Source of the DNA: an uncultured candidate division Zixibacteria bacterium | GTDB taxonomy: Bacteria; Zixibacteria; MSB-5A5; UBA10806; 4484-95 | Reading direction: 5' to 3' | NCBI GenBank assembly: GCA_963668625.2 | Contig: CAXXKA010000008.1 | Location: 736,001 to 800,000 of the forward strand | Length of the DNA: 64,000 nucleotides | Shown here: piece after piece, positions 1 through 64,000 of the stretch | Numbering within the stretch: position 1 is the first letter of the stretch | Layout of the letters: each line of letters begins with the position of its first letter | The notes under the pieces: model-generated | Seen by the model: only the letters and a program-made list of their open reading frames with translations | The model's database searches: none | What the model was told of the DNA's origin: nothing | Position numbers and translations under genes: made by a program

Positions 1-445
1 CAAAACGCCCGGTAAAACCCGTGCTCTCAATTATTTCGAGATAAACGAAAAATACTATTTCGTTGATCTGCCCGGTTTCGGTTTCGCCAGAGGGCCCAAG
101 TCGGAAAGGCTGGCCTGGGGTAAGCTTATCGAGGGTTTCCTGGGGAACTCGACCGGATTGAGGGGTTTGGTGCATATCATAGATTGCCGTCGGGGATTGA
201 TGGATATCGACTGGAACCTGATCGAATACGTATCACATCTGCAAGACCAACTGGATAGAAACCTGCAGGTGCTCTACGTGCTATCGAAAGCCGATAAATT
301 AAAAAGCAAAGCCCGGGCTGAGGCTTATAAGAAAACGATCAACGCTCTGCAATGTGATCCGAAGCAGTTGATTTTTTCCTCGGCGTTATCGGGGCAGGGA
401 ATACCGGAAATCAGAAAACTAGTAGCGGAGATTTTAACTCGATGA
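1..445 (+). CDS. engB: Ribosome biogenesis GTPase YihA/YsxC, 5'-truncated by window edge
   Basis: Frame from nt 2 reads KTPGKTRALNYF...VDLPGFGFA...IDCRR...SKADK...SSA (G2-G5 motifs). Confidence 0.93.
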   Translation, partial: KTPGKTRALNYFEINEKYYFVDLPGFGFARGPKSERLAWGKLIEGFLGNSTGLRGLVHIIDCRRGLMDIDWNLIEYVSHLQDQLDRNLQVLYVLSKADKLKSKARAEAYKKTINALQCDPKQLIFSSALSGQGIPEIRKLVAEILTR

Positions 446-1722
446 ATAGAAATATTACAATACTCGGCCTTCAATGGGGCGATGAAGGCAAAGGCAAAGT
501 CGTTGACTATTTCACCGAGCGCGTCGATATCGTAGCTCGTTTCGGCGGCGGAGCGAATGCCGGACATACGGTCGTAAACGATAAAGGCAAGTTCGTTCTT
601 CACCTGCTGCCGTCAGGTATTATCCACGATAATGTCAGATGTTTCATGGGCGGCGGTATGGTAGTCGATCCGATCGGGCTGTTCGAGGAGATAGAGGATG
701 TCAAATCGAAAGGCGTAAATTGTGGAGATCGCCTGAAAATCGATAGCGCTACGCATCTGGTGTTACCCCATCACCGGGCAATCGAAAAATACTACGAGAC
801 CATGAAAGATGGTAAAGAGATCAATACCACGCTCAGGGGTATTGGCCCGGCTTATGCCGATAAGGCGAACCGGTTCGGTTTCACTGCCGGCGACCTCCTG
901 GATGAAAAACTGATGGTCGAGAAAGCTCGCACATTCGTAGCCCGCAAACAGGCGATATTAAAAGCCACCGGGGATGACAAGATGACCGATACCGATTACC
1001 TGGTGGATTTCCTCAAAGCGTATGTTGGTACTCTGGGCAGTATGGTCGTGGATGTTACTTCCGAGTTGAAGGAAGCTATAGCGCAAAAGAGTCGTATCCT
1101 GTTCGAGGGCTCGCAGGGTTCGCTTCTGGATATCAGCCTTGGTAATTACCCGTACGTCACCTCCTCCAATACAACTATCGGAGGGCTTTACACCGGTTTA
1201 GGTATGCCACCCGGGGTGCAGGGCGATGTGCTCGGCGTGGTTAAGGCCTACACTACCCGTGTCGGCAACGGTCCGTTTCCAACCGAGCTTGAGGATGAAA
1301 TAGGCGAGACCATCCGCGAAAAAGGCGGCGAGTACGGAGCTACCACCGGCCGTCCCAGGCGAACAGGCTGGCTGGATACGGCTATCGTGAAACGTACCGG
1401 ATATATCTCCGGCGTTACCGGTGTGGTTCTTACCAAGCTGGATGTTTTAGACGGGCTCGAGGAACTCAAGGTTTGCGTGGGCCATCGCGTTGATGGCAAG
1501 GTGTATGATTTCCCGCCGCTTCATGCCTCGTTCATGGAGAAAGCCGAGCCGATATATGAGACTTTCCCCGGGTGGAAAAATCCGACAGCCAATGTCACCG
1601 ATTTCGATAAGCTTCCAAAAGAGGCGAAAAGCTACCTGAAGTTTATCGAAAACAAACTTGAAATTCCTATAAAGTATATCTCCACCGGCTCCAACCGCAG
1701 CGCATTTATTGAAAAGGCTTGA
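442..1722 (+). CDS. purA: Adenylosuccinate synthetase
   Basis: QWGDEGKGK, GGANAGHT, YPYVTSS, GATTGRPRR, TKLDVL motifs. Confidence 0.98.
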   Translation: MNRNITILGLQWGDEGKGKVVDYFTERVDIVARFGGGANAGHTVVNDKGKFVLHLLPSGIIHDNVRCFMGGGMVVDPIGLFEEIEDVKSKGVNCGDRLKIDSATHLVLPHHRAIEKYYETMKDGKEINTTLRGIGPAYADKANRFGFTAGDLLDEKLMVEKARTFVARKQAILKATGDDKMTDTDYLVDFLKAYVGTLGSMVVDVTSELKEAIAQKSRILFEGSQGSLLDISLGNYPYVTSSNTTIGGLYTGLGMPPGVQGDVLGVVKAYTTRVGNGPFPTELEDEIGETIREKGGEYGATTGRPRRTGWLDTAIVKRTGYISGVTGVVLTKLDVLDGLEELKVCVGHRVDGKVYDFPPLHASFMEKAEPIYETFPGWKNPTANVTDFDKLPKEAKSYLKFIENKLEIPIKYISTGSNRSAFIEKA

Positions 1723-1778
1723 TAGGTTTTCTGCTATATCTTATAATCATCGACGTTAATAATGGCAGGAGTACGATT

Positions 1779-3125
1779 ATGAATAAAGCGCTGAAACATA
1801 CGATCTATATCACGTTCATTTTTATATTTGCCATGACATGCGCGGCATTCGGCCAGTCGAACATGAAAAGTATCAGCTTATTGAAAGCCGTCGAGATAGC
1901 GCTGGAACGGGATAATAATATCAAGGCGGTGATTCAGGAGAAAAGCGCCGCGAATCTGGGTATCAGAAAAGCTAAAGCCGATTACTGGCCCAAACTTTCA
2001 CTTTCTGGAAATTACGCTCATCTCTCTAAAGTAAATGAAATGGTCATAGATTTGCCGGTTGGCGGCAGTCAGACATTCGCAATCGGTACGGATAATCCGT
2101 TTAGCAGCGATTTGATGCTGGGCTGGGATGTTTACACTTTCGGCAGGAGAGGTTCTTTGGTCGGTATCGCTAAAACAGAATCGGAGCTAACCGGCGTTAA
2201 AGAGAGTTTCACCCAAAAGCAAGTATTCGATAATGTCGCTCGCGCCTACCTGGCGGTAGTGTTTTCCGACGCCGCCTACGAACTGAGCACAACCGAGAAA
2301 GACAGGGCCTCGAAAATTTTAAAGCTGGTGGAAAACCGATACGAGAAAAAGCTCATACCCGAATTCGATCTGTTGCAGATGCAGCTTCGCTACGAACAAC
2401 ACAGGTTGACCGAATTGGAGCTGGAGGAGGACAACCAAACCGCCCGGCTCAATCTGGCCCGTCTGTTGAACATGGGTAATGAATCATTGCCCTCGCTTAG
2501 CGATAATCTCGATTACGAATTTTCGCAGTTGATGCCGCTGCATAAAGCCGATGATGTCCTGGAATATCGGGATGACTACGAGCAGGCTGAAATTCAACTG
2601 AGGTTTTCCGATTATACGAAGCGTATTACGAGAAGCGGTTATTTCCCTAACGTAACGCTTTTTACGGATTATAACCTTCGCAACGGTTATCAGCCAGATC
2701 TCGACAATATAGAGAATGTGTTTTCTTTCGGAGTCAATTTCAACTGGTTATTGTTCGATGGTTTATCGCGCAGGGCCGAGATTAACAGGCAGGCGTATTT
2801 GAAAAAAGCCTCCGAGTATTATCGGGATGATTTGAAAGACTTGATTCCTTTTCAGGTTAGTGTCGCCTCGAATACGCTTATCAAGAAAAAGTCGGCTATC
2901 GAGGTTGGCAAACGGGCGCTCGAGGTTGCCCAAAAGGCGATGGCGATTGCCCGGAAAAGATACGAGCTGGGTGATATTTCGATGATCGAGCTTTTAGAGG
3001 CGGAAAACAAACTTTCCGAGGCTGAACTTGGACTTCTGAAGTTGCAATTCGATAAAGCCATAGCCGAACTCGATCTGAAAGCCGCTTCGGGTTATTATCC
3101 GGAGATAGAGACGTTTAATCGGTAG
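1779..3125 (+). CDS. TolC-family outer membrane efflux protein
   Basis: Signal peptide; two OEP repeats (ADYWPKLSL..., RYELGDISMIELLEAE); ATG 1779 follows AGGAG. Confidence 0.88.
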   Translation: MNKALKHTIYITFIFIFAMTCAAFGQSNMKSISLLKAVEIALERDNNIKAVIQEKSAANLGIRKAKADYWPKLSLSGNYAHLSKVNEMVIDLPVGGSQTFAIGTDNPFSSDLMLGWDVYTFGRRGSLVGIAKTESELTGVKESFTQKQVFDNVARAYLAVVFSDAAYELSTTEKDRASKILKLVENRYEKKLIPEFDLLQMQLRYEQHRLTELELEEDNQTARLNLARLLNMGNESLPSLSDNLDYEFSQLMPLHKADDVLEYRDDYEQAEIQLRFSDYTKRITRSGYFPNVTLFTDYNLRNGYQPDLDNIENVFSFGVNFNWLLFDGLSRRAEINRQAYLKKASEYYRDDLKDLIPFQVSVASNTLIKKKSAIEVGKRALEVAQKAMAIARKRYELGDISMIELLEAENKLSEAELGLLKLQFDKAIAELDLKAASGYYPEIETFNR

Positions 3126-3307
3126 AATCGATATCATCATAAAAAGAATTTTTAGAGGTTTAGCGCAATTAAGTTATTGATATATAACCCGAAATATTGT
3201 AATAGAGCCATTATGGGCATTCGGGATATTTATGCCCGGTATTTTGGTTTAACATTTAAGTTTAAACGTTCGATAAATATTAAATTGATGGAAATAGAGG
3301 AGGGAGA

Positions 3308-4819
3308 ATGAGAAAGCCATTAGTTGTCATATTGGCAATAATATTGGTAGGATTTTCAACGAGTTTCGCTGTCGAATGGAATAGTCGTCTGGGGGTTGGC
3401 CTGCGTGGGCCTTTATTCGCGCCGATGGTTTCCGGCGATAAGTACCAGGGCGCCGATACGAGCGAGCCGTTCATGATGGGGCTCGGTGGTAGTTTTGAGG
3501 CCAAGTATGGCATTTCGAGGTCGTGGGTTGTCGGTTTTTCCGTGGGCTACTGGATGACATACGATGACTCGACCGCCGGCGAGGATCAATCGTTTAAGAT
3601 GTATAGCAATAAAAACGCCTCCACGAAAGTGAGCAGTGTGCCTCTTTCGTTAACCGGCCAGTATTATTTCATTCCCGAAAGCAACGTACAACCTTACCTC
3701 CTGTTTGGCCTGGGGCTCGACCTCAGTTCATTCGAGAATCAGGGCGCTATCGGAGGAAGTTACACCTCAACTGATCTATACAGTAAAATCGGCGCAGGTA
3801 TTAATTTCTGGATCGGCGAAAGTATCACGTTCGATATCTCGGGGCGGTTTAACTACCTGTTGACTAATCTCAGCAACGATTTACCCGAGAACAATACCGA
3901 TTTACCGATTTCAATTCGTAATACCGACATGAGCAATATCAGTACCCGGCCTTACCTGGCCATGCTCGAGCCGAGTATCGGTTTCACCTATTTCATAGGC
4001 GGCGCCAAGGATACCGATAAGGACGGGATTAAAGATAAGGTAGATCAATGCCCGGATACTCCTAAAGGCGCTCTGGTTGATGAGTTCGGCTGCCCTCTGG
4101 ATGCCGATGGTGACGGCGTATATGACGGCCTGGATACATGCAACGAGACGCCTCAGGGAGCGATCGTAGATATAACGGGCTGTGCTCTGGATGGTGACAT
4201 CGATGGCGTGCCCGATGGTATAGACCTGTGCGCCGATTCGCCGCTGGGAGTCGAGGTAGATGTCTATGGCTGTCCTCTCGATAATGATAAGGACGGTATC
4301 CCGGATTTCAAGGATCAGCAACTCGATACACCGCTCGGTGCGATCGTGGATCAAGATGGTGTTGCGATGGACACCGACAAGGACGGCGTTCCGGATGGTA
4401 TAGATAAATGCCCGGAGGATGGCGAGGGAATCATTGTCGATGAGTTCGGTTGCCCGATAGCCAAGCCGCTTACCGAGATGATCCGGCTGAATATAAATTA
4501 TGCCGCTGGATCGACTGAACCGGATGATGCCGCCAAGGTTATTCTGGATGATATAGCGGAGAGGATGAAAATCTATAGTGATGTTAAAATTGAGATTAAC
4601 GGTTATACCGATGCTTTAGGCAGATCCATCTCTAATCTGAAAATCTCGGAACGTCGCGCCCAGGCTGTGATGGATTACCTTGAATCCAAGGGTGTCCCCG
4701 CCGACCGAATGAAAGCCCAGGGTTTCGGTGAAAATGATAAGTATTTCATTGATACTAACGATACCCCTGAAGGCCGCCAGAAAAACAGAAGAGTGGATAT
4801 AGTACCGGTCACACAATAG
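3308..4819 (+). CDS. OmpA-family protein: beta-barrel + thrombospondin type-3 repeats + OmpA C-terminal domain
   Basis: Repeated DxDxDGVxDxxDxCP; GYTD...N..SERRA...G.GE...NRRV. Confidence 0.93.
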   Translation: MRKPLVVILAIILVGFSTSFAVEWNSRLGVGLRGPLFAPMVSGDKYQGADTSEPFMMGLGGSFEAKYGISRSWVVGFSVGYWMTYDDSTAGEDQSFKMYSNKNASTKVSSVPLSLTGQYYFIPESNVQPYLLFGLGLDLSSFENQGAIGGSYTSTDLYSKIGAGINFWIGESITFDISGRFNYLLTNLSNDLPENNTDLPISIRNTDMSNISTRPYLAMLEPSIGFTYFIGGAKDTDKDGIKDKVDQCPDTPKGALVDEFGCPLDADGDGVYDGLDTCNETPQGAIVDITGCALDGDIDGVPDGIDLCADSPLGVEVDVYGCPLDNDKDGIPDFKDQQLDTPLGAIVDQDGVAMDTDKDGVPDGIDKCPEDGEGIIVDEFGCPIAKPLTEMIRLNINYAAGSTEPDDAAKVILDDIAERMKIYSDVKIEINGYTDALGRSISNLKISERRAQAVMDYLESKGVPADRMKAQGFGENDKYFIDTNDTPEGRQKNRRVDIVPVTQ

Positions 4820-4843
4820 TTCTATATAGAATAAGTTAAAATT

Positions 4844-4874
4844 AAGGGCGTTCCCATGATGGGCGCCCTTTTTT
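4844..4874 (+). terminator. Intrinsic terminator after OmpA gene
   Basis: AAGGGCGTTC-loop-GGGCGCCCTT followed by T-tract. Confidence 0.8.
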
Positions 4875-4943
4875 ATTATGCTAAAAGCCATTGGATAGTG
4901 GCAATATCGAGTGGAATTAACCGACCGGTAAATATCCTCGAAT

Positions 4944-4970
4944 AAAAAACCCGGCAATTAACCGGGTTTT
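4944..4970 (-). terminator. Intrinsic terminator of the minus-strand ncRNA
   Basis: Minus strand AAAACCCGG-TTAATTG-CCGGGTTTTTT. Confidence 0.75.
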
Positions 4971-4982
4971 AAAGCTTTATAA

Positions 4983-5166
4983 GCGGAATGGGAGGTAATC
5001 GAAATGAAAACACATCATTTCTTCACACGGTAAAGGCGTTTTAGAGCCACCAGAGACTTTTTGCGTTCGCTCTCCCCGGAACCCGGGGGTCACGGCGTAA
5101 GCTCAGCCTGAGGGTGCAGCCTTCATTGGTTTGGTGTTAGGTTTTCAATTTCCCCCCGCATCCCGC
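4983..5166 (-). ncRNA. ssrS: 6S RNA-like non-coding RNA (184 nt)
   Basis: 5' GCGGGAUG pairs with 3' CAUUCCGC; GAAAUUGAAAAC pairs with GUUUUCAUUUC; A/C-rich bubble; apical CCCCGG-GUU-CCGGGG; own promoter and terminator; no ORF. Family inferred from size and shape only. Confidence 0.6.
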
Positions 5167-5172
5167 GTAATT

Positions 5173-5200
5173 ATGATACTATCATTTGAACATAAATCAA
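5173..5200 (-). promoter_or_regulatory. Sigma70-type promoter of the ncRNA
   Basis: TTGATT-16 nt-TATCAT, 6 nt before the paired 5' end. Confidence 0.55.
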
Positions 5201-5279
5201 GCTGTTTTTATTATCGGCAAATAAGACTTTGACTTTGAATATGTTAAAATTTATATTTCAAGGTTTAGAAGATGTGAGT

Positions 5280-5660
5280 ATGATAGATTCAGTAGGTATC
5301 GATTTAATTGAGGTTCATAGGATTAGAGAGGCGATCGAACGCTGGGGCGAACGGTTCCTTCACCGGGTATATACCCCGTGGGAGATAAATTATTGCTCCA
5401 AGAAACAATTTCCCGAGCAATCCTATGCCGCCAGGTTCGCTGTTAAAGAGTCAGTTTTAAAAGCGGTTGGGACAGGTCTGGGACAGGGTATCCGGTGGAC
5501 CTCGGTCGAGGTTGTCAATACCGAGCTGGGCGCGCCCCAGGTCAGATTGGGTGAGAGAATCAAGCGAATAATTGGCAACAAGAATATCATAATTTCGATG
5601 TCGCACACTCGGGAGCATGCAATCGCCAGCGCTATTCTGGTTAATAACGAAAAGGCCTAG
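5280..5660 (+). CDS. acpS: Holo-ACP synthase
   Basis: GIDLIE, AARFAVKES..KA.GTG, ISMSH motifs. Confidence 0.95.
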   Translation: MIDSVGIDLIEVHRIREAIERWGERFLHRVYTPWEINYCSKKQFPEQSYAARFAVKESVLKAVGTGLGQGIRWTSVEVVNTELGAPQVRLGERIKRIIGNKNIIISMSHTREHAIASAILVNNEKA

Positions 5661-5662
5661 CC

Positions 5663-6319
5663 ATGCCCGATAATACGCTTAAATCACGCCGACAGTTAGC
5701 CGAATACTGCAAACGTCTATACGACCGCGATCTGGTCGGCTCCACCCAGGGTAATTTATCCTATAGATACGCTCCGGATAAAATCCTGATAACGCCTACC
5801 GGCGGCAATCTGGGCTATTTAAAGGCCTCCGATATTGTCGTGATAAACTCGAGCGGTAGCAAAATCAGCGGTCGCGGCGAACGATCCAGCGAGTACGATA
5901 TTCATCTCAAGATATACGAGGCCCGGCGTGATATTATGGCCGTTTGCCATGCTCATCCGGTGGTCCTGACAGCTATGTCCATCACCCGAACGGATCTTAG
6001 CAGGCTCATTCTGCCGGAGATCATCTATGAATTCGGCATCATACCCGTACTCGAGTTCGCCTGTCCCGGTACGCCTGAGCTATATGATACTATATCGAAA
6101 TATATTAGCAGGCACGAGGCATTCGTGTTTAGCAATCACGGCGCGCTGACAATCGGCAAAAGTATCGAACAGGTTTTCAACAGAATGGAGATGCTGGAAC
6201 GCTATGCCCGAACACTTCTGGCCGCCTCACGTATGGGCGAGATAAACGAAATTCCTGCCGAGATGGCTAAAAACCTTCCCGGGCACGAGCGCATAGCAGG
6301 CCAACTCTCAATCGAATGA
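5663..6319 (+). CDS. Class II aldolase/adducin family protein
   Basis: GNLS, ITPTG, SSE..IH, HAH, NHG metal-binding motifs. Confidence 0.92.
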   Translation: MPDNTLKSRRQLAEYCKRLYDRDLVGSTQGNLSYRYAPDKILITPTGGNLGYLKASDIVVINSSGSKISGRGERSSEYDIHLKIYEARRDIMAVCHAHPVVLTAMSITRTDLSRLILPEIIYEFGIIPVLEFACPGTPELYDTISKYISRHEAFVFSNHGALTIGKSIEQVFNRMEMLERYARTLLAASRMGEINEIPAEMAKNLPGHERIAGQLSIE

Positions 6320-6328
6320 GTAATTATC

Positions 6329-7501
6329 ATGAAAGTTATAACCAACAAATCAGATCGCTTTTTACGCGCCCCTGAGGCTTTGATGTCCATGAATTTAACC
6401 GAGAAACTGATAAAAAGACGCGGGCTGGAATTTATCGATCTTGACCCGATCGTCCCCAGGACTCCTCGTTGTGAGGGATTCAGGGAGAAACTTAAAGAGT
6501 TCGATCTTTCGGATAACACGCCGGCCTCACAACAGGAGGTTTGTAACCTGCGAGAGGTATTGGCCGGGATTTATCAGAAGATATATAATCATAAAGTACA
6601 CCCCGATAAAGATATAGTTATCACTCCGGGCAGCCGGGCTACGGCTATTTTGATTTGCCTGTCTATGGTGAATCCCGGGCAGGTGGTGGCTATTCCCGAT
6701 CCGGGATTGTCGACATATCGGCTGGCGGCAGTGATGGCCGGAGCGGAGCCGTTCGCGTATCCTCTACTGGAGAAAAACGATTTTTTACCGAACCTCAGCG
6801 CTTTATTCGAACCACCTCCGCAAAATCTCAGCCTGGTATTTTTGAATTATCCGCATTGTCCCACGGGCGCGGAGGCCGATTCGTATTTCTATCGGGATTT
6901 GATAAATATCCTAAAATACGAGAATATATTGATAGTGGCGGATACGGCTTTCACCGGGGTATCCGAACCCGCTATCGATTTACCCCTCCAGACAGCCAAA
7001 GCCTCCAATATGATATTGGAATTACATTCGTTCGGATTCCCCTACGGCCTGGCCGGTCTGGGTTTCGCGACAGGTCATCGCGGCGCGGTGGAAAATCTCA
7101 AGCAGGTTACAAAGGCCTCGGGGATAACTCCCAACAAAGCCGAGATTAATTATATTCTAACGGCAATTGAATATCATGATGATATATTTGCCGAGTACAT
7201 GAATCGGTTGAACGACCGCCGCAGGGTACTTTCCGAGGGTTTGAAAGAGATAGGCTGGCATGTGCGTAATTCCCGCCTGACTCCTTTTATCTGGGCGAAA
7301 GCCCCGGCGAAATCGACCTCGGCCGGTTTTGCCCGCAAGCTGTTTTTGAAAACCGGCGTACGTACACGACCCGGGACGGATTTCGGTGAGAATGGCGAGG
7401 GTTATCTCAGGTTCTCGCTTACGGTATCCGCAGAGAAAATAGAGAAAGCGCTTAAAAACATACAGGGTAAATCATCACTATACGGAAAGCGAGGGAGTTA
7501 A
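6329..7501 (+). CDS. Class I/II aminotransferase-fold protein (LL-DAP aminotransferase-like) lacking the PLP lysine
   Basis: ITPGS, PDPG..Y, LNYPHCPTG, PGTDFGENGEGYLRFSL; SFGF in place of SxSK. Confidence 0.8.
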   Translation: MKVITNKSDRFLRAPEALMSMNLTEKLIKRRGLEFIDLDPIVPRTPRCEGFREKLKEFDLSDNTPASQQEVCNLREVLAGIYQKIYNHKVHPDKDIVITPGSRATAILICLSMVNPGQVVAIPDPGLSTYRLAAVMAGAEPFAYPLLEKNDFLPNLSALFEPPPQNLSLVFLNYPHCPTGAEADSYFYRDLINILKYENILIVADTAFTGVSEPAIDLPLQTAKASNMILELHSFGFPYGLAGLGFATGHRGAVENLKQVTKASGITPNKAEINYILTAIEYHDDIFAEYMNRLNDRRRVLSEGLKEIGWHVRNSRLTPFIWAKAPAKSTSAGFARKLFLKTGVRTRPGTDFGENGEGYLRFSLTVSAEKIEKALKNIQGKSSLYGKRGS

Positions 7502-7503
7502 GA

Positions 7504-8142
7504 TTGGCGGTCAAATACATTGCTATCGAGGGGCCTATCGGCGTAGGCAAAACAACGCTGGCAAGGATGCTGGCGGATCATTTCAACGGCCGATTGGTGC
7601 TGGAGGAACACGATGAGAATCCATTTTTAAAAGATTTCTACAGGGATAGAGACCGCTACGCGTTTCAAACACAGATGTTTTTCCTGCTTTCGCGTTTCAA
7701 ACAGCAACAGGAATTTTTCTCGGGAGAGCTTTTAGCCTCGCATGTAATTTCGGATTATTATTTCGGCAAGGATCGTATATTCGCCACTCTCACTTTAAAT
7801 AACGATGAGTTAACGATGTACGATAAAATCGCCACCCTGATGGAGAAAAATATCCCGGCGCCCGATCTGATCATATACCTGACCGCCTCATCTAATACCC
7901 TGATGCATCGCGTTAAAAAGCGCAGCCGTGAATACGAGAGGCAAATGGATCAGGTATATCTCGAGGATTTATCCGAATCTTACAGCAAGTATTTTTTCCA
8001 TTTCAACCAGACAACGTTGCTCGTGGTCAATACCGAAAACGTTAATTTTGAAACCGAACCAGATCAATTCGAGTATCTTCTGGAAAAGATGGATGATATC
8101 ACACCGGGTACTCACTACCTGGTACCGTTCGGAGGGAAGTAA
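7504..8142 (+). CDS. Deoxynucleoside kinase
   Basis: IEGPIGVGKTT P-loop, NPFL..FY, FLLSRFKQ, PDLIIYL. Confidence 0.93.
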   Translation: MAVKYIAIEGPIGVGKTTLARMLADHFNGRLVLEEHDENPFLKDFYRDRDRYAFQTQMFFLLSRFKQQQEFFSGELLASHVISDYYFGKDRIFATLTLNNDELTMYDKIATLMEKNIPAPDLIIYLTASSNTLMHRVKKRSREYERQMDQVYLEDLSESYSKYFFHFNQTTLLVVNTENVNFETEPDQFEYLLEKMDDITPGTHYLVPFGGK

Positions 8143-8146
8143 TCGG

Positions 8147-8518
8147 ATGGTCTCGAAGAAACCGGCGATAATCAGGATGAGCAAGCTTTCGTTTTACGCC
8201 TATCACGGCAACTCGAAAGCCGAGCAGGAAACGGGCAGACGGTATGAGGTGGATTGCGAGTTTGCCATAGATATGAATAATGTCTCAAGAACCGATTCAC
8301 TTGACGATACTATCGACTATTCGATGGTGTACGGTACCATCGAGGAAATTATCACAAATAACAAGTTTAATTTGATCGAAACGCTAGCCGACCGGATTGG
8401 CGATGCCGTAATAAATATAACGGGTATAGAAAACGTTAAGCTGAAAGTTCGCAAGATGACGCCACCGATCTCGGGCAACATTGATTTTATCGAGATAGAA
8501 ACAGAAAGGTCGAGGTAG
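8147..8518 (+). CDS. folB: Dihydroneopterin aldolase
   Basis: FYAYHG..AEQ..G, DTIDY, FNLIETLA, VRK..PP; ATG 8147 lies inside the longer track ORF. Confidence 0.93.
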   Translation: MVSKKPAIIRMSKLSFYAYHGNSKAEQETGRRYEVDCEFAIDMNNVSRTDSLDDTIDYSMVYGTIEEIITNNKFNLIETLADRIGDAVINITGIENVKLKVRKMTPPISGNIDFIEIETERSR

Positions 8519-8522
8519 TTTC

Positions 8523-9053
8523 ATGGAATTGGATATAACTGCTTATCTGGGGCTGGGCTCTAACCTGGGCGATAAACAGGCGAATCTGAAAGAGTCTATC
8601 GAACACCTGAATAAAACCAACAACCTTAATGTCTCGAAAATATCCTCGGTGTATTTAACCGAGCCGATGGGAGTAACCCGTCAACCCGATTTTTACAATA
8701 TGGTGGTACAGGTTAAAACGTTGATGACTCCGTTGAATATACTGAAACGAGCTAAAGAGATTGAATATACGATGGGCCGTCAACCGAACAGCCATTTCAA
8801 GCCGCGGCCTATCGATATCGATATATTGCTGTTCGGTGATTCCGAGATAGACACGCTGGAACTACTGATTCCGCATTCGCGCCTGACTAAGCGCGCATTC
8901 GTGCTGACACCGATTCTGGAGCTGGAACCGGAGCTGATTCATCCCACCAGTTTCAAGCCTTTAAAGGAGTACCTCGGAGAAATAGCCGACTCGCAAAAAG
9001 TGGAAAGGATTATAGATGCCGGAGACTTTGCCGGAAAGCCCCAAAAAGGTTAA
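8523..9053 (+). CDS. folK: HPPK (6-hydroxymethyl-dihydropterin pyrophosphokinase)
   Basis: YLGLGSNLGD, PRPIDIDILL, IPH..L..RAFVL. Confidence 0.96.
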   Translation: MELDITAYLGLGSNLGDKQANLKESIEHLNKTNNLNVSKISSVYLTEPMGVTRQPDFYNMVVQVKTLMTPLNILKRAKEIEYTMGRQPNSHFKPRPIDIDILLFGDSEIDTLELLIPHSRLTKRAFVLTPILELEPELIHPTSFKPLKEYLGEIADSQKVERIIDAGDFAGKPQKG

Positions 9054-9849
9054 TGTTAAAACTCTTCGTAAATTAAAACGCGAGGGGAATAAGATTGTCG
9101 TTTTAACCGCTTACGACTATCCAACCGCCAAGATACTCGATCAGGCCGGCGTGGATTGCCTGCTGGTCGGCGATTCGGCAGCCACCGTTTTCGCGGGGCA
9201 TCAGAACACTCTGCCGATTACGATGGATCAGATGATATTTTTATGCGCCAGCGTGGTGCGGGCGGCCGAACGCGCCCTGGTGATCGCCGATATGCCGTTT
9301 CTGAGCTTTCAACCCTCAACTGCCGATGCTATCACCAATGCCGGCAGATTTCTGAAAGAGGCCGGCGCTAAAGCCGTGAAGCTGGAGGGCGGCATGGAGA
9401 TGTGCGAGACTATCGCCAGGATGGTCGAACTGGGTATTCCGGTGATGGGGCATATCGGGCTTACGCCGCAGTCGGTCAATAAATTCGGGGGCTATAAGAT
9501 AATGGGTAAAACCCAACGCCAGAGAAAATACATGCTCGATTCCGCCAAAGCGCTTCAGGATGCCGGGGCGTTTGCCATGGTACTCGAGGCGGTTCTGCCC
9601 GATCTGGCACAGGAGATATCCGAGTCGGTACGCATTCCGACAATCGGTATCGGCGCCGGGCCTCACTGTGACGGCCAGGTGCTGGTGACCTCCGATATGC
9701 TGGGTTTGTTCGAGGAGTTCAGGCCGAAATTCGTACGCCTGTATGCCAATATAGCCAATACTATAAGGGAGGCAGCCTCTCAGTATTGCAGTGATGTTAA
9801 AACCGGTAATTTCCCCAACGCCGATGAGAGTTATGGTATTAAGGGATAA
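9016..9849 (+). CDS. panB: 3-methyl-2-oxobutanoate hydroxymethyltransferase
   Basis: LTAYD, LVGDS, DMPF, VKLEGG, GHIGLTPQ, IGIGAG..CDGQVLV. Confidence 0.98.
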   Translation: MPETLPESPKKVNVKTLRKLKREGNKIVVLTAYDYPTAKILDQAGVDCLLVGDSAATVFAGHQNTLPITMDQMIFLCASVVRAAERALVIADMPFLSFQPSTADAITNAGRFLKEAGAKAVKLEGGMEMCETIARMVELGIPVMGHIGLTPQSVNKFGGYKIMGKTQRQRKYMLDSAKALQDAGAFAMVLEAVLPDLAQEISESVRIPTIGIGAGPHCDGQVLVTSDMLGLFEEFRPKFVRLYANIANTIREAASQYCSDVKTGNFPNADESYGIKG

Positions 9850-10297
9850 TATCTCTGCATATGATATCGTTAGATCTCACTACTGTCCGGTCTTTCCATC
9901 TCGCTGCCGTGCGCTGATTCGCAACGTGACTTGTTTGCCAGCAGAATGCTCATTCTACATGATTTAACAAGGTTTCCAGGCAGCGCTTGGAAACCGAAGC
10001 ACCAAGCCTAACATCGGCAGGACATATCAGGATGAATGATACGCTGAATAAATAATTATATCGGAAGATATTTTTTATTAACAATTCCAGGAAGAAATAT
10101 AAAAATTACCGAAAAACACCGGACACTAGTGATTAGATACATTATTTAAATATCGATTAAGCCTACTCCTGGGACTATCTTGCTTATTACTGTTTTAGAT
10201 TCTTAGCCTGATTATATATTAGTTTTAAAAGCCTCATAAGTACAAGAATTTCAATTAGTTGTCCTTTTCTCTTGACACGCTATTTATATTTCATATT

Positions 10298-10315
10298 TTT
10301 CAGAAAATACTGAAA
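10298..10315. promoter_or_regulatory. Palindromic operator upstream of GbsR/MarR gene
   Basis: TTTCAG-N6-CTGAAA between TTGACA (10272) and the RBS. Confidence 0.5.
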
Positions 10316-10326
10316 GGAGTGAATTT

Positions 10327-10827
10327 ATGGGAAATGAGGAGATCGAAAGGTTTGTCGAGTCCTGGGGGTCGATGGGGATACTCTGGGGGATTAACCGCTC
10401 GATGGCGCGTATACAGGCATTCCTATTGCTTTCCGAGGAGCCGGTGGATGCCGAGACGATTGCTACCGAGTTGAATATCAGCCGCGGCAATACCAGTATG
10501 TGTTTGAAAGAGCTGCGTTCATGGGGCGTGATAAAGCGGGTGAATCAATCCGGGGATCGTCGCGATTTCTACATTATCGAACAGGATGTCTGGACGATGC
10601 TGTACCGGATTACGGTCGAGCGCAAGTCACGTGAGTTCGATCCGGCATACAGCGCGTTACGTCACCTGATGGCAGAGGTTGATACCGAGAATAAAGCCAA
10701 TGTTCATAAGCGTTTGACCGAACTCGAGGAGGTAATGTCCACGGTAGATCGAATATTCGGGACATTCTTGGAAAGCGAGGAGAAAAGCCGGGGCATGCTG
10801 GAGTTTTTCAAACGTTTCATTAAATAA
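10327..10827 (+). CDS. GbsR/MarR-family transcriptional regulator
   Basis: FVESWG.MG..WGINRSMA, ISRGNTSM.LKEL..WG, GDRRDFY. Confidence 0.9.
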   Translation: MGNEEIERFVESWGSMGILWGINRSMARIQAFLLLSEEPVDAETIATELNISRGNTSMCLKELRSWGVIKRVNQSGDRRDFYIIEQDVWTMLYRITVERKSREFDPAYSALRHLMAEVDTENKANVHKRLTELEEVMSTVDRIFGTFLESEEKSRGMLEFFKRFIK

Positions 10828-10843
10828 TAGACATGGAGTTAAT

Positions 10844-11038
10844 ATGAACTCGGCATTCAGAATTAGCTCGTTCGGATCGTTAATTGGCATAGGGCATATA
10901 TCCACGACTCCGGTTTTCTGTAAGCGGCTTGTTGATAATGCTAACAGGTTTGGCGGAAAGAGGTTGGCGCTGGTAATTACGATTACCGTGATAATACGTT
11001 TAATCTTGCTGCGGCTAATAGGGGATAATACTAATTGA
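10844..11038 (+). CDS. Small hypothetical membrane protein, possibly degenerate
   Basis: GGAG RBS, hydrophobic segments, operon position. Confidence 0.3.
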   Translation: MNSAFRISSFGSLIGIGHISTTPVFCKRLVDNANRFGGKRLALVITITVIIRLILLRLIGDNTN

Positions 11039-11053
11039 TAAGGAGAGTTTGCT

Positions 11054-11449
11054 ATGATTAGATGGATGTTGTTATCTGGAGGCGTTTTTAATTTTTTAGT
11101 TGCAGTTTTTCATCTTTTTTTCTGGAAACTGTTTGACTGGCCGGCGGGACTTGCATGTCTGTCGGTTGAAAACCGGGGAATGATACAGGTATTTAATGTA
11201 ATTACGATTCTCATCTTATTGTTTTTTTCAGCGGTATCGATTTTCTGTATTGACCAGCTTCGCAAATCTGGCTTGGGCTCGATAGTGCTTTCAACCGTCG
11301 CCTTGTTCTGGCTCATCCGGGCTGCCGCCGAGATCATTCTCTGTGGAGATATCGGGAATATACTATCGTTGGTGATTATTCTTATATGTTTGGCTGTCAG
11401 TTCGTTCTATCTGATGCCATTGATACCGGCCTGTAGAAAAAGTCATTAG
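11054..11449 (+). CDS. Four-TM hypothetical membrane protein
   Basis: AAGGAG RBS; FHLFFWKLFDW motif; four hydrophobic helices. Confidence 0.8.
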   Translation: MIRWMLLSGGVFNFLVAVFHLFFWKLFDWPAGLACLSVENRGMIQVFNVITILILLFFSAVSIFCIDQLRKSGLGSIVLSTVALFWLIRAAAEIILCGDIGNILSLVIILICLAVSSFYLMPLIPACRKSH

Positions 11450-11589
11450 CATTTTCTATCTTCGAGAGCTATATCGACGGAGGCGTATTGAATACCTTTT
11501 TATAGTAATACATATTGCATTTTTGATATATTTGTTTATAATGCCTAAGATGAGTAGATAATTTTATAAGAGCAGGAGGTGTATGAGAA

Positions 11590-12429
11590 ATGGCTAAAGT
11601 TTCATTCGTTGCTTTATGTATGATCGTTCTAATTAGCGGCTTTGCCGGAGCAACTAATCTGTATCCCACCGATGATATTTATATCGACACGGTCGGTTCC
11701 GTACAGCATGAAGAGGGAGATTTGTTTATCGCCAATTACCCGGATGAGCCGGCGATATATCAAACCATGATGAAATTCGATCTGACCGCTTATGACGGCA
11801 TGTATATCGATGAGGCGTTGCTCTGGGTGTATCGTTATTACGGTTGCAGCCACGGTTTCACCCATGTCGAGGTTTACGCTATCGAGGAGGACTGGCAAGA
11901 ACAGAGCTGGCCGCTGAACGAGTATGTCACTCACGGCGAGACAATGTGGTCGGAGGGTATCTTGAGCCAGATAGGATGGAATATTATCGATGTTACCTAC
12001 CTGGTGAATACCTGGACGACTGGCGATTATACTAACAACGGCATGGTTTTAGTCGGCGAGGACGATACCCGGATGAGCAAGCTGTATTCCAGCGAGATGG
12101 GTAACGGTTACGAACCTTATTTGCAGATGCCGACTATTATTTCTGCCGATGAGAACAACAGCCTGCCCTCACGAGTGGAGATGACCTCATATCCCAATCC
12201 GTTCAATGCGCGGGTGAATATCAGTTTCACGCTTACCCAGGAGTCTGATATCAATCTTGAGGTATTCAATATTCTCGGGCAAAAAGTGGTTACGCTGGCG
12301 AACGGTTCATTCCAGCCCGGCAGCCACAATGTCAGTTGGAACGCCGATGGAAACCCGACCGGCATGTATTTCTATCGCCTGACTACCGGCGATAGCAGTA
12401 TTACCAAGAGGATGCTGTATCTGAAATAA
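11590..12429 (+). CDS. Secreted DNRLRE/CBM96-like domain protein with T9SS-like CTD
   Basis: Signal peptide; KFDL, IDVT.LV..W, NNGM.L, SSE...PYL; YPNPFN CTD. Confidence 0.8.
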   Translation: MAKVSFVALCMIVLISGFAGATNLYPTDDIYIDTVGSVQHEEGDLFIANYPDEPAIYQTMMKFDLTAYDGMYIDEALLWVYRYYGCSHGFTHVEVYAIEEDWQEQSWPLNEYVTHGETMWSEGILSQIGWNIIDVTYLVNTWTTGDYTNNGMVLVGEDDTRMSKLYSSEMGNGYEPYLQMPTIISADENNSLPSRVEMTSYPNPFNARVNISFTLTQESDINLEVFNILGQKVVTLANGSFQPGSHNVSWNADGNPTGMYFYRLTTGDSSITKRMLYLK

Positions 12430-12457
12430 GATATGCGAAATTCAATACGATTTTAGG

Positions 12458-12484
12458 GGGCGTGTTTTTTATGCGCCCTTTTTT
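12458..12484 (+). terminator. Intrinsic terminator
   Basis: GGGCGTGT-loop-ATGCGCCC-TTTTTT. Confidence 0.65.
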
Positions 12485-12682
12485 ATTAGGTATTATCAAT
12501 CGGGAGGAGGATGATCTTGGCTGTCTCGTTGCGAAGCGCTGTTTCCCGATGTGAATGTCATTTTGCGAGTTGCCGGCCCGACAGAGTTCTTTGTTTCTCA
12601 TTTCCCGCCGGTTTGCTGCATAAAGCCAGGTGGCAGGAAAGGATTTTTGCCACCACTGGCAATCACTTGACAGGGAGCATAT

Positions 12683-13405
12683 ATGAAAGCGATTGAACTG
12701 TACCAGGATATTAGAAAATTCTTTGAGGCTAATGCCGATAAAGCAAGAGCCAAGAAATACTCTAGATATTTTAAAGAAGGCTATGATGCTTACGGAATAA
12801 CACCGGATCTTATGCATGAGAAAAGAGATGTCCGATTAAACGCCGGCAACGTGAGTATAAAAACCGTGTTAGGTGCGAGTAAATATCTTGTTGGCAGTGG
12901 TAAATTCGAGGAAACGACCTTCGCTGTTATCCTGTTGAAAGGATTCGCCGACCAATTCGATATTGACACCTTCAAACGAATCAGCAAATGGTTCGATATC
13001 GGAATTATCAACTGGGGTCATTGTGATGTTTTTTGCGGGCATTTGATGTCGATCCTACTGAATAAAAATATTATCTCCTATGAAGCTCTCGCCGACTGGC
13101 GTACCGGTAAGAACAAATATCAACGTCGCGCCGTCCCGGTATCGCTTCTGGAGATAAAAGATACTACGAAAAATTTCAAACAGATGTTTAAGTTTATCGA
13201 GCCTCTTATGATGGATCAGGAACGAACGGTCGGTCAGGGATTAGGCTGGTATTTGCGAGAGGTATGGAAAATCCAGCCGAAGGTGACAGAGGAATTTCTG
13301 CTCGAGTGGAAAGATGATGCACCGAGAGTAATATTCCAATATGCTACGGAGAAAATGAGTAAAGAGGGGAAAGCGAGATTCAGAAAAGCCAAAAAGAAAG
13401 CATAA
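12683..13405 (+). CDS. AlkD-like DNA alkylation repair protein
   Basis: NWGHCD, YQRRA, VGQGLGWYLREVWK, FQYATEKM. Confidence 0.85.
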   Translation: MKAIELYQDIRKFFEANADKARAKKYSRYFKEGYDAYGITPDLMHEKRDVRLNAGNVSIKTVLGASKYLVGSGKFEETTFAVILLKGFADQFDIDTFKRISKWFDIGIINWGHCDVFCGHLMSILLNKNIISYEALADWRTGKNKYQRRAVPVSLLEIKDTTKNFKQMFKFIEPLMMDQERTVGQGLGWYLREVWKIQPKVTEEFLLEWKDDAPRVIFQYATEKMSKEGKARFRKAKKKA

Positions 13406-14296
13406 TTATTTCTTAATATACTCCCGGATACCTTCCGAGAAATAAATCGGATCGGTACTGAATGTGCTCCAGAACGTGTTGTCATCCGAAACCGACCCGG
13501 CAGTTAGCATCTTGATTGCCTCGGCGCTAACCGGCCCGGGGAGAAGTTTACCGAATAGTTTCGCGGCTAAAATAGAAAGTCCGAGCGGCTGATGAATTTT
13601 CGCAGCTTTATTTTTGCCTCGGGCTTTAGCTATCCTATCCAGTATCTCATTATAGTTTAATTTCTCCGGCCCGGGGACATCATAGATTTTACCGAATGTA
13701 TCCGGTGTATCGATCGACTGAGCGATCGCCTCGGCCAGGTTGGAGACATGCACCGGCATGAACTCATATTTGCCATCCCCGACAACCGGCACGAGCGGTA
13801 ACCGCCGGCTCATCTTTGCGAGCATGTTCACCATGTGATCCTCGGGGCCGTAAACCAGCGAGGGCCGGAATATCGTCCAGTCCAGGCCGCTCTCTTTTAT
13901 CACATTTTCGCCTTGGTGTTTGCTCTGGAAATACTCGGTATCCATATCGCCGCCGGCGCCCAGGGCTGACATATGGATGAATCGTTTAACGCCTGAATCC
14001 TGAGCGGCTTTTATAAGGCTCATGGGTATCAGGTGATGAGCGAAATCGAACGATGTCTCTTTGGTTTCTTTTATAATGCCGATTAAATTGATTATCGCCT
14101 GACAGTCGGCGACTGATTTTTTCAGGGCATGCGGTGAGTCATAATAAACATAGCGCGACTCGGTACTTTTAAAGCGGGTTATTTTCAGTAACGATCCCTG
14201 TCGTATGAGGGCTTTTATACTATGACCATCGGCTATGAGTTTTCTCATTATCTCCTTGCCGATGAATCCCGTTCCGCCAGCGACTGCGATATTCAT
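13406..14296 (-). CDS. NAD(P)-dependent epimerase/NDUFA9-like SDR
   Basis: GGTGFIG, HMSALGA, YFQSK, FRPSLVYG. Confidence 0.9.
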   Translation of the reverse strand: MNIAVAGGTGFIGKEIMRKLIADGHSIKALIRQGSLLKITRFKSTESRYVYYDSPHALKKSVADCQAIINLIGIIKETKETSFDFAHHLIPMSLIKAAQDSGVKRFIHMSALGAGGDMDTEYFQSKHQGENVIKESGLDWTIFRPSLVYGPEDHMVNMLAKMSRRLPLVPVVGDGKYEFMPVHVSNLAEAIAQSIDTPDTFGKIYDVPGPEKLNYNEILDRIAKARGKNKAAKIHQPLGLSILAAKLFGKLLPGPVSAEAIKMLTAGSVSDDNTFWSTFSTDPIYFSEGIREYIKK

Positions 14297-14508
14297 ATCG
14301 TATCTCTCGATCCCGTGAGGTTAATTTCCTTTATTCATTAATACGCATCAATTAATAAATATATTCCATAACAAACGACAAGCACAAATACGCTTTATAT
14401 ATATAACTCAATTCGTTGTTCGGCGGTTTAATTATTCAATCGCCTGGCAAAAGCCATACAGCCGTGGTTTTTCATGGCAAAATACTTTGGGGTAGCCTGT
14501 TTATTATA

Positions 14509-15756
14509 TCAGGAACTCATCGACTCCAGGAATTTAGCGTTCGTCTTGGTTTTTGTCAAGCGGTCGAGGATAAATTCCATGGCGTCGATAGGACTCATCT
14601 CGTTGAGGAATTTCCTCAAAATCCAAATACGATTAAGCTCATCCGCGGTAAGCAACAGTTCCTCTTTACGAGTACCCGAGCGGTTGATATCGATAGCCGG
14701 GAAAATACGGCGGTCAGCCAGGCGGCGATCCAGCACTATCTCCATGTTACCGGTGCCTTTAAACTCCTCGAAAATAACATCATCCATACGCGAGCCGGTC
14801 TCAACCAGGGCGGTGGCGATAATCGTTAGCGAGCCACCCTCCTCGATATTTCTGGCGGCGCCGAAGAAACGTTTTGGTTTCTGTAGGGCGTTAGAGTCCA
14901 CACCACCGGAGAGGATTTTGCCCGAATGCGGCACGACTGCATTATAAGCGCGCGCCAGGCGGGTGATAGAGTCAAGGAGGATTACGACATCCTTTTTATG
15001 CTCGACTAAGCGCTTGGATTTCTCGATAACCATCTCGGCGACGGTAACGTGACGATCGGCAGGCTCATCGAAAGTTGAGGATATCACCTCGGCCTTAACC
15101 GTGCGTTCCATATCGGTTACCTCCTCCGGGCGCTCATCTATAAGCAGTACGATAAGTTTCATGTCCGGATGATTGGTGGTAATCGAGTTGGCTATTTTCT
15201 GCAGGATAATCGTTTTACCGGCTTTCGGTGGCGAGGTGATAAGACCACGCTGTCCTTTACCGATGGGCGAAAGCATGTCCATGATACGAGTTGTCGGGTC
15301 TTTGGAAAGTACTTCGAGTTTGATTTTCTCCTCGGGATAAAGCGGCGTCAGATTGTCGAACAGGATTTTGTGTTTGGCAACCTCGGGATTCTCGAAATTG
15401 ACTGCCTCGATTTTCAAGAGCGCGAAATAACGCTCGGTTTCCTTGGGCGGTCTTACCTGGCCGGATACGGTGTCGCCGGAACGAAGATCGAATTTCTTGA
15501 TCTGCGAAGGGCTGACATAAATATCATCGGGGCCGGGAAGGTAATTGTAGTCGGGACTTCTTAAAAAACCGTAGCCCTCGGGAAGCACCTCGAGCACGCC
15601 CTCGGCGAAAATCAAACCATCCTGCTCGGTTTGTGCCTCGAGAATCTTGAATATCAGCTCGGATTTTTTCAGTCCTGAAATGCCGGGTATCTGAAGCTCC
15701 TCCGCGAGATTGGTCAATTCGTTAATGGTTTTGGATTTTAATTCTACGATATCCAT
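14509..15756 (-). CDS. rho: Transcription termination factor Rho
   Basis: [31 protein letters not shown]; ATG 15756 after AAGGAG (415 aa). Confidence 0.99.
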
Positions 15757-15798
15757 CGTTCTATCTCCTTGAAATATGATTGTTTTCAAACAGGGGGG

Positions 15799-15924
15799 CC
15801 GGTAGCTCGAATCATCCCGTTTAGTATGCTGGAGTCCCGGATACATCTCGCGCCCGCGAGCAACGTATCATCCGATGGGACAGCAAGGGATATTCGATAC
15901 CGGTTCAGATCAGGCCGATCTGAA
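15799..15924 (-). promoter_or_regulatory. Structured rho leader (long imperfect rod plus hairpin)
   Basis: Seven nested complementary segments, see findings. Confidence 0.55.
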
Positions 15925-15940
15925 AGTTAATTGGTGAAAA

Positions 15941-16282
15941 TTAATCCAGTTTTTCGCCCGGTGCGTCTCCCCATAGCTTTTCTAATGAGTAATATTCCCG
16001 GATTTCAGGCTGAAATACATGCACGACTACATCGACATAATCCAGCAGAACCCATTGCAAGTTTTTGTAGCCCTCGATATGCCAGGCTCCGATCCCCTTT
16101 TCCTTTAGCCCCACTCTGATATTATCAGCGATTGACTTCACATGAACATCAACTGAACCGCTGATTATTACGAAATATTTAGCAACATCCGAACTCTTTT
16201 TCAGGTCGAGTAAGTGAATGTCGAAGGCGTTTTTTTCAAGCGCCAGTTTTCCTATCGTACGTGCTAATTGCTTTGGCTGCAA
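15941..16282 (-). CDS. rsfS: Ribosome silencing factor
   Basis: EKNA.DI..LD, YFVI.SG, EG....WVLLDYVDVVVHVF, REYY.LEKLW. Confidence 0.96.
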   Translation of the reverse strand: MQPKQLARTIGKLALEKNAFDIHLLDLKKSSDVAKYFVIISGSVDVHVKSIADNIRVGLKEKGIGAWHIEGYKNLQWVLLDYVDVVVHVFQPEIREYYSLEKLWGDAPGEKLD

Positions 16283-16285
16283 AAG

Positions 16286-16798
16286 TTATTTGACCTCGCT
16301 TAAAAGAAGGTTTTTCAGTGAATCATAATCGGATCCGATAATTATCGTTACCTCTATATCCAGAAGATTATCCGACAGTTTTTCAATTAGAAGCTGTTCC
16401 GGGGCTACCCTGAGCAGCTCGGCTACGTAAAGCGCCGCCTCAGAATAAGAACCGGCGTTAACAGGATCGCCCTTGCGGTCTATGACCAGTGTCTTCTCGT
16501 AGTTGAATGTCCGGGCGTTCCCTTTATCGATTATATCAAAGAACACGCCTGTCGAAGACTGCATGAATGACTGGGCTATATCCTCGGCTACATTTTTAAT
16601 GCCGCAGCCGTTTTTTATCTGCAGTCGAACGATCTCGGGCTTTTCAGGTTCCTCGATAATAGTACCAGCCGGTAAAAACATCGAAACGGCAAATACTATT
16701 ATGAAAATCGACAGGAATATAATCGCCCAGCCGGTGAAACCGGGGCTTTTCAACTGCTTTTTGCTTTTTTTCCTTTTAGATGATTTTTTAACCGGCAT
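16286..16798 (-). CDS. LytR/CpsA C-terminal domain membrane protein
   Basis: Basic N-terminus + TM; LQIKNGCG, GNA, VTIIIGSDY. Confidence 0.85.
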   Translation of the reverse strand: MPVKKSSKRKKSKKQLKSPGFTGWAIIFLSIFIIVFAVSMFLPAGTIIEEPEKPEIVRLQIKNGCGIKNVAEDIAQSFMQSSTGVFFDIIDKGNARTFNYEKTLVIDRKGDPVNAGSYSEAALYVAELLRVAPEQLLIEKLSDNLLDIEVTIIIGSDYDSLKNLLLSEVK

Positions 16799-16835
16799 GA
16801 CCTCCAGGAGGAGCTAATGAGGAAGATTCGAAAAT

Positions 16836-17312
16836 TTAATACCCCCTCCCTGTTTCAGGGAACCAATAGTTAGAATCATAACGATCATAAGGATTGTAAT
16901 AGTAACCGGGAACCTGGCGGTAGTTGAACTGAAAATGTAGGTTTTCGGTTGGTTTCCACGATATTGCCAGGCCAGGTAGTATCTCGCCGTTATTTGACAA
17001 TGTTCCGTTATTATTGCCAAACAATGCGCCCGTATTATGAAGGTAGCCGATATCGAGACGTATTTTCAGTGGATCGGATACCTGATACTCTATCGAATTA
17101 AGATATAGTCCCAAACTCTGAGAGCCCGCACTCGATGAGGAATACATCAAGGAGTAGCTCTGAGTCATATGGAATTTGCCGGGATCAAGCAGGGAGAACC
17201 CGGATGTCGCCGAGTTGTCCGATTTGGTCGGAAAACTCCCCACCATCTGGGGGAACGCCGAGCCGTATAATATTATTGTTAACGCCGATACCAGAATGAC
17301 TTTCTTCAACAT
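16836..17312 (-). CDS. Hypothetical exported beta-rich protein
   Basis: GGGAGG RBS; signal peptide; alternating beta-strands. Confidence 0.75.
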   Translation of the reverse strand: MLKKVILVSALTIILYGSAFPQMVGSFPTKSDNSATSGFSLLDPGKFHMTQSYSLMYSSSSAGSQSLGLYLNSIEYQVSDPLKIRLDIGYLHNTGALFGNNNGTLSNNGEILPGLAISWKPTENLHFQFNYRQVPGYYYNPYDRYDSNYWFPETGRGY

Positions 17313-17414
17313 AATCAAAACCTCCCACTTATTCAGTGGCGGTTAAAGTTTACAGACTTTGCAAACTCTTGTCAATCACTTTCTTAATTAAACTATTTAT
17401 ATATACTTATGTTC

Positions 17415-18149
17415 CTATATCAAGGTCTCCATCAAAGCCAATTCCTCTTTGGAATTAACCCCCATGCCCTCGTTGGCATCCGCGGATACCATGGCGGAGA
17501 CTTTCAGGCCGTTTTCCTTGAACAACTTTATCGTATCTGTCAGATAATATTCCGCCTGGGCATTTTCCGAGCTCAGTTTATCTAAAACAGTCATCAGCCT
17601 TTGATAGTCGAAACAATAAGCGCCGGTGTTTACCTCGTTTATTTTCTTGATATCATCCGGGGCGTCTTTGAATTCCACGATTCCCTCTAAATAACCGTCA
17701 GAGTCCCGCACGACCCTGCCATAACTGCCCGGATCATCCAGTTTGACAGTTAATACGGTGGCCGCCGAATCGGTCTCGCGGCGCATGGCGATTAGTTTGG
17801 CAATAGTCTCGGGAGTGATCAAAGGCATATCGCCGCATAGTACCAGGAGGTCGCCGTCAAATCCCTCGAGCGCCGGAACAGCCATCTGAACCGCGTGCCC
17901 CGTACCCAGTTGAGGTTCCTGCAGAGCGAATTTTACCTCTCTGCCCGAGAGACTTTCCCTTACCAGCTCGTGTTTATGCCCCACAATCAATACCAGGCTG
18001 CCGACTCCCGCTTTGCGGGCATTATCGATTACATGATCTACCAGGTATTTACCTTTAAGCTCATGTAAAACCTTTGGTAGATCGGATTTCATGCGCTTGC
18101 CTTTACCGGCTGCTAAAATAACCGCGGCGACTTTTTTTGTATCTGTCAT
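17415..18149 (-). CDS. GlmU N-terminal-domain-only sugar-phosphate nucleotidyltransferase
   Basis: ILAAGKGKRMKS.LPKVLH, QLGTGHAV, GDMPL, EYYLTD; no acetyltransferase beta-helix. Confidence 0.9.
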   Translation of the reverse strand: MTDTKKVAAVILAAGKGKRMKSDLPKVLHELKGKYLVDHVIDNARKAGVGSLVLIVGHKHELVRESLSGREVKFALQEPQLGTGHAVQMAVPALEGFDGDLLVLCGDMPLITPETIAKLIAMRRETDSAATVLTVKLDDPGSYGRVVRDSDGYLEGIVEFKDAPDDIKKINEVNTGAYCFDYQRLMTVLDKLSSENAQAEYYLTDTIKLFKENGLKVSAMVSADANEGMGVNSKEELALMETLI

Positions 18150-18249
18150 TTAAATATTCTCTCAGTTTTAATGTTAAACCGTCCCTGAAAATAGATTCGG
18201 CATATTCTTAGAAACGTTTATTCGAGAATGGTTTAATATGCGGTCTATC

Positions 18250-18609
18250 TCAGGAGTCTATCGCTTTATTGTATTGGTCGACCTTGACTATCACCGGTTG
18301 ATGATTGTCGATATCTCCAGTATCAATACTACAGTAGGTTATGATGATTATCTTATCGCCTTTTTGACCCAGGCGAGCGGCCGCGCCGTTAAAGCAGATT
18401 TCGCCACTGCCGGTTTCGGCCTCGATAGCGTATGTCTCGAACCTGGCGCCGTTATTGATATTGACTACCTGCACTTTCTCATGCGGGTAAATCGAGGCTT
18501 TTTCCATCAGGGCTTTATCGATAGACAGGGAACCATTATAGTCCAGGTCGGCATCGGTGACTGTAGCCCGATGGATTTTTGATTTCATCACAGTAATATT
18601 CATATTCAT
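18250..18609 (-). CDS. panD: Aspartate 1-decarboxylase
   Basis: [14 protein letters not shown] cleavage site, [14 protein letters not shown]. Confidence 0.98.
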
Positions 18610-19004
18610 TACTCGCCGAAACTAACAAAGCATCAACCATTTGACAAGTGTTTTTTAAACTTATCTACACGTAAAAATGCTCCCGAATTTCTCAATTTTT
18701 CTAAAATACTTATTATGGATGACTTAAGTCTATTACGCGAGCGATAGAGTTTGACATATTTGTCAGATTTATCGGATCGGGGAATGGTAATATATGAAAA
18801 ATATAGTTGACAGTCCGTTAATTTATTATATATTGGTAATAAGCAAACTTATTAACTAAGGGGTTATGTTGTTGATTTTATAGCTCAGGCTAATGTTTGA
18901 GTAAATCTAGCAACAACCTTGCTGTTTATTAATAAAATATGTGTATATCTTCCCTGCGAGGTAATGATAAGTAATTAACATGCAGTAACTAAGAGGGTGT
19001 GAGC

Positions 19005-20138
19005 ATGAAAATGTCGAAATATATAATCCTGGTGATGGTTTTTTCTATAGTATTTATATTCTCGATATCTCAAGCGAGCGATAGCGTTTATGTATGGTAT
19101 GGTAATGTTGATGGCAGCCCGGTGGAGGCCAATATCGGCACAGACCTGGAAGTAAACGCGTACATTCAAACCGATTCGGATGCTTACGTGGGCAGCGTGC
19201 TTTTAAACCTGGCCGGGGATGGAATCTACTTCGACAGCCTTCAAAGCGCTGAGCTTGGCGAATTTTATGCGCCGTTAACCAGTTGGGATGCCGCTTATTT
19301 TCTGGATGTTTCGCATGAGGTCGATGAGCTTCCCGAGGGGTGGGTGAGCCAGGGATTGTTTGGGCTTGATGATATTATGCCTCCATTCAATTCGCCGCCA
19401 TTGCATTCGGAGGTGCCTTACCAGATAGCTAAATTCGTTATGTCTACCACCGCCGATCCCAATAATGTCGGTAATTTGGCGGCGGCAATCATGCCGGGTA
19501 TAGACTGGCTCAACGGAGTCTCTAATTGCGGTGATACGAACGGAACCCATAATTATGTAGTGGTCGAGTCGGCCAGTCTCCTGCAATTCGCGGGCGGTGG
19601 ATGGATTAGCGGCCTGATCGAGGATGATCATGGTAATCCCGTTGCCGATGTTCAAATAACGAGCGTTCAGACGGAGAGGTCGGTAATGGGCAACAGCGAG
19701 GGTGAATATACCATCGGCCTGGCGCCCGGCGCCTACGATTTGATTTTCTCGGTTGAAGGCTACAGAGATATTGAGCAAACCGGTGTTACGGTATCTTTGA
19801 ATCAAACAACGCCTCTTAATGTGGTGATGGATATTGGCGTTGGCATCGGTGAGGATCGGGCGGTCCCGATTCCAGATCATTTCGAACTCAAGCAGAATTA
19901 TCCGAATCCATTTAACGCTACTACCTCGATTGAATATTTTCTGGCACAACAAACCCATGTCGTGTTGGCTGTTTACGATATACAGGGACGTCTGGTTGAA
20001 ATGCTGGTTGATAAAGAGCAGGAAGCCGGTGTACATAGAGTTAACTGGAATGCCGATATGGTATCCTCGGGAATGTATTTTTATAAGATACAAACCGATC
20101 AAAATAGCCGGGTTCAAAAGATGATGCTTCTAAAATAG
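19005..20138 (+). CDS. Secreted protein: beta-sandwich N-domain + carboxypeptidase-regulatory-like domain + T9SS-like CTD
   Basis: Signal peptide; G.ISG.I.D..GNPV...GEY.I.L.PG.Y; NYPNPFN. Confidence 0.8.
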   Translation: MKMSKYIILVMVFSIVFIFSISQASDSVYVWYGNVDGSPVEANIGTDLEVNAYIQTDSDAYVGSVLLNLAGDGIYFDSLQSAELGEFYAPLTSWDAAYFLDVSHEVDELPEGWVSQGLFGLDDIMPPFNSPPLHSEVPYQIAKFVMSTTADPNNVGNLAAAIMPGIDWLNGVSNCGDTNGTHNYVVVESASLLQFAGGGWISGLIEDDHGNPVADVQITSVQTERSVMGNSEGEYTIGLAPGAYDLIFSVEGYRDIEQTGVTVSLNQTTPLNVVMDIGVGIGEDRAVPIPDHFELKQNYPNPFNATTSIEYFLAQQTHVVLAVYDIQGRLVEMLVDKEQEAGVHRVNWNADMVSSGMYFYKIQTDQNSRVQKMMLLK

Positions 20139-20161
20139 AACGATTATACTGATGATATTTG

Positions 20162-20191
20162 AAAGGCAGGATCTACCAATCCTGCCTTTTT
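20162..20191. terminator. Bidirectional terminator
   Basis: AAAGGCAGGAT-loop-ATCCTGCCTTTTT between convergent genes. Confidence 0.8.
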
Positions 20192-20214
20192 GAATTTCAT
20201 ATGAATCGGATCGT

Positions 20215-20796
20215 CTATCGTTTTCCCAATAACGCCCAACCGGCAGGAAGTACCATCGATGCCATGACAATTTTAAGCATATCTCCGGCGATGAATGGGT
20301 ATAGCCCCAGATTCAAGACCATTGAACTTTCGACATAAATGGATAACCAGAGTAATCCGAACAGATAAATTATTACGTTACCTGCTGTTAAGAATGCAAA
20401 CGTGGCGATAAGGTTGCGGTCATAGCCTCGCTCAGCGCAAGCGCCAACGAAATAGGCGGCAGCTATGAATCCCAATAGATATCCCCCCGTAGGACCGAGC
20501 ATACAGGCAACTCCGGAAAGGCCGCCCGCGAATACCGGGAGACCGGCTGCTCCCTCGGCCAGGTAGGTTAAAATCACCAGCGTTCCTCGTTTGCTGCCCA
20601 TCGTAGCTCCGATTAGAAGCACCGCGAGTGTTTGGAATGTTATTGGTACCGGACTAATTGGCAACATGACTGAGATTTTTGAGGCCAGAGCTAAAATCAG
20701 AGAGCCGCTTAAAACCATCATGAAATCATATAGAACCGCATATCTTTTCGGTACGGGACGGAGCAAATCGATGTAACTTGAATACTGCAAAGTCAT
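20215..20796 (-). CDS. bioY: Biotin transporter BioY
   Basis: PVPITFQT, GLPVFAGG, GPTGGYLLGF, PFIAGD..K. Confidence 0.96.
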   Translation of the reverse strand: MTLQYSSYIDLLRPVPKRYAVLYDFMMVLSGSLILALASKISVMLPISPVPITFQTLAVLLIGATMGSKRGTLVILTYLAEGAAGLPVFAGGLSGVACMLGPTGGYLLGFIAAAYFVGACAERGYDRNLIATFAFLTAGNVIIYLFGLLWLSIYVESSMVLNLGLYPFIAGDMLKIVMASMVLPAGWALLGKR

Positions 20797-21103
20797 TAGT
20801 TTCCTCCAACTACAAAACGTGAAGTTTGTTAGAATGTTTGATCATTTGTCAATATTATGAAAAGATAATTTGAGATGCAAATGATATTTGTTGAATTTAG
20901 CTAATTATTTTAAGCAGATTTTAATGTTTTTATTTAAACCGGAATCTACCGTGTATTGCTGTTCTTTTAATGATTACGAAACCTGCAGCAATCTATTTTT
21001 TCGGTGCATGCAATGGTATTTTTCTTGACATCCAGATAATAAATCCTATATTCCTGATATATGTCACCCCTCCGGGGTAATAACTGGCATCGAGGAGTTC
21101 TTC

Positions 21104-21952
21104 TTGCAGAGTTTACATTCCGAAATAATGCAATGTCTGGCTGATATAGGTCTTTCCGAGCGCGAGGCCCGCGTGTATCTGGCGATGCTCAATAATCGTA
21201 ATGCTACCGCGGCCGAATTGCAAAAGCATTCCGGTGTACCGCTAAGTAAGATCTATGAGGTCATCGATGGACTCGTGAGAGCGGGCTATTGTACCGAAAG
21301 AAAAATCGGCCGTAAGAAGATGTTCGAGGTCTTAAATCCCGACATCGCTCTTGATACATCGTTTAAAGAGCTAAAAAGTCGTTTGGAAAACTCACTCAGT
21401 ATCAAAAAGAAATTATCAAATATTTATTCCTCCTCGAAAAAAATGTCCAATCCCTCCGAGTATATAGAGGTTCTGCGCGGTAACGATAATATTCATCACC
21501 GTTACTGCCAGTTGGTGAGCAATACGCGCAAGGAGCTTCTCGGTTTTAACCGCCGCCCCTACGCTTGTGATACGCAGGATAAATACACGTATCAAAACGA
21601 TGTCGAGCTTGAAACCTCAACGCGCCATGCAGTATCTCGCTGGGTATATGATCTGGAGCTTCCCGGCGAGGAATGGCTTATACCCAATTTGCGGAACCTT
21701 CGCGATAAGGGCCAGGGAATAAGGGTCGCCGAAAAATTACCTTTAAAAATGATGATATTCGATCGCGAGTTATTACTGGTAGCGGATGAGCCTGAGCCAT
21801 TCAGCCAGCCCGGAGATTTAACGATGTCCGTTATCAAGCAGGGGACTATCGTAAACGCATTTTTAGCGATGTTCGAATATTTCTGGGACAGCTCGATTGA
21901 GCTTGATTTATGGGAAAAAATGCAACTACCACTAAGTATATACAGAGAATAG
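21104..21952 (+). CDS. TrmB-family transcriptional regulator
   Basis: GLSEREARVYLA, SGVPLSKIYEV wHTH; LPLKMMIFD effector domain. Confidence 0.9.
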   Translation: MQSLHSEIMQCLADIGLSEREARVYLAMLNNRNATAAELQKHSGVPLSKIYEVIDGLVRAGYCTERKIGRKKMFEVLNPDIALDTSFKELKSRLENSLSIKKKLSNIYSSSKKMSNPSEYIEVLRGNDNIHHRYCQLVSNTRKELLGFNRRPYACDTQDKYTYQNDVELETSTRHAVSRWVYDLELPGEEWLIPNLRNLRDKGQGIRVAEKLPLKMMIFDRELLLVADEPEPFSQPGDLTMSVIKQGTIVNAFLAMFEYFWDSSIELDLWEKMQLPLSIYRE

Positions 21953-22017
21953 GGTGGTAATTAGAATAGCGAATAAAAATAGTGGTCTTAGACGTAAATA
22001 ATTTACAGGAGAAGCAG

Positions 22018-23846
22018 ATAAAGAAATTGTTAATTTTGTTAGTGCTCGCTCTGGTGCCGGTTTTGGTATCAGGCCAGACCTTTATCGAGGAAGGTTTCAA
22101 TACCTGGCCGCCCGAGGGTTGGTCGGCTGATTCTCATCCGAATAACTGGCATGGCGCTGACGGTGATGAGGCCGGCGGTGTTGCACCCGAGGCCGTATTC
22201 GATTGGAGCCCTAAATTTTCCGGCACTACGCATTTCATGTCTCCCGAATTTGACCTGACGGGTGTGATCTAGCTTTATTTCGAGTTTAATCACAAGATCG
22301 ATCATTTTACGGTGGCGCTTATACAGTTGGTGTTGCCACTCGTCACGGCGGCGGTGCATGGAATACTGTCTGGTCGATTTCCAACCCCAGCGGTAATGTC
22401 GGCCCGGCTACTGTTTCCGAACAGATAAGCAATGATGATGTCGGCGCGAGCGATTTCCAGATATGTATATTCTTCTCGGGCAGTTCATATAATGTCGATT
22501 TTTGGTATTTCGATGAGTTCTTTCTCTATTCGCCTTTAGCTCATGATATGAAGCTCAAGAGGCTGGTCATCGATGACCAGTACGAACCGGGTAATCCAAT
22601 GGTACCGGCGGCGCTGGTACAGAATTTCGGTTTGAACGATGAGACATTCGATGTCAACTGCGAGATATTCCTGGGTGATGTAAGCGTATATAATGAAACT
22701 CTGGAGGATATTACTTTCGAATCGGGCGAGCAAGAGACTATCGCGTTCCCGGCTTATAATATTACCGACGCCAACGAGTTGTTCCGGGCTGTATTTACCA
22801 CTATTCTCGATAGTGATATGAATGAGTCCAATGACAGCCGCTGGGAGTATTTCAATACCTATACCACTCCCCGGGATATGGTGTTGCTCGAGATCGGTAC
22901 GGGTACCTGGTGCCAGTACTGTCCCGGCGCGGCCATGGGCGCCGAGGATCTTGTGGGCCATGGACTGAACGTGGCCGTGGTCGAATATCACCAGGGTTCG
23001 ACCGATCCGTTCCAGAATGCCGAGGGCCTGGAGAGGATCGACTATTACGGTATAAGCGGATATCCCACCGCCGTTTTCGGTGGGTTGAAAAAATACGTGG
23101 GCGGCAGTAACACCGAGAGTATGTATTCGGCTTACCTGCCTCTCATTCAGGAAAGAGCGGTTATTAATACCGCATTTACGATGGAATTATTCGGCGCAAA
23201 CGAAGGTTACGATTATAATATCATGACACGGGTTACGAAAATGGCCACGATACCATATGAGAATATGGTTGTTCATGTTGCCCTGACCGAGTCGGGTATC
23301 GCCTATAACTGGCAGGGCCAGACTCACCTCGAGTGGGTTGAGCGCGATATGGTCGAAAATGCTGATGGCGAACCGATCAATTTCGGCTCTGGTGATGTTC
23401 AGCAGGTTGAATTCGATTTTAACCTCGATCCCGATTATGATTTATCGGAGTGCGAGCTCACCGCCTGGGTGCAGAACCTGGACAATAAAGAGGTGCTGCA
23501 GTCGACTAAAGTCATGCTTACGGATTTAACACCTGTTGCCATCGATGATGACATGGTGGTTTTGCCGAGTCGCACCAGGTTGGGCGCCAACTATCCCAAC
23601 CCGTTTAATCCATCAACAATGATTGAATTCTCGATCGAATCTCCCGGTGATGTAATCCTGGAGGTATACAATATCATGGGCCAGAAAGTTAATACAGTCG
23701 TTAACTCGAGGCTCGAAGCCGGCAACCATCAGGCGTTATGGAACGGTACGGATGAGTCCGGCGCCGGTGTTGCCTCCGGTACATATTTTTATAAGCTGAC
23801 TACGGATGATTTCAGTCAGACTAAGAAAATGGTCTTGATGAAGTAG
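22018..23846 (+). pseudogene. Disrupted secreted Omp28/thioredoxin-like (WCQYC) protein with T9SS-like CTD
   Basis: ATA in place of start after AGGAG; in-frame TAG 22270-22272; 1-nt deletion near 22309; downstream frame continues into the 22548 ORF. Confidence 0.8.
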
Positions 23847-23921
23847 TCAGGCAGAGGGGACAAAGCAGGGGGAGAGTGCCAGCAGTGTCTCTCCCCTTCA
23901 GAAATAAGAGAAGGATTAAAA

Positions 23922-25259
23922 ATGACAGCAATAGCCAAGATCGCAGCACCGACATTATTAATCTTAATATTAGCGGCCGGAACGGCTTTCCCTGATACTT
24001 ACCTGATCCAACCTGACGGCAGCGGGGATTTTTCCGATCTAACCACAGCTATGGGAAACGCCGTTGATGGTGACACTATTATGTTGGCCGACGGTCTTTA
24101 CACCGGCCGCGGTAATCGTGATATAAATTATGATGGTAAAGAGGTGGTAGTTTGCTCGCAAAGCGGGAATCCCGCGAATTGCGTTATAGATATCGAAGGG
24201 GAGTTCAATGATACGGCCGAGCGAGGTTTTATTTTCAATAACGATGAAACCGAAGCCAGCGTACTTCGCGATATAAAAATCATTCACGGTAACGCCGATG
24301 CTCCCTGCCCCGAGTGCGAAGGCGGAGCGGTGTATGTGCACGACGCCTCGCCTACCATGGAAAATTTGATTCTAGAGGATAACTATGCCTTAAACGGGGC
24401 CGGCATCATGGTAAACGGCGGTTCACCGACGATCAAAAACTGTGTGTTCATTAATAATGATACCTTCGACGGCGGTGGTTTCATGTGCCTCTCCGGCGAC
24501 CATCCTATTTTAGAGGGCTGCGTGTTTTATAATAATACCGCCACGATGCGGGGGGCGGCTATCTCAGGGCAGGGCGAATGTGTTATCGAGGTGGTAAACT
24601 GTACTATCGCCCATAACGGCTCAACCGTGGGCAGCGCCATATCCTCGTGGGAGAATGACTATATCATAGAGAATTCCATTATCGCCTATAACGGCGATAG
24701 CCTGGCGGTCTGGGCAACGGGTGATCCTGAGATTACAATCAGCTATACCGATATTTACGGCAACACCGGCGGTGACTGGGTCGGTCCGATAGCCGGACAG
24801 GGTACGTTAAACGGTAATAAAAACGAGGCCCCGATATTCGTTGATTACGAAAATCGTGATTACCATCTTACGGTAAATTCTCCCTGTATCGATGGTGGCA
24901 ATCCCGATTCGCCTTATGATCCCGATAACACCGTTGCCGATATGGGTGCATACTATTATTACCAGATCGTCTCTATCGATAATACGGAGTTGCTCCCGAA
25001 TCGAACCGGCTTGCTTGCCAATTACCCTAATCCGTTCAATGCCAATACTGTCATAGCGTTCGAATTGGCCTCGCGGGGAGATGTGCAGCTTGATATTTAC
25101 GATATCGCAGGCCGTAAAGTGACCACGGCCGCACAAGGCATGTTCGAGGCGGGAAAATACCAGGTGGACTGGTATGCTGATGTTGTTTCGGGCGTTTATT
25201 TTTCCGTATTGCGTACCGATAGCGGCGTGTATACGAATAAGATGGTTTTGCTGAAATAG
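23922..25259 (+). CDS. Secreted right-handed beta-helix protein with T9SS-like CTD
   Basis: GDTIMLADG.Y, GGA/FxxN repeats, SPCIDGG.P...DMGAY; NYPNPFN. Confidence 0.85.
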   Translation: MTAIAKIAAPTLLILILAAGTAFPDTYLIQPDGSGDFSDLTTAMGNAVDGDTIMLADGLYTGRGNRDINYDGKEVVVCSQSGNPANCVIDIEGEFNDTAERGFIFNNDETEASVLRDIKIIHGNADAPCPECEGGAVYVHDASPTMENLILEDNYALNGAGIMVNGGSPTIKNCVFINNDTFDGGGFMCLSGDHPILEGCVFYNNTATMRGAAISGQGECVIEVVNCTIAHNGSTVGSAISSWENDYIIENSIIAYNGDSLAVWATGDPEITISYTDIYGNTGGDWVGPIAGQGTLNGNKNEAPIFVDYENRDYHLTVNSPCIDGGNPDSPYDPDNTVADMGAYYYYQIVSIDNTELLPNRTGLLANYPNPFNANTVIAFELASRGDVQLDIYDIAGRKVTTAAQGMFEAGKYQVDWYADVVSGVYFSVLRTDSGVYTNKMVLLK

Positions 25260-25296
25260 TAAAATTATTCGAATAGTCTGTTAATGAATTTTTATT

Positions 25297-25329
25297 AATC
25301 GCCGGATTATCCTTCTCCGGCGATTTTTT
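25297..25329 (+). terminator. Intrinsic terminator
   Basis: AATCGCCGGA-loop-TCCGGCGATT-TTTT. Confidence 0.8.
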
Positions 25330-25633
25330 ATTGCATATGCCTGTTCTCGGTTGGTTTGTTGAATGCCCATCGGAAAGAGATTATTGAAGCTTAACTGTTT
25401 TTTAACTGATGTCGGCCTTATACCGAGCGCTTTTAATGTAGCTACATTTGGCGATATCATTTTGTTGACATTGGCGGGCAATGTGTTATATTAATGCTGC
25501 TAATCTGGCTGAGGGTTACAGGCAAACTTCCGGAGTTGTTGAAAATTCCCATATCTATGTGGAAGGAGGATATTCATCCGGCATGTAATTCTAATGTATC
25601 ATATTTTCATGATAAGCAAGGAATGGAGTTGAT

Positions 25634-27970
25634 ATGAGATCCAGATTTACCAGGTTATTGTTGGTACTGTCTGCGGTATTGTTGTTCGGGGGAGCTTTAC
25701 AGGCTCAGAATGTGCTTGTGTGGGATAACGATAACGGATCGGATTATAGCGATCCCGATAACGGCGTGACTCGCAGTTGTGAGTATGGTATCGTGCAAGC
25801 TCTTAGCGCGAATAATATTAACTATACGACTTTGTCTTACCTGCCATCCTATTTGGATAATTACGATATCATATTCGTTGTGCTCGGTGTCTACTGCCGT
25901 AGCTGAGGGGAAACCCCTCCCGGATCAGTTGGATCCGAACAACAAGATGAATTAGTCGAGTTCATGAATGATGGCGGCGCTCTATACGTAGAGGGCTCGG
26001 ATGTAGGCTGTAGCCACTATACCACCGAATTTTTCGAATATCTCGGGGCCGACTATATCAGGCAGGGTGATGGCTATAATACCATAAATGAAATAGAAGG
26101 CGTTGAGGGTACTTTTACTGCTCCTGATCTTTTTTCGTTTCCGGACGGAGACCCTGACTACAAAGTAGATGAACTCGGAGCAGGAGAAGGTACCGGTATT
26201 CTTCGATGTCAGGAGGATATAGTCAGGACAGTGCTCTATGAGGGAGCAAATTATCGAGCTATCACCTCCTCTGTAACTTTCGGTGTTCTGGAAAACAGGC
26301 AGGAAAGTTCTACGAGAGCTTTGCTCATGGAGCGTTACCTGAATTTCCTCAACGGTAACGATGGCAGCGAATTCTGGTGTTCGCATGGCCAAATCGATTT
26401 TGGCGTGCAGTATATCAGCTATGATTCGGTAATCAATATAACGATGCAGAATTTCGGCCAGGGTGGTTTGTATATAAGCGATATAGGTATCACCGGCGAG
26501 CAATTCTCGATTGATTGTGAGACGAGTTACTCGCTTGCGAGCGGCCAACGGATCGAGTTGCCCGTAAGATTTTACAGTGATGAAATCGGATACTATATGG
26601 GGGCAATTACTTTGACCACCAATGATCCGGATGAGACATCCGTTACGATACCTGTTGAAGCCGAATGTTTCGGGTCGCCTGTAGTTGGGCTCGAACCGAC
26701 GGCGTTTAATGTAGATATTTTAGCGGACCAGATTACCCAGAGGATAATGACCATAGCCAACAGCGGTGAAAGTCGTCTCAGTTTTAATATCCAGATAGTT
26801 GATTCGCACGAGTTGGTCGGTACTACTGATCACCGGACGAATGATGAGTGCGATATCGAGGCAGTGTCGCTGGCGAAGGGCGAATATGATTACCGTCAGG
26901 GGCCACCGGTTGTTTGCGGTTCCGGCGGGCCTGATGATTTCGGCTATAAATGGATAGACAGTGATGAAGCCGGGGGACCGGTATATCAATGGTTCGATAT
27001 TTCAGAGATAGGACAAAATACCGGCTTGGAGGGCGATGACGAAATGGTGACCATACCTCTGCCGTTTGGTTTCCATTATTATGGCAATGAATACGATGAG
27101 GTAACTATCAGCACGAACGGCTATCTCACGTTCGGCAATGACGGTGAACATTATGGCAATCACAATATCCCATACTCTGAGCACCCGAATAATATAATAT
27201 GTCCGTTCTGGGATGATTTAGAACAGGAATCAGGCTCGAACTATAGCCACTACGATCAGACTAACCATAGGTTCATAATTCAATACCAGGATTGGGGATT
27301 TTACTCCGGTGGCGGTTCGCTCGATTTTCAGGTACATCTCCTCGAAAATGGTGTGATATTTTTCTACTACAGGAACTTGATCGGAAGCCTGACCTCCGCG
27401 ACAATCGGAATCGAAAACTCAACCGGCGCCGATGGCCTTCAGGTAGCCTATAATTCCAATTACCTTCACGATGAAATGGCTATTCAGTTTAACGCCGGGC
27501 CGATCTGGATCACTATGAACGAGAGTATTGGGATCGTACCGGTGGATTCCACTCATGATATAATTTTCACTTTCGATGCTACGAGCGTTGATGAGGGTGT
27601 TTATACGGCCGACATTATATTCGGATGTAATGACCCTGAAACTCCTCGAATAGTCGTGCCGGTTACCATGAACGTGAATTTAACCGGTATCGGGGATGAG
27701 TCGCTGCCATACGTTACGGAGCTGACCGGAAACTATCCGAACCCGTTCAACAATTCCACCGTAATCAGTTACTCGATCGATAAACGTACTCATGTCAGCC
27801 TTGACATATATAATTTGCTGGGACAGAAAATTGTTACGCTCGTTGATGATATCCGGGATGCCGGTGAATATCGGGAGATATGGCAGGCGGATGTTTCCAC
27901 CGGTGTATATTTCTACAGGTTAAACGCCGGTGATTATGTCTCGCAGCGAAAGATGATCTTATTGAAATAA
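25634..27970 (+). CDS. Probable secreted selenoprotein (CxxU, Sec91; 778 aa): alpha/beta N-domain + Ig-like (choice-of-anchor D) + GGPD domain + CTD
   Basis: Track ORFs 25634-25906 and 25964-27970 are in the same frame, separated only by TGA 25904-25906: VYCRS*GETPPGSVG; SECIS-like hairpin follows. Confidence 0.8.
25921..25937 (+). promoter_or_regulatory. Candidate bacterial SECIS element
   Basis: CGGATC-AGTTG-GATCCG, core stem starting 16 nt after TGA. Confidence 0.65.
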
Positions 27971-27981
27971 ATCGTGTCCGG

Positions 27982-28007
27982 CCTGGTCGTGTCAGATCAC
28001 GACCAGG
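27982..28007 (+). terminator. Hairpin between the paralogs (weak terminator or stabiliser)
   Basis: CCTGGTCGTG-loop-CACGACCAGG, short T-run a few nt later. Confidence 0.5.
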
Positions 28008-28181
28008 TCGATTTTAGGATTTGAAATTTCTGCGCTGACAGTTATATTGTTGATATAATCGGAAATAGCGCACAGGTTAATATCTTAGCAATTGGCAACA
28101 TAAATTCATATCGGGATAAAAAGGAGGTGGAAACGCAATCCCCGTATCGAAGTTTTGGTCAGGGTAAATCCTTTTTAGGAA

Positions 28182-30473
28182 GTGAGTAGTATAATGTTTA
28201 AAAAAACTTTAGGTCTTTACCTGATAGTAACCGTGATTTTTCTGATCGCTGATACACTCCAGGCACAAAATATACTTATTTGGGATAACGATAATTCATC
28301 CCATTATTATGATTCGGAAGAGGGAGAATCGAGAAACTGTGAGTATGGAATCCAAAGGGCGCTGACCGACAACCAGGTTAGCTATGTAACTCGCAGCAAC
28401 CTGCCCCTGGATATATCGGATTATGATATCGTATTCGTCGTCCTGGGCGTCTACTGTGTCGGGTGAGGAATCACTCCACCGGGAACCGTGGGTTCCTCAG
28501 AACAAACGATTTTAATGGATTATATGAATGACGGCGGGACGGTTTATTGCGAGGGCTCGGATGTCGCTTTTTCACATCAAAGCACGGACTTTTTAGATTA
28601 TTTCGGAGTAGAGTTTATAGATCGTGGAGAGGCGAACGCAATCGATATGATCCGTGGCGTCGATGGCACGTTCACCGCCTCGGACCGATTCGATTTTCCC
28701 GACGGTGATGCCGATTACCTTATCGATGAGCTGGCAATGGTTAGCGGAACAGGTTTTCTAGAATGTCAGAATAATATTAGCCGCGCGGTTTTTTATGATG
28801 AGGGCGGTTATCGAACGATTATATCCTCAGTAACTTTAGGCGCTTTATTCGATGGCGAAGATACCAATACACGGGCCGTATTGATGGAGCGGTACTTGAG
28901 CTTTCTGACCGGCGATGAAAATCCCAATCTCTGGCGCTCACATGACACGATAGATTTCGGCACTAATTACGCGGGTTATGAATCGACTGTAGATTTTAAA
29001 ATTAAGAATATCGGATTGAACGGCTTGAATATCAGCAACGTTAACATTACCGGCCAGTGCTTTACGTTCGATGGCGATACGGATTACATGCTCGATGTCG
29101 GTGAGCGCGTTACCTTACCGGTGACTTTTTTCAGCGAGACCGCGGGAAATTACGATGGCGCGATAACGTTTACCACCAACGATCCTGACGAGGAAAATAT
29201 TTCGGTAGAACTGACCGCGGAATGTATTTCCGCCCCGGAAATCGAGATATCCGATGATGAATTATATGTTGAGCTAAACCGCGGACAGGTAGTTGATCGG
29301 ACATTTTCGATTACGAATATAGGCTTGAACGATCTGGAGTTCAGAATCGAAACTCTTGAAACGAGCGAACCTGGTCTGGTAGGCGATTACCGAAATGATG
29401 ACGGCGAGCCGGTTGTTTGCGGCTCGGGAGGGCCGGATACTTACGGCTATATATGGGTCGACAGCGATGAGCCGGCCGGGCCGGAATTCGAATGGCTGGA
29501 TATCTCCGGAATTGGCGAGGATATCGGGTTACAGGGATTCGATAGTGGCGAATTCATCGATTTGCCTTTTAATTTTGGTTTTTACGGCAACACATACGAT
29601 CGGATAATGGTCAGCACGAATGGCTATCTGACTTTCGATACCGACCCTACTGAATATATGAACCACAGGATACCCGATTCGCAGGAGCCTAACAATCTTA
29701 TCTGTCCGTTCTGGGATGATCTCTACCCCCGGGATGGCAGGGTTTACTACTATCATGATTCAGACCGTCAGAGGGTGATTATACAGTACGATAAATGGGA
29801 GTATTACTCGGGGTTCGGTGATTTCACATTGCAGGTGCATCTTCTGGAAAACGGTGTAATTTATTTCTATTACGAGAAAATCAACGGCTCAACCACCTCA
29901 TCCACTGTCGGTATCGAGAGCGCTGAGGGTAACGATGGTCTCGAGATCGTATATAACAGCTCGTATCTCAGGGATAGTCTGGCCATAAGAATTAATGCCG
30001 GTCCGAAGTGGCTTGGGTTGGATGAACTAGCAGGGGCCTTAACTCCTGGTTCGAGCATGAATTTAGTTTTCACTTTCGACGCTCGGAGTATCGGGGAGGG
30101 TACTTACACGGCTGATATGTATATCTATAATAACGATCCCGCCAATCCCGAGATTACGGTGCCGGTGACCATGCTGGTAAATATCGTTGGCGCAAAGGAC
30201 GAAACGCTGCCGTATGTGACGGAGCTCAAAGGCAACTATCCCAACCCGTTTAACGGCGCCACCTCGATAAGTTACTCGCTCGGTAAGCGTACTTATGTAA
30301 CGTTGGATATATTCAATGTGCTGGGAAGGAAAGTGACCAGGCTGGTCGATGAGGTTAAGGCAGCCGGTAATCATAGTATTGTATGGCGGGCGGATGTTTC
30401 CAGCGGGGTGTATTTCTACAGGCTAACCGCCGGCGATTATGTTTCGCAAGAGAAAATGATTTTGTTGAAGTAG
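28182..30473 (+). CDS. Probable secreted selenoprotein, paralog 2 (CxxU)
   Basis: Track ORFs 28182-28466 and 28488-30473 in frame across TGA 28464-28466: VYCVG*GITPPGTVG; alternative start ATG 28194 puts the TGA at residue 91. Confidence 0.8.
28482..28496 (+). promoter_or_regulatory. Candidate bacterial SECIS element
   Basis: GGAACC-GTG-GGTTCC starting 16 nt after TGA. Confidence 0.65.
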
Positions 30474-30494
30474 AGTATTGAGATTAATGACTCG

Positions 30495-30527
30495 ACCGGG
30501 GTGTCGTATGGGCATCCCGGTTTTTTT
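30495..30527 (+). terminator. Intrinsic terminator
   Basis: ACCGGGGTGTC-loop-GGCATCCCGGT followed by T-tract. Confidence 0.8.
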
Positions 30528-30577
30528 ATTGATCTTAAAACTACCGTTTTAGCCGGTGCGTACATTTAAAGCGAAGC
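30521..30577 (+). repeat. Post-terminator palindromic repeat, similar to 63012-63068
   Basis: TTTTTTATTGAT..TAAAA..ACCG....CCGGTG.GTA..TTTAAAGCGAAGC shared. Confidence 0.7.
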
Positions 30578-31022
30578 GTTGATCTTTTCATTTATCTTAG
30601 ACCTAATTTTGTATCGGGCTGTCCTTGCAAAATTTTCGGTGAAGTTTGGCAATCAGCTTCTTTGCCAATCAGATTACAGGAACTATCTCGGAAGGTCAGG
30701 TTCACCTTTGAATAGGGCGAAGAGATTAGCCCTATACTACACCTGGGTTCAAGAGTTTGTCATTTAGATATTGAGTTTTTCAGCACCATTAGTAGTTGAA
30801 ATCATATTCGCGGATCAGTAGGAGTCAGGCTCTCAAGCTACTCAAAGCCAACAGTTAACAGATACTTTTCGCTATGGTGCATCGCGCAAAAAATGACCTC
30901 CAATTAAATAAATTCCGCCAATTAAATACTTGTGTTGACAAAACTATTGCCCTATATTGCTTTGGTGCCAGAGTTTAGTTTTTGGAACTATTGATTGATC
31001 GAGTTGGCAACGGGAGTGACTA

Positions 31023-32261
31023 TTGTATAAGAAGTACGCTTCTATTTTTTTAGCTATAATTTTCATCCTGGGAAGTATCGCTTATGCCCAGGATGCAGGT
31101 GATACGAATCCAGCAGATCAATCCCCGGACGGCATGCCCCCATATCCCAAACCCGACCCGCCACGTAACCTTATAGTCAAAGATAACCCGAGTGACGGTG
31201 GCGGCAGGATTTTAGTCGAGTGGGAGTTATCCGGTGATGATGGAGCGGGGAAAGAGAATGTCATTGGTTACGAGATATACCGCGCCGTAGCCGGTGATAC
31301 TAATTTCGTCTCGATTGGTATGGCCTCCGCCGGCGCCGATCTCTATATCGATTCTGGTGTCGAGGATGATACGAAATATATATATAAAGTTGCCGCTACC
31401 GATGGTGTGTGGCGTTCGTTCACCGCGGCTACCAACCCGGTACACTCCTCCCAGCAATGGTTTAATTTGAATCTCAAATACCTGTTTTTGATCGGGCTTT
31501 TGATTTGCGGCTCGGTCATATATTTCATATTCCGGGCACAGGGCGGCAGAACCTTATTTATCAGGAAAATAGCCGGTCTTGAGGCTATTGATGATGCCGT
31601 TGGGCGCGCCACCGAGATGGGGCGTCCGGTGCTTTTCATCCCCGGTATCCGCGATATGGACGATGTGCAAACTATCGCCGGTATCACTATTCTGGGCAGG
31701 GTTGCCCGCACGATTGCAGAATACGATATCAAAATAAATATGCCGGTTTCGCGTTCGATCGTTATGACCACGGCACGCGAGACTATCAAAGCGGCTTACG
31801 CGCAGGAGGGACGAATCGATGCTTATTCCGATGAGTTCGTTTACTATCTCACCGATGAACAGTTTGGCTATGTTGCAGCAGTAGATGGTATCATGGTGCG
31901 TGATAAGCCGGCCACATGTTTCTATATGGGGTCGTTTTTCGCTGAAAGCTTGATTTTCGCCGAGACGGGCAACTCGATCGGCGCTATACAGATTGCCGGT
32001 ACGGCTATGCCGGCGCAGTTGCCGTTTTTCGTAGCCGCTTGCGACTATACCTTAATAGGCGAGGAGCTATTCGCCGCCTCGGCCTATCTATCTGGTGAGC
32101 CTCGTCAATTAGGCAGTCTTAAAGGCCAGGATGTTGGCAAGGTTATCGCCATGATAGCTATTATTATTGGGGTACTGGCTGCAACTTTGCATTCGGCTAC
32201 CGGGCTGGAGTTTTTCGGTGATTTTCATCAAATTGTGAAAGATTTGTTTACCACCAACTGA
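31023..32261 (+). CDS. Module 1 subunit A: FN3 + DUF6754-like membrane protein
   Basis: Signal peptide, FN3, TM, AIDDAVGRATEMGRP, FFAESLI, LIGEELFAASAYLS. Confidence 0.85.
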   Translation: MYKKYASIFLAIIFILGSIAYAQDAGDTNPADQSPDGMPPYPKPDPPRNLIVKDNPSDGGGRILVEWELSGDDGAGKENVIGYEIYRAVAGDTNFVSIGMASAGADLYIDSGVEDDTKYIYKVAATDGVWRSFTAATNPVHSSQQWFNLNLKYLFLIGLLICGSVIYFIFRAQGGRTLFIRKIAGLEAIDDAVGRATEMGRPVLFIPGIRDMDDVQTIAGITILGRVARTIAEYDIKINMPVSRSIVMTTARETIKAAYAQEGRIDAYSDEFVYYLTDEQFGYVAAVDGIMVRDKPATCFYMGSFFAESLIFAETGNSIGAIQIAGTAMPAQLPFFVAACDYTLIGEELFAASAYLSGEPRQLGSLKGQDVGKVIAMIAIIIGVLAATLHSATGLEFFGDFHQIVKDLFTTN

Positions 32262-32271
32262 TGGATAGGAT

Positions 32272-33033
32272 ATGGTAGGGATAATAATCACAGCGATAGT
32301 AGTAGCGATTCTGATGGCCACCATAATCATAGCGGCGACGAAAGCCAGTGTTCGCCGCCAGGTACCTCTTCTGATTACAGCCATTGTCGGTACGGTACTG
32401 GTGGTATCGGTATTTATCCCGCATGATCCTTTCGGCAGGCTGGGTGAGGACTTTTCGGTATTTTTCGATATTATCGCCGTATTCGCATTCATTTTAGGCG
32501 GCGGTAACCTGATACGCGTTCATGGCGACCGTATCTATCGTTTGAAAAAAGACTGGATATTCTCGATCGTTACTGTCGCCGGCTTTTTGGTTACGCTCAT
32601 AGCCGGCGCTTTAAAAATCGGCAACCCGGATGGTATCCGTGGGGATGTGGCCGCGCCCGGTTCGCTTTTCACGTTGATTTACGATAATATTTTCACGCCG
32701 CTTCAAGCCACGATGTTCTCCATCCTGGCGTTTTTCGTAGCCTCGGCCTCGTACAGGGCTTTCCGCGCGAAAAATAAGGAAGCTACTATCCTTCTGATTA
32801 CGGCTTTTATCATTCTTCTGGGTAGAACACCGGTCGGGGATTATATCACGTTCTGGTTGCCCTCCTGGTTGAGTTTCTTCCATGTGCCGAATCTGGCCAA
32901 CTGGATCATGGCTATACCTAATCTTGCGGGTCAACGAGCTATTATGATAGGAATTTCACTTGGCGTCGTCTCGATGTCGCTTCGCGTTATTCTGGGTATC
33001 GAGCGTGGTTATATCGGTTCGGAGGGCGAATAA
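32272..33033 (+). CDS. Module 1 subunit B: polytopic membrane protein
   Basis: ATMFSILAFFVASASYRAFR, PN.AGQRAI..GI.LG, ILGIER. Confidence 0.85.
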   Translation: MVGIIITAIVVAILMATIIIAATKASVRRQVPLLITAIVGTVLVVSVFIPHDPFGRLGEDFSVFFDIIAVFAFILGGGNLIRVHGDRIYRLKKDWIFSIVTVAGFLVTLIAGALKIGNPDGIRGDVAAPGSLFTLIYDNIFTPLQATMFSILAFFVASASYRAFRAKNKEATILLITAFIILLGRTPVGDYITFWLPSWLSFFHVPNLANWIMAIPNLAGQRAIMIGISLGVVSMSLRVILGIERGYIGSEGE

Positions 33034-33034
33034 A

Positions 33035-33634
33035 GTGAAAGCGGTTATCCTGACAGTTATAACGCTTATGCTAAGCCTCAGCGCATATGGCGCCGATTTT
33101 TCGGATTACCGGCGCATAGCGATAGCCGCACCGCTTATCAATCAGATATTTACAAATCCCGAGATATCAGAAGCCGAAGATTTACAGCTTCAACCGGAAA
33201 CACAAATCATGTTGTACGAGGAGCTGGCGGGACGGTTCTGCGATGCGTTGGCCGGTCATTATGATGATGAAATCGAGTTTATCTGTTTTAACGATATTAA
33301 AGGCAAGCTCGATAACGATAGTTGGAATGAGTTCAATAAATCTTTCACCGGGCAAAATGATGTCACCCCGGAGACGGCCACGAAGTTTGCCGGGCAACTT
33401 CAGGCAGACGGCGTACTGAGCACGTACCTGATGTTCAGCTATTATGAAAGCGATGACAGGAAAAGAAATTTAGAACTTCATTTCGAATGGTACCTGGTTG
33501 AATTAGAGAGCGGCAAGGTTACACTTTCCGATCAATTCGATTGCAAGGATGATTTTGGTATTGATGAGGTATCCGAAAAAGAGGTGAAGTGTTTCAATAA
33601 GGTAGTCAAAAGTTTGGCGGATTCAGGACAATAA
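33035..33634 (+). CDS. Exported hypothetical protein unique to module 1
   Basis: GTG 33035 start gives signal peptide; YRRIAIAAP...ADGVL pattern reminiscent of CsgG/LpoB-like folds. Confidence 0.7.
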   Translation: MKAVILTVITLMLSLSAYGADFSDYRRIAIAAPLINQIFTNPEISEAEDLQLQPETQIMLYEELAGRFCDALAGHYDDEIEFICFNDIKGKLDNDSWNEFNKSFTGQNDVTPETATKFAGQLQADGVLSTYLMFSYYESDDRKRNLELHFEWYLVELESGKVTLSDQFDCKDDFGIDEVSEKEVKCFNKVVKSLADSGQ

Positions 33635-33637
33635 ATT

Positions 33638-34516
33638 ATGGCTGGTACTTTTTTCGACAAGATCAAGAATATCGACCGGCGGATCATATTCACGTTTATC
33701 TCACTTTCGGTGATAATTCCGCTTCTGTTGAATATCCGTTTCGCCGAGAAAGGCAGCCCGATTGTCACCAGTATATTCGACAAGGTGGAATCGCTGCCGG
33801 CCGGTTCGAGAGTGCTTATCTCGATGGACTACGGGCCATCTACGGTACCAGAAATTCAGCCGATGGTGAACGCTATCGTCCGTCACTGCAACGAACGCGA
33901 CCTGAAAATTTACTACATGTGTCTCTGGGCTACCGGGCAAAACCTAACTACGTTAACGGTCGATTCGGTTCAGGTAACCGAATTCCCCGATAAAGTTTAC
34001 GGTGTAGACTACGTGAATTTAGGCTATAAAGCGGGTAACGAGGGGCTTATCAATGTCCTGCTGACTGATATGAAGAAGATGTATACTACGGATGTTTCGG
34101 GCACGCACGTGGATGATATCGAGGCTATGCGGGCGATTAAAAACCTCACCAGTTTCGATCTCATATTCGGGCTCGGCGGTGGTACTCCGGGAATCAAGGA
34201 GTGGATACTGTTCGCCGGTGATCCGGGGCGTATTCCGGTAGCCGGTGGTTCGACCGCGGTTCAGGCGCCGCTTCTGTACCCCTACTGGCCCAATCAGCTT
34301 CTGGGCTTGATGGGCGGCATAAAAGGCGCTGCCGAATACGAGTCTCTTCTGAGAAACAACTACCCGAAATACAAGCAAATGAGCAGTCCGGCTTTACAGA
34401 TGATGGGGCCGCAAGCTATCGCGCATATCGTGATTATGCTTTTTATCATTATCGGCAATATCACTTTCTTCATCGAAAAGTCTCGTGATGCCAAACGCAA
34501 AGCGGGGGTGAGTTGA
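33638..34516 (+). CDS. Module 1 subunit C: two TM helices around a soluble alpha/beta domain
   Basis: IDRR, DYGPS...E, DYVNLGYK, GGIKGAAEYE, AIAH. Confidence 0.85.
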   Translation: MAGTFFDKIKNIDRRIIFTFISLSVIIPLLLNIRFAEKGSPIVTSIFDKVESLPAGSRVLISMDYGPSTVPEIQPMVNAIVRHCNERDLKIYYMCLWATGQNLTTLTVDSVQVTEFPDKVYGVDYVNLGYKAGNEGLINVLLTDMKKMYTTDVSGTHVDDIEAMRAIKNLTSFDLIFGLGGGTPGIKEWILFAGDPGRIPVAGGSTAVQAPLLYPYWPNQLLGLMGGIKGAAEYESLLRNNYPKYKQMSSPALQMMGPQAIAHIVIMLFIIIGNITFFIEKSRDAKRKAGVS

Positions 34517-34517
34517 T

Positions 34518-35201
34518 ATGAGTATATCACCTGATATCTGGACCTGGTTCGGAGCTTTTCTGACCATATCGATTCTCTCGTTTCTGTATAAAGATAACGC
34601 TTTTTATAAATTCGCCGAACACCTTTTCGTCGGTGTTTCGGCTGCATACTGGATGGTGATCGGTATATGGGGAACGCTTTTCCCTAACCTTATCGCCAAG
34701 ATACATCCCGGGGCAGTCAGGTTCGTTCTGCCCTCGTTGGCCGATAGGGAACCCGAGTACTGGTATATCATCCCGGCAGTTTTTGGCCTTCTGATGCTAA
34801 TGCGTCTTTCGAGCAAACTGGGCTGGATGTCACGTTGGCCGCTGGCTTTTATCGTGGGAACCACCGCCGGTCTGAACTTGATCAGGTATCTTCGTTCAGA
34901 TTTTATCGGGCAGGTTCAGAATACGATGATACCCTTGATCGCTTTCAAGGATGGCTCGTTCAGTTTCCTCGATAGTTTCTCGAATATCGTGATTTTCGTT
35001 GGCGTATTTTGCGGATTAATTTATTTCTTCTTTTCCAAAGAGCATAAAGGTGGTTTCGGAGTCGCCAGCCGGATAGGTGTCTGGATACTCATGATAACAT
35101 TCGGCGCAGGTTTCGGTTATACCGTTATGGCCAGAATTTCTTTATTGGTTGGGCGGATGCAATTTTTACTGGGGGATTGGCTGGGAATGATTAATCGGTG
35201 A
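34518..35201 (+). CDS. Module 1 subunit D: polytopic membrane protein
   Basis: SFLYKDN.FYKFAEH..VG, YFFFS.EHKG, FGAGFGYTVMARISLL. Confidence 0.85.
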   Translation: MSISPDIWTWFGAFLTISILSFLYKDNAFYKFAEHLFVGVSAAYWMVIGIWGTLFPNLIAKIHPGAVRFVLPSLADREPEYWYIIPAVFGLLMLMRLSSKLGWMSRWPLAFIVGTTAGLNLIRYLRSDFIGQVQNTMIPLIAFKDGSFSFLDSFSNIVIFVGVFCGLIYFFFSKEHKGGFGVASRIGVWILMITFGAGFGYTVMARISLLVGRMQFLLGDWLGMINR

Positions 35202-35400
35202 GCAATGTAGTTGTGAAAAAAAACATTAACGCTAACAACATTAAGATACCCAAAAGGTTAGCTTATTACTTTTACCATCAATTAACCGCCATAAATTTAT
35301 TTAAACTGGAAGTATGAAGCTTTAGATAAGTAAGTATGATGAGTGTAAAAATTATCATATGATATTAGTAAAAATAAATAAAAATAAACGGAGGTAGCGT

Positions 35401-36657
35401 ATGAGAAAAATTAATGGGTTATTCGTAACCTTAATTTTCTTAATGTCATTGGGAGGAATAGCGCTCGCCCAGGGTGATATACCCGTTGAGGGTGAGATGG
35501 CCGTGGAAGCTGCGGATGCGCAAAGTCCACCGGCCCCTCAACCGCCAACCAATGTGATCATTACGGACAGACCGAATGATGCCGGCCATGGGTTGATGAT
35601 TGTATGGGACCTTTCGCCCGATGACGGCGCCGGAATGAATAGCGTACAAATGTACGAAATATTCCGTGCCGGTTCCCCTGACGGCGAATTCATATCCCGC
35701 GGCATTATTCCCGCCGGCGATAATGAGTTCGAGGATCAGGATGACCAGGAGAGCGGCGGCAGGGGGCCAAATCCCAATTATATGCCGTCTAACAGTACCT
35801 GGTATTACAAAATAACGGCGGTTTCAGAGGATGGTATTCACTCCGAGGGAACCCCGGTCGTTTCCGGTACTACCAAAGCTAACATTTTCCACTGGGGCAA
35901 ATTGCCGATATTGTTCGGCGTATTGATATTCGGTGGATTCTTGCTGGCTTTTATCTCTCAGGCCAAAAGTGGTAAAGAATTGTATGTCCGACCCTTATCC
36001 GGTATCAATGCCGTTGATGACGCTATCGGTCGTGCCACCGAGATGGGCAAACCGATCCTGTTTATTTTAGGATTGGGAACCGCCGGCGATATCGCGACTA
36101 TCGCGGGATTTACGATCCTGGCACGCGTGGCCAGGAGAACCGCCGAATACCAGACCAAGGTGCTGGTACCGGTGCAGGATCCTGTCGTGCTGGCCGTTGC
36201 CCAGGAAACCGTGAGAACGGCTTATCTGGAGGCCGGTCGTCCCGATCAGTACAATCCCGATAACGTATTTTACGTGACTGCTTTGCAGTTCCCATATGTA
36301 GCCGCGGTAAACGGTATCATGCTTCGTGAAAAACCGGCCACCAATTTCTATTGTGGCAAGTTTTACGCCGAATCGCTGATTCTGGCGGAGACCGGCAATA
36401 TCGCCGGTTCGATTCAGATATCCGGTACCGACGAGATCGGCCAGTTGCCGTTTTTCGTAGCGGCCACCGACTATACTTTGATCGGTGAGGAGCTTTACGC
36501 CGCCTCGGCATACCTGTCGCAGGAGCCGGTTCAGCTCGGCACATTGAAAGCCCAGGACTATACTAAGGCCGTGGTTATGGTCATAATTCTGATCGGCACG
36601 ATTTTGATAACCGCCGGAGCGACTTTCTTTTTAAATATGGTAACTGTAAACCTGTAA
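35401..36657 (+). CDS. Module 2 subunit A (FN3 + DUF6754-like)
   Basis: Paralog of 31023: AVDDAIGRATEMGKP, LIGEELYAASAYLS. Confidence 0.85.
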   Translation: MRKINGLFVTLIFLMSLGGIALAQGDIPVEGEMAVEAADAQSPPAPQPPTNVIITDRPNDAGHGLMIVWDLSPDDGAGMNSVQMYEIFRAGSPDGEFISRGIIPAGDNEFEDQDDQESGGRGPNPNYMPSNSTWYYKITAVSEDGIHSEGTPVVSGTTKANIFHWGKLPILFGVLIFGGFLLAFISQAKSGKELYVRPLSGINAVDDAIGRATEMGKPILFILGLGTAGDIATIAGFTILARVARRTAEYQTKVLVPVQDPVVLAVAQETVRTAYLEAGRPDQYNPDNVFYVTALQFPYVAAVNGIMLREKPATNFYCGKFYAESLILAETGNIAGSIQISGTDEIGQLPFFVAATDYTLIGEELYAASAYLSQEPVQLGTLKAQDYTKAVVMVIILIGTILITAGATFFLNMVTVNL

Positions 36658-36673
36658 CCCGGAGATTGTATTA

Positions 36674-37291
36674 ATGAAAAGAGAAATTCCAATTCTGATC
36701 GTCGGGATTACCGGTTTTGCTATGCTTATCCAGTATTTCATCCCGACCGATTGGTCACAAACTATTTTCACCTATTCCCAGGACTGGATTATCGTGATCG
36801 GTATTATCTCGATGCCCCTGGGCATTTGGAGTTTGGTGAAAGCTAATGTCTTGAAACTTAAAGTGCCCGGTGAGAGATTCTATTCGGCAGTTTTGCTGGC
36901 TGGTTTTCTTATCATGGTATTAACCTGTCTCAAGGACGAGAATCGTGTCATGGGCAGTTTCCATATGGATCTGTTCAGTTACGTTCTCGTGCCGATTCAG
37001 GCTACTATCTTCTCGCTGCTGGCGTTTTTTATCGCCTCGGCTGCTTACAGGGCATTCAGGGCGAGATCGGTTTTGGCCACGGTGTTGCTTGTAACGGCAT
37101 TTATCATAATGCTGCGCTTTATCCCCCTCGGCCCGATATCGACTCTCAACCTTACTGCCGTATCCTGGATACTTCAGGTGCCGAATATGGCGGCTAACCG
37201 TGCTATTATGATGGGAATTGGCCTGGGCGCTACAGCGACGGCCATGAAGATAATTTTGGGCGTTGAACGAACCTATATGGGTCATGATTGA
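36674..37291 (+). CDS. Module 2 subunit B
   Basis: ATIFSLLAFFIASAAYRAFR; ILGVER. Confidence 0.85.
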   Translation: MKREIPILIVGITGFAMLIQYFIPTDWSQTIFTYSQDWIIVIGIISMPLGIWSLVKANVLKLKVPGERFYSAVLLAGFLIMVLTCLKDENRVMGSFHMDLFSYVLVPIQATIFSLLAFFIASAAYRAFRARSVLATVLLVTAFIIMLRFIPLGPISTLNLTAVSWILQVPNMAANRAIMMGIGLGATATAMKIILGVERTYMGHD

Positions 37292-37304
37292 GAGGCGGTA
37301 AGAT

Positions 37305-38144
37305 ATGGATTTTATGCAAAAAATGATGTCGATCGACCGCCGTTGGGTATATCTGGCTATAGGATTAGCGGTAATTATCCCCGCTATCTGGTCGTTCGAT
37401 GTTCCGGTAGCTGTTTCGCCCGAGGTTAAAAGGATTTACGATTTCGTGGAAAATATGGAAGCCGGTGAGCATCTGTTTATCTGCGTCGATTACGATCCCT
37501 CCTCGATGGCCGAGCTAAACCCGATGGCTGTTGCTATCGTCAACCAGGCTTTCGAGAAAGATATCAAGATTATCTTCGTTACCCTTTCGCAGTTCGGTCC
37601 CGGACTGGTCGAGCAGATCACCTCGGGGCTGGCCGCCGATCACGGTAAGGTAAACGGGGAGGATTACGCTTTTCTGGGATATCGTCCCTACCCGGCTATC
37701 GTTATTCTGGCGATGGGCGTGGATTTCCGCGTACCGTTCCCTCAGGATTATTACGGTACACCGCTGGATTCGCTGCCGGTTCTGGAAGGTATCAAGAATT
37801 TCGATGACTGCAAAGGCGTGATCGAGATTACCTCCGGTAATACCGCCGAGTTCTGGTTGATCTACGGCAACGGCCGCTATGGTTTCCCACTGGCTATCGG
37901 TATCACCGGCGTTATGTCCGCCAACTACTATCAGTACCTCTCCTCGGGTCAGCTTTTCGGAATCATTCCCGGTGTCAAAGGCGCCGCCGAGTACGAGGAA
38001 TTAGTAGGTTATCCCGGCGAGGGTAAAGCCCAGATGGCCTATCAGGTGATTGCTCACGGGGTGATTATCTTGTTTATAATCATTTCGAATATTGCCTTTT
38101 TCACTACGAAAAAACGTAGAGGCGGAATAGAAGGAGGTCGCTGA
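37305..38144 (+). CDS. Module 2 subunit C
   Basis: IDRRW, DYDPSS.AE, GVKGAAEYE. Confidence 0.85.
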   Translation: MDFMQKMMSIDRRWVYLAIGLAVIIPAIWSFDVPVAVSPEVKRIYDFVENMEAGEHLFICVDYDPSSMAELNPMAVAIVNQAFEKDIKIIFVTLSQFGPGLVEQITSGLAADHGKVNGEDYAFLGYRPYPAIVILAMGVDFRVPFPQDYYGTPLDSLPVLEGIKNFDDCKGVIEITSGNTAEFWLIYGNGRYGFPLAIGITGVMSANYYQYLSSGQLFGIIPGVKGAAEYEELVGYPGEGKAQMAYQVIAHGVIILFIIISNIAFFTTKKRRGGIEGGR

Positions 38145-38797
38145 TGGTACCGGAAAATATGACAACTTATGAGTTGATTTTCAACGGAATTGCGGTTTTC
38201 CTTACACTCTGCATTTTCAGTTTCCTGTACAAGGATAACCCGTTTTACAAGTTCGCCGAACGTCTGGTGGCGGGTGTGGCGACCGGCTATTTTACCATGT
38301 TGTTGTTCTGGACGAATTTCATGGATAAAGTGGTCGAGCCGATTTTCTACAATGGCCAATACCTGTATATCTTACCGGCCCTTCTCGGAGTTTTGATGTG
38401 GACGCGTTTCTCACAGAAATGGACATGGGTGTCGCGTTACTCGATAGCTATCTATATCGGTGTCGGTTCTGGTGTATCGGTTACTATTTACCTTTACACT
38501 TACCTGTTCAAACAGCTTCAGGCCACTATCGCTTACCCGATAGGATTCGATCTGGCCGGTGTCAACCAGCTACTGGTCGTTATCTGCGTACTGGCATCGC
38601 TGGTTTATTTCTTCTTCTCCACTCCGCATAAAGGCGTGGTGGGCGCTGTTTCCCGGATAGGTATCTATGTTATCATGATCGGTTTCGGCGCAGGTTTCGG
38701 CCTGACCGTAATGGGTCGTGTAGCTCTTTTGGTCAACAGGGTGATATTCCTGAAAAGTTACCTCTTAGGAGTATCCAATTTCTTTTTTGGCGGCTAG
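38144..38797 (+). CDS. Module 2 subunit D
   Basis: FSFLYKDNPFYKFAE; FGAGFGLTVMGR. Confidence 0.85.
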   Translation: MVPENMTTYELIFNGIAVFLTLCIFSFLYKDNPFYKFAERLVAGVATGYFTMLLFWTNFMDKVVEPIFYNGQYLYILPALLGVLMWTRFSQKWTWVSRYSIAIYIGVGSGVSVTIYLYTYLFKQLQATIAYPIGFDLAGVNQLLVVICVLASLVYFFFSTPHKGVVGAVSRIGIYVIMIGFGAGFGLTVMGRVALLVNRVIFLKSYLLGVSNFFFGG

Positions 38798-38811
38798 GTA
38801 TTTAAATAGAT

Positions 38812-38841
38812 GGTGGGTCGATTCGTTCGACCCGCCTTTTT
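38812..38841 (+). terminator. Terminator-like hairpin between modules 2 and 3
   Basis: GGTGGGTCGA-TTCGT-TCGACCCGCC-TTTTT. Confidence 0.65.
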
Positions 38842-38856
38842 CCCAGGGGGATATTC

Positions 38857-40044
38857 ATGCGCGGGTGTAGAGTCCCGTTCCTCACGATTTTCACTCTGTT
38901 GACGCTGGTAACGCTGGTAACGCTGGTTTCGGCACAGGCCGATATGGATACGCTTACAGCGCCGGCTTTACCGCAGGTTGAAAATATCAAAGTATATGAT
39001 AAGCCCAACGATCCCGGCCGGACACTGGTGATCGAATGGGATATTCCGCTTTCTTATGATAAGACAACTGTCGCCATTGATGGTTTTAAGATTTATAATG
39101 CTGAAAGTCCGGAGGGGCCGTTCGAGCTTCTGGCTACACTGGCCGCCGGATCGAATCGATACGAATGTTCCGGCCTTACCGATGGCCACGATTATTTTTT
39201 CAATATCACTAGTTTTTCCAATTCTCACGAATCCGAGATAGCAACAGCCGGACCGGCCTCACCCAGCGGTCAATGGTTTAATACCGATCGTGTCCCGATC
39301 ATGCTTATGGTGATACTCTTTTCAGCTACAGCAATCGCTTTCATCACAAAAGCCAGGATGGGTTATAGCTTTTACGTGCGACCTATCGCGGGGATCAGGG
39401 CGGTTGATGACGCTATCGGCCGGGCCACCGAGATGGGACGACCGATACTGTACGTGCCGGGTCTGGGCACTGCCGCCGATGTCGCTACGATCGCGGCTTT
39501 CACCATACTCGGGCGAGTTGCCCGAAAGGTGGTCGAGTATAACACCCGGGTGATCGTACCCAATTACGATCCCGTGGTGATGGCCGTTTGCCAGGAGGTC
39601 GTAAAGGAGGCTTACTCCTCGGCCGGAAAACCGGAGCTGTACGACCCGAAAGATATTTACTTTATCACCCAGGATCAATTCCCCTATACGGCGGCTGTCA
39701 ACGGGGTAATGCTTCGCGAACGACCGGCGACTAATTTCTATATGGGGATGTTCTATGCCGAATCACTGGTACTGGCCGAAACCGGTTTCGTCTCCGGTTC
39801 GATACAGATCGCCGGAACCGATCAACTCGTGCAGATACCGTTTTTCGTGTCAGTTTGCGATTTCGTACTGATGGGCGAGGAGCTTTACGCCGCCAGCGCT
39901 TACCTTTCCAAAGAGCCTCAGCAGCTCGGTACTTTAAAAGCCCAGGACTGGGGCAAGGTTCTGGTTGTTTTGCTTATGATTTTAGGTGTAATATTCTCAA
40001 CGATTGGCTGGGAGGCATTCGCCGCCTGGTTCGATGTTGGTTAA
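38857..40044 (+). CDS. Module 3 subunit A (FN3 + DUF6754-like)
   Basis: AVDDAIGRATEMGRP, MGEELYAASAYLS. Confidence 0.85.
   Translation: MRGCRVPFLTIFTLLTLVTLVTLVSAQADMDTLTAPALPQVENIKVYDKPNDPGRTLVIEWDIPLSYDKTTVAIDGFKIYNAESPEGPFELLATLAAGSNRYECSGLTDGHDYFFNITSFSNSHESEIATAGPASPSGQWFNTDRVPIMLMVILFSATAIAFITKARMGYSFYVRPIAGIRAVDDAIGRATEMGRPILYVPGLGTAADVATIAAFTILGRVARKVVEYNTRVIVPNYDPVVMAVCQEVVKEAYSSAGKPELYDPKDIYFITQDQFPYTAAVNGVMLRERPATNFYMGMFYAESLVLAETGFVSGSIQIAGTDQLVQIPFFVSVCDFVLMGEELYAASAYLSKEPQQLGTLKAQDWGKVLVVLLMILGVIFSTIGWEAFAAWFDVG
38902..38927 (+). repeat. 9-bp tandem repeat (ACGCTGGTA, about 3 copies) in signal peptide
   Basis: Encodes TLV-TLV-TLV. Confidence 0.85.
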
Positions 40045-40058
40045 GATGAGAGTTTGCG

Positions 40059-40703
40059 ATGCGTAGAGAGGTTCCGCTTCTTATAGTATTCCTATTCGGG
40101 ATATTCATGATCGTGCAGTATTTTATTCCCCATCGCTATATGGCGAATATTTATCAGGAGTTCAACAACTGGACTATCATTATAGGCATATTCACGATGA
40201 TCGTGGGCATCGGTTCGCTTACCACGGTTCATTACAGTCGGATAAAGTTCAGGAAAGAAGGCTGGTGGTATTCGGTGGTTACCATAATATCGCTTTTCGG
40301 GATGGCCGGAATCGGTATTTTCGGAGGAACCGAGAATGATCTTTTCCTCAACCTGTATCGTTATGGGCTTTCGCCCGTTACCGCTACCATGTTTTCTCTT
40401 CTGGCGTTTTTTATCGCCTCGGCGGCTTATCGGGCGTTCCGCGTGCGTAACATTATCGCCACCCTGCTTTTGTTGGCGGCGGTTATCGTAATGCTGGGGC
40501 GGGTGCCCGTAGGTGAAATAATCACGAGTTGGCTGCCCGAGTGGTCGCGGTTACCCAGCCTCGCTAATTTTCTTCTGACCGTACCGAATGTTGCCGCCAA
40601 GCGCGCCATATATATCGGAGTCGGTTTGGGCGTGGCGGCCGTTTCATTGAAAATCATTTTAGGTATCGAGCGCACCTGGCTCGGTGGGGATGGCGGTAAG
40701 TGA
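40059..40703 (+). CDS. Module 3 subunit B
   Basis: ATMFSLLAFFIASAAYRAFR; ILGIER. Confidence 0.85.
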   Translation: MRREVPLLIVFLFGIFMIVQYFIPHRYMANIYQEFNNWTIIIGIFTMIVGIGSLTTVHYSRIKFRKEGWWYSVVTIISLFGMAGIGIFGGTENDLFLNLYRYGLSPVTATMFSLLAFFIASAAYRAFRVRNIIATLLLLAAVIVMLGRVPVGEIITSWLPEWSRLPSLANFLLTVPNVAAKRAIYIGVGLGVAAVSLKIILGIERTWLGGDGGK

Positions 40704-41545
40704 TGGCCGAGAACACGAAAACATTCTGGGAAAAGATGCTACAGATCGATCGACGCTGGATATACCTGGCGATGGGCATCGCCGTATTCGTACCGCTCAT
40801 GTTCACTATGGGATTACCGGTTTATGTTACCGAGGAGGTCGAGTCGGTTTACGATTATGTCGAAAATTTGCCGCCCGGTACTGTCGTGATGATTCCCTGC
40901 GAGTACGATCCGGCCACGATGGCGGAGCTAAGACCGATGGCTCATGCTATATTCCGTCACTGTTTCTCGCGTGATCTTAAAATAGTCTCCACCTCCCTGC
41001 AAATCGAGGGTGTTACCCTGGTGAAAGAGGATCTGGCCTTGATTGCCTCTGAATATGACAAGAATTATGGCGAGGATTACGTATTCTTGGGCTACAAGCC
41101 TTACCCGGCTATCGTGATATTGAATATGGGGGAGAATTTCAGAAAACCGTTCCCCAAAGATTATTACGGTACCGAACTCGATGAATTGCCCATGATGAAG
41201 GGCGTGATGAATTATTCGAGCTGTGCCTGTATAATAAATATCAACGCCACCTCGGGGGCCGATTACTGGATTAACTATGCCAACGGGCGTTACAAGGCGC
41301 CGCTGGCGTTGGGAGTGACCGCAGTCATGGCTACGGACTACTACACGTTTTTATCCTCGGGACAGATATTCGGTTTGATGGGCGGTTTGAAAGGCGCCGC
41401 CGAATACGAGAAGCTGATCGGTAAAAGCGCCAGGGCTACAAAGGCTATGGATGTTCAATCGATAGCGCATTCTGTGATCGTGGTATTTATCATACTGGGT
41501 AATATCGCGTTTTTCGCCTCTCGCAAAAAACGGAGGGGGATGTAG
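40703..41545 (+). CDS. Module 3 subunit C
   Basis: TGATG coupling to subunit B; IDRRW, EYDPAT.AE, GGLKGAAEYE. Confidence 0.85.
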   Translation: MAENTKTFWEKMLQIDRRWIYLAMGIAVFVPLMFTMGLPVYVTEEVESVYDYVENLPPGTVVMIPCEYDPATMAELRPMAHAIFRHCFSRDLKIVSTSLQIEGVTLVKEDLALIASEYDKNYGEDYVFLGYKPYPAIVILNMGENFRKPFPKDYYGTELDELPMMKGVMNYSSCACIININATSGADYWINYANGRYKAPLALGVTAVMATDYYTFLSSGQIFGLMGGLKGAAEYEKLIGKSARATKAMDVQSIAHSVIVVFIILGNIAFFASRKKRRGM

Positions 41546-42238
41546 ATGGAAAACCCGACTATATTTTCGGTATTCTGGTATACTCTGGCAGCATTTCTGA
41601 CATTATCTATCTTTTCATTCCTCTACAAAGATAATCCATTCTATCGTTTTGCCGAGCATCTTATCGTGGGAATTTCGGCCGGGTACTGGATAGCGATATT
41701 ATATCATACCTCTTTAAAGGATCTGTGGATAGAGCCGATGACCGTCAATTTTCAAGCCCTGTTTACCCCCGGAGGTTCGGTGTTTTACGAACTGGGCATG
41801 GTGAGCGTGAATATTTTACCCGGTATACTCGGTTTGATGATGTTTTCCCGGTTTACCGAAAAATTCTCCTGGCTCTCTCGCTGGCCGATCGCGTTCTACC
41901 TGGCGATAACCGCCGGTGTCGCCCTGCCGTTGTACCTTCAGAGCTTTACCGTGCGCCAGATGCAGGCTTGCATGATTGCCCTGGGCGGTTCACCCTATGA
42001 CATAATTGCCGATATAATCGTAATAGTAGGAACAATTTGCGGCCTGGCTTATTTCTATTTTTCGTTGGAGCATAAAGGAGCAATTGGCGGGATGGCCAAA
42101 TTCGGTATCTGGGTACTTATGATCGGGTTCGGTTCGACTTTCGGTTACACGGTTATGTCGCGTATCTCATTATTGATCGGCCGATTCAATTTCCTGATCG
42201 AATGGTTTAATGTTGTAAAAAATTACCTGATATCATAA
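41546..42238 (+). CDS. Module 3 subunit D
   Basis: FSFLYKDNPFYRFAEH; FGYTVMSRISLL. Confidence 0.85.
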   Translation: MENPTIFSVFWYTLAAFLTLSIFSFLYKDNPFYRFAEHLIVGISAGYWIAILYHTSLKDLWIEPMTVNFQALFTPGGSVFYELGMVSVNILPGILGLMMFSRFTEKFSWLSRWPIAFYLAITAGVALPLYLQSFTVRQMQACMIALGGSPYDIIADIIVIVGTICGLAYFYFSLEHKGAIGGMAKFGIWVLMIGFGSTFGYTVMSRISLLIGRFNFLIEWFNVVKNYLIS

Positions 42239-42246
42239 TAATAGTT

Positions 42247-44103
42247 ATGTTTAAAAATGTTGCTAGCCCTATAAGCCTGGCTTATTTGTGTGCTTTATTT
42301 ATATTATTTCCAGAATGCCTGTTCGGGCAGACCACGCCGGCGGCGGAATATCTGTACGATTCCGTGATGGTGGAAATCCATCCCGATTACACCGCCGATA
42401 TTACCTACAAGAAATGCATACGATTCAACCGGGCCGGAGCCGATAAGTATTCGATTCTCAGGGTACCGGTTAATCAGCATATAGATTTCTCGCCGATTAA
42501 TTTCTCGACTCGCTTACCCGATGGCAGGGAACTGACTCTAGAACGGGGTGATATCGAGACTATCTCGGATTTCTCACCTCGTTACTACCCTGAAAGCAAA
42601 ACCAAGGTAATCTATATTCCCTCTCCCAGAGCCGGCGCCGTAGCCGAAATAGCCTATCGTCTGAAATTCGAAAGCCTGCTTTACCTGCCTCGATTTTTCC
42701 GTCAATATGATATACCCTCTAATAATTCTTATTTCGAGGTTAAATCGGGAATCCCCTACGCGTACTATATATCCGAATCATTAGAAATTGGTTTTTTACC
42801 CGATTCCATCCTGGCGGTATTCGCGCCGAGCATACCGGCCAGGATAGTAGAGCCGCATATGCCGGCTCATGATGACTACCAGATTCTGATCAAGCCTGAT
42901 TCCGTGGATTATATGGAAGGCAGGTATGGTTTTTCGCGCTGGCCGGATGTCGCTAATTTCTATAACGATATTTCACCAATGCATGATACGAACGATCTAC
43001 CAATCGTAATAAGAAACCTGGCTGACAGCCTGGTCTCAGGAAGAAATTCGCGAGCTGATTCGCTGGAGTCATTGCTGGGCTATGTATTGAATAATATCCG
43101 CTATATTTCCATGGATATAGGACGGGGCGAGTTCAAACCACTCGAGGCGGTCGAGGTTCTGAGCAAACGTTATGGTGATTGTAAAGACCAGTCGGCGCTT
43201 TTAGTCTCGTTATGTCGGGCTGTCGGGTTCAAGGCTGACCCGGCTTTAATGACCACCAGAGAGAAACCGGATGTTATCATCGAGATGCCCTGGCCGGGGT
43301 TTTTCAATCATGTAATTACCGCGGTCGATACGGGTAACGGCTATCTTTTCCTCGATGCCAGCCAGGCGACCTGTTGTTTCGGTAACCTCCCTTTCAGCCT
43401 GCGTAACCGCCGGGCATTGATATGTGGCGATTCCCCGTTTTTGGAATTCACTCTCACCTCGCCGTACGGACGAAACAATGATATCGATATCGATATGACT
43501 TATAACCTCAACGGCGGTAGTGATATGCGGGTGGATGTGCAAATAGAGATATTCCGCGACCCGGCGCATGTTTTCCATTCACCGAACGACAGGCAAACGC
43601 TTTCTAACGTTATTTACACTTTATTCAGCGAGGATATACTTGGCAGGTACAGCAATAATTTTCGTGCTGAAACTAACAGTCCCGATTATATCAAGATTAT
43701 AGGTGTTTTTTACGAGAATCTGACCGAGAGTAAGCCCGGATCCAGGATGCTCGTTACTACACAATCTCCTTATGTAAAAACATTACGGAATTTCTTCGTG
43801 CTCTCCGGGCGAACCAATCCCTATGAATTCGATTATTCTTTTAACGTGAATGAAACGGTTAATTTCAATATCGGTAACGATTACGAGGCGGAAAATGATT
43901 CACTCGTTATTTCTTTCAATGAACGTGGATTGAACGCCGAGTTAAGCGTACTCACGAATGATAATAACTGCCGGATTAGTAAAAGTTTCCAGTTGTTTAA
44001 CTATACACTTTCGGCGGATAGATATAACAGGTTCGCTGATTTTCTTTTAATTGCCTCACAAATTGGTTATAATTCGATAGAGTTAACCAAGGGGAAAAGA
44101 TAA
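42247..44103 (+). CDS. DUF3857 + transglutaminase-like protein, catalytic triad intact
   Basis: IRY.S, YGDCKDQS, FNHVI, LDA. Confidence 0.88.
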   Translation: MFKNVASPISLAYLCALFILFPECLFGQTTPAAEYLYDSVMVEIHPDYTADITYKKCIRFNRAGADKYSILRVPVNQHIDFSPINFSTRLPDGRELTLERGDIETISDFSPRYYPESKTKVIYIPSPRAGAVAEIAYRLKFESLLYLPRFFRQYDIPSNNSYFEVKSGIPYAYYISESLEIGFLPDSILAVFAPSIPARIVEPHMPAHDDYQILIKPDSVDYMEGRYGFSRWPDVANFYNDISPMHDTNDLPIVIRNLADSLVSGRNSRADSLESLLGYVLNNIRYISMDIGRGEFKPLEAVEVLSKRYGDCKDQSALLVSLCRAVGFKADPALMTTREKPDVIIEMPWPGFFNHVITAVDTGNGYLFLDASQATCCFGNLPFSLRNRRALICGDSPFLEFTLTSPYGRNNDIDIDMTYNLNGGSDMRVDVQIEIFRDPAHVFHSPNDRQTLSNVIYTLFSEDILGRYSNNFRAETNSPDYIKIIGVFYENLTESKPGSRMLVTTQSPYVKTLRNFFVLSGRTNPYEFDYSFNVNETVNFNIGNDYEAENDSLVISFNERGLNAELSVLTNDNNCRISKSFQLFNYTLSADRYNRFADFLLIASQIGYNSIELTKGKR

Positions 44104-44116
44104 TCGGAGGGCCTGG

Positions 44117-46009
44117 TTGATAAAGCGATTCTTATTCATCATAGCGCTCTTTTTAACGTATAACGGGCCTGCTGTCTGCCAGGATTCGCCCCTGTTGTTG
44201 GGAACACTGGCAACTTATCCGGGGCAGGAGGCGGTATACCTGAATATCACCGACAGCACCGGCGTTAATTTTCAGGAGGGCGTATATATCTACAACCGCT
44301 TTTTCAAGTCGGAGGCGATAGTACTTCGCAAAGGTGGAGGAGGTATAGCCAGCGCCGCCACGCCTATCATATCGGACAAGGATAAAATAGAGGTTACGGC
44401 TTATACGATAACTCCCGAAAACGACACCATCCGGGTAGCCGACGATGAGATAACCACGCTGGAGCTTTTCGGTGACAAGAAACGGTATCTGGTGTCATTC
44501 CCCGATGCCCGTGCCGGAGCTATTTTCGTCATGCAATGGCGCATTGTCTCTATCGAGCCTGTGTTTTCCGGCCGGCGTTTTCTGGGAAGAACATATCCTG
44601 TTATATTGAGCCGAACAATTATAAGCGCGCCGACGAGCTGGGTATTTCGTTTCCTGGTTAAACCCTCGTTTATTTGCCGACGGGATCGCTCGCGGGAATA
44701 TATCCGGGATGAGGAATTGTGGATTAACTACGGTTGGGAGGCGAATTCTCTGCCGGGTTTGATTTTCGAGGAGGACAGCCCGCCAGCCTCTGATTTGATA
44801 CCCTGCCTGTACTACGCTTTCTCACACGATAAACGCTGGCCGAATATCGAGGATAACAAAATTGATTGGCCGCTCATATCGAATTCTTACGGCAGGCATG
44901 TTTTCGAAATAGGCAGGCCTAAAAACGAGATTAAAGATGAGGTCAAGTATCTTGTCGAGGGCGTATCCGAAAAACGCGAGAAACTCGCCAAGATAGTGAG
45001 TTTCGTGACGACGAATTTCCAATCGGTTTATTCCGATATCGATATCTCGGACGCTCCCTGGAATTTACTAACGCGTGGTTACGGCTCTCAGGCGGAGGCG
45101 GCAGTACTGGTGGGATCTTTTCTACAGGCCGCTGATATTCCGTTCGGTTACGTGCTTATCTCCACCCGGGGTAACGGCGATCCGATCAAGACGTTGCCGG
45201 CGCTTTTCTATTTTAATCGTTTATTGCTGGCAACTTATATCGATTCAGATACGTTATGGATTGATCCGAACTATCGCGGCGCGCCAATCGGGGTGCTGCC
45301 TTTCGAGGATCAGGCGGTGGAGGGATTAGTGGTTGGCCACAAATCCGGTGAATTCATAACAACCCCGATATCCGATTACCGGGAGAACGGCCATGCGACA
45401 AGGCTTACTATCAAGTTCAACGATAATGAACTGATCGCCGATGGGGTAGAGTTGCTCTCCGGAGCGCTCAATATAGAGGAGAAACATATCCTTCAGAATA
45501 TGACCGAGCAGGAGCGCTATGAACGCTGGGCAAGGCTGACCTCGGAGGGTATACCCGGGGCTGTTCTGGATGAGTTGGAGTTTCATGATATTTTTACCGA
45601 TGTCAACCCGTTCAAAATCAGTTACCGTCTTAAGGCGCCCGGTTACATCAAGTCGGCCGATCAACGACTGTATATCCCGATGGATATACTCGGGCGCTGG
45701 CAGATGAGCACCAACTACGATAATAGGAAACTGCCGATCGAACTGGGAAGACCACTATCGCAGCAGGAGCGGATTACTATCGAGATACCACCGGGATACA
45801 AGGTGGAGAACCTTCCCGAAAACTTCACGCTTAATACCTACCTGGGGGAGATACTTTCGGTCGCGGTTGTCACCGCCAATGCCATAACGGTTACTCGTGG
45901 ACTTGGCTTGAAACCGTATACGTTAAAACCAAGCGAGGCGGGAAGCTTGAACGGTTTTTTCAATACCGCCAGCGATCAAGCCGGGAAATACATAATACTC
46001 AGGAGATAA
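44117..46009 (+). CDS. DUF3857/DUF3858 transglutaminase-like paralog, catalytically degenerate
   Basis: YGSQAEAA and FNRLL replace GDCKD and FNH; C-terminal IEIPPGYKVENLP. Confidence 0.8.
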   Translation: MIKRFLFIIALFLTYNGPAVCQDSPLLLGTLATYPGQEAVYLNITDSTGVNFQEGVYIYNRFFKSEAIVLRKGGGGIASAATPIISDKDKIEVTAYTITPENDTIRVADDEITTLELFGDKKRYLVSFPDARAGAIFVMQWRIVSIEPVFSGRRFLGRTYPVILSRTIISAPTSWVFRFLVKPSFICRRDRSREYIRDEELWINYGWEANSLPGLIFEEDSPPASDLIPCLYYAFSHDKRWPNIEDNKIDWPLISNSYGRHVFEIGRPKNEIKDEVKYLVEGVSEKREKLAKIVSFVTTNFQSVYSDIDISDAPWNLLTRGYGSQAEAAVLVGSFLQAADIPFGYVLISTRGNGDPIKTLPALFYFNRLLLATYIDSDTLWIDPNYRGAPIGVLPFEDQAVEGLVVGHKSGEFITTPISDYRENGHATRLTIKFNDNELIADGVELLSGALNIEEKHILQNMTEQERYERWARLTSEGIPGAVLDELEFHDIFTDVNPFKISYRLKAPGYIKSADQRLYIPMDILGRWQMSTNYDNRKLPIELGRPLSQQERITIEIPPGYKVENLPENFTLNTYLGEILSVAVVTANAITVTRGLGLKPYTLKPSEAGSLNGFFNTASDQAGKYIILRR

Positions 46010-46010
46010 G

Positions 46011-46823
46011 ATGCCGGAATTACCGGAGGTAGAAACAATAGCGCGAGATTTGAACGCCGCTTTAAAAGGCCAGAGCGTTATCGAGGCTGAATTTCTCAAT
46101 ACCGCTATTCGCGAAAATTGCAATCTGTATGATCCCTCGCGGCTCTCAAGACACAGTCTGGAAAATATAAGCCGCCGTGGCAAAAACCTGATCTTCCATT
46201 TTAGCGGCGGCCTGGCAATGGTTTGCCATCTTAAAATGACCGGCCGGCTTATCGTGGATGCCGATTTACGGGAGAATAAAAAACACCTCCATTTCAGGAT
46301 AAAATTCGATAAATCTGATTTGAGTTTTTTCGATGTGCGCAAGTTCGGCCGGATTTGCATTACCTCGGAGAATTTGTTAGATAAACATCCCCGATTGGGC
46401 AAACTCGGGCCGGAACCCTTTGATATCGAGCCGGAGGAGTTTGTCGCGCTCGTAAAAAGACGTCACAAAGCGATAAAGCTGGTGTTACTCGATCAACAGA
46501 TATTAGCCGGGATGGGAAATATCTACACTGATGAGGCGCTTTTCGACGCCGGTATCCGTCCGACGTTAAAGCCGGATAGAATCTCGAAAGCGAAATTGAT
46601 TGAACTGCATGGTTCGATTATCAAAGTTCTTAATATCGCTATCAACAATCGCGGTTCCTCCATAGATGATTACCTGGACGGTCGCGGTCAGAAAGGTAAT
46701 TTCCAAAAACTAATAAAAGTGTATGGAAAAACCGATAAAAACTGTGTGAACTGCGATACTAAATACAAACGAATAATAATCGGTGGGCGTTCGACTCACT
46801 ATTGTCCCAAATGCCAAAAATGA
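46011..46823 (+). CDS. mutM: Formamidopyrimidine-DNA glycosylase
   Basis: PELPEVE, RRGK, HLKMTG, GMGNIY.DE, C-terminal CxxC...CxxCQ zinc finger. Confidence 0.97.
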   Translation: MPELPEVETIARDLNAALKGQSVIEAEFLNTAIRENCNLYDPSRLSRHSLENISRRGKNLIFHFSGGLAMVCHLKMTGRLIVDADLRENKKHLHFRIKFDKSDLSFFDVRKFGRICITSENLLDKHPRLGKLGPEPFDIEPEEFVALVKRRHKAIKLVLLDQQILAGMGNIYTDEALFDAGIRPTLKPDRISKAKLIELHGSIIKVLNIAINNRGSSIDDYLDGRGQKGNFQKLIKVYGKTDKNCVNCDTKYKRIIIGGRSTHYCPKCQK

Positions 46824-47767
46824 ATAAAACATACAACCTGGCGTTCGCGCTCGGCGGCGGCGGCGCTCGCGGTGTCGCTCATATAGGTGTGCTTAAGGTT
46901 TTGGAGCGCGAAGGCATCGTGCCCGATTTAATCGTCGGGACTTCCATGGGTTCGATAATAGGCGGGATGTATGCGCAGCTCGCCGACGCTAAAGCTGTCG
47001 AGGAGAAAGCGCTGGGATTTATCGATAAATTCGTTAAAGAACAGCGCTGGGCAAGCGTGTTGAGTACACAGAAAAAGGAAAGCGAAAAATCTCTGTTAGC
47101 CGAACTTTCCGAGTACGTGCAGAAAAGATTCATCGGTTATAAAGCGCTTACCCAGATTTCCATAGAGCCTAAAGAATCTCTTTTCGAGCCGCTCAAGGAT
47201 ATTCTGATAGACAACAATATTGAGGATTGTAAAATACCATTCGCGGCGGTCAGTCTCGATCTTGTCACCGGCGATACTATAGTGATGCGCGAAGGATCTA
47301 TGCTGGATGCTATCTATGCCTCCTCGGCTATCGAGGGCGTGTTTCCCCCGCTTGAATATAACGGTGGTCTTCTGGGGGATGGCGGCCCGGTAAGTATCAC
47401 GCCTATAGAGGTAGCTAAAAAGCTCGAGTCGCGCTATGTAGTCGGCAGCGATGTTCATCACCGCATTCAGAAAGTGCAGAAATTCGCCAGCGGGCTGGAG
47501 GTGATGCTGCGTGCCGATAACGTCGGCTTGAATCGCCTGAGGCAGATTGAACTATCTTACGCCGATGTCGTTATCGGGCCGAAAGTCGGCTCCATCCACT
47601 GGGCTAATTTCAATAAAGCCAGAGAGTGTATAAGAAGAGGCGAACAGGCCGCCGAGATGATGTTGCCGCGAATAATGGAAATGCAGAAGAGGAGAGGATT
47701 TTTCAAACAGCTTAAACAAGGCGTTCAGCTTTTGTTCAAGGATCTCTCCGAGGGCGATTATCGCTGA
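46820..47767 (+). CDS. Patatin-like phospholipase
   Basis: GGGGARG, GTSMG, DGG. Confidence 0.93.
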   Translation: MNKTYNLAFALGGGGARGVAHIGVLKVLEREGIVPDLIVGTSMGSIIGGMYAQLADAKAVEEKALGFIDKFVKEQRWASVLSTQKKESEKSLLAELSEYVQKRFIGYKALTQISIEPKESLFEPLKDILIDNNIEDCKIPFAAVSLDLVTGDTIVMREGSMLDAIYASSAIEGVFPPLEYNGGLLGDGGPVSITPIEVAKKLESRYVVGSDVHHRIQKVQKFASGLEVMLRADNVGLNRLRQIELSYADVVIGPKVGSIHWANFNKARECIRRGEQAAEMMLPRIMEMQKRRGFFKQLKQGVQLLFKDLSEGDYR

Positions 47768-48134
47768 GCAATCTCGAAAATTTATATCTATGATGCCCGA
47801 ATATCTTATAAGCTAAACCGACTGATTGTTTTATCATTGGTATGGAAATTATATATCCTAGAATTTTATGCGCGCCGTTCATGCTTTTTAATATCATGAT
47901 GATAGCATTAGCTCCCGTGTAAACATTGTTACCCTCGATATATACTATTGACTTTTTGAAGCTTTCCCGATTGATATTCGATTGACCGGTGTTATTTCGA
48001 TAATCTTTCGACTGCTTGTATACGATGTTGGAATCGTTCAACCTGTTGCGCGTTTTATCGACAGCAGTCCGGCAAACCAGGCAATCGCCATCATAGATGA
48101 TCTCTTTCGTTCGAGTTTTCGAATTACCGGCCAT
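47736..48134 (-). CDS. DCC1-like thiol-disulfide oxidoreductase (DUF393)
   Basis: IIYDGDCLVC, YTGANA, AY.IF..HRY. Confidence 0.8.
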   Translation of the reverse strand: MAGNSKTRTKEIIYDGDCLVCRTAVDKTRNRLNDSNIVYKQSKDYRNNTGQSNINRESFKKSIVYIEGNNVYTGANAIIMILKSMNGAHKILGYIISIPMIKQSVGLAYKIFGHHRYKFSRLLSDNRPRRDP

Positions 48135-48233
48135 AATTATCCTTACCGAAGTAAGCTCCCCTCCGCATATCAACGGAGGGGAACCCGAGGAGGATGCTAA
48201 ATTTCCATAATAGTAACTTTATTGAAGCAGCCA

Positions 48234-48866
48234 TCAAGACCGCTTGACGAGCTTTTTGTAACGTTCGTTTATTCTCTCCCAATTCAAGTTGGCGAAGAAA
48301 TTATCGATGTATTTCGCGCGGGCAGGGCCATCCTTATGGTAATAAGCATGCTCGAAAACATCACAGGATATAAGCGGAATTCCTCCCCAGATAGCGCCGT
48401 AATGATGCTCATCCACGAGCACGTTCAGCAACCTTCCGGAGTACAAAGAATCGAACGCCAGCACGCCCCAGCCGGAAAGTTTGGCCGAGAACGCGGTAGC
48501 TTTAAAATCCTCTTTCCATTTTTCGATACTGCCGAACTCACTCTCGATGGCGGCTTTTATTTCTGGGCCTTTAGACGGGTTGCCATCTCCACCCAGAACT
48601 TCCCAGTAGACATCATGTAAAAGCGCGCCGGCGTGGTTCCATGTCTGGCGCCTCTTCAACTCGCCGAAATCCGACCAGTTGCCGTTAGCTGTCGATTTAT
48701 CGGCATCCCTAAGTTTCTCCTCGATTTTATTCAAGAAGGTAACATAACCTTTGTGATGCGTGTTGTAATGCCAATCTGAGGTCTCCGGGGAGACAACATC
48801 CTTTAAAAGCTCTTTAGCTTTATCATCATCGTAAGGACGTGGATTGAATTTCCATTCGTAAGCCAT
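48234..48866 (-). CDS. sod: Fe/Mn superoxide dismutase
   Basis: HYNTHHKGY, LLHDVYW, DVFEHAYY. Confidence 0.95.
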   Translation of the reverse strand: MAYEWKFNPRPYDDDKAKELLKDVVSPETSDWHYNTHHKGYVTFLNKIEEKLRDADKSTANGNWSDFGELKRRQTWNHAGALLHDVYWEVLGGDGNPSKGPEIKAAIESEFGSIEKWKEDFKATAFSAKLSGWGVLAFDSLYSGRLLNVLVDEHHYGAIWGGIPLISCDVFEHAYYHKDGPARAKYIDNFFANLNWERINERYKKLVKRS

Positions 48867-48983
48867 ATTAAAACTCCCAAAGTTTTAAATTAGAGGTTTC
48901 GGCCGGGTCATTTTCGGGCCCGGCCAGTGTTGTCAAACCAACATGGGCTACAACCATACCTTTGTTTATTATGTTCCTGATTC

Positions 48984-48998
48984 TGATAATTATTATCA
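48984..48998. promoter_or_regulatory. Fur-family box upstream of sod
   Basis: TGATAAT-T-ATTATCA, perfect 7-1-7 inverted repeat. Confidence 0.7.
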
Positions 48999-49159
48999 AT
49001 ATATACGTATTGTTTTCATGCGAATAGTTTGCCTATAGATATATTTCTGTTTCAACGGGGTGTAACATCTTCGTTAATAGCTCAAATGACCCGACTATTG
49101 AGCCGATTTAGAGAACAGTAATAGAAAGGGTAAATGTAACATCCAAGTGGAGGTTTATA

Positions 49160-50437
49160 ATGAATGCAAGCCGGGCAACCATGGTTATGATTTATATGGG
49201 CACGCTGCTGATATCTGTATTATCGTTTTTTACCACGTATAAAGGTATGAATATTATACTTTCGTGGGAACTGGCGCTTCTGGGTTCGCTGGGTTTGCAA
49301 ACCGCGATGCTGGGGATTGCCTGGAGCCTTATAAAGATTAAGGATAATCGGAGTAGCTACATTATGGCTTTTACGGTAGCGGCTTCTTTTTCGATATTTT
49401 TCTCCTACGCCAGTTTCGATACTAATCTTAAGGAAAACACCCGCCCACGGGAAATGCGTAACGCATATTACGAAACCTCCATGCCGGTAATGGCCGACTA
49501 TTCTCGTCTGGCAAAAAACGCTGGTTTAATCAGCCAGTATCAGGTTGACCGCTTGAAACGTATAATCGAGATGGAGCAGGAGAAAGGCTGGGCGACTATA
49601 ATCGATGAGGGCAGCCAGGACAAATTCATCCAGTCGATAATCGAGGGCGCGCGTGTCACGGTAGATTCGTGGCGTAGATCGACAGGCACGGATTACCGTC
49701 AAGGTAAAGGCAAGGGAATAATAACCAACTACCTGGAAAGCCGTCAGGACCAGGCCCGAAATAATTATATTAAGATACGCGAGTACTCCGATTATGTCGA
49801 TTCGCTGGCATTGAAATTGAACGCCGATATGATGGTCGAGAGGCAACATGAGTTGGTGAATAAAGCCTATGTGAGTTTCCCGGTGAGCGTGGTAAATATG
49901 ATCAAGTATGACTCCGAGACGATCAATCTTCCGGCCCCGCCGATGCCGACCGAATTCGCGGAAGCTCCGGCCAATACTCAGCAAGCGCTCATGATGGTCA
50001 TTGGCGATTTGTATGAGATGGATAAACTCACATTGCTGGCGCTTCTACTGGCAATCGCCATAGATTTCATTGTCATCGCCATCGCATTCGCCGGCTCGCA
50101 CATTATGGCCAAGGCGGATGTGCTACTGGATCGTATCGAGGGCGAATCGCTGAGACGCATGAAAAATATCGAGGTCGATGATGTGGAGAATTTCAACAAG
50201 TTCCTCGACACTAACCTGAACGCCTACAAGAAAGCCGCCCAGTACGGTAAGGATATCGACAAGATACTGGACGATTACCAGAATGCCAAGAACCGCTTAC
50301 AGGAGCTTAACAAGCGCAACTTATCGCCCCAGCACGAGGATTCAGGTATTCAACCGTTGATCGTTAAAGATCGCTCCCGTCTGGATAAATGGCTTAGCTC
50401 TAGCAAGCAGGCGAAAAAGGAACGTAACAGCGCCTAG
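49160..50437 (+). CDS. Hypothetical membrane protein (3 N-terminal TM, helical domain, 1 TM, coiled-coil tail)
   Basis: GGAGG RBS; hydropathy pattern. Confidence 0.8.
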   Translation: MNASRATMVMIYMGTLLISVLSFFTTYKGMNIILSWELALLGSLGLQTAMLGIAWSLIKIKDNRSSYIMAFTVAASFSIFFSYASFDTNLKENTRPREMRNAYYETSMPVMADYSRLAKNAGLISQYQVDRLKRIIEMEQEKGWATIIDEGSQDKFIQSIIEGARVTVDSWRRSTGTDYRQGKGKGIITNYLESRQDQARNNYIKIREYSDYVDSLALKLNADMMVERQHELVNKAYVSFPVSVVNMIKYDSETINLPAPPMPTEFAEAPANTQQALMMVIGDLYEMDKLTLLALLLAIAIDFIVIAIAFAGSHIMAKADVLLDRIEGESLRRMKNIEVDDVENFNKFLDTNLNAYKKAAQYGKDIDKILDDYQNAKNRLQELNKRNLSPQHEDSGIQPLIVKDRSRLDKWLSSSKQAKKERNSA

Positions 50438-50490
50438 AACGTAAACCACCGTCTCATGTTGATGAGCGGATTTACATATACCCTTTCTCT

Positions 50491-50515
50491 GCCGGGCATG
50501 ATGCCTGGCTTTTTT
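50491..50515 (+). terminator. Intrinsic terminator
   Basis: GCCGGGCAT-G-ATGCCTGGC-TTTTTT. Confidence 0.7.
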
Positions 50516-50743
50516 GTTGAGAAATATATTGTGATGCCTTTCAAACACAGCTTAACACCTCGAAGGTTGGAGAGCCGCGGCTCTCGACTGACCTTCGCTG
50601 GAAATCAAAAATATAACTTTCATGTACAAACAGGTGTTCTGCATTTCAACGCGGGGAAACGAACAGGTCAAATTAGTGTGTATAGCGAATAGATAGAATG
50701 TCTGTTCCCAAAAGTAAAAGCATGCAGGAAGGACTCTGCTTGC

Positions 50744-53700
50744 CTATTTCCCATTCCCCCCGGCTTTACCGCTAAACTCTATAATCTGGCAGTTCTCTCT
50801 ATTAGGAGTGGGATTCAAACCCCTGAAATAATTAACGAGGTAAGAGACATCCGCGCCATGTAAGGCGCAATCGGCGTTGGCGTCACCGGCATACACCGGA
50901 TCAGGGGGGGCGCCGACGCCCCTGAAATAATTAACCAGGAAAGTTACATCCGAGCCTACTACCAGCCCGTCGGTGTTGGCATCCCCGGCCGGGAATATAT
51001 TTAGCTTTCTGACCTCAGGCCGAGGTAAGCCGCCGAAACGAATCAGGCTGTCGTCATCCTCGGCGAACACCCTCCAGTATAAATTGCCACCGGCGAGAGC
51101 CAGCGTATCCGTAATCATCGTCCTGAACGTATCGGTCAAACCCTCGCGGGTCAACACGAACAGGCTAAACAGGCTGTCAGGGGAAACCTGCAGGGTGTAC
51201 TCGATCTCGGCCAACGGGTCGTCATCCAATGACTTACCCCAGCTAAAATGAGTATAGTAGTCCACCCATTTGATATCCGGTTCGGGAATGTTAAGCGCAA
51301 AAGGTTCGGGCGGGTAATTATAATGATTAGTCCAGAAATGCTGCATTTCCGACCATTCGGATTCCAGCCCACCGTCATCTACAGATTTAACGAGATATAT
51401 CCACAGGCAGTTGTCGGGCATGGAGTCGGCTACGGTTACCTGGTTTATACCATCATTGGTGGTGAACCAGTACTCGAAATCACAGCCGGTGGATGTATCG
51501 GAAAACAGGTGAAATATATAGTGAAGATTATCGGCGTGATCGTCGGGATCAGGATCGGTGGCGCTGTTCCAGGTAATGGTAGGCGTAAGCGATATGACCT
51601 CCTCGTAATCCGCCGGAGAGAAACCTGACACGGGAGCATCAGGCGGCAGATTGGAGGTATTTACCTCGAATGTTTGAATCTCGGTCCAACTCGATTGAGC
51701 CGCGAAATCGTCCAGTGTGCTGATCCTATAGTACCAGATATCATCCGTTAAGGAATCGGTTACCATGTGATTGTTAATTCCTGCCGGAGTTGTGTATTGA
51801 AAGGCAGGATCATCATCGAACTCACCGTCGGAGTCGATCTGTATCAGGTATGATAAAACGCTCGGGTCATCAGATGGATCGGGATCCGAGGCATGATTCC
51901 AGTGAATCTCAGGCCATGAGGAATTCACCAGTTGCCCTCCTGATGGATACATCTCACCGGGAGGCGCAAACGGAGACTGGTTATCGTGGTTAACCCAGAA
52001 AGTTTGCACGAGAGACCACGGCGATGATAATCCGCCGTTATCGGTAGTACGGATACGGTAATACCAGCGGTTATCCTCAGTCAGCAAATGGCTTACCGTT
52101 ACGAAATTGATTCCTTCGGGCGTATCGTATTCAAAAGCATAATCCTCATCGAACTCGCCGTCAAAATCCAGTTGGATCGTGTATCTCAAGGTTGTGCTGT
52201 CATCTTCGGTATCGGCATCGAGAGCGTGATCCCAGGTTATTCGGGGTGTCTCGGTAGTCACCTCGGAATCATCCGAGGGTGAGTAGCCGCCCAGTGGCGG
52301 ATATGGAGCGTTATTGGGGCCGGTCTGCGCATCCCCGTAAAAGAAATAGCATTCGTCGGCTGTAAACGTCGAATGCAATCCAAAAGCATCCTGACTTTTT
52401 ATACGCCAATAATAAGTCGTATTCCAGTCGAGATTATCGATATCTATCAAATCTCCAAGCCGGATAGCAAACGCCTCATCTACCAATAAACTATGATCCG
52501 ATATTCTGGCTTGCACTATCTCAGGAGAGCTGAAATCTGAATTATCATCGATTTGAATGAGGTAAAACACGGTGTCGAAATCATCCGGGTCGGTTGCCGC
52601 CAGCCAGGAAAGGTAAGAATCATCATTTATGGTCGAGCCGTTAATCGGGGAGATAATCGTTGGCATGGTAGGGTAACCATCCAGGTAGAATTCCCACGAT
52701 TGGTTGCTGAGTCTGGGCTGGGAGTAATCGTTGGATGCCAGAACTTTCCAATAGTAACGGTCAGATCGAATTAATGAATCGGGATATATATAGAGAGTAT
52801 CGTATATCAGTTCGCTGGTATCGGGCGATTCGAACTGCGGATTATCATCCATAATGATATTGTAGTTCGCAGTGTATCCCGAATCGATGGTTACGGTTCC
52901 ATGCCAGGTAAAAACAGGAATCGCATCGATTTTAACCGCTTTATCCGCAGGCTGAATCAAGCTGAATGAATAGAACCAGGATTGGCCGTCATAGTAATAA
53001 GCGCCTATATCGGCTCTGGAGCCGTCAGGATCTAAAGGAGTCGAGGGATTGCCCCCGTCTATGCACGGCGATGACGGTAATAAATGAAAGTAATCAACTG
53101 TTGTATCGATAAACATCGGGTCCAGCTCGAAACACCCAATGCCGGGACCGATATTGTAATATTCGCCATTCTGGTTGCCAAACACGCAGCAATATCTGAA
53201 ATCCAAATCAGTTGAGGAAAAAGCGTAGATTCCATATGAGGTATTGAATGCAATGATATTATTGAGGATCTCGGTATTAGTGCTGCCGCCAATAGATATT
53301 CCGCCGACTCCCTGACTTGGGACAGTGTTTTTAACGACAGTATTATTGGTGAAGCTCGTTGAGGTAGCTTCCAGGATCAGGATGGTTGCCTCACTGTTCG
53401 TGCTGACATTATTATGAATCACATTTCTGGAAATATTTGCCGAACTTCGGAATACCTCAATACCGGGGCCGCCGTTCGAGGTATTTCCCTGTATGATATT
53501 CGAATTAATTTCCGCATCGGCATAGTACAGGAGTATTCCGCCTCCGTAACCGTCAGTTCTGGTATTGAATCGAATAATGTTATCCCTGATGATTGGCTTC
53601 GAGGATTCCTGGTTAACCATTATTCCACCTTTGGAATTGTATTCGATGATACATTGTTCGATAATGGGAGAGCTATTGGTGATTAAGATACCGGATTCGG

Positions 53701-54019
53701 TTGCCTCCCGAATGGTAAAACCTCTCAGTATCGATAATGTATCCTCTCCCGAACTAAAAGTAACGATTGGAGTGTTGTCAGAATATTTTTCGATGATAGT
53801 CGAATCAGTACTGAACTCGCGTTCGACCAGTATGGATTTTCCCAGAAAATTTATGTGTTCCTGATATATGCCCTCGGAAACGTAAATAGTATCTCCCGAT
53901 ACAGCCGCAGCTATGCCGCTTTGAATAGTAGGCTGATCCGCCGGTACGTTAATAATGGTTGCGTATGATGGCGCTATCAAAAGAGAAACCACGATTAGAA
54001 TATAAAATATTTTTCTCAT
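50744..54019 (-). CDS. Large secreted protein: beta-helix + FN3/Ig-like repeats + C-terminal dockerin-like pair
   Basis: INVPADQPTIQ.GI, SPCIDGGNP; three ~110-aa repeats; GDAN.D....D..LVNYFRG twice. Confidence 0.88.
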   Translation of the reverse strand: MRKIFYILIVVSLLIAPSYATIINVPADQPTIQSGIAAAVSGDTIYVSEGIYQEHINFLGKSILVEREFSTDSTIIEKYSDNTPIVTFSSGEDTLSILRGFTIREATESGILITNSSPIIEQCIIEYNSKGGIMVNQESSKPIIRDNIIRFNTRTDGYGGGILLYYADAEINSNIIQGNTSNGGPGIEVFRSSANISRNVIHNNVSTNSEATILILEATSTSFTNNTVVKNTVPSQGVGGISIGGSTNTEILNNIIAFNTSYGIYAFSSTDLDFRYCCVFGNQNGEYYNIGPGIGCFELDPMFIDTTVDYFHLLPSSPCIDGGNPSTPLDPDGSRADIGAYYYDGQSWFYSFSLIQPADKAVKIDAIPVFTWHGTVTIDSGYTANYNIIMDDNPQFESPDTSELIYDTLYIYPDSLIRSDRYYWKVLASNDYSQPRLSNQSWEFYLDGYPTMPTIISPINGSTINDDSYLSWLAATDPDDFDTVFYLIQIDDNSDFSSPEIVQARISDHSLLVDEAFAIRLGDLIDIDNLDWNTTYYWRIKSQDAFGLHSTFTADECYFFYGDAQTGPNNAPYPPLGGYSPSDDSEVTTETPRITWDHALDADTEDDSTTLRYTIQLDFDGEFDEDYAFEYDTPEGINFVTVSHLLTEDNRWYYRIRTTDNGGLSSPWSLVQTFWVNHDNQSPFAPPGEMYPSGGQLVNSSWPEIHWNHASDPDPSDDPSVLSYLIQIDSDGEFDDDPAFQYTTPAGINNHMVTDSLTDDIWYYRISTLDDFAAQSSWTEIQTFEVNTSNLPPDAPVSGFSPADYEEVISLTPTITWNSATDPDPDDHADNLHYIFHLFSDTSTGCDFEYWFTTNDGINQVTVADSMPDNCLWIYLVKSVDDGGLESEWSEMQHFWTNHYNYPPEPFALNIPEPDIKWVDYYTHFSWGKSLDDDPLAEIEYTLQVSPDSLFSLFVLTREGLTDTFRTMITDTLALAGGNLYWRVFAEDDDSLIRFGGLPRPEVRKLNIFPAGDANTDGLVVGSDVTFLVNYFRGVGAPPDPVYAGDANADCALHGADVSYLVNYFRGLNPTPNRENCQIIEFSGKAGGNGK

Positions 54020-54485
54020 TTTCCTCTCCTTATTCCGGACCGTTTGAAGTGTTTAGCTGCTCGCGCAGGGAGGTAGATCAGTACTCACACCCATTATAAA
54101 ATAAAGCAGGAAATCAGATTATGTCAACATATAACTTGATTTCTATTTCAGGTATTTTTAACATTAGAAAATCCTTTCCGGATAATTATATCGGGTATTC
54201 ATGTGACAGAAATGAGAATCAGGCTGTTGTTATAATAATCGCTTTATCCCTATCATTATAAAGCGTGAAGTTTCGCGGCTTTATAGATACAGGCTTGCAA
54301 ACAAGTATCACCACGAAATTCGTTCCAATTATCAGTTTATTAATGCCATGATGTGTTTAAATTGTATTATAGTATAATTTAAAAAGTCCCAGATATCTCA
54401 ATAATATTACCAACTTTACTTATTGATACCATTTTCCTTAAAATTCCGCTTGAACTTTCCCGATGTTTTCCGATAGAATAGACAT

Positions 54486-55727
54486 ATGAGATATCTTACT
54501 GTAATACTTTCGTTTATGGCGCTACTGCTGACCGCCTGCAAAACCAGCGGTCCAACCGATCCTGAAGATACTGCTCCGATATATATTACGCAACCGGCTA
54601 ATGGAGCCTCGGTTAGCGATACGGTTACGGTGCGGGCAGGAACTGGCAGTGATTACGATATCGAAAGTGTCGTTTTTTATATTGATGATGACTCTGTATA
54701 TACCGATAACGTCTCGCCATATCTTTACCAGTGGGATGTCACGGGCTACCAGGCTAACTCCGAGCATGATATCGTCTTGTATGGCTATACCTCAGACAGC
54801 GTCTATATCTCTCAGACTGTTACCGTAACCGTAACTCTACCCTCAACCAACGAGTTCAGCCATGTATACAGTTACTCTCTCACGGGTCCTGCCTACCGGG
54901 TGGATGCCCAGGATGATTTCGTATACGCAGCTTTAGGCGCCAATGGCCTTAAGGTTATCGATGTCAACGTGCCTACCAGCCCCGGTGAGGTTTATGAATT
55001 CCAGCAGGGAACGAATATTTACGGTCTGGATGCCTCGGGAGCTTATCTGGTAACTGCCGAGCGCGATAACGGAGTCCGTTCTTTCGATATCTCCGCCAGT
55101 GATACCGTTATTGCCAAGTATATTTACAGCACACCGGGTAGTTCATGGAACGTGAAAATATCAGGCAACCTTGCTTATATAGCAGATAACGATCGTCTGA
55201 CAATTGTCTCTATGGCCAATTACGGATTTACATTTGTCGGGCAGGTTGTGATCTCGACCGGTATCGTTAAGGATGTTGATGTATCCGGTTCAACGGTATA
55301 CGTTCTCGATCAGAATGGTGTTTCGCGTTACAATGTCTCCAATCCGGCTAATCCTATCTATCAGGGCAGATACCAGGCGTTTACCGGCCAATGCCAGTGT
55401 ATTTTCGCTTATGGCAACTACGTGTTTGTCGGTACCACCGGCGAGCTTCGGATGCTTTCAAACACACTGGTTTCCCTGGCCTATTCCGCCAATCAGCAGG
55501 GATACACTGGCGTGTGTGCCATTGATGATGTGGTTTTCGTCTCGCAGGGAGGCTCCTCCGGCGGCGCCAGAGCGTTTGAATATTCGAACAGCAGTACGCT
55601 GGTGCAACTCGATTCTTACATGATTAACGAGATTTGCAATGATATCGCATACTTAGATAGTTATGTGATTTTAGCAGGCACGAATCAACTCGAGATACTA
55701 CGTTTTAATTATTCCCCAACTTATTGA
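54486..55727 (+). CDS. Lipoprotein with Ig-like domain and LVIVD repeats
   Basis: Lipobox LTAC; ITQPANG, PYLYQWD; GLKVIDV..P..P. Confidence 0.85.
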   Translation: MRYLTVILSFMALLLTACKTSGPTDPEDTAPIYITQPANGASVSDTVTVRAGTGSDYDIESVVFYIDDDSVYTDNVSPYLYQWDVTGYQANSEHDIVLYGYTSDSVYISQTVTVTVTLPSTNEFSHVYSYSLTGPAYRVDAQDDFVYAALGANGLKVIDVNVPTSPGEVYEFQQGTNIYGLDASGAYLVTAERDNGVRSFDISASDTVIAKYIYSTPGSSWNVKISGNLAYIADNDRLTIVSMANYGFTFVGQVVISTGIVKDVDVSGSTVYVLDQNGVSRYNVSNPANPIYQGRYQAFTGQCQCIFAYGNYVFVGTTGELRMLSNTLVSLAYSANQQGYTGVCAIDDVVFVSQGGSSGGARAFEYSNSSTLVQLDSYMINEICNDIAYLDSYVILAGTNQLEILRFNYSPTY

Positions 55728-55906
55728 TTCATAAGTAGTTGTAATCGCCATTCCAAAGCTATAATTAGCCTTATTATTTCCTAAAAAGCGCTTGCCCCGG
55801 CTCGAATCAACCGATATATTCCAAATCTTGAAGAGCCGGTCAGAGGGAAGGATAAAAAAATCCCGGTTGCCAGGCTTGCCTGATAGGAATAATTACGGAG
55901 GTTTTG

Positions 55907-56626
55907 ATGTTACTCACCGAGGAAAAAATAAAAGCTTTGAGAGAAAGATGGGAAGGCGAGACAGAACGCCTTAACAAAATCGCCGATTCGATAGTGAAAG
56001 GCGAGGACTGGACGGAACACCTGGAGGGTTTGCCTTATATCGAAGAGGTCGAGAAAATCCATGGTGATGCTTTCCCGCGAGATTTACGTGGCTCCAATCT
56101 CAGACGGTACCTGCAGCCGACTACCATAATCGAGCCTGCTACTCCTGAAGATGCTCCTAATATCTCTTACATTATCAAAGAGGCTATGCTTAACGATACT
56201 CCTCTGCGTGGCGTATCACCGTTTCCGGTTCCGCATATCAATGCCGAGGATATAGGACTGGCTATGGAACGCGGTAGTCGTTTCTTCATGGCTATTCAGC
56301 TCGGTAAAGTTATAGGTACTCTGCAACTCGATAGCCACATGGACTACAGGCATTGCACCAATGATGAACCGTACTACGAGATATCCAATCTATCCACCCT
56401 GCCTGCCTACCGTCACCAGGGCATAGGTGGCGCTATTATCAGGGCTACCGAGGCCGTCTGCCGTCAGGAAGCGCAGCACGATTGGATTTTGATGCGTATT
56501 AACGCCGAATTGGGTTTCGAATCTTATTACGAGCGTACCGGCTACAAGCGTTTCGAGGTTTACCAGCGTCGCCACCCCATAGGCTCTCCTGCCCATCTCG
56601 AATGCGTTCTGGTCAAGAAATTATAA
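55907..56626 (+). CDS. GNAT-family acetyltransferase with N-terminal extension
   Basis: LSTLPAYRHQGIG motif A; YYERTGY. Confidence 0.85.
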   Translation: MLLTEEKIKALRERWEGETERLNKIADSIVKGEDWTEHLEGLPYIEEVEKIHGDAFPRDLRGSNLRRYLQPTTIIEPATPEDAPNISYIIKEAMLNDTPLRGVSPFPVPHINAEDIGLAMERGSRFFMAIQLGKVIGTLQLDSHMDYRHCTNDEPYYEISNLSTLPAYRHQGIGGAIIRATEAVCRQEAQHDWILMRINAELGFESYYERTGYKRFEVYQRRHPIGSPAHLECVLVKKL

Positions 56627-56648
56627 ATTTTTATCGGATAAAAATCAC

Positions 56649-56679
56649 AAGGAGCATTCACTTGGATGCTCCTTTTTTT
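56649..56679 (+). terminator. Intrinsic terminator
   Basis: AAGGAGCATTC-loop-GGATGCTCCTT followed by T-tract. Confidence 0.8.
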
Positions 56680-56779
56680 GTTAGGCTAAAAGCCACCTGC
56701 CCTGTGGCCGATGGTAGTTTACAATAGATGATAATATTTCACTGAGCAGGAAGGAATTTCTTCCTGCTTACTTTTTGCA

Positions 56780-56860
56780 TGCAGTATTTTCATCAGGAAA
56801 GAATGAATAAAGGACTTCGTCCGCCTGATGACTCGTGGGGTGGACTTTTACAACAGCCTC
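56780..56860 (-). repeat. Partial MITE-like end similar to 63154-63240
   Basis: Reverse complement GAGGCTGTTGTAAAAG...CGGACGAAGTCCTTT.TTCAT. Confidence 0.6.
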
Positions 56861-57001
56861 GAAGTTTTAGAACAAGTAGTAGCCGACCTAAATCGGTAAA
56901 ATAATGACCAGCTGTCCTCTTGAAATATACTTGCTCTGGATTTCTAAAAATTGAATAAAATTATTGCAAGCGATGATAATTGCAATTATAATAATTACAC
57001 C

Positions 57002-57898
57002 ATGTTGAAAGGTTTGCATTTTTTACTCACTTACCAGTGCCCATTCGAGTGCGATCATTGTTTTTTGTATTGCGGGCCGAATCTCGAGGGTACCTTCACT
57101 ATCGATCAGGTGGAGAAAGCCCTGGTGCAAGGGCTAGAGGCCGGCATAGATAATATCTATGTGGAGGGCGGCGAACCGTTTTTATATTATCCACTGATGG
57201 TCGAGACATTGAGGCTGGCTAAGAAATTAAACTTAAAGCGTGGCATAGTCACGAACTGTTACTGGGCCACCTCGGAGCGTGATGCCGAGATCTGGCTGGC
57301 CCCGATAGTCGAAATAGGCGTGGATGATTTTTCGGTCTCGGATGATGAGTTCCACGGAAGTGACTACGAGGACAGCCCGGCCAGGATAGCTGTCAAAGCG
57401 GCGAAGAAACTAGGAATGCCATCGAGCTCAATATGTATCGAGAAACCATTGGTAAAAAGTGATGACAGCCAGTCTAAAGGCGAACCGGTAGTCGGTGGCA
57501 ATGTTATTTTCAAAGGTCGTGCGGTCGAAAAGTTAATAGGCGATCTACCTCGCAAAAAATTCGATTGTTTCACCGAATGCACCGGCGAGGAGTTGGAAAA
57601 ACCCGGTCGAATTCATCTCGATCCGTTCGGTAATGTTTTCGTCTGCCAGGGATTGTCGATCGGTAATATCTGGGAAAAACCGCTTGTCGATATAATGTCA
57701 GGCTACGAACCTATGAAACACCCCATTATCGGCCCGTTGATAAAGGGAGGCCCCGCCGAACTGGCTCGTGAATATGGCTTACCCGAGGGCGAACGGTATG
57801 TCAGCGATTGCCATCTCTGCTACCTGATCCGGAAGAAACTGACCGATAAATTCCCCGAGTATCTCACCCCGAAACAGGTCTACGGAATAAAAGAGTAG
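57002..57898 (+). CDS. Radical SAM protein with C-terminal SPASM/twitch-like cysteines
   Basis: CPFECDHC, EGGEPF, GRA, DPFGNVFVC, CHLC. Confidence 0.92.
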   Translation: MLKGLHFLLTYQCPFECDHCFLYCGPNLEGTFTIDQVEKALVQGLEAGIDNIYVEGGEPFLYYPLMVETLRLAKKLNLKRGIVTNCYWATSERDAEIWLAPIVEIGVDDFSVSDDEFHGSDYEDSPARIAVKAAKKLGMPSSSICIEKPLVKSDDSQSKGEPVVGGNVIFKGRAVEKLIGDLPRKKFDCFTECTGEELEKPGRIHLDPFGNVFVCQGLSIGNIWEKPLVDIMSGYEPMKHPIIGPLIKGGPAELAREYGLPEGERYVSDCHLCYLIRKKLTDKFPEYLTPKQVYGIKE

Positions 57899-57983
57899 TT
57901 TCAGTCAGAATGTTTGTTGCTTTCCAATAATAATTCCATATAATTCCTTATCTTGATAACTAAACATTACTATGGAGAATATC

Positions 57984-59204
57984 ATGCTCGATAGAATCAA
58001 ACAGCTTAGCGATAAATATTCGAAGCAGATGATCAACCTCAGACGTCATTTGCACCAGATACCGGAGACCGCGCTTCTGGAGTTCGAAACGAAGAAATCG
58101 ATGGCCGAGCAGTTGAAAAAGCTGGGATTGAACGTCAACACCGGTCTTTGGCGAACCTCTATCGTGGCTATGCTCGAGGGTACCCGCCCAACTCCCTGCG
58201 TGGCCTTGAGAGCCGATATGGACGCCCTGCCGGTAACGGAGAAAACCGGATTGTTTTACGCCTCAAAAAACAAGGGTTTCATGCATGCTTGCGGACACGA
58301 CTCGCATATGGCGATGGTCTGGGGAGCGGCCAAGATATTAAGCCAGTTTAAAGATAAATTGCCGGGGTCGGTCAAATTTATTTTCCAGCCCTCGGAGGAG
58401 GTTCCGCCCGGTGGGGCCGCCCCGATGATAGCCGCCGGCGCGTTGGAAAAGCCCCGGGTCGATGCTGTTTTCGGGTTACATGTCGATCCAGTTATCAAGG
58501 CGGGTAGGATTGGCCTGAAAACAGGGCCGTTGATGGCTCATGTGGATGATTTCAATATAACGATTCTGGGGAAATCGGGACATGCCGCCAGACCGCATGA
58601 AACGATTGATACAGTGATGATAGCCGCCGAGCTGATCAGCGCTCTTCACCAGATACCCTCGCGCAAAGTCAATCCGCTGGAACCGGTCGTTATCACAATC
58701 GGCAAAATCGAGGGTGGTACGGCTCGTAATATCATAGCCGATAAAGTTACTCTTCATGGCACTGTCAGGGTGCTCAATCAGAAGCTGGCGCAGAAGCTGC
58801 CGGGCATTATCAGGAAAACCACCGATGGTATCTGTAAGGCTCATGGAGCGAAAAATGTCTTGGACTATCGCGTGGGTTACCCGGTTCTGGATAATCACCC
58901 CGACATAATCGATATTTACGATCATGTGATAACGAATATGCATGGCAAGAATGCAGTACAATATAGGGAACGCCCAGGCATGGGAGCTGAGGATTTCGCC
59001 TGCTACATTCAGGATATACCCGGCGCGATGATGTTACTGGGGATACGCAACAAAAGTATAGGCGCAGACAAACCCTGGCATCACCCCGAATTCAAAATCG
59101 ATGAGTCGGTTATTCCACTTGGCGCCTCGGTGCTGGCGGGCGCAGTGATGGAGTATTTCGACAGGAATAAGCTGAAAATTAAGATAGTTGAAAATAAATA
59201 CTAG
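57984..59204 (+). CDS. M20 family amidohydrolase
   Basis: RRHLH..PE, RADMDALP, MHACGHD.H, QPSEE, EDF, HHPEF. Confidence 0.95.
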   Translation: MLDRIKQLSDKYSKQMINLRRHLHQIPETALLEFETKKSMAEQLKKLGLNVNTGLWRTSIVAMLEGTRPTPCVALRADMDALPVTEKTGLFYASKNKGFMHACGHDSHMAMVWGAAKILSQFKDKLPGSVKFIFQPSEEVPPGGAAPMIAAGALEKPRVDAVFGLHVDPVIKAGRIGLKTGPLMAHVDDFNITILGKSGHAARPHETIDTVMIAAELISALHQIPSRKVNPLEPVVITIGKIEGGTARNIIADKVTLHGTVRVLNQKLAQKLPGIIRKTTDGICKAHGAKNVLDYRVGYPVLDNHPDIIDIYDHVITNMHGKNAVQYRERPGMGAEDFACYIQDIPGAMMLLGIRNKSIGADKPWHHPEFKIDESVIPLGASVLAGAVMEYFDRNKLKIKIVENKY

Positions 59205-59273
59205 TAATATTCCGAGACGATAGGTAACCGTTTTATTGTGAAATATATTATATGAGGTTTCTTGTAGGTCGGA

Positions 59274-60272
59274 TTATTTCAGAGAAAAATAAACCATCGG
59301 CCTGATTAAAAACGAATCCCAGACAGTATCGCCATCCGAATTAATCTCCAGAGTGATATATGATATCTTTCGATTGTCACCCAGTGTGGGGATTGATTCG
59401 TGATAAAAACGTCCGTTTGAGTTGTGCTCCACTTTCTGCCAGTCGATCAATATGGGAATATCTCCTGAAATGGTTTCGCCCACCATTCTGAACCTTACCG
59501 ATCCCTCGGCAGCATCGGATGGGAATTTCGGGAAGCCGTACACGGCAACTATGGAATCGATATCGGCGTTGGCCGGCAGTCCCAGAGGTACACTGATATA
59601 GACCTCGCGTCCATTCTCGGGCGCCTCCTCCGGTCCCTGCGTGAATATCCATAGCTTATTGTCATAGATACATCTGCGGGCGGCCGTGTCGTAATATTTA
59701 GAGGATGGTCCCGGGAAATAACCCTCGTATAACCTGGCCTTACCGAACTGAGTATCGGATGTTCTGACTTTTCGCAACTCCCAGGCCAGGCCGTCTGAGG
59801 ACTCTATCTCGAATTTTGATATGAAATCCTTATCGGCCAAAAGCAATACCTTGGTACCGCCGGCATAGATAGGATCCACGAAGTCCTGCTCTTTTTTAGG
59901 TTTGGGTTTCGGAGTTGGTTTCTTTTCGACTGCCGGTGGTGGTGGCGGCGGAGCCAGCTTTATCTCGATATCTTTTTGTATTTTAATTCCGGCCTCGATA
60001 AAACCGATATTGACCAGGGTTGAGTCATCCCCCAGCTTTGCCAGAAGCGAATACTGGCCTGATTCTATGCCCTCGATTTTATAATTACCCAGAGTATCGG
60101 ATAATGTGCTATATCTTTGCGGAACCGAGAATACTGCTGCTCCAGCCAGTGGATTACCGTCCTCATCAATGATTTTGCCCTCGATACTGGATGGTTTCTG
60201 GGCACAGGAAAGCATTAAAGATATTCCAGCTATTACAAAAAAGTATATTTTCCAATTAGTTTTATTCATCAT
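59274..60272 (-). CDS. Lipoprotein with carboxypeptidase-regulatory-like domain and Pro/Lys linker
   Basis: MLSC lipobox; IEGKIIDEDGNPL; PPPPPP..KKPTPKPK. Confidence 0.8.
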   Translation of the reverse strand: MMNKTNWKIYFFVIAGISLMLSCAQKPSSIEGKIIDEDGNPLAGAAVFSVPQRYSTLSDTLGNYKIEGIESGQYSLLAKLGDDSTLVNIGFIEAGIKIQKDIEIKLAPPPPPPAVEKKPTPKPKPKKEQDFVDPIYAGGTKVLLLADKDFISKFEIESSDGLAWELRKVRTSDTQFGKARLYEGYFPGPSSKYYDTAARRCIYDNKLWIFTQGPEEAPENGREVYISVPLGLPANADIDSIVAVYGFPKFPSDAAEGSVRFRMVGETISGDIPILIDWQKVEHNSNGRFYHESIPTLGDNRKISYITLEINSDGDTVWDSFLIRPMVYFSLK

Positions 60273-60552
60273 AACTTCTCCAACCGCACCTCTTTTTGAT
60301 ATTACAGCAAAATGCCAAACCATTAAGCGGTATGATTATACTATTGCGAACATCCGATGTAAAGTCAAAAATGAGATACAATGATATACAAGTATAATAT
60401 CCGAATTAACTTATTACCTTTAATTCACTCATCTGTACCCCGAATACTAAACGCAGCAAGTAATTAGTATGTGGAAGATAAAACCTTTTAATAGCATAAT
60501 ATTATTTGCCTTACCGGGAACCAGTACGCGATCAAACATGTTTTTATATTAA

Positions 60553-60571
60553 GATAATGAGAATGATTATC
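60553..60571. promoter_or_regulatory. Fur box
   Basis: GATAATGAGAATGATTATC, 17/19 match to the E. coli consensus GATAATGATAATCATTATC. Confidence 0.7.
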
Positions 60572-60613
60572 GAAACCATATCAAATTTACCTAAATATCT
60601 CATGGAGGACCAA

Positions 60614-61450
60614 ATGAAAAAGATGGTAATGATTTTCACCTTTATACTTATGGCATCACTAGCGCATGCATATTCCGGCGGCCCGCCCGATCAGAAAACT
60701 AGCGCACCCGGTGAGGGAAGCTGCACTGATTGTCATTCATCATTCCCGATTAACAGTGGGGACGGTTCGTTTGCTATCGATGCCCCGGCCGGCTATACTC
60801 CCGGTGATACTTACACCATTACGGTTACCCTGTCGGATAACGGCCAGTCACGCTGGGGATTCGAGCTTACTCCGCTCGATCAGGGTACTGTCACGATAAC
60901 CGATGCTGCTAACACTCAGCAGTCCAGTGCCGGGGGTAATACTTATGTAAAGCAGACCTCAACCGGTACTTATAACGGTTCCAGCGATGGTCCTGTCACC
61001 TGGCAGTTCGATTGGACCGCGCCAACTACCGATCCTCCGGAATCGATTACGCTTTACGCCAACGGTAATGCAACCGACGCCAGTTTCGGTACCTCCGGTG
61101 ATTATGTTTATTCCACCTCCGTGACCCTTGGCAGGCTTACCGCTATCGATGATTTCGGCGATGGCGCATTGCCGAGCTTGCTGTCTATGGAGAGCTATCC
61201 GAATCCTTTTAACGCAGTTACCACTATTAACTATAATTTGCCATCCGATGGGAAGGTGAATGTCAGTATATATGATATTCGCGGACGCCTGATAACCGAG
61301 CTCGAAGACAGCTACAAGAGCGCCGGAGCTTACAGTGTCACCTGGGCAGGCAGAGATAGGAACGGCGGTAATGTTGTCAGCGGTATCTATTTCGTTAGGC
61401 TGGCGGTCGATGCCAATTCGACTACGAATAAGCTGGTGCTGCTCAAATAG
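60614..61450 (+). CDS. Secreted Reeler-like (choice-of-anchor V) protein with CxxCH and T9SS-like CTD
   Basis: GGAGG RBS; YSGGPP...APGEGSCTDCH, WGFEL, WQFDWTAP; YPNPFN. Confidence 0.82.
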   Translation: MKKMVMIFTFILMASLAHAYSGGPPDQKTSAPGEGSCTDCHSSFPINSGDGSFAIDAPAGYTPGDTYTITVTLSDNGQSRWGFELTPLDQGTVTITDAANTQQSSAGGNTYVKQTSTGTYNGSSDGPVTWQFDWTAPTTDPPESITLYANGNATDASFGTSGDYVYSTSVTLGRLTAIDDFGDGALPSLLSMESYPNPFNAVTTINYNLPSDGKVNVSIYDIRGRLITELEDSYKSAGAYSVTWAGRDRNGGNVVSGIYFVRLAVDANSTTNKLVLLK

Positions 61451-61668
61451 TAGCGCCGAAATAATGTTACTGAGGGAGATTGTTACCATGTGAGATATTC
61501 GTCTTTTGAATTGTCAACAGGCGTGATACGAAAAATCGAACAAACGATAATTACTTTCGCCGATATGGCCGGATTGTTACTTGATGATCGTCATATCGGC
61601 GTTTTTTATTCGTATGATTTACGATTTTTCCTTTGACTTTCGTTAACATTCTTTTAATAATCCTTTTC

Positions 61669-61965
61669 ATGCCGATAACTATCAACGATGTTGAGAGAAT
61701 AGCATCTTTAGCTAAGCTGAAATTGAATGAGAATGACAAAAAACGTCTGCTTATTGACCTTAATGATGTATTGGGTTACATGGAGATAATAACCGAGGTC
61801 GATACCAGGGGAGTAGATGCGTTTTCTTATTCGGACGATAGCGGCACAGCTTTAAGGGATGATACATTAACTCCGGGGGTTAAAAGCGAGAGCGCACTGA
61901 AAAACGCCCCGGCATCAAAGGATAGTTTAATTAGCGTACCCAGAGTAATTAATCCTCGCAAATAA
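61669..61965 (+). CDS. gatC: Asp/Glu-tRNA amidotransferase subunit C
   Basis: VERIASLAKL, EVDT.GV, LRDD, LKNAP, VPRVI. Confidence 0.92.
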   Translation: MPITINDVERIASLAKLKLNENDKKRLLIDLNDVLGYMEIITEVDTRGVDAFSYSDDSGTALRDDTLTPGVKSESALKNAPASKDSLISVPRVINPRK

Positions 61966-62116
61966 TCTGTTTTTGAATCATTGCTTTAATCTGCCCGCCT
62001 GAAGGGCGACCTCGGCCGGTCAGCAAATTGATGATGGACTAATGTGAAATTAGTTGTGCTTTTATGCGTAAATTAAACCTAACTTTTAACGTTTAAACAG
62101 TTTTCAAGGAGGACAA

Positions 62117-62959
62117 ATGAAAAAACTGTTAATGATTTTACTTTTTGCCTCGCTCAGCATGATGTTCGTTATTACCGGCTGCAGCGATGATGATGGTGTA
62201 GCCAGCCTGTCTGATGAAGATATCGAAGCTATCGAGGGCCAGGCTACGATGGTGGTTTATGACATGCAGGAGAGTATTATCTCCGGCTTGACTTACGCTG
62301 ATCCCACGTCATTAGCTAAACCAGCTGATATGTCTGATTCAACATTTGAAGAGTATGATGCCGCGACCGGTTGGTTGTATCATTTCTATTCGCATAGTAC
62401 ATTCCTGGGCGATATTGATGGCGCTTATATGTCTATAAGTGGCGAGGAAAGCGATAGTGTTCGTATTGTCAGTAATGTTGGTCAGTATATGGAAACTCCT
62501 GATGAGACAACCGACACGCTTCAATTAAGGGGATATTACGAATTTGTTATAGGAATGTCGGATGATACGACGACCATTAACATGGAGATGATCTCTGGTG
62601 TCAATGGCGATTACAGCGGTTTGTCGGGCGCAATCATTACCGTAGATGGCGATTATGATAACTCCACGACCATGGAAGATGGCGAATCGACTTTGATATT
62701 CGATACCGAGGGTGACTACGACCAGGTTCAGATTACAAGCTCATCTGATTATGCAGGGGTGTACCCTCATGCCGGCTCCATGTCATCGAGCATGCATATC
62801 GAGGATTCCGTCTCAGATGACGTTATCGATGTCAATATGATTTTCACATTCAGCGCCACCGGTTACCATGGCGAAATGACTATCAACGGCGAAACCTTTA
62901 CCTGGGATGCTACCTGGGATGAGGTGGAAGCTATGGGTGTTATGTACGGCGGTATGTAA
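62117..62959 (+). CDS. Acidic hypothetical lipoprotein
   Basis: AGGAGG RBS; ITGCSDDD lipobox. Confidence 0.85.
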   Translation: MKKLLMILLFASLSMMFVITGCSDDDGVASLSDEDIEAIEGQATMVVYDMQESIISGLTYADPTSLAKPADMSDSTFEEYDAATGWLYHFYSHSTFLGDIDGAYMSISGEESDSVRIVSNVGQYMETPDETTDTLQLRGYYEFVIGMSDDTTTINMEMISGVNGDYSGLSGAIITVDGDYDNSTTMEDGESTLIFDTEGDYDQVQITSSSDYAGVYPHAGSMSSSMHIEDSVSDDVIDVNMIFTFSATGYHGEMTINGETFTWDATWDEVEAMGVMYGGM

Positions 62960-62990
62960 ACCGTTGTAACAATCATGTGATACAACTTTT

Positions 62991-63018
62991 AAAGCTCGGC
63001 AATCGCCGGGCTTTTTTA
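62991..63018 (+). terminator. Intrinsic terminator
   Basis: AAAGCTCGGC-AATC-GCCGGGCTTT-TTT. Confidence 0.75.
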
Positions 63019-63153
63019 TTGATGCTAAAAAACACCGGTTTATCCGGTGTGTATGTTTAAAGCGAAGCATTCTCAAAAAGGAGGCAGGTTATCAGTAGCA
63101 ACGACTAATGCTCCTAATAGCAGTACTATCGTATATCTTTCATTGCTACGTAG

Positions 63154-63332
63154 GGGGTTGTTGAAAAAGCCATTTGTATGAGTCGCTGGACGGACGAAGT
63201 CCTTTGTTCATCTTTTTCCGGCGATATGCCGCCTATTCCAGGCGGGGGTTCGGACAGATCAGCGATCTGTCCTTACGAAAAGTTAGAATACCAATTGGAT
63301 CATAGATTCAAAATGGCTTTGGGGACAGCTTC
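63154..63332. mobile_element. Degenerate MITE-like element (~180 bp)
   Basis: Imperfect terminal inverted repeats GGGTTGTTGAAAAAGCCATTT / AAATGGCTTTGGGGACAGCTTC; no ORF. Confidence 0.45.
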
Positions 63333-63444
63333 AGGATGTCTGCCAGACATGTAATTATTACTGAACAGTTTATACCTGTTTTTTAAGTCTGCCTTTTTTC
63401 ATCCGATAAATAAAATAAAAATATCAAATTGATAGGGAGGAAAA

Positions 63445-64000
63445 ATGCGCAAGACGTTAATTTCAAGTGGGATGCTTATACTGGGTATTATTATAGCTTT
63501 ATCTGGATGTAGCAGTACCACTGAAAGCACAATAGACTCGGAACAACTTGCCGAGAGCCTTCAAGCCCAGACAGATATGATGGTATATAGTATGAGTGGT
63601 TTTATGGATGATGGTATTGACTATGTGAATTACGGCGCAGGCTATACCAAACCTGCCGATACCTCGTATTTTACATTCGATAACCAGACCTACTGGTGGA
63701 CATACACCCGCGAGTGGACGCTGGCCTCTGAAAGTATGGATTGGACTATTGATGAACTCGATAGCGTCAGATTCAGGGCCGGTGATACTTATCAGGTATC
63801 TCCCGATGAGACCACTGACGGGCTCGAGGTACGTATAATCGGTGAGGATTTGATGTCGTTCACGATTGACTCCACCATGGGCGCTCAGTACGATATAGAT
63901 TTCGATTTCGACAATGCCGATAGCGATACAGTCGATGTAGACGGTACTTTCGATTATATCCTGGAGATAGTTATGGGCGATTTCGAATTCGCTTATGATT
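63445..64000 (+). CDS. Acidic lipoprotein paralog of 62117, 3'-truncated (absent from ORF track)
   Basis: GGGAGG RBS; MRKTLISSG...LSGCSS; shares KPAD, DSVR, PDETTD with 62117. Confidence 0.85.
   Translation, partial: MRKTLISSGMLILGIIIALSGCSSTTESTIDSEQLAESLQAQTDMMVYSMSGFMDDGIDYVNYGAGYTKPADTSYFTFDNQTYWWTYTREWTLASESMDWTIDELDSVRFRAGDTYQVSPDETTDGLEVRIIGEDLMSFTIDSTMGAQYDIDFDFDNADSDTVDVDGTFDYILEIVMGDFEFAYD

What the first reader, a model, noticed from the sequence alone, without database searches (positions are those of the whole stretch)
25634..30473. Tandem pair of probable selenoproteins (CxxU): secreted multidomain proteins hidden as split ORFs
Seen: each gene appears as a 90-94 aa ORF with a signal peptide plus a ~665 aa ORF without one. 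In both, the two ORFs share a frame and are separated only by one TGA at the homologous position: VVLGVY-CRS-TGA-GETPPGSVGSEQ (25904) and VVLGVY-CVG-TGA-GITPPGTVGSSE (28464). The paralogs differ at many sites, yet the TGA, the Cys at -3 and the coding sequence just after the TGA are conserved, which argues against a shared nonsense mutation. Both also keep an upstream CEYGI cysteine. Known: CxxU is a standard selenoprotein redox motif. Inference: a secreted Sec protein family combining an alpha/beta redox domain, Ig-like and GGPD domains and a T9SS-like CTD. It matches none of the classical bacterial selenoprotein families I recognise.
Basis: partly seen in the sequence, partly recalled or inferred. 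Interest (0 to 1): 0.93.

Follow-up and report, generated by a model that had tools for sequence, protein, structure and literature searches.

The report
Secreted CxxU selenoprotein gene pair
Two neighbouring genes that look broken by a stop codon almost certainly encode whole, exported proteins that carry the rare amino acid selenocysteine, and they belong to a large family that does not appear to have been described.

Summary
Gene A (25634-27970) and gene B (28182/28194-30473) each have exactly one in-frame TGA (25904, 28464), in the motif LG-x-Y-C-x-x-TGA-G-x-x-P-P-G.

The selenocysteine reading is strongly supported:
- The genome has a selD(U)-selA-selB cluster and a tRNA-Sec(UCA). TGA otherwise acts as a normal stop: 13 of 45 long ORFs in the window end in it.
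- The same codon is TGA in 56 distinct homologous DNA sequences and TGC in one. These come from MAGs labelled Zixibacteriota and Cloacimonadota (a few carry other labels) and from metagenome contigs.
- Six database homologues carry CxxC at this site.
- A 5-7 bp hairpin starts 15-16 nt after the UGA. It has a G-U apical loop and compensatory base changes, and it replicates in a held-out set.

The motif lies in an N-terminal domain with no Pfam or NCBIfam match. AlphaFold2 models this domain with pLDDT 95.4 as a class-I glutamine-amidotransferase-like (ThuA/GIFT-like) alpha/beta fold, not a thioredoxin fold. The proteins have a signal peptide and a T9SS type-A sorting domain, and the genome encodes SprA and PorU.

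I found no match to a named selenoprotein family in NCBIfam or in the papers I could read. The verdict is a new, Sec-dominated family of secreted selenoproteins. Its chemistry (redox or metal binding) is only inferred.

The parts
25634..27970 (+). Gene A, complete read-through CDS (778 aa, stop TAA). It encodes a secreted multidomain selenoprotein.
   Evidence: one open frame with a single TGA; 51% identical to gene B.
25634..25705 (+). Gene A signal peptide (MRSRFTRLLLVLSAVLLFGGALQA / QN).
   Evidence: Read from the translation (positive N-terminus, hydrophobic core, A-x-A-like end). No signal-peptide tool was run.
25706..26368 (+). Gene A N-terminal GATase1-like (ThuA/GIFT-like) domain. It carries the C-x-x-U loop.
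   Evidence: No Pfam or NCBIfam hit. AF2 with a 70-sequence alignment gave pLDDT 95.4 and pTM 0.93. Foldseek against PDB hit GATase1-like folds.
25904..25906 (+). Gene A Sec codon, TGA (residue 91). The Cys at -3 is at 25895-25897.
25921..25937 (+). Gene A SECIS-like hairpin CGGAUC-AGUUG-GAUCCG. It starts 15 nt after the UGA.
   Evidence: fold. (covariation across homologues).
26390..26656 (+). Gene A Ig-like domain (HYDIN/VesB-like; choice-of-anchor D).
   Evidence: PF22544, 5e-8. (NF012200, below its cut-off).
27098..27268 (+). Gene A NIDO-like stretch.
   Evidence: PF06119, 23.4 bits, just under the 25-bit cut-off. Gene B scores 32.8 bits.
27734..27958 (+). Gene A T9SS type-A C-terminal sorting domain.
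   Evidence: PF18962, 38.3 bits against cut-off 27. (TIGR04183, 42.3 bits against cut-off 23).
28182..30473 (+). Gene B, complete read-through CDS (763 aa from the GTG at 28182; 759 aa if it starts at the ATG at 28194; stop TAG).
28266..28925 (+). Gene B N-terminal GATase1-like domain with the C-x-x-U loop.
   Evidence: 54% identical to the gene A domain. Also present in alignment A5.
28464..28466 (+). Gene B Sec codon, TGA (residue 95 counted from 28182).
28482..28496 (+). Gene B SECIS-like hairpin GGAACC-GUG-GGUUCC. It starts 15 nt after the UGA.
28938..29210 (+). Gene B Ig-like domain (HYDIN/VesB-like, DUF1573, choice-of-anchor D).
30237..30461 (+). Gene B T9SS type-A C-terminal sorting domain.

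Best explanation
Both genes are intact selenoprotein genes. The single UGA in each is decoded as selenocysteine by the genome's own SelB/tRNA-Sec system. Decoding is directed by a short hairpin (5-7 bp stem, N-G-U-N-N loop) that begins 15-16 nt downstream, inside the codons for P-P-G-x-V-x-x.

The product has a cleavable signal peptide and a type-A C-terminal sorting domain. It would therefore cross the inner membrane through the Sec translocon and be delivered to the cell surface or the medium by the type IX secretion system.

Sec sits in a C-x-x-U-G-x-x-P-P-G loop. This loop is a subfamily-specific insertion after the central beta-strand of a GATase1-like (ThuA/GIFT-like) alpha/beta domain. 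I infer that C and U, three residues apart in a short helical turn, form a reversible selenenylsulfide that acts as an extracellular thiol/disulfide-type redox centre.

What is shown:
- conservation of the TGA
- Cys homologues at the same position
- hairpin covariation
- Sec and T9SS machinery in the genome
- the fold prediction

What is inferred:
- actual Se incorporation
- export of the protein
- the chemistry of the C-x-x-U pair

My odds are about 0.93 that the UGA is read as Sec and about 0.5 that the motif does redox catalysis rather than metal or metalloid binding.
For: **Sec machinery.**
- selD scores 353.8 bits and has its own in-frame TGA in ...CAGUAAK....
- selA scores 467.8 bits.
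- selB scores 347.9 bits, adjacent on contig C1.
- tRNA-Sec scores 68 bits with anticodon UCA.

**Standard genetic code.** 13 of 45 long non-overlapping window ORFs end in TGA, and some are followed at once by the next gene.

**Conservation of the codon.**
- In the search of 61 related genomes, all 6 strong matches have one TGA, at the same codon.
- Of 37 confirmed genome-contig loci, 34 have TGA, 1 has TGC, 1 is distant and lacks the loop, and 1 is cut off before it.
- All 28 confirmed metagenome loci have TGA; 20 of these are new sequences.
- Each gene examined has only this one in-frame TGA. Other TGAs lie upstream of the start codon.

**Cys homologues.** 6 database proteins carry CxxC at the aligned positions. 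On the tree one of them nests inside a Sec clade.

**Database signature among the 150 best representatives.** 79 domain hits begin at protein residue <=5 just after the U column, and 9 end in C-x-x just before it.

**Hairpin in 35 sequences.**
- 84.1% of cells pair, against 65.3% when shuffled.
- The covariation score is 0.569, against 0.215 shuffled (0 of 500 shuffles as high) and <=0.157 when the partner is slid.
- Pair 33-43 is AU 13, UA 13, CG 8. Pair 34-42 is GC 18, UA 9, AU 7.
- RNAalifold finds the same 5 bp independently.

**Held-out replication in 20 sequences.** 88% of cells pair. Covariation is 0.439 against 0.168 shuffled (0 of 500).

**Loop.** The loop U is invariant and the loop G is >=90% conserved. 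The genome's own selD has a GUU loop after its UGA.

**Sec trait in kin.** selA is present in 28 of the 32 other genomes that carry the TGA form.

**Secretion.** The CTD scores above cut-off in both genes. SprA (570.8 bits) and PorU (681.8 bits) are in the genome.

**Fold.** pLDDT is 95.4. The best PDB neighbours are GATase1-like folds, E 1.5e-7 and weaker, TMq 0.5-0.63.
Against: - There is no direct evidence of selenium in the protein and no RNA or proteome data.
- The hairpin is short (5-7 bp), no Rfam family matches it, and I could not run bSECISearch.
- In some members (L054, L056, L064, L090, L091, L103) the stem is weaker or shifted in register.
- 4 of the 32 TGA-bearing genomes gave no selA match. 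They are MAGs of unknown completeness.
- The one genome with the Cys form also has selA. The Cys form is therefore not explained by loss of the Sec trait.
- 2 database homologues show W at the position. I could not check whether their DNA reads TGG or TGA.
- One homologue nested in a Sec clade has lost both C and U (P0008). The rest of the domain can therefore persist without the motif.
- The fold is not one of the classic redox folds. No reductant partner is conserved next to the gene in the 37 loci compared.
- I could not obtain model coordinates, so the C-to-U distance was not measured.
Confidence: 0.85

Rival explanations
1. The genes are real selenoproteins, but the C-x-x-U pair is a high-affinity binding site for a soft metal or metalloid (such as Hg, Cu, Zn, As or a Se/S species) on the cell surface. 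It would not be a catalytic redox couple.
For: - CxxU and CxxC motifs serve as metal ligands in several listed selenoprotein families, for example the mercuric transport, metal-binding and CopZ-like entries in Table 1 of PMC13188914 (passages read).
- The fold is not a thioredoxin-type fold.
- No redox partner is conserved next door.
- Invariant acidic residues (D9, E96, D155) and near-invariant H104 elsewhere in the domain could add ligands. This last point is inference.
Against: Nothing in the data separates binding from catalysis. No metal-resistance or metal-transport genes lie beside the genes in the window.
Confidence: 0.3
2. TGA is read through, but not as Sec. Either a near-cognate tRNA inserts Trp, Cys or Arg, or the organism uses TGA as a sense codon.
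For: Two database homologues are recorded with W at this position.
Against: - TGA terminates 13 of 45 long ORFs in the window.
- There is exactly one TGA per gene, always at the Cys-aligned codon.
- A covarying hairpin with a G-U loop follows it.
- The full Sec machinery is present.
Confidence: 0.03
3. TGA is a true stop. Each locus would then make a 90-aa secreted peptide and a separate ~665-aa protein.
For: Standard gene callers report exactly this split.
Against: - The second ORF would start inside a helix of a single, confidently folded alpha/beta domain.
- It would lack a signal peptide, yet it ends in a T9SS sorting domain.
- Amino-acid conservation runs straight across the TGA.
- Cys-form homologues are one continuous protein with the same architecture (P0005, 778 aa).
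Confidence: 0.02
4. The genes are pseudogenes, or the TGA is an assembly error.
For: None beyond the in-frame stop itself.
Against: The same codon is TGA in 56 distinct sequences from independent assemblies that are 37-57% identical to the window protein. No other stops or frameshifts occur in the two window genes.
Confidence: 0.01

Closest known systems
Bacterial CxxU/UxxC selenoproteins decoded through SelB and an in-frame SECIS hairpin (for example thiol:disulfide interchange, DsbA-like, DsbG-like and AhpD-like families listed in Table 1 of PMC13188914)
   Same: - One in-frame UGA at a Cys-aligned position in a C-x-x-U motif.
- A hairpin with a G-U loop shortly downstream.
- selABCD present in the genome.
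- Some of the listed families are also exported.
   Different: - The fold is GATase1-like, not thioredoxin-like or AhpD-like.
- No Pfam or NCBIfam model covers the Sec domain.
- Sec forms far outnumber Cys forms: 56 to 1 among DNA loci. [quoted passage not shown]
[quoted passage not shown]
   Same: A cell-envelope selenoprotein with a C-x-x-U motif, located outside the cytoplasm.
   Different: It is an outer-membrane beta-barrel receptor rather than T9SS cargo, and it is an unrelated domain. NCBIfam gave no hit to it.
[quoted passage not shown]
   Same: Sec sits in a class-I glutamine-amidotransferase-type fold.
   Different: In that family the motif is GxUxG in a true GATase; that this is the nucleophile position is my recollection. 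Here there is no sequence relation to GATases (hhalign probability 0.3%). The motif is a C-x-x-U-G-x-x-P-P loop that non-Cys relatives lack. The protein is secreted.
ThuA-like, GIFT (IFT52/GldG) and GH42-trimerisation GATase1-like domains
   Same: These are the best structural neighbours of the N-terminal domain. They are usually non-catalytic or accessory modules of secreted or carbohydrate-active proteins; that last point is recollection.
   Different: None of them is known to me to carry a CxxC or CxxU loop. Pfam models for them do not hit.
OS_HP2 / DUF1573 (seleno)protein family (NF041425, PF07610)
   Same: The Ig-like domain of gene B gives a weak hit to it (30.3 bits).
   Different: The score is far below the cut-off of 100. 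The hit lies in the Ig domain (residues 256-346), which has no TGA. The Sec of that family is in a UGC motif (PMC13188914, Table 1). The resemblance is only a shared Ig-like fold.

Membership tests
Bacterial SelB/SECIS-dependent selenoprotein | An in-frame TGA conserved at one codon across diverged orthologues | tested here: met
   56 distinct TGA sequences against 1 TGC. One TGA per gene.
Bacterial SelB/SECIS-dependent selenoprotein | Homologues with Cys aligned to the TGA | tested here: met
   L045 (TGC). 6 CxxC proteins among the spanning database hits.
Bacterial SelB/SECIS-dependent selenoprotein | A stem-loop shortly downstream of the UGA with a conserved G (and U) in the apical loop. These criteria are recalled from the bSECISearch literature and were not run as a program. 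| tested here: met
   A 5-7 bp stem starts 15-16 nt after the UGA. The loop G and U lie 22-23 nt after it. Covariation is shown. No Rfam match.
Bacterial SelB/SECIS-dependent selenoprotein | selA, selB, selD and tRNA-Sec in the same genome | tested here: met
   All protein matches are over their curated cut-offs. tRNA-Sec scores 68 bits and ARAGORN calls the anticodon tca.
Bacterial SelB/SECIS-dependent selenoprotein | Selenium actually incorporated in the polypeptide | not testable with these tools
   This needs 75Se labelling or mass spectrometry.
T9SS type-A cargo protein | A C-terminal sorting domain (TIGR04183 / PF18962) scoring above cut-off | tested here: met
   both genes.
T9SS type-A cargo protein | T9SS translocon and sortase in the genome | tested here: met
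   SprA scores 570.8 bits. PorU scores 681.8 bits. PorV-like matches lie beside PorU but fall below the cut-off.
T9SS type-A cargo protein | An N-terminal Sec-type signal peptide | tested here: inconclusive
   Judged by eye. No predictor was available.
Class-I glutamine amidotransferase superfamily | A GATase1-like three-layer alpha/beta fold | tested here: met
   Foldseek E 1.5e-7 to 3e-5 against STM3548, ThuA-like proteins, GATases, IFT52-N and GH42 domain B. The model has pLDDT 95.4.
Class-I glutamine amidotransferase superfamily | Sequence membership, and the Cys-His-Glu catalytic triad | tested here: not met
   No Pfam GATase hit. hhalign against the genome's own GATase domain (PF00117 match on contig C10) gave probability 0.3%. 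The broader domain family has Y-P/S-N-N-H and no Cys at the loop.
Thioredoxin-fold CxxC/CxxU oxidoreductases | A thioredoxin fold | tested here: not met
   No thioredoxin-type Pfam or NCBIfam hit. No thioredoxin-fold protein appeared among the listed Foldseek hits.
OS_HP2 / DUF1573 selenoprotein | The model scores above cut-off, with Sec inside the DUF1573 domain | tested here: not met
   30.3 bits against a cut-off of 100. The hit is in the Ig domain, which has no TGA.

The most novel reading that the evidence does not exclude
This is a previously unrecognised, large class of extracellular, T9SS-delivered selenoenzymes of anaerobic Cloacimonadota and Zixibacteriota. A selenenylsulfide loop has been grafted onto the strand-to-helix loop of a GATase1-like scaffold, the place where true amidotransferases keep their nucleophile. 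Selenium is nearly obligatory (Sec:Cys about 56:1 among DNA loci). That ratio points to chemistry Cys cannot do well outside the cell, such as reducing disulfides or polysulfides, or capturing chalcophile metals in sulfidic sediments and digesters. The module has been shuffled into at least three cargo architectures.
Probability: 0.35. Interest if true: 0.8.

Novelty: new member of a known kind. Interest (0 to 1): 0.66.

Why it matters
Annotation pipelines split or truncate these genes. Database entries are 90-aa and ~250-665-aa 'hypothetical proteins'. The Cys forms are named 'large repetitive protein' or 'T9SS type A sorting domain-containing protein'. As a result, a widespread selenium-dependent surface protein of two uncultured, environmentally abundant phyla is invisible.

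Recognising the family has several consequences:
- It adds a family to the prokaryotic selenoproteome, and its Sec domain has no Pfam or NCBIfam model.
- It gives what appears to be the first T9SS cargo selenoprotein. Two literature searches on that pairing found nothing relevant.
- It offers an unusually clean natural data set, a Sec-dominated family with a minimal 5-7 bp SECIS embedded in the coding sequence. This can be used to study SelB recognition outside Proteobacteria and Firmicutes.
- It shows how SECIS pairing constrains protein sequence: residues x and x' in G-x-V-x'-S covary only at the RNA level.

Tried and rejected
- **Single-sequence AlphaFold2 of the domain.** It failed (pLDDT 33.2), so no use was made of it. 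The alignment-based job replaced it.
- **PDB sequence search with the domain profile.** No hit below E 0.93.
- **Rfam scan of 25600-30500.** It returned only four chance-level hits (E 1.4-5.8, all far under gathering scores) and no SECIS family.
- **hhalign of the domain profile against a true GATase domain of the same genome.** Probability was 0.3%. I therefore claim only fold-level likeness, and the statement that the CxxU loop occupies the 'nucleophile elbow' region remains an inference.
- **Gene-neighbourhood comparison over the 37 genome-contig loci.** No partner was conserved beyond families shared by at most 5 loci. No operon-based function could be drawn. Window neighbours are other T9SS cargo genes, a TrmB regulator, BioY and DUF6754 proteins.
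- **ESM Atlas look-alikes of the Cys homologue P0005 (residues 24-245).** These were unnamed 'hypothetical protein' clusters at score 0.93 and gave no lead.
- **Expression.** The look-up of sequencing runs listed no RNA holder, only two DNA-type contig runs from one study.
- **Complex prediction.** It was not used because there is no candidate partner.
- **Pseudogene, two-gene and alternative-code readings.** I considered and rejected all three; see the rival explanations.
- **Literature searches on the family.** Selenoprotein + Cloacimonadota gave 0 papers. Selenoprotein + T9SS gave 3, none relevant by title or abstract. Selenocysteine + 'type IX secretion' gave 1, not relevant by title or abstract. 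Selenoprotein + Zixibacteria gave 2, with the 1 listed concerning Deltaproteobacteria. Cloacimonas + selenocysteine gave 0.
- **Papers read.** For PMC13188914 I read only passages of Table 1 and its surroundings. For PMC13326102 I ran only a term search, with 0 hits. For PMC12013277 I read passages.
- **Limits on the novelty claim.** 'Not in print' therefore rests on these searches only.

Full report
**Observation.** The window holds two tandem genes on the + strand. Under table 11 each appears as a short ORF followed by a long ORF in the same frame:
- Gene A: 25634-25906 (90 aa) and 25964-27970 (668 aa).
- Gene B: 28182-28466 (94 aa) and 28488-30473 (661 aa).

Reading TGA through gives single open frames of 778 aa and 763 aa. 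Each has exactly one TGA, at 25904-25906 and at 28464-28466. The two proteins are 51% identical over their whole length, so this is an old duplication and not a recently copied lesion.

**Genetic code and Sec machinery.** TGA is an ordinary stop here. 13 of 45 long, non-overlapping ORFs in the window end in TGA, several with the next gene starting immediately after. The genome (10 contigs, 95.9% complete) encodes the following:
- selD at 353.8 bits, itself with an in-frame TGA in ...SCAGUAAK...
- selA at 467.8 bits and selB at 347.9 bits, side by side with selD on contig C1.
- A tRNA-Sec at 68 bits (gathering score 47), which ARAGORN calls tRNA-SeC with anticodon UCA.

**Conservation of the codon.** I searched 61 related genomes (G000 included) in six frames with the N-terminal domain.
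- 10 genomes had a match at E <= 0.001.
- The 6 strong matches were the two window genes, two genomes of the same genus, and two of another family in the same class. Each contained one TGA, at the same codon of C-x-x-U-G.
- The 7 weak matches (E 3.7e-7 to 9.1e-4) align only downstream of the motif.

A scan of species-representative genomes gave 37 confirmed loci out of 81 pattern matches. They come from MAGs labelled Zixibacteriota and Cloacimonadota, plus a few labelled Armatimonadota or Ignavibacteria. Their breakdown is:
- 34 have TGA at the motif.
- 1 has TGC (L045, WCTGCG).
- 1 is a distant relative without the loop (L071).
- 1 is cut off before the loop (L072).

A metagenome scan gave 28 confirmed loci out of 83 pattern matches. 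All 28 have TGA, and 20 are new sequences. Together with the window this makes 56 distinct TGA sequences against one Cys codon, at 37-57% protein identity to gene A. The scan patterns were derived from Sec forms. They lie outside the motif, but they may still favour close kin.

In every gene I read through, this was the only in-frame TGA. Other TGAs in the extended frames lie upstream of the start codon.

**Database signature.** An exhaustive HMMER search of 1.84 billion representatives with the two-paralogue profile gave 808 proteins at E <= 0.001, of which 257 were at E <= 1e-10. I re-aligned the 150 listed proteins plus the window's own long piece:
- 79 domain hits start within the first five residues of the protein, just after the U column.
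- 9 short proteins end in C-x-x, immediately before the U column.
- 67 domain hits span the U column.
- 7 hits fit none of these three classes.

Among the spanning hits:
- 6 read C-x-x-C.
- 2 read C-x-x-W. I could not see their DNA, so these could be TGG, or TGA called under another code.
- The rest are more distant members such as LGIYPNNH or LGIYSNNH, with no Cys pair and a loop about four residues shorter.

The C-x-x-U-G-x-x-P-P-G loop is therefore a subfamily-specific insertion in a broader, uncharacterised domain. The broader domain also occurs in large secreted proteins that carry S8 or C25 peptidase, dockerin, CARDB or MAM domains.

A quick maximum-likelihood tree (48 rows) shows the following:
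- The CxxU/CxxC proteins form one clade against the six loop-less short outgroup proteins (SH-aLRT 99).
- One Cys form (P0006) sits inside a Sec clade (95).
- One member that has lost both residues (P0008) sits inside another Sec clade (97).
- The two window paralogues are sisters (89).

This pattern fits a Sec ancestor with occasional replacement. The root and direction were not formally tested.

**SECIS-like element.** The sequence after the TGA aligns without gaps in 35 sequences (A4). A stem of 5 core pairs lies at columns 31-35 with 41-45, with the TGA at columns 13-15. The stem therefore starts 15-16 nt after the UGA. It closes a loop N-G-U-N-N in which U is invariant and G is at least 90% conserved.

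With the 7-pair version:
- 84.1% of cells pair, against 65.3% in shuffles.
- All 7 pairs show double changes.
- The covariation score is 0.569, against 0.215 shuffled (0 of 500 shuffles reach it) and at most 0.157 when the partner is slid by 1-3 columns.
- The two central pairs swap freely: AU 13, UA 13, CG 8; and GC 18, UA 9, AU 7.

RNAalifold, run independently, predicts the same five pairs. On the 20 held-out metagenome sequences, 88% of cells pair, and covariation is 0.439 against 0.168 shuffled (0 of 500) and at most 0.166 when slid.

At the protein level the stem is the peptide G-x-V-x'-S. The residues x and x' change as chemically unrelated pairs whose codons stay complementary: S/G, T/G, V/Y, E/L, A/S, I/H. 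This is hard to explain except by selection on the RNA.

In the window the hairpins are CGGAUC-AGUUG-GAUCCG (25921-25937) and GGAACC-GUG-GGUUCC (28482-28496). The genome's own selD has a longer stem with a GUU loop further downstream of its UGA.

Caveats:
- The element is short.
- A few members pair less well or in a shifted register.
- Rfam has no matching family.
- The published bSECIS criteria (a loop G about 16-37 nt from the UGA) are quoted from memory.

**Sec trait in the other genomes.** selA was found in 29 of the 34 genomes that hold the loci, 28 of them above cut-off. Of the 32 genomes with the TGA form, 28 have selA. The 4 without it are MAGs of unknown completeness. The genome with the Cys form also has selA, so that replacement is not due to loss of the machinery.

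**What the protein is.**
- Pfam and NCBIfam recognise only an Ig-like domain (HYDIN/VesB-like, choice-of-anchor D), a NIDO-like stretch and the T9SS type-A sorting domain. Nothing covers residues 1-250.
- With a 70-sequence alignment, AlphaFold2 models residues 25-249 at pLDDT 95.4 and pTM 0.93.
- Foldseek against the PDB finds class-I glutamine-amidotransferase-like folds, at E 1.5e-7 to about 3e-5 and TMq 0.5-0.63. They include STM3548, GH42 beta-galactosidase domain B, the IFT52 N-terminal (GIFT) domain, ThuA-like proteins and true GATases.
- There is no sequence-level relation to a true GATase (hhalign probability 0.3%).
- In the model the C-x-x-U residues follow the central strand (55-59) and sit in a one-turn helix (DSSP H65-67), before helix 77-88.
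- That this corresponds to the nucleophile-elbow region of amidotransferases, and that C and U are close enough to bond, are inferences. No coordinates were available to me.

Conservation of individual residues:
- Invariant in the 35 close members: D9, S12, C64, U/C67, P72, Q80, E96, D155, R174.
- Invariant across the broader 70-sequence alignment: only E96 and D155.

**Export.** Both proteins start with a typical signal peptide (judged by eye) and end in a sorting domain that scores above cut-off. The genome has SprA (570.8 bits) and PorU (681.8 bits). PorV-like matches lie beside PorU but fall under the cut-off. Dozens of other ORFs carry a sorting domain. The genes upstream in the window are also T9SS cargo: a CarboxypepD_reg protein, an Omp28-like protein and a beta-helix protein.

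The C-x-x-U module occurs in at least three cargo architectures:
- The long form seen here.
- A form of about 600-700 aa with an N-terminal jelly-roll/CARDB region.
- A short domain-plus-CTD form of about 335-370 aa.

**Mechanism, with odds.**
- UGA is decoded as Sec through the mini-SECIS: about 0.93.
- The mature protein is delivered to the surface by the T9SS: likely, not tested.
- C and U form a selenenylsulfide redox couple acting outside the cell: about 0.5.
- The main functional rival, a soft-metal or metalloid binding site: about 0.3.

The extreme excess of Sec over Cys forms suggests that selenium's chemistry is needed and not merely tolerated.

**Novelty.**
- NCBIfam release 20 has no model for the Sec domain.
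- Public names of the Cys forms are 'hypothetical protein', 'large repetitive protein' or 'T9SS type A sorting domain-containing protein'.
- Five literature searches found nothing on such a family.
- The passages I read of Table 1 in the 2026 review PMC13188914 (more than 110 families) list no T9SS cargo and no GATase1-like CxxU family.
- Supplements and BSepDB itself were not visible to me.

I class it as a new member (family) of a known kind: bacterial selenoproteins decoded in the standard way. It has three unusual traits: T9SS export, a non-redox scaffold, and Sec dominance.

Noticed in passing
G000 contig C1:154251-158454 (loci L002, L004, L005): selD, selA and selB lie head to tail. selD is itself a selenoprotein (in-frame TGA in ...CAGUAAK...) with a long hairpin and a GUU loop downstream of its UGA.
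   Followed up: partly
G000 contig C8:1138152-1139072 (L001): A second full-length SelD-like match (405 bits) without a TGA lies inside a 739-aa open frame. It looks like a fusion of SelD with another domain.
   Followed up: no
window 18999-30473: Five consecutive + strand genes carry T9SS sorting domains: a CarboxypepD_reg protein, an Omp28-like protein, a beta-helix protein, and genes A and B. They form a cargo gene cluster, interrupted by a BioY gene (- strand) and a TrmB-type regulator (+ strand).
   Followed up: partly
window 31023-32261 and 35401-36657: Two DUF6754 paralogues (E 1.7e-122 and 6.7e-115). The first is followed by small ORFs without Pfam hits that I scanned; the small ORFs after the second were not scanned. 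This may be a duplicated operon of unknown function.
   Followed up: no
L103 (metagenome contig), about 5 codons upstream of its TGA: This homologue has an additional in-frame TAA or TAG (…SCG*YCVGUG…). It may be a pseudogene or a sequencing error. It also has the weakest hairpin.
   Followed up: no
P0009 and P0127 (database proteins): These are close homologues recorded with Trp at the Sec position (C-x-x-W). They may be TGA read under a TGA=Trp code by a gene caller.
   Followed up: no
L042-L044 and L038: MAGs labelled Armatimonadota carry genes nearly identical to those of Cloacimonadota MAGs. A same-genus relative of the window genome is labelled Ignavibacteria, while another is labelled Zixibacteriota. 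The likely causes are labelling or binning inconsistencies rather than gene transfer.
   Followed up: no
P0008 (database protein, 703 aa): This member nests inside a Sec clade but has lost both C and U (LGLYSFVEQNDPPG), while keeping the P-P-G and the rest of the domain.
   Followed up: partly
window 28947-29219 (gene B residues 256-346): There is a weak NCBIfam hit to the OS_HP2 (seleno)protein / DUF1573 family in the Ig-like domain. There is no TGA there, so it is only a shared fold.
   Followed up: yes

Follow-up and report, generated by a model that had tools for sequence, protein, structure and literature searches.

The window, meaning the whole 64-kb stretch of Zixibacteria DNA analysed here, contains two tandem paralogous genes, each with an in-frame TGA as codon 91. 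The paralogs are 52% identical, align without indels and share one architecture: a signal peptide, a glutamine-amidotransferase (GATase)-like domain with a CxxU motif, an Ig-like and a NIDO-like domain, and a T9SS type A-like sorting domain. Hairpin positions are numbered with the U of the UGA as nt 1. The features of the locus are as follows.

25465..25492, plus strand: sigma-70-like promoter match 5' of paralog 1 (11/12, extended -10; consensus match only)
25634..27970, plus strand: paralog 1, 778 aa with the TGA read as selenocysteine (Sec)
25706..26356, plus strand: GATase-like N-terminal domain of paralog 1 (class I fold), for which Pfam and NCBIfam have no model
25895..25906, plus strand: C88-x-x-U91 motif of paralog 1 (TGA at 25904-25906), aligning with the CxxC of P0008/P0009
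25905..25919, plus strand: UGA-overlapping mini-hairpin, copy 1, unconserved in the family
25921..25937, plus strand: probable SECIS hairpin of paralog 1 (copy 1), a stem of pairs 18:34 through 23:29 closed by a 5-nt loop that holds G25 (25928) and U26
27734..27958, plus strand: T9SS type A-like C-terminal sorting domain of paralog 1 (PF18962 and TIGR04183 above cut-off)
28194..30473, plus strand: paralog 2, 759 aa with the TGA read as Sec
28455..28466, plus strand: C88-x-x-U91 motif of paralog 2 (TGA at 28464-28466)
28481..28497, plus strand: probable SECIS hairpin of paralog 2 (copy 2), a stem of pairs 18:34 through 24:28 with a GUG loop (28488-28490)
30237..30461, plus strand: T9SS type A-like C-terminal sorting domain of paralog 2 (PF18962 and TIGR04183 above cut-off)
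30494..30522, plus strand: terminator-like hairpin 3' of paralog 2

Both paralogs combine an N-terminal signal peptide, recognized by inspection only, with a C-terminal sorting domain, the two hallmarks of T9SS type A cargo, and would be exported. The promoter match is the top-scoring of 14 promoter-like sites, a number that compares with 13.4 in shuffles. A distant Omp28-related relative with a CxxC motif and a sorting-domain end lies 2 kb upstream; it is broken and scores 74 bits against NF045500 (cut-off 200). The Omp28-related selenoprotein of that model (GOS_C, UxxC) belongs to a listed family and is unrelated to the CxxU domain.

Homologs were collected with a pattern that accepted any TGN at the site, kept nt 13, 14, 17, 19 and 20 fixed and left TAA and TAG outside. 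At least 122 matches were listed; 11 were not family members and were dropped, leaving 111 family genes. Among these, the codon at Cys-x-x-[site] was TGA in 107/111, TGC in 4/111 and TGG in 0/111; at least 82 assemblies among the matches listed carried homologs, with TGA in 78/82. CxxC orthologs exist as well, so that two marks of a bacterial selenoprotein gene, a conserved TGA and its alignment with Cys, are present. Gene callers split genes of this family in two, and nine of nine N-terminal protein fragments, two of them the window's own, stop just before the site. Genes outside Bacteroidales are referred to as type A and those of Bacteroidales as type B. After removal of duplicates over nt 1-48 (two type A, one type B), stem counts cover 52 listed genes of each type.

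The initial annotation had placed a five-pair stem 15 nt after each TGA, at 25922-25936 and 28482-28496, and its coordinates and letters proved right, as did the change of pair 22:30 from U-A in copy 1 to A-U in copy 2 and the in-register G25-U26. Beyond this stem, an extra outer pair (18:34) likewise changes on both sides, from C-G to G-U, and in copy 2 C24-G28 can close to leave a GUG loop. The identical offset of the two hairpins, put forward in the same annotation, is real, yet it is not independent evidence because the paralogs are indel-free and the peptide G-[ST]-V-G-S fixes much of the stem. Synonymous recoding formed all five pairs in 5.0% (copy 1) and 6.3% (copy 2) of 20,000 trials. 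Being paralogs whose stems come up this often by recoding, the two window copies carry little weight by themselves, and the beyond-chance status of the hairpin rests on its homologs. Mini-hairpins overlapping the UGA and an alternative long pairing, which had also been annotated, occur in the window folds but in registers that differ between the copies; as conserved elements they were rejected, being complete in 5, 1 and 1 of the 52 listed type A genes, with the window's own copy counted in. Searched with a covariance model built from type A hairpins, the window yielded no additional convincing match; outside the two copies the best E was 0.89.

Alignment of the homologs, part of the check that had been suggested for this hairpin, showed the stem to be kept in most TGA homologs of type A and to covary on the tree. 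All five pairs of stem 19-23/29-33 form in 41/52 listed type A genes, against a null mean of 3.8 and a maximum of 11 in 1000 shuffles. Two-sided changes number 72 versus 28.8 in shuffles, a value reached by 0/500 of them, while two of the five measures in the same count analysis were not above shuffles. Unprompted, RNAalifold predicted pairs 20-23/29-32. On the tree, two-sided compensatory changes amounted to ten at 22:30, nine at 21:31 and four at 23:29, the top three of 861 column pairs; 22:30 and 21:31 came first, with MI-APC values of 0.81 and 0.76 for the top pairs and 0.24 for the next. Amino acids after the site even give way so that pairing is preserved (GEVLS, GVVYS). Stem carriers of type A belong to Zixibacteria, Cloacimonadota, one Ignavibacteria-labelled genome and two Armatimonadota-labelled genomes.

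Could the stem be a mere by-product of peptide conservation downstream of the site, rather than being selected as RNA? Gly, Val and Ser/Thr codons do largely fix G19, G20, G25, U26 and C32, and for a window copy taken alone the chance is 5-6%. The excess of stems among homologs over the null maximum and the two-sided changes on separate branches nevertheless already refute this reading in large part. The folding excess, moreover, peaks at nt 13-42, and Bacteroidales genes with a similar peptide never form pair 19:33 (0/52 listed genes). We regard the by-product reading as scarcely credible; the stem is selected at the RNA level. Excess folding 5' of the UGA yielded no consensus structure.

The selected hairpin has the features of a known element. 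The bSECIS model, as outlined in PMC13188914, comprises a 3-9 nt apical loop with a G in its first two positions, a 4-16 bp upper stem, a UGA-to-loop distance of 16-37 nt and an MFE of at most -7.5 kcal/mol. Measured against these values from that source, the window copies agree in loop (5 and 3 nt), stem (6 and 7 bp), spacing (20 and 21 nt), loop G (G25 in both) and location in the coding region after the UGA, and nothing essential differs; they do lack a conserved lower stem. Nucleotides 16-45 fold at -8.8 and -8.9 kcal/mol against the consensus threshold of -7.5; as isolated hairpins, copy 1 is borderline at -7.3, just above that threshold, and copy 2 reaches -8.3 kcal/mol. Across type A genes, 51/52 form a hairpin of -3 kcal/mol or lower with a G as first or second loop nucleotide, versus 15.5 in shuffles; the four that lack G25 offer a GGUC loop instead, 8 nt downstream at nt 33.

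We conclude that the hairpin is very probably a compact, consensus-type bacterial SECIS directing Sec insertion at codon 91. The initial annotation had called it a compact, lineage-specific SECIS: the SECIS part holds, given the Cys/TGA pairing, the linkage to sel genes in homologs and the tree-aware covariation, whereas lineage specificity does not, because the element conforms to the published consensus and is common to Zixibacteria, Cloacimonadota and Ignavibacteria. SelB-GTP-Sec-tRNA(Sec) would recognize G25 in the apical loop, at a distance of 20-21 nt from the UGA, and Sec insertion at codon 91 would yield full-length exported proteins of 778 and 759 aa instead of 90-aa truncations. The SECIS of E. 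coli fdhF carries G23-U24 in its loop and a bulged U17. Common to both elements is an apical-loop GU some 20 nt downstream of the UGA; in the window hairpin it sits at 25-26, and bulge and lower stem are missing. Rfam SECIS families gave 0 matches in the window and were not among the four Rfam matches at E ≤10 over 25700-28700. The hairpin would be an ordinary SECIS, though one whose natural covariation, within coding sequence, is exceptionally clean, and it marks a multi-phylum family of predicted selenoproteins.

No sel genes or tRNA-Sec lie within the 64-kb window. In Bacteroidales, the family gene heads a selC-selA-selB(-yedF-selD) cluster: in 19/33 longer Bacteroidales-clade loci, plus three partial ones, tRNA-Sec(UCA) follows on the same strand at a distance of 0.8-2.8 kb, as compared with 3/32 other TGA loci with tRNA-Sec within their flanks, and selA, selB, yedF and selD scored above cut-off in one representative each. 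A Cys/TGA pair search of the flanks of the fetched loci and the window revealed no other selenoprotein genes.

That the TGA is a true stop, leaving pseudogenes or a short exported peptide followed by a re-initiated downstream protein, has in its favour that TGA ends 14/51 correctly read long ORFs of the window, that gene callers split the family genes and that the neighbouring gene at 21982-23846 is broken. Yet the site lies within one confidently folded domain and aligns with Cys, TGA recurs in at least 78 assemblies among those listed, selC-selA-selB are linked to the gene in Bacteroidales, and signal peptide and sorting domain flank the UGA on opposite sides; we hold a true stop to be very improbable. 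Global reassignment of UGA to Trp or Gly, or read-through without a SECIS, seems even more far-fetched. Two database protein sequences (P0014, P0155) do have W at the site, but window genes use TGA as an ordinary stop, and TGG is missing from the 111 listed genes while TGC occurs.

The TGC genes bear on a further alternative, in which selection keeps the hairpin for a purpose unrelated to Sec, for instance pausing or mRNA stability, either instead of SECIS function or on top of it. A hairpin shared by Cys-codon homologs had been named beforehand as evidence against a SECIS, and formally it was found: three of the four (L013/L024/L059) retain the full stem, unchanged. This complicates the SECIS reading without overturning it, because the three form one clade nested among TGA genes. 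Fourfold sites in this clade are identical at 6/6, versus 30/78 and 24/67 elsewhere, a degree of identity not expected from simple drift. The Cys label may be of single origin, although a quick IQ-TREE tree (61 rows) needs two changes, and no tRNA-Sec was found in the 20-kb flanks of these genes. Retention could be explained by a recent parallel TGA-to-TGC change or by Sec insertion at UGC. Aeromonas salmonicida is reported to insert Sec at Cys codons (PMC10778597), and a remnant SECIS reportedly can persist after a Sec-to-Cys change (PMC1794560); the likeness lies in the SECIS-like hairpin 3' of a Cys codon. Sec insertion by the TGC clade itself appears doubtful. Against a Sec-independent role, the loop G keeps to the position expected from the SECIS consensus and, in genes that have lost G25, reappears 8 nt further on; the hairpin also takes another form in the clade with an altered SelB tip. 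Such a role is improbable, if less so than a true stop or reassignment.

That clade is Bacteroidales, whose orthologs carry a different, non-consensus hairpin, a lineage-specific form: a 7-nt loop at nt 27-33 with invariant G31 and A33, unlike the bSECIS consensus. Only 2/52 have a G as the first or second nucleotide of the loop (shuffle mean 8.0), as counted over perfect contiguous stems. Bacteroidales SelB has an altered RNA-binding tip, whereas the SelB of Cloacimonadota has retained the C-terminal residues found in Moorella. A tentative reading, to which we give slightly less than an even chance, is that an undescribed exported CxxU selenoprotein family uses one Sec codon with two mutually specific decoding pairs: the consensus hairpin together with a SelB whose tip is standard in Zixibacteria and Cloacimonadota, and, in Bacteroidales, a hairpin with a late G in a 7-nt loop with a same-operon SelB with a rebuilt wing, a natural orthogonal SECIS-SelB pair. 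A 2006 survey did not find Sec decoding in Bacteroidetes, and open-access literature searches returned no description of the Bacteroidales hairpin or the CxxU family. In BSepDB, only 87.4% of entries have canonical elements, and a 2026 review notes that a number of selenoprotein genes do not conform to the SECIS model and that there have to be distinct classes (PMC13188914). The Bacteroidales hairpin and its SelB would be one concrete such class, possibly of use as an orthogonal Sec-insertion pair.

Table 1 of PMC13188914, with 119 selenoprotein families, has no entry fitting by name or motif, and we did not find the exported CxxU family in NCBIfam 20.0 either: the Sec-bearing domain (aa 25-245) had no NCBIfam match at E 0.1 and no Pfam match at E 0.01, and NF041425 matches the Ig region only, far below cut-off. 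With its predicted export, T9SS-type tail and CxxU on a GATase-like fold, the family is unlike the mostly thioredoxin-fold families listed there.

The AF2 model of the N-terminal domain (137-sequence run) has a pLDDT of 97.3. Structure comparison gave 2gk3 (STM3548) as the best match (VIA Z 17.3, rmsd 3.0, 187/217 aligned), and Foldseek agrees; PDB sequence searches with the domain returned nothing relevant. The fold is shared with 2gk3, 3rht, GH42 middle domains and ThuA-like proteins (Z 14.9-17.3, rmsd ~3, 176-187 aligned), but identity is 13% and the CxxU loop sets the window domain apart. Catalytic class I amidotransferases carry a nucleophile-elbow Cys with His-Glu; after strand 4, the likely elbow position judging from fold topology, no conserved Cys is present (Y-x-E-G/S). 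Sec is known in a protein of the glutamine-amidotransferase type; the window proteins differ from it by the CxxU motif, export and the sorting domain, and NF004836 was unmatched at E 0.1. Judging from motif and exported architecture, there is about an even chance that CxxU, in the loop after strand 3, acts as an extracytoplasmic thiol/selenol-disulfide redox centre; the main alternative is metal or metalloid binding. Large secreted proteins, among them a C25 peptidase (P0097), contain a Cys-free parent of the domain as one of their modules.

The window holds two tandem genes, each with an in-frame TGA at codon 91, among the following features:

21104-21952, + strand: TrmB-family regulator, 3.7 kb upstream of paralog 1
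21982-23846, + strand: CxxC-containing Omp28-related gene that ends in a sorting tail; near 22270 a TAG and a change of frame break it
25634-27970: paralog 1, TGA at 25904 (codon 91), reading through to 778 aa
28194-30473: paralog 2, TGA at 28464 (codon 91), reading through to 759 aa
31023-42238, + strand: membrane-protein gene cluster in about three copies, its first gene with DUF6754
50744-54019, - strand: 1091-aa exported protein, its C-terminal repeat presumably dockerin-like

In the window, TGA serves as an ordinary stop codon, closing 14 of the 51 correctly read long ORFs (52 were examined, one being mis-stranded). Both paralogs (52% identity) comprise a signal peptide, called by inspection, an N-terminal domain of ~217 aa, Ig-like and NIDO-like regions, and a sorting domain resembling T9SS type A, which scores above cut-off. 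In the alignment the TGA, in the context L-G-V-Y-C-x-x-[TGA]-G-x-T-P-P-G, stands where the database proteins P0008 and P0009 have the second Cys of a CxxC. The N-terminal domain matched no Pfam or NCBIfam model; its AlphaFold2 prediction (137 sequences, pLDDT 97.3) resembles 2gk3 (Z 17.3, rmsd 3.0, 187 aligned), and the predicted fold is class I glutamine-amidotransferase-like, the CxxU falling in the loop that follows strand 3.

Searched with a profile, 1.84 billion representatives yielded 1114 matches at E 0.001 or better, 150 of which were listed. Among 158 proteins compared, all nine N-terminal fragments, two of them from the window itself, stop immediately ahead of the site, many entries begin just after it, and seven database proteins have CxxC there; the wider parent family lacks Cys at this position. 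Two carry Trp (P0014, P0155), which a gene caller may have produced by translating TGA with a different code. At the DNA level, a codon-pattern scan of GTDB genomes, which allowed any TGN at both Cys positions and to which TAA or TAG at the site was invisible, returned at least 120 matches. Of the 122 distinct matches listed, including the window's two, 11 chance matches were dropped, and the remaining 111 family members carry TGA (107) or TGC (4) and never TGG. At least 82 assemblies, mostly of Bacteroidales and Cloacimonadota, hold the family, 78 of them with TGA and 23 with two or three copies. Among the records L031, L040, L001 and L044, those labelled Clostridia and Chlorobiota sit in the Bacteroidales clade and two labelled Armatimonadota among Cloacimonadota, through mis-binning or transfer.

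Folding confirmed the hairpin that the initial annotation had placed at a matching offset after both TGA codons: counting the U of UGA as nt 1, nt 19-23 and 29-33 of each copy pair into a stem whose loop holds G25-U26, comparable to E. coli G23-U24. The compensatory swap claimed for the stem also held, pair 22:30 being U-A in copy 1 and A-U in copy 2; an outer pair 18:34 is C-G and G-U, respectively, and 24:28 is closable in copy 2. Because the paralogs align without indels, and because 5.0% and 6.3% of synonymously recoded versions form all five pairs, the two copies by themselves are modest evidence.

Across homologs, the feature proved real and under RNA-level selection. As anticipated for TGA homologs, all five pairs form in 41 of the 52 distinct non-Bacteroidales TGA genes listed (type A), against a mean of 3.8 and a maximum of 11 among 1000 synonymous nulls. 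Pair 21:31 is AU in 18 of these genes, UA in 14, CG in 8, GC in 3, GU in 2 and unpaired in 7; pair 22:30 is GC in 18, AU in 14, UA in 10 and unpaired in 10. Two-sided changes number 72, where shuffles give 28.8 (none of 500 reaches 72), slid registers score far lower, and RNAalifold, unprompted, recovered 20-23/29-32; two pair-type counts did not exceed those of shuffles. On the protein tree, pairs 22:30, 21:31 and 23:29 (10, 9 and 4 two-sided compensatory changes; 4, 3 and 1 breaks) take the first three places among 861 column pairs for compensatory changes, and MI-APC is 0.81 for 22:30 and 0.76 for 21:31, the next value being 0.24. The peptide shifts to preserve pairing (GEVLS, GVVYS). In 51 of the 52 there is a hairpin of -3 kcal/mol or below whose first or second loop nucleotide is G (null 15.5, maximum 26), and all four genes that lost G25 have a GGUC loop at nt 33. 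As the scan pattern fixes nt 13, 14, 17, 19 and 20, invariance there is no evidence. The UGA-overlapping mini-hairpins and alternative pairing, also noted initially, reach full pairing in just 5, 1 and 1 of the 52 and were abandoned as conserved parts. Upstream (nt -41 to -3), mean folding energy lies 1-2 kcal/mol below synonymous shuffles in type A and Bacteroidales-clade genes, with no consensus structure in either group.

The published bacterial SECIS consensus (PMC13188914) sets a loop of 3-9 nt on a stem of 4-16 bp, G as first or second loop nucleotide, a spacing of 16-37 nt and MFE <= -7.5. Both window copies lie within all these limits, copy 1 being borderline in energy (-7.3 isolated, -8.8 with flanks). 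No Rfam SECIS family matched in the window. Given its fit to the consensus, the element counts as a compact SECIS of the ordinary type, common to several phyla; of the 'compact lineage-specific SECIS' initially proposed, the first half stands and Zixibacteria specificity falls. The hairpin is of a known kind; the family and its Bacteroidales variant are probably new. The family has no entry in the 119-family table (PMC13188914) and no NCBIfam 20.0 model, and is likely to be new; going by fold name, its closest listed relative is NF004836, which differs in motif and was not matched.

In the 52 Bacteroidales-clade genes listed, the stem is 16-26/34-43 (87.5% paired) with a 7-nt loop 27-33 and invariant G31 and A33; a G-first hairpin occurs in two. 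Covariation is weaker than in type A (15 two-sided changes, shuffles giving 5.6). The T-x-R-x-[GD]-D-x-R-type wing pattern, which in its Cloacimonadota form aligns with Moorella SelB, is absent from all 16 full-length SelBs of Bacteroidales-clade loci and present in both Cloacimonadota SelBs and in 95 of their 120 listed relatives; a structure search with a Bacteroidales SelB C-terminus returned no SelB structure. Being a contrast between two clades, this is suggestive of co-evolution of hairpin and SelB wing. Nine of the 120 SelB matches listed (P0198, P0207, P0208, P0226, P0230, P0239, P0242, P0243, P0270) are ~820 aa long with a response-regulator receiver domain (PF00072).

In 19 of the 33 longer Bacteroidales-clade loci listed (three more are partial), a same-strand tRNA-Sec(UCA) follows the family gene at 0.8-2.8 kb; selA and selB come next, and in 11 loci listed yedF and selD as well. 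The tRNA-Sec flanks 3 of 32 other TGA loci and none of the four Cys-codon loci listed. Neither a sel gene nor a tRNA occurs in the window's 64 kb, and none of the 120 SelB matches listed comes from the window's contig. SelD adjoining family genes has Cys rather than Sec in the three looked at (L002 15367-16401; L019; L060).

What speaks most strongly against a reading specific to Sec alone is that Cys-codon genes can keep the hairpin unchanged. The expectation that such homologs would lack it is borne out by one TGC gene, L066, which does not keep the full stem, and fails for L013, L024 and L059, a single clade (support 100) that lies within the TGA genes and leaves nt 16-33 unaltered. Fourfold sites in their hairpin are identical in 6/6 cases versus 30/78 and 24/67 elsewhere. 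Remnant SECIS elements after a Sec-to-Cys change are known (PMC1794560), as is Sec insertion at Cys codons (PMC10778597), and P0173, candidate SelB of the L059 genome, has an intact wing pattern. We nevertheless hold it very probable that the hairpin acts as a SECIS. In the same three genes, a second hairpin is predicted at ~nt 42-54 after the TGC.

SelB with Sec-tRNA is known to bind the loop G through its last winged-helix domains (PMC4605307). Here, SelB would bind the loop G ~20 nt after the UGA and outcompete termination; read-through would yield the full-length protein, which would then be exported. Judging from the motif and from ResA/TlpA-like and DsbD-like neighbours (3-4 loci each), there is roughly an even chance that CxxU is an extracytoplasmic thiol/selenol-disulfide redox centre, metal binding being the alternative.

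Among the other window genes, the break in the Omp28-related gene reflects a sequencing error or a pseudogene, and distant relatives of the TrmB-family regulator (27% identity) lie near family genes in L003, L067 and L076. The Zixiibacteriota locus L057 has neighbouring genes in common with the window at up to 80-90% identity, which makes Zixibacteria the probable source of the window, and the first copy of the membrane-protein cluster matches its genes at 80-90%.
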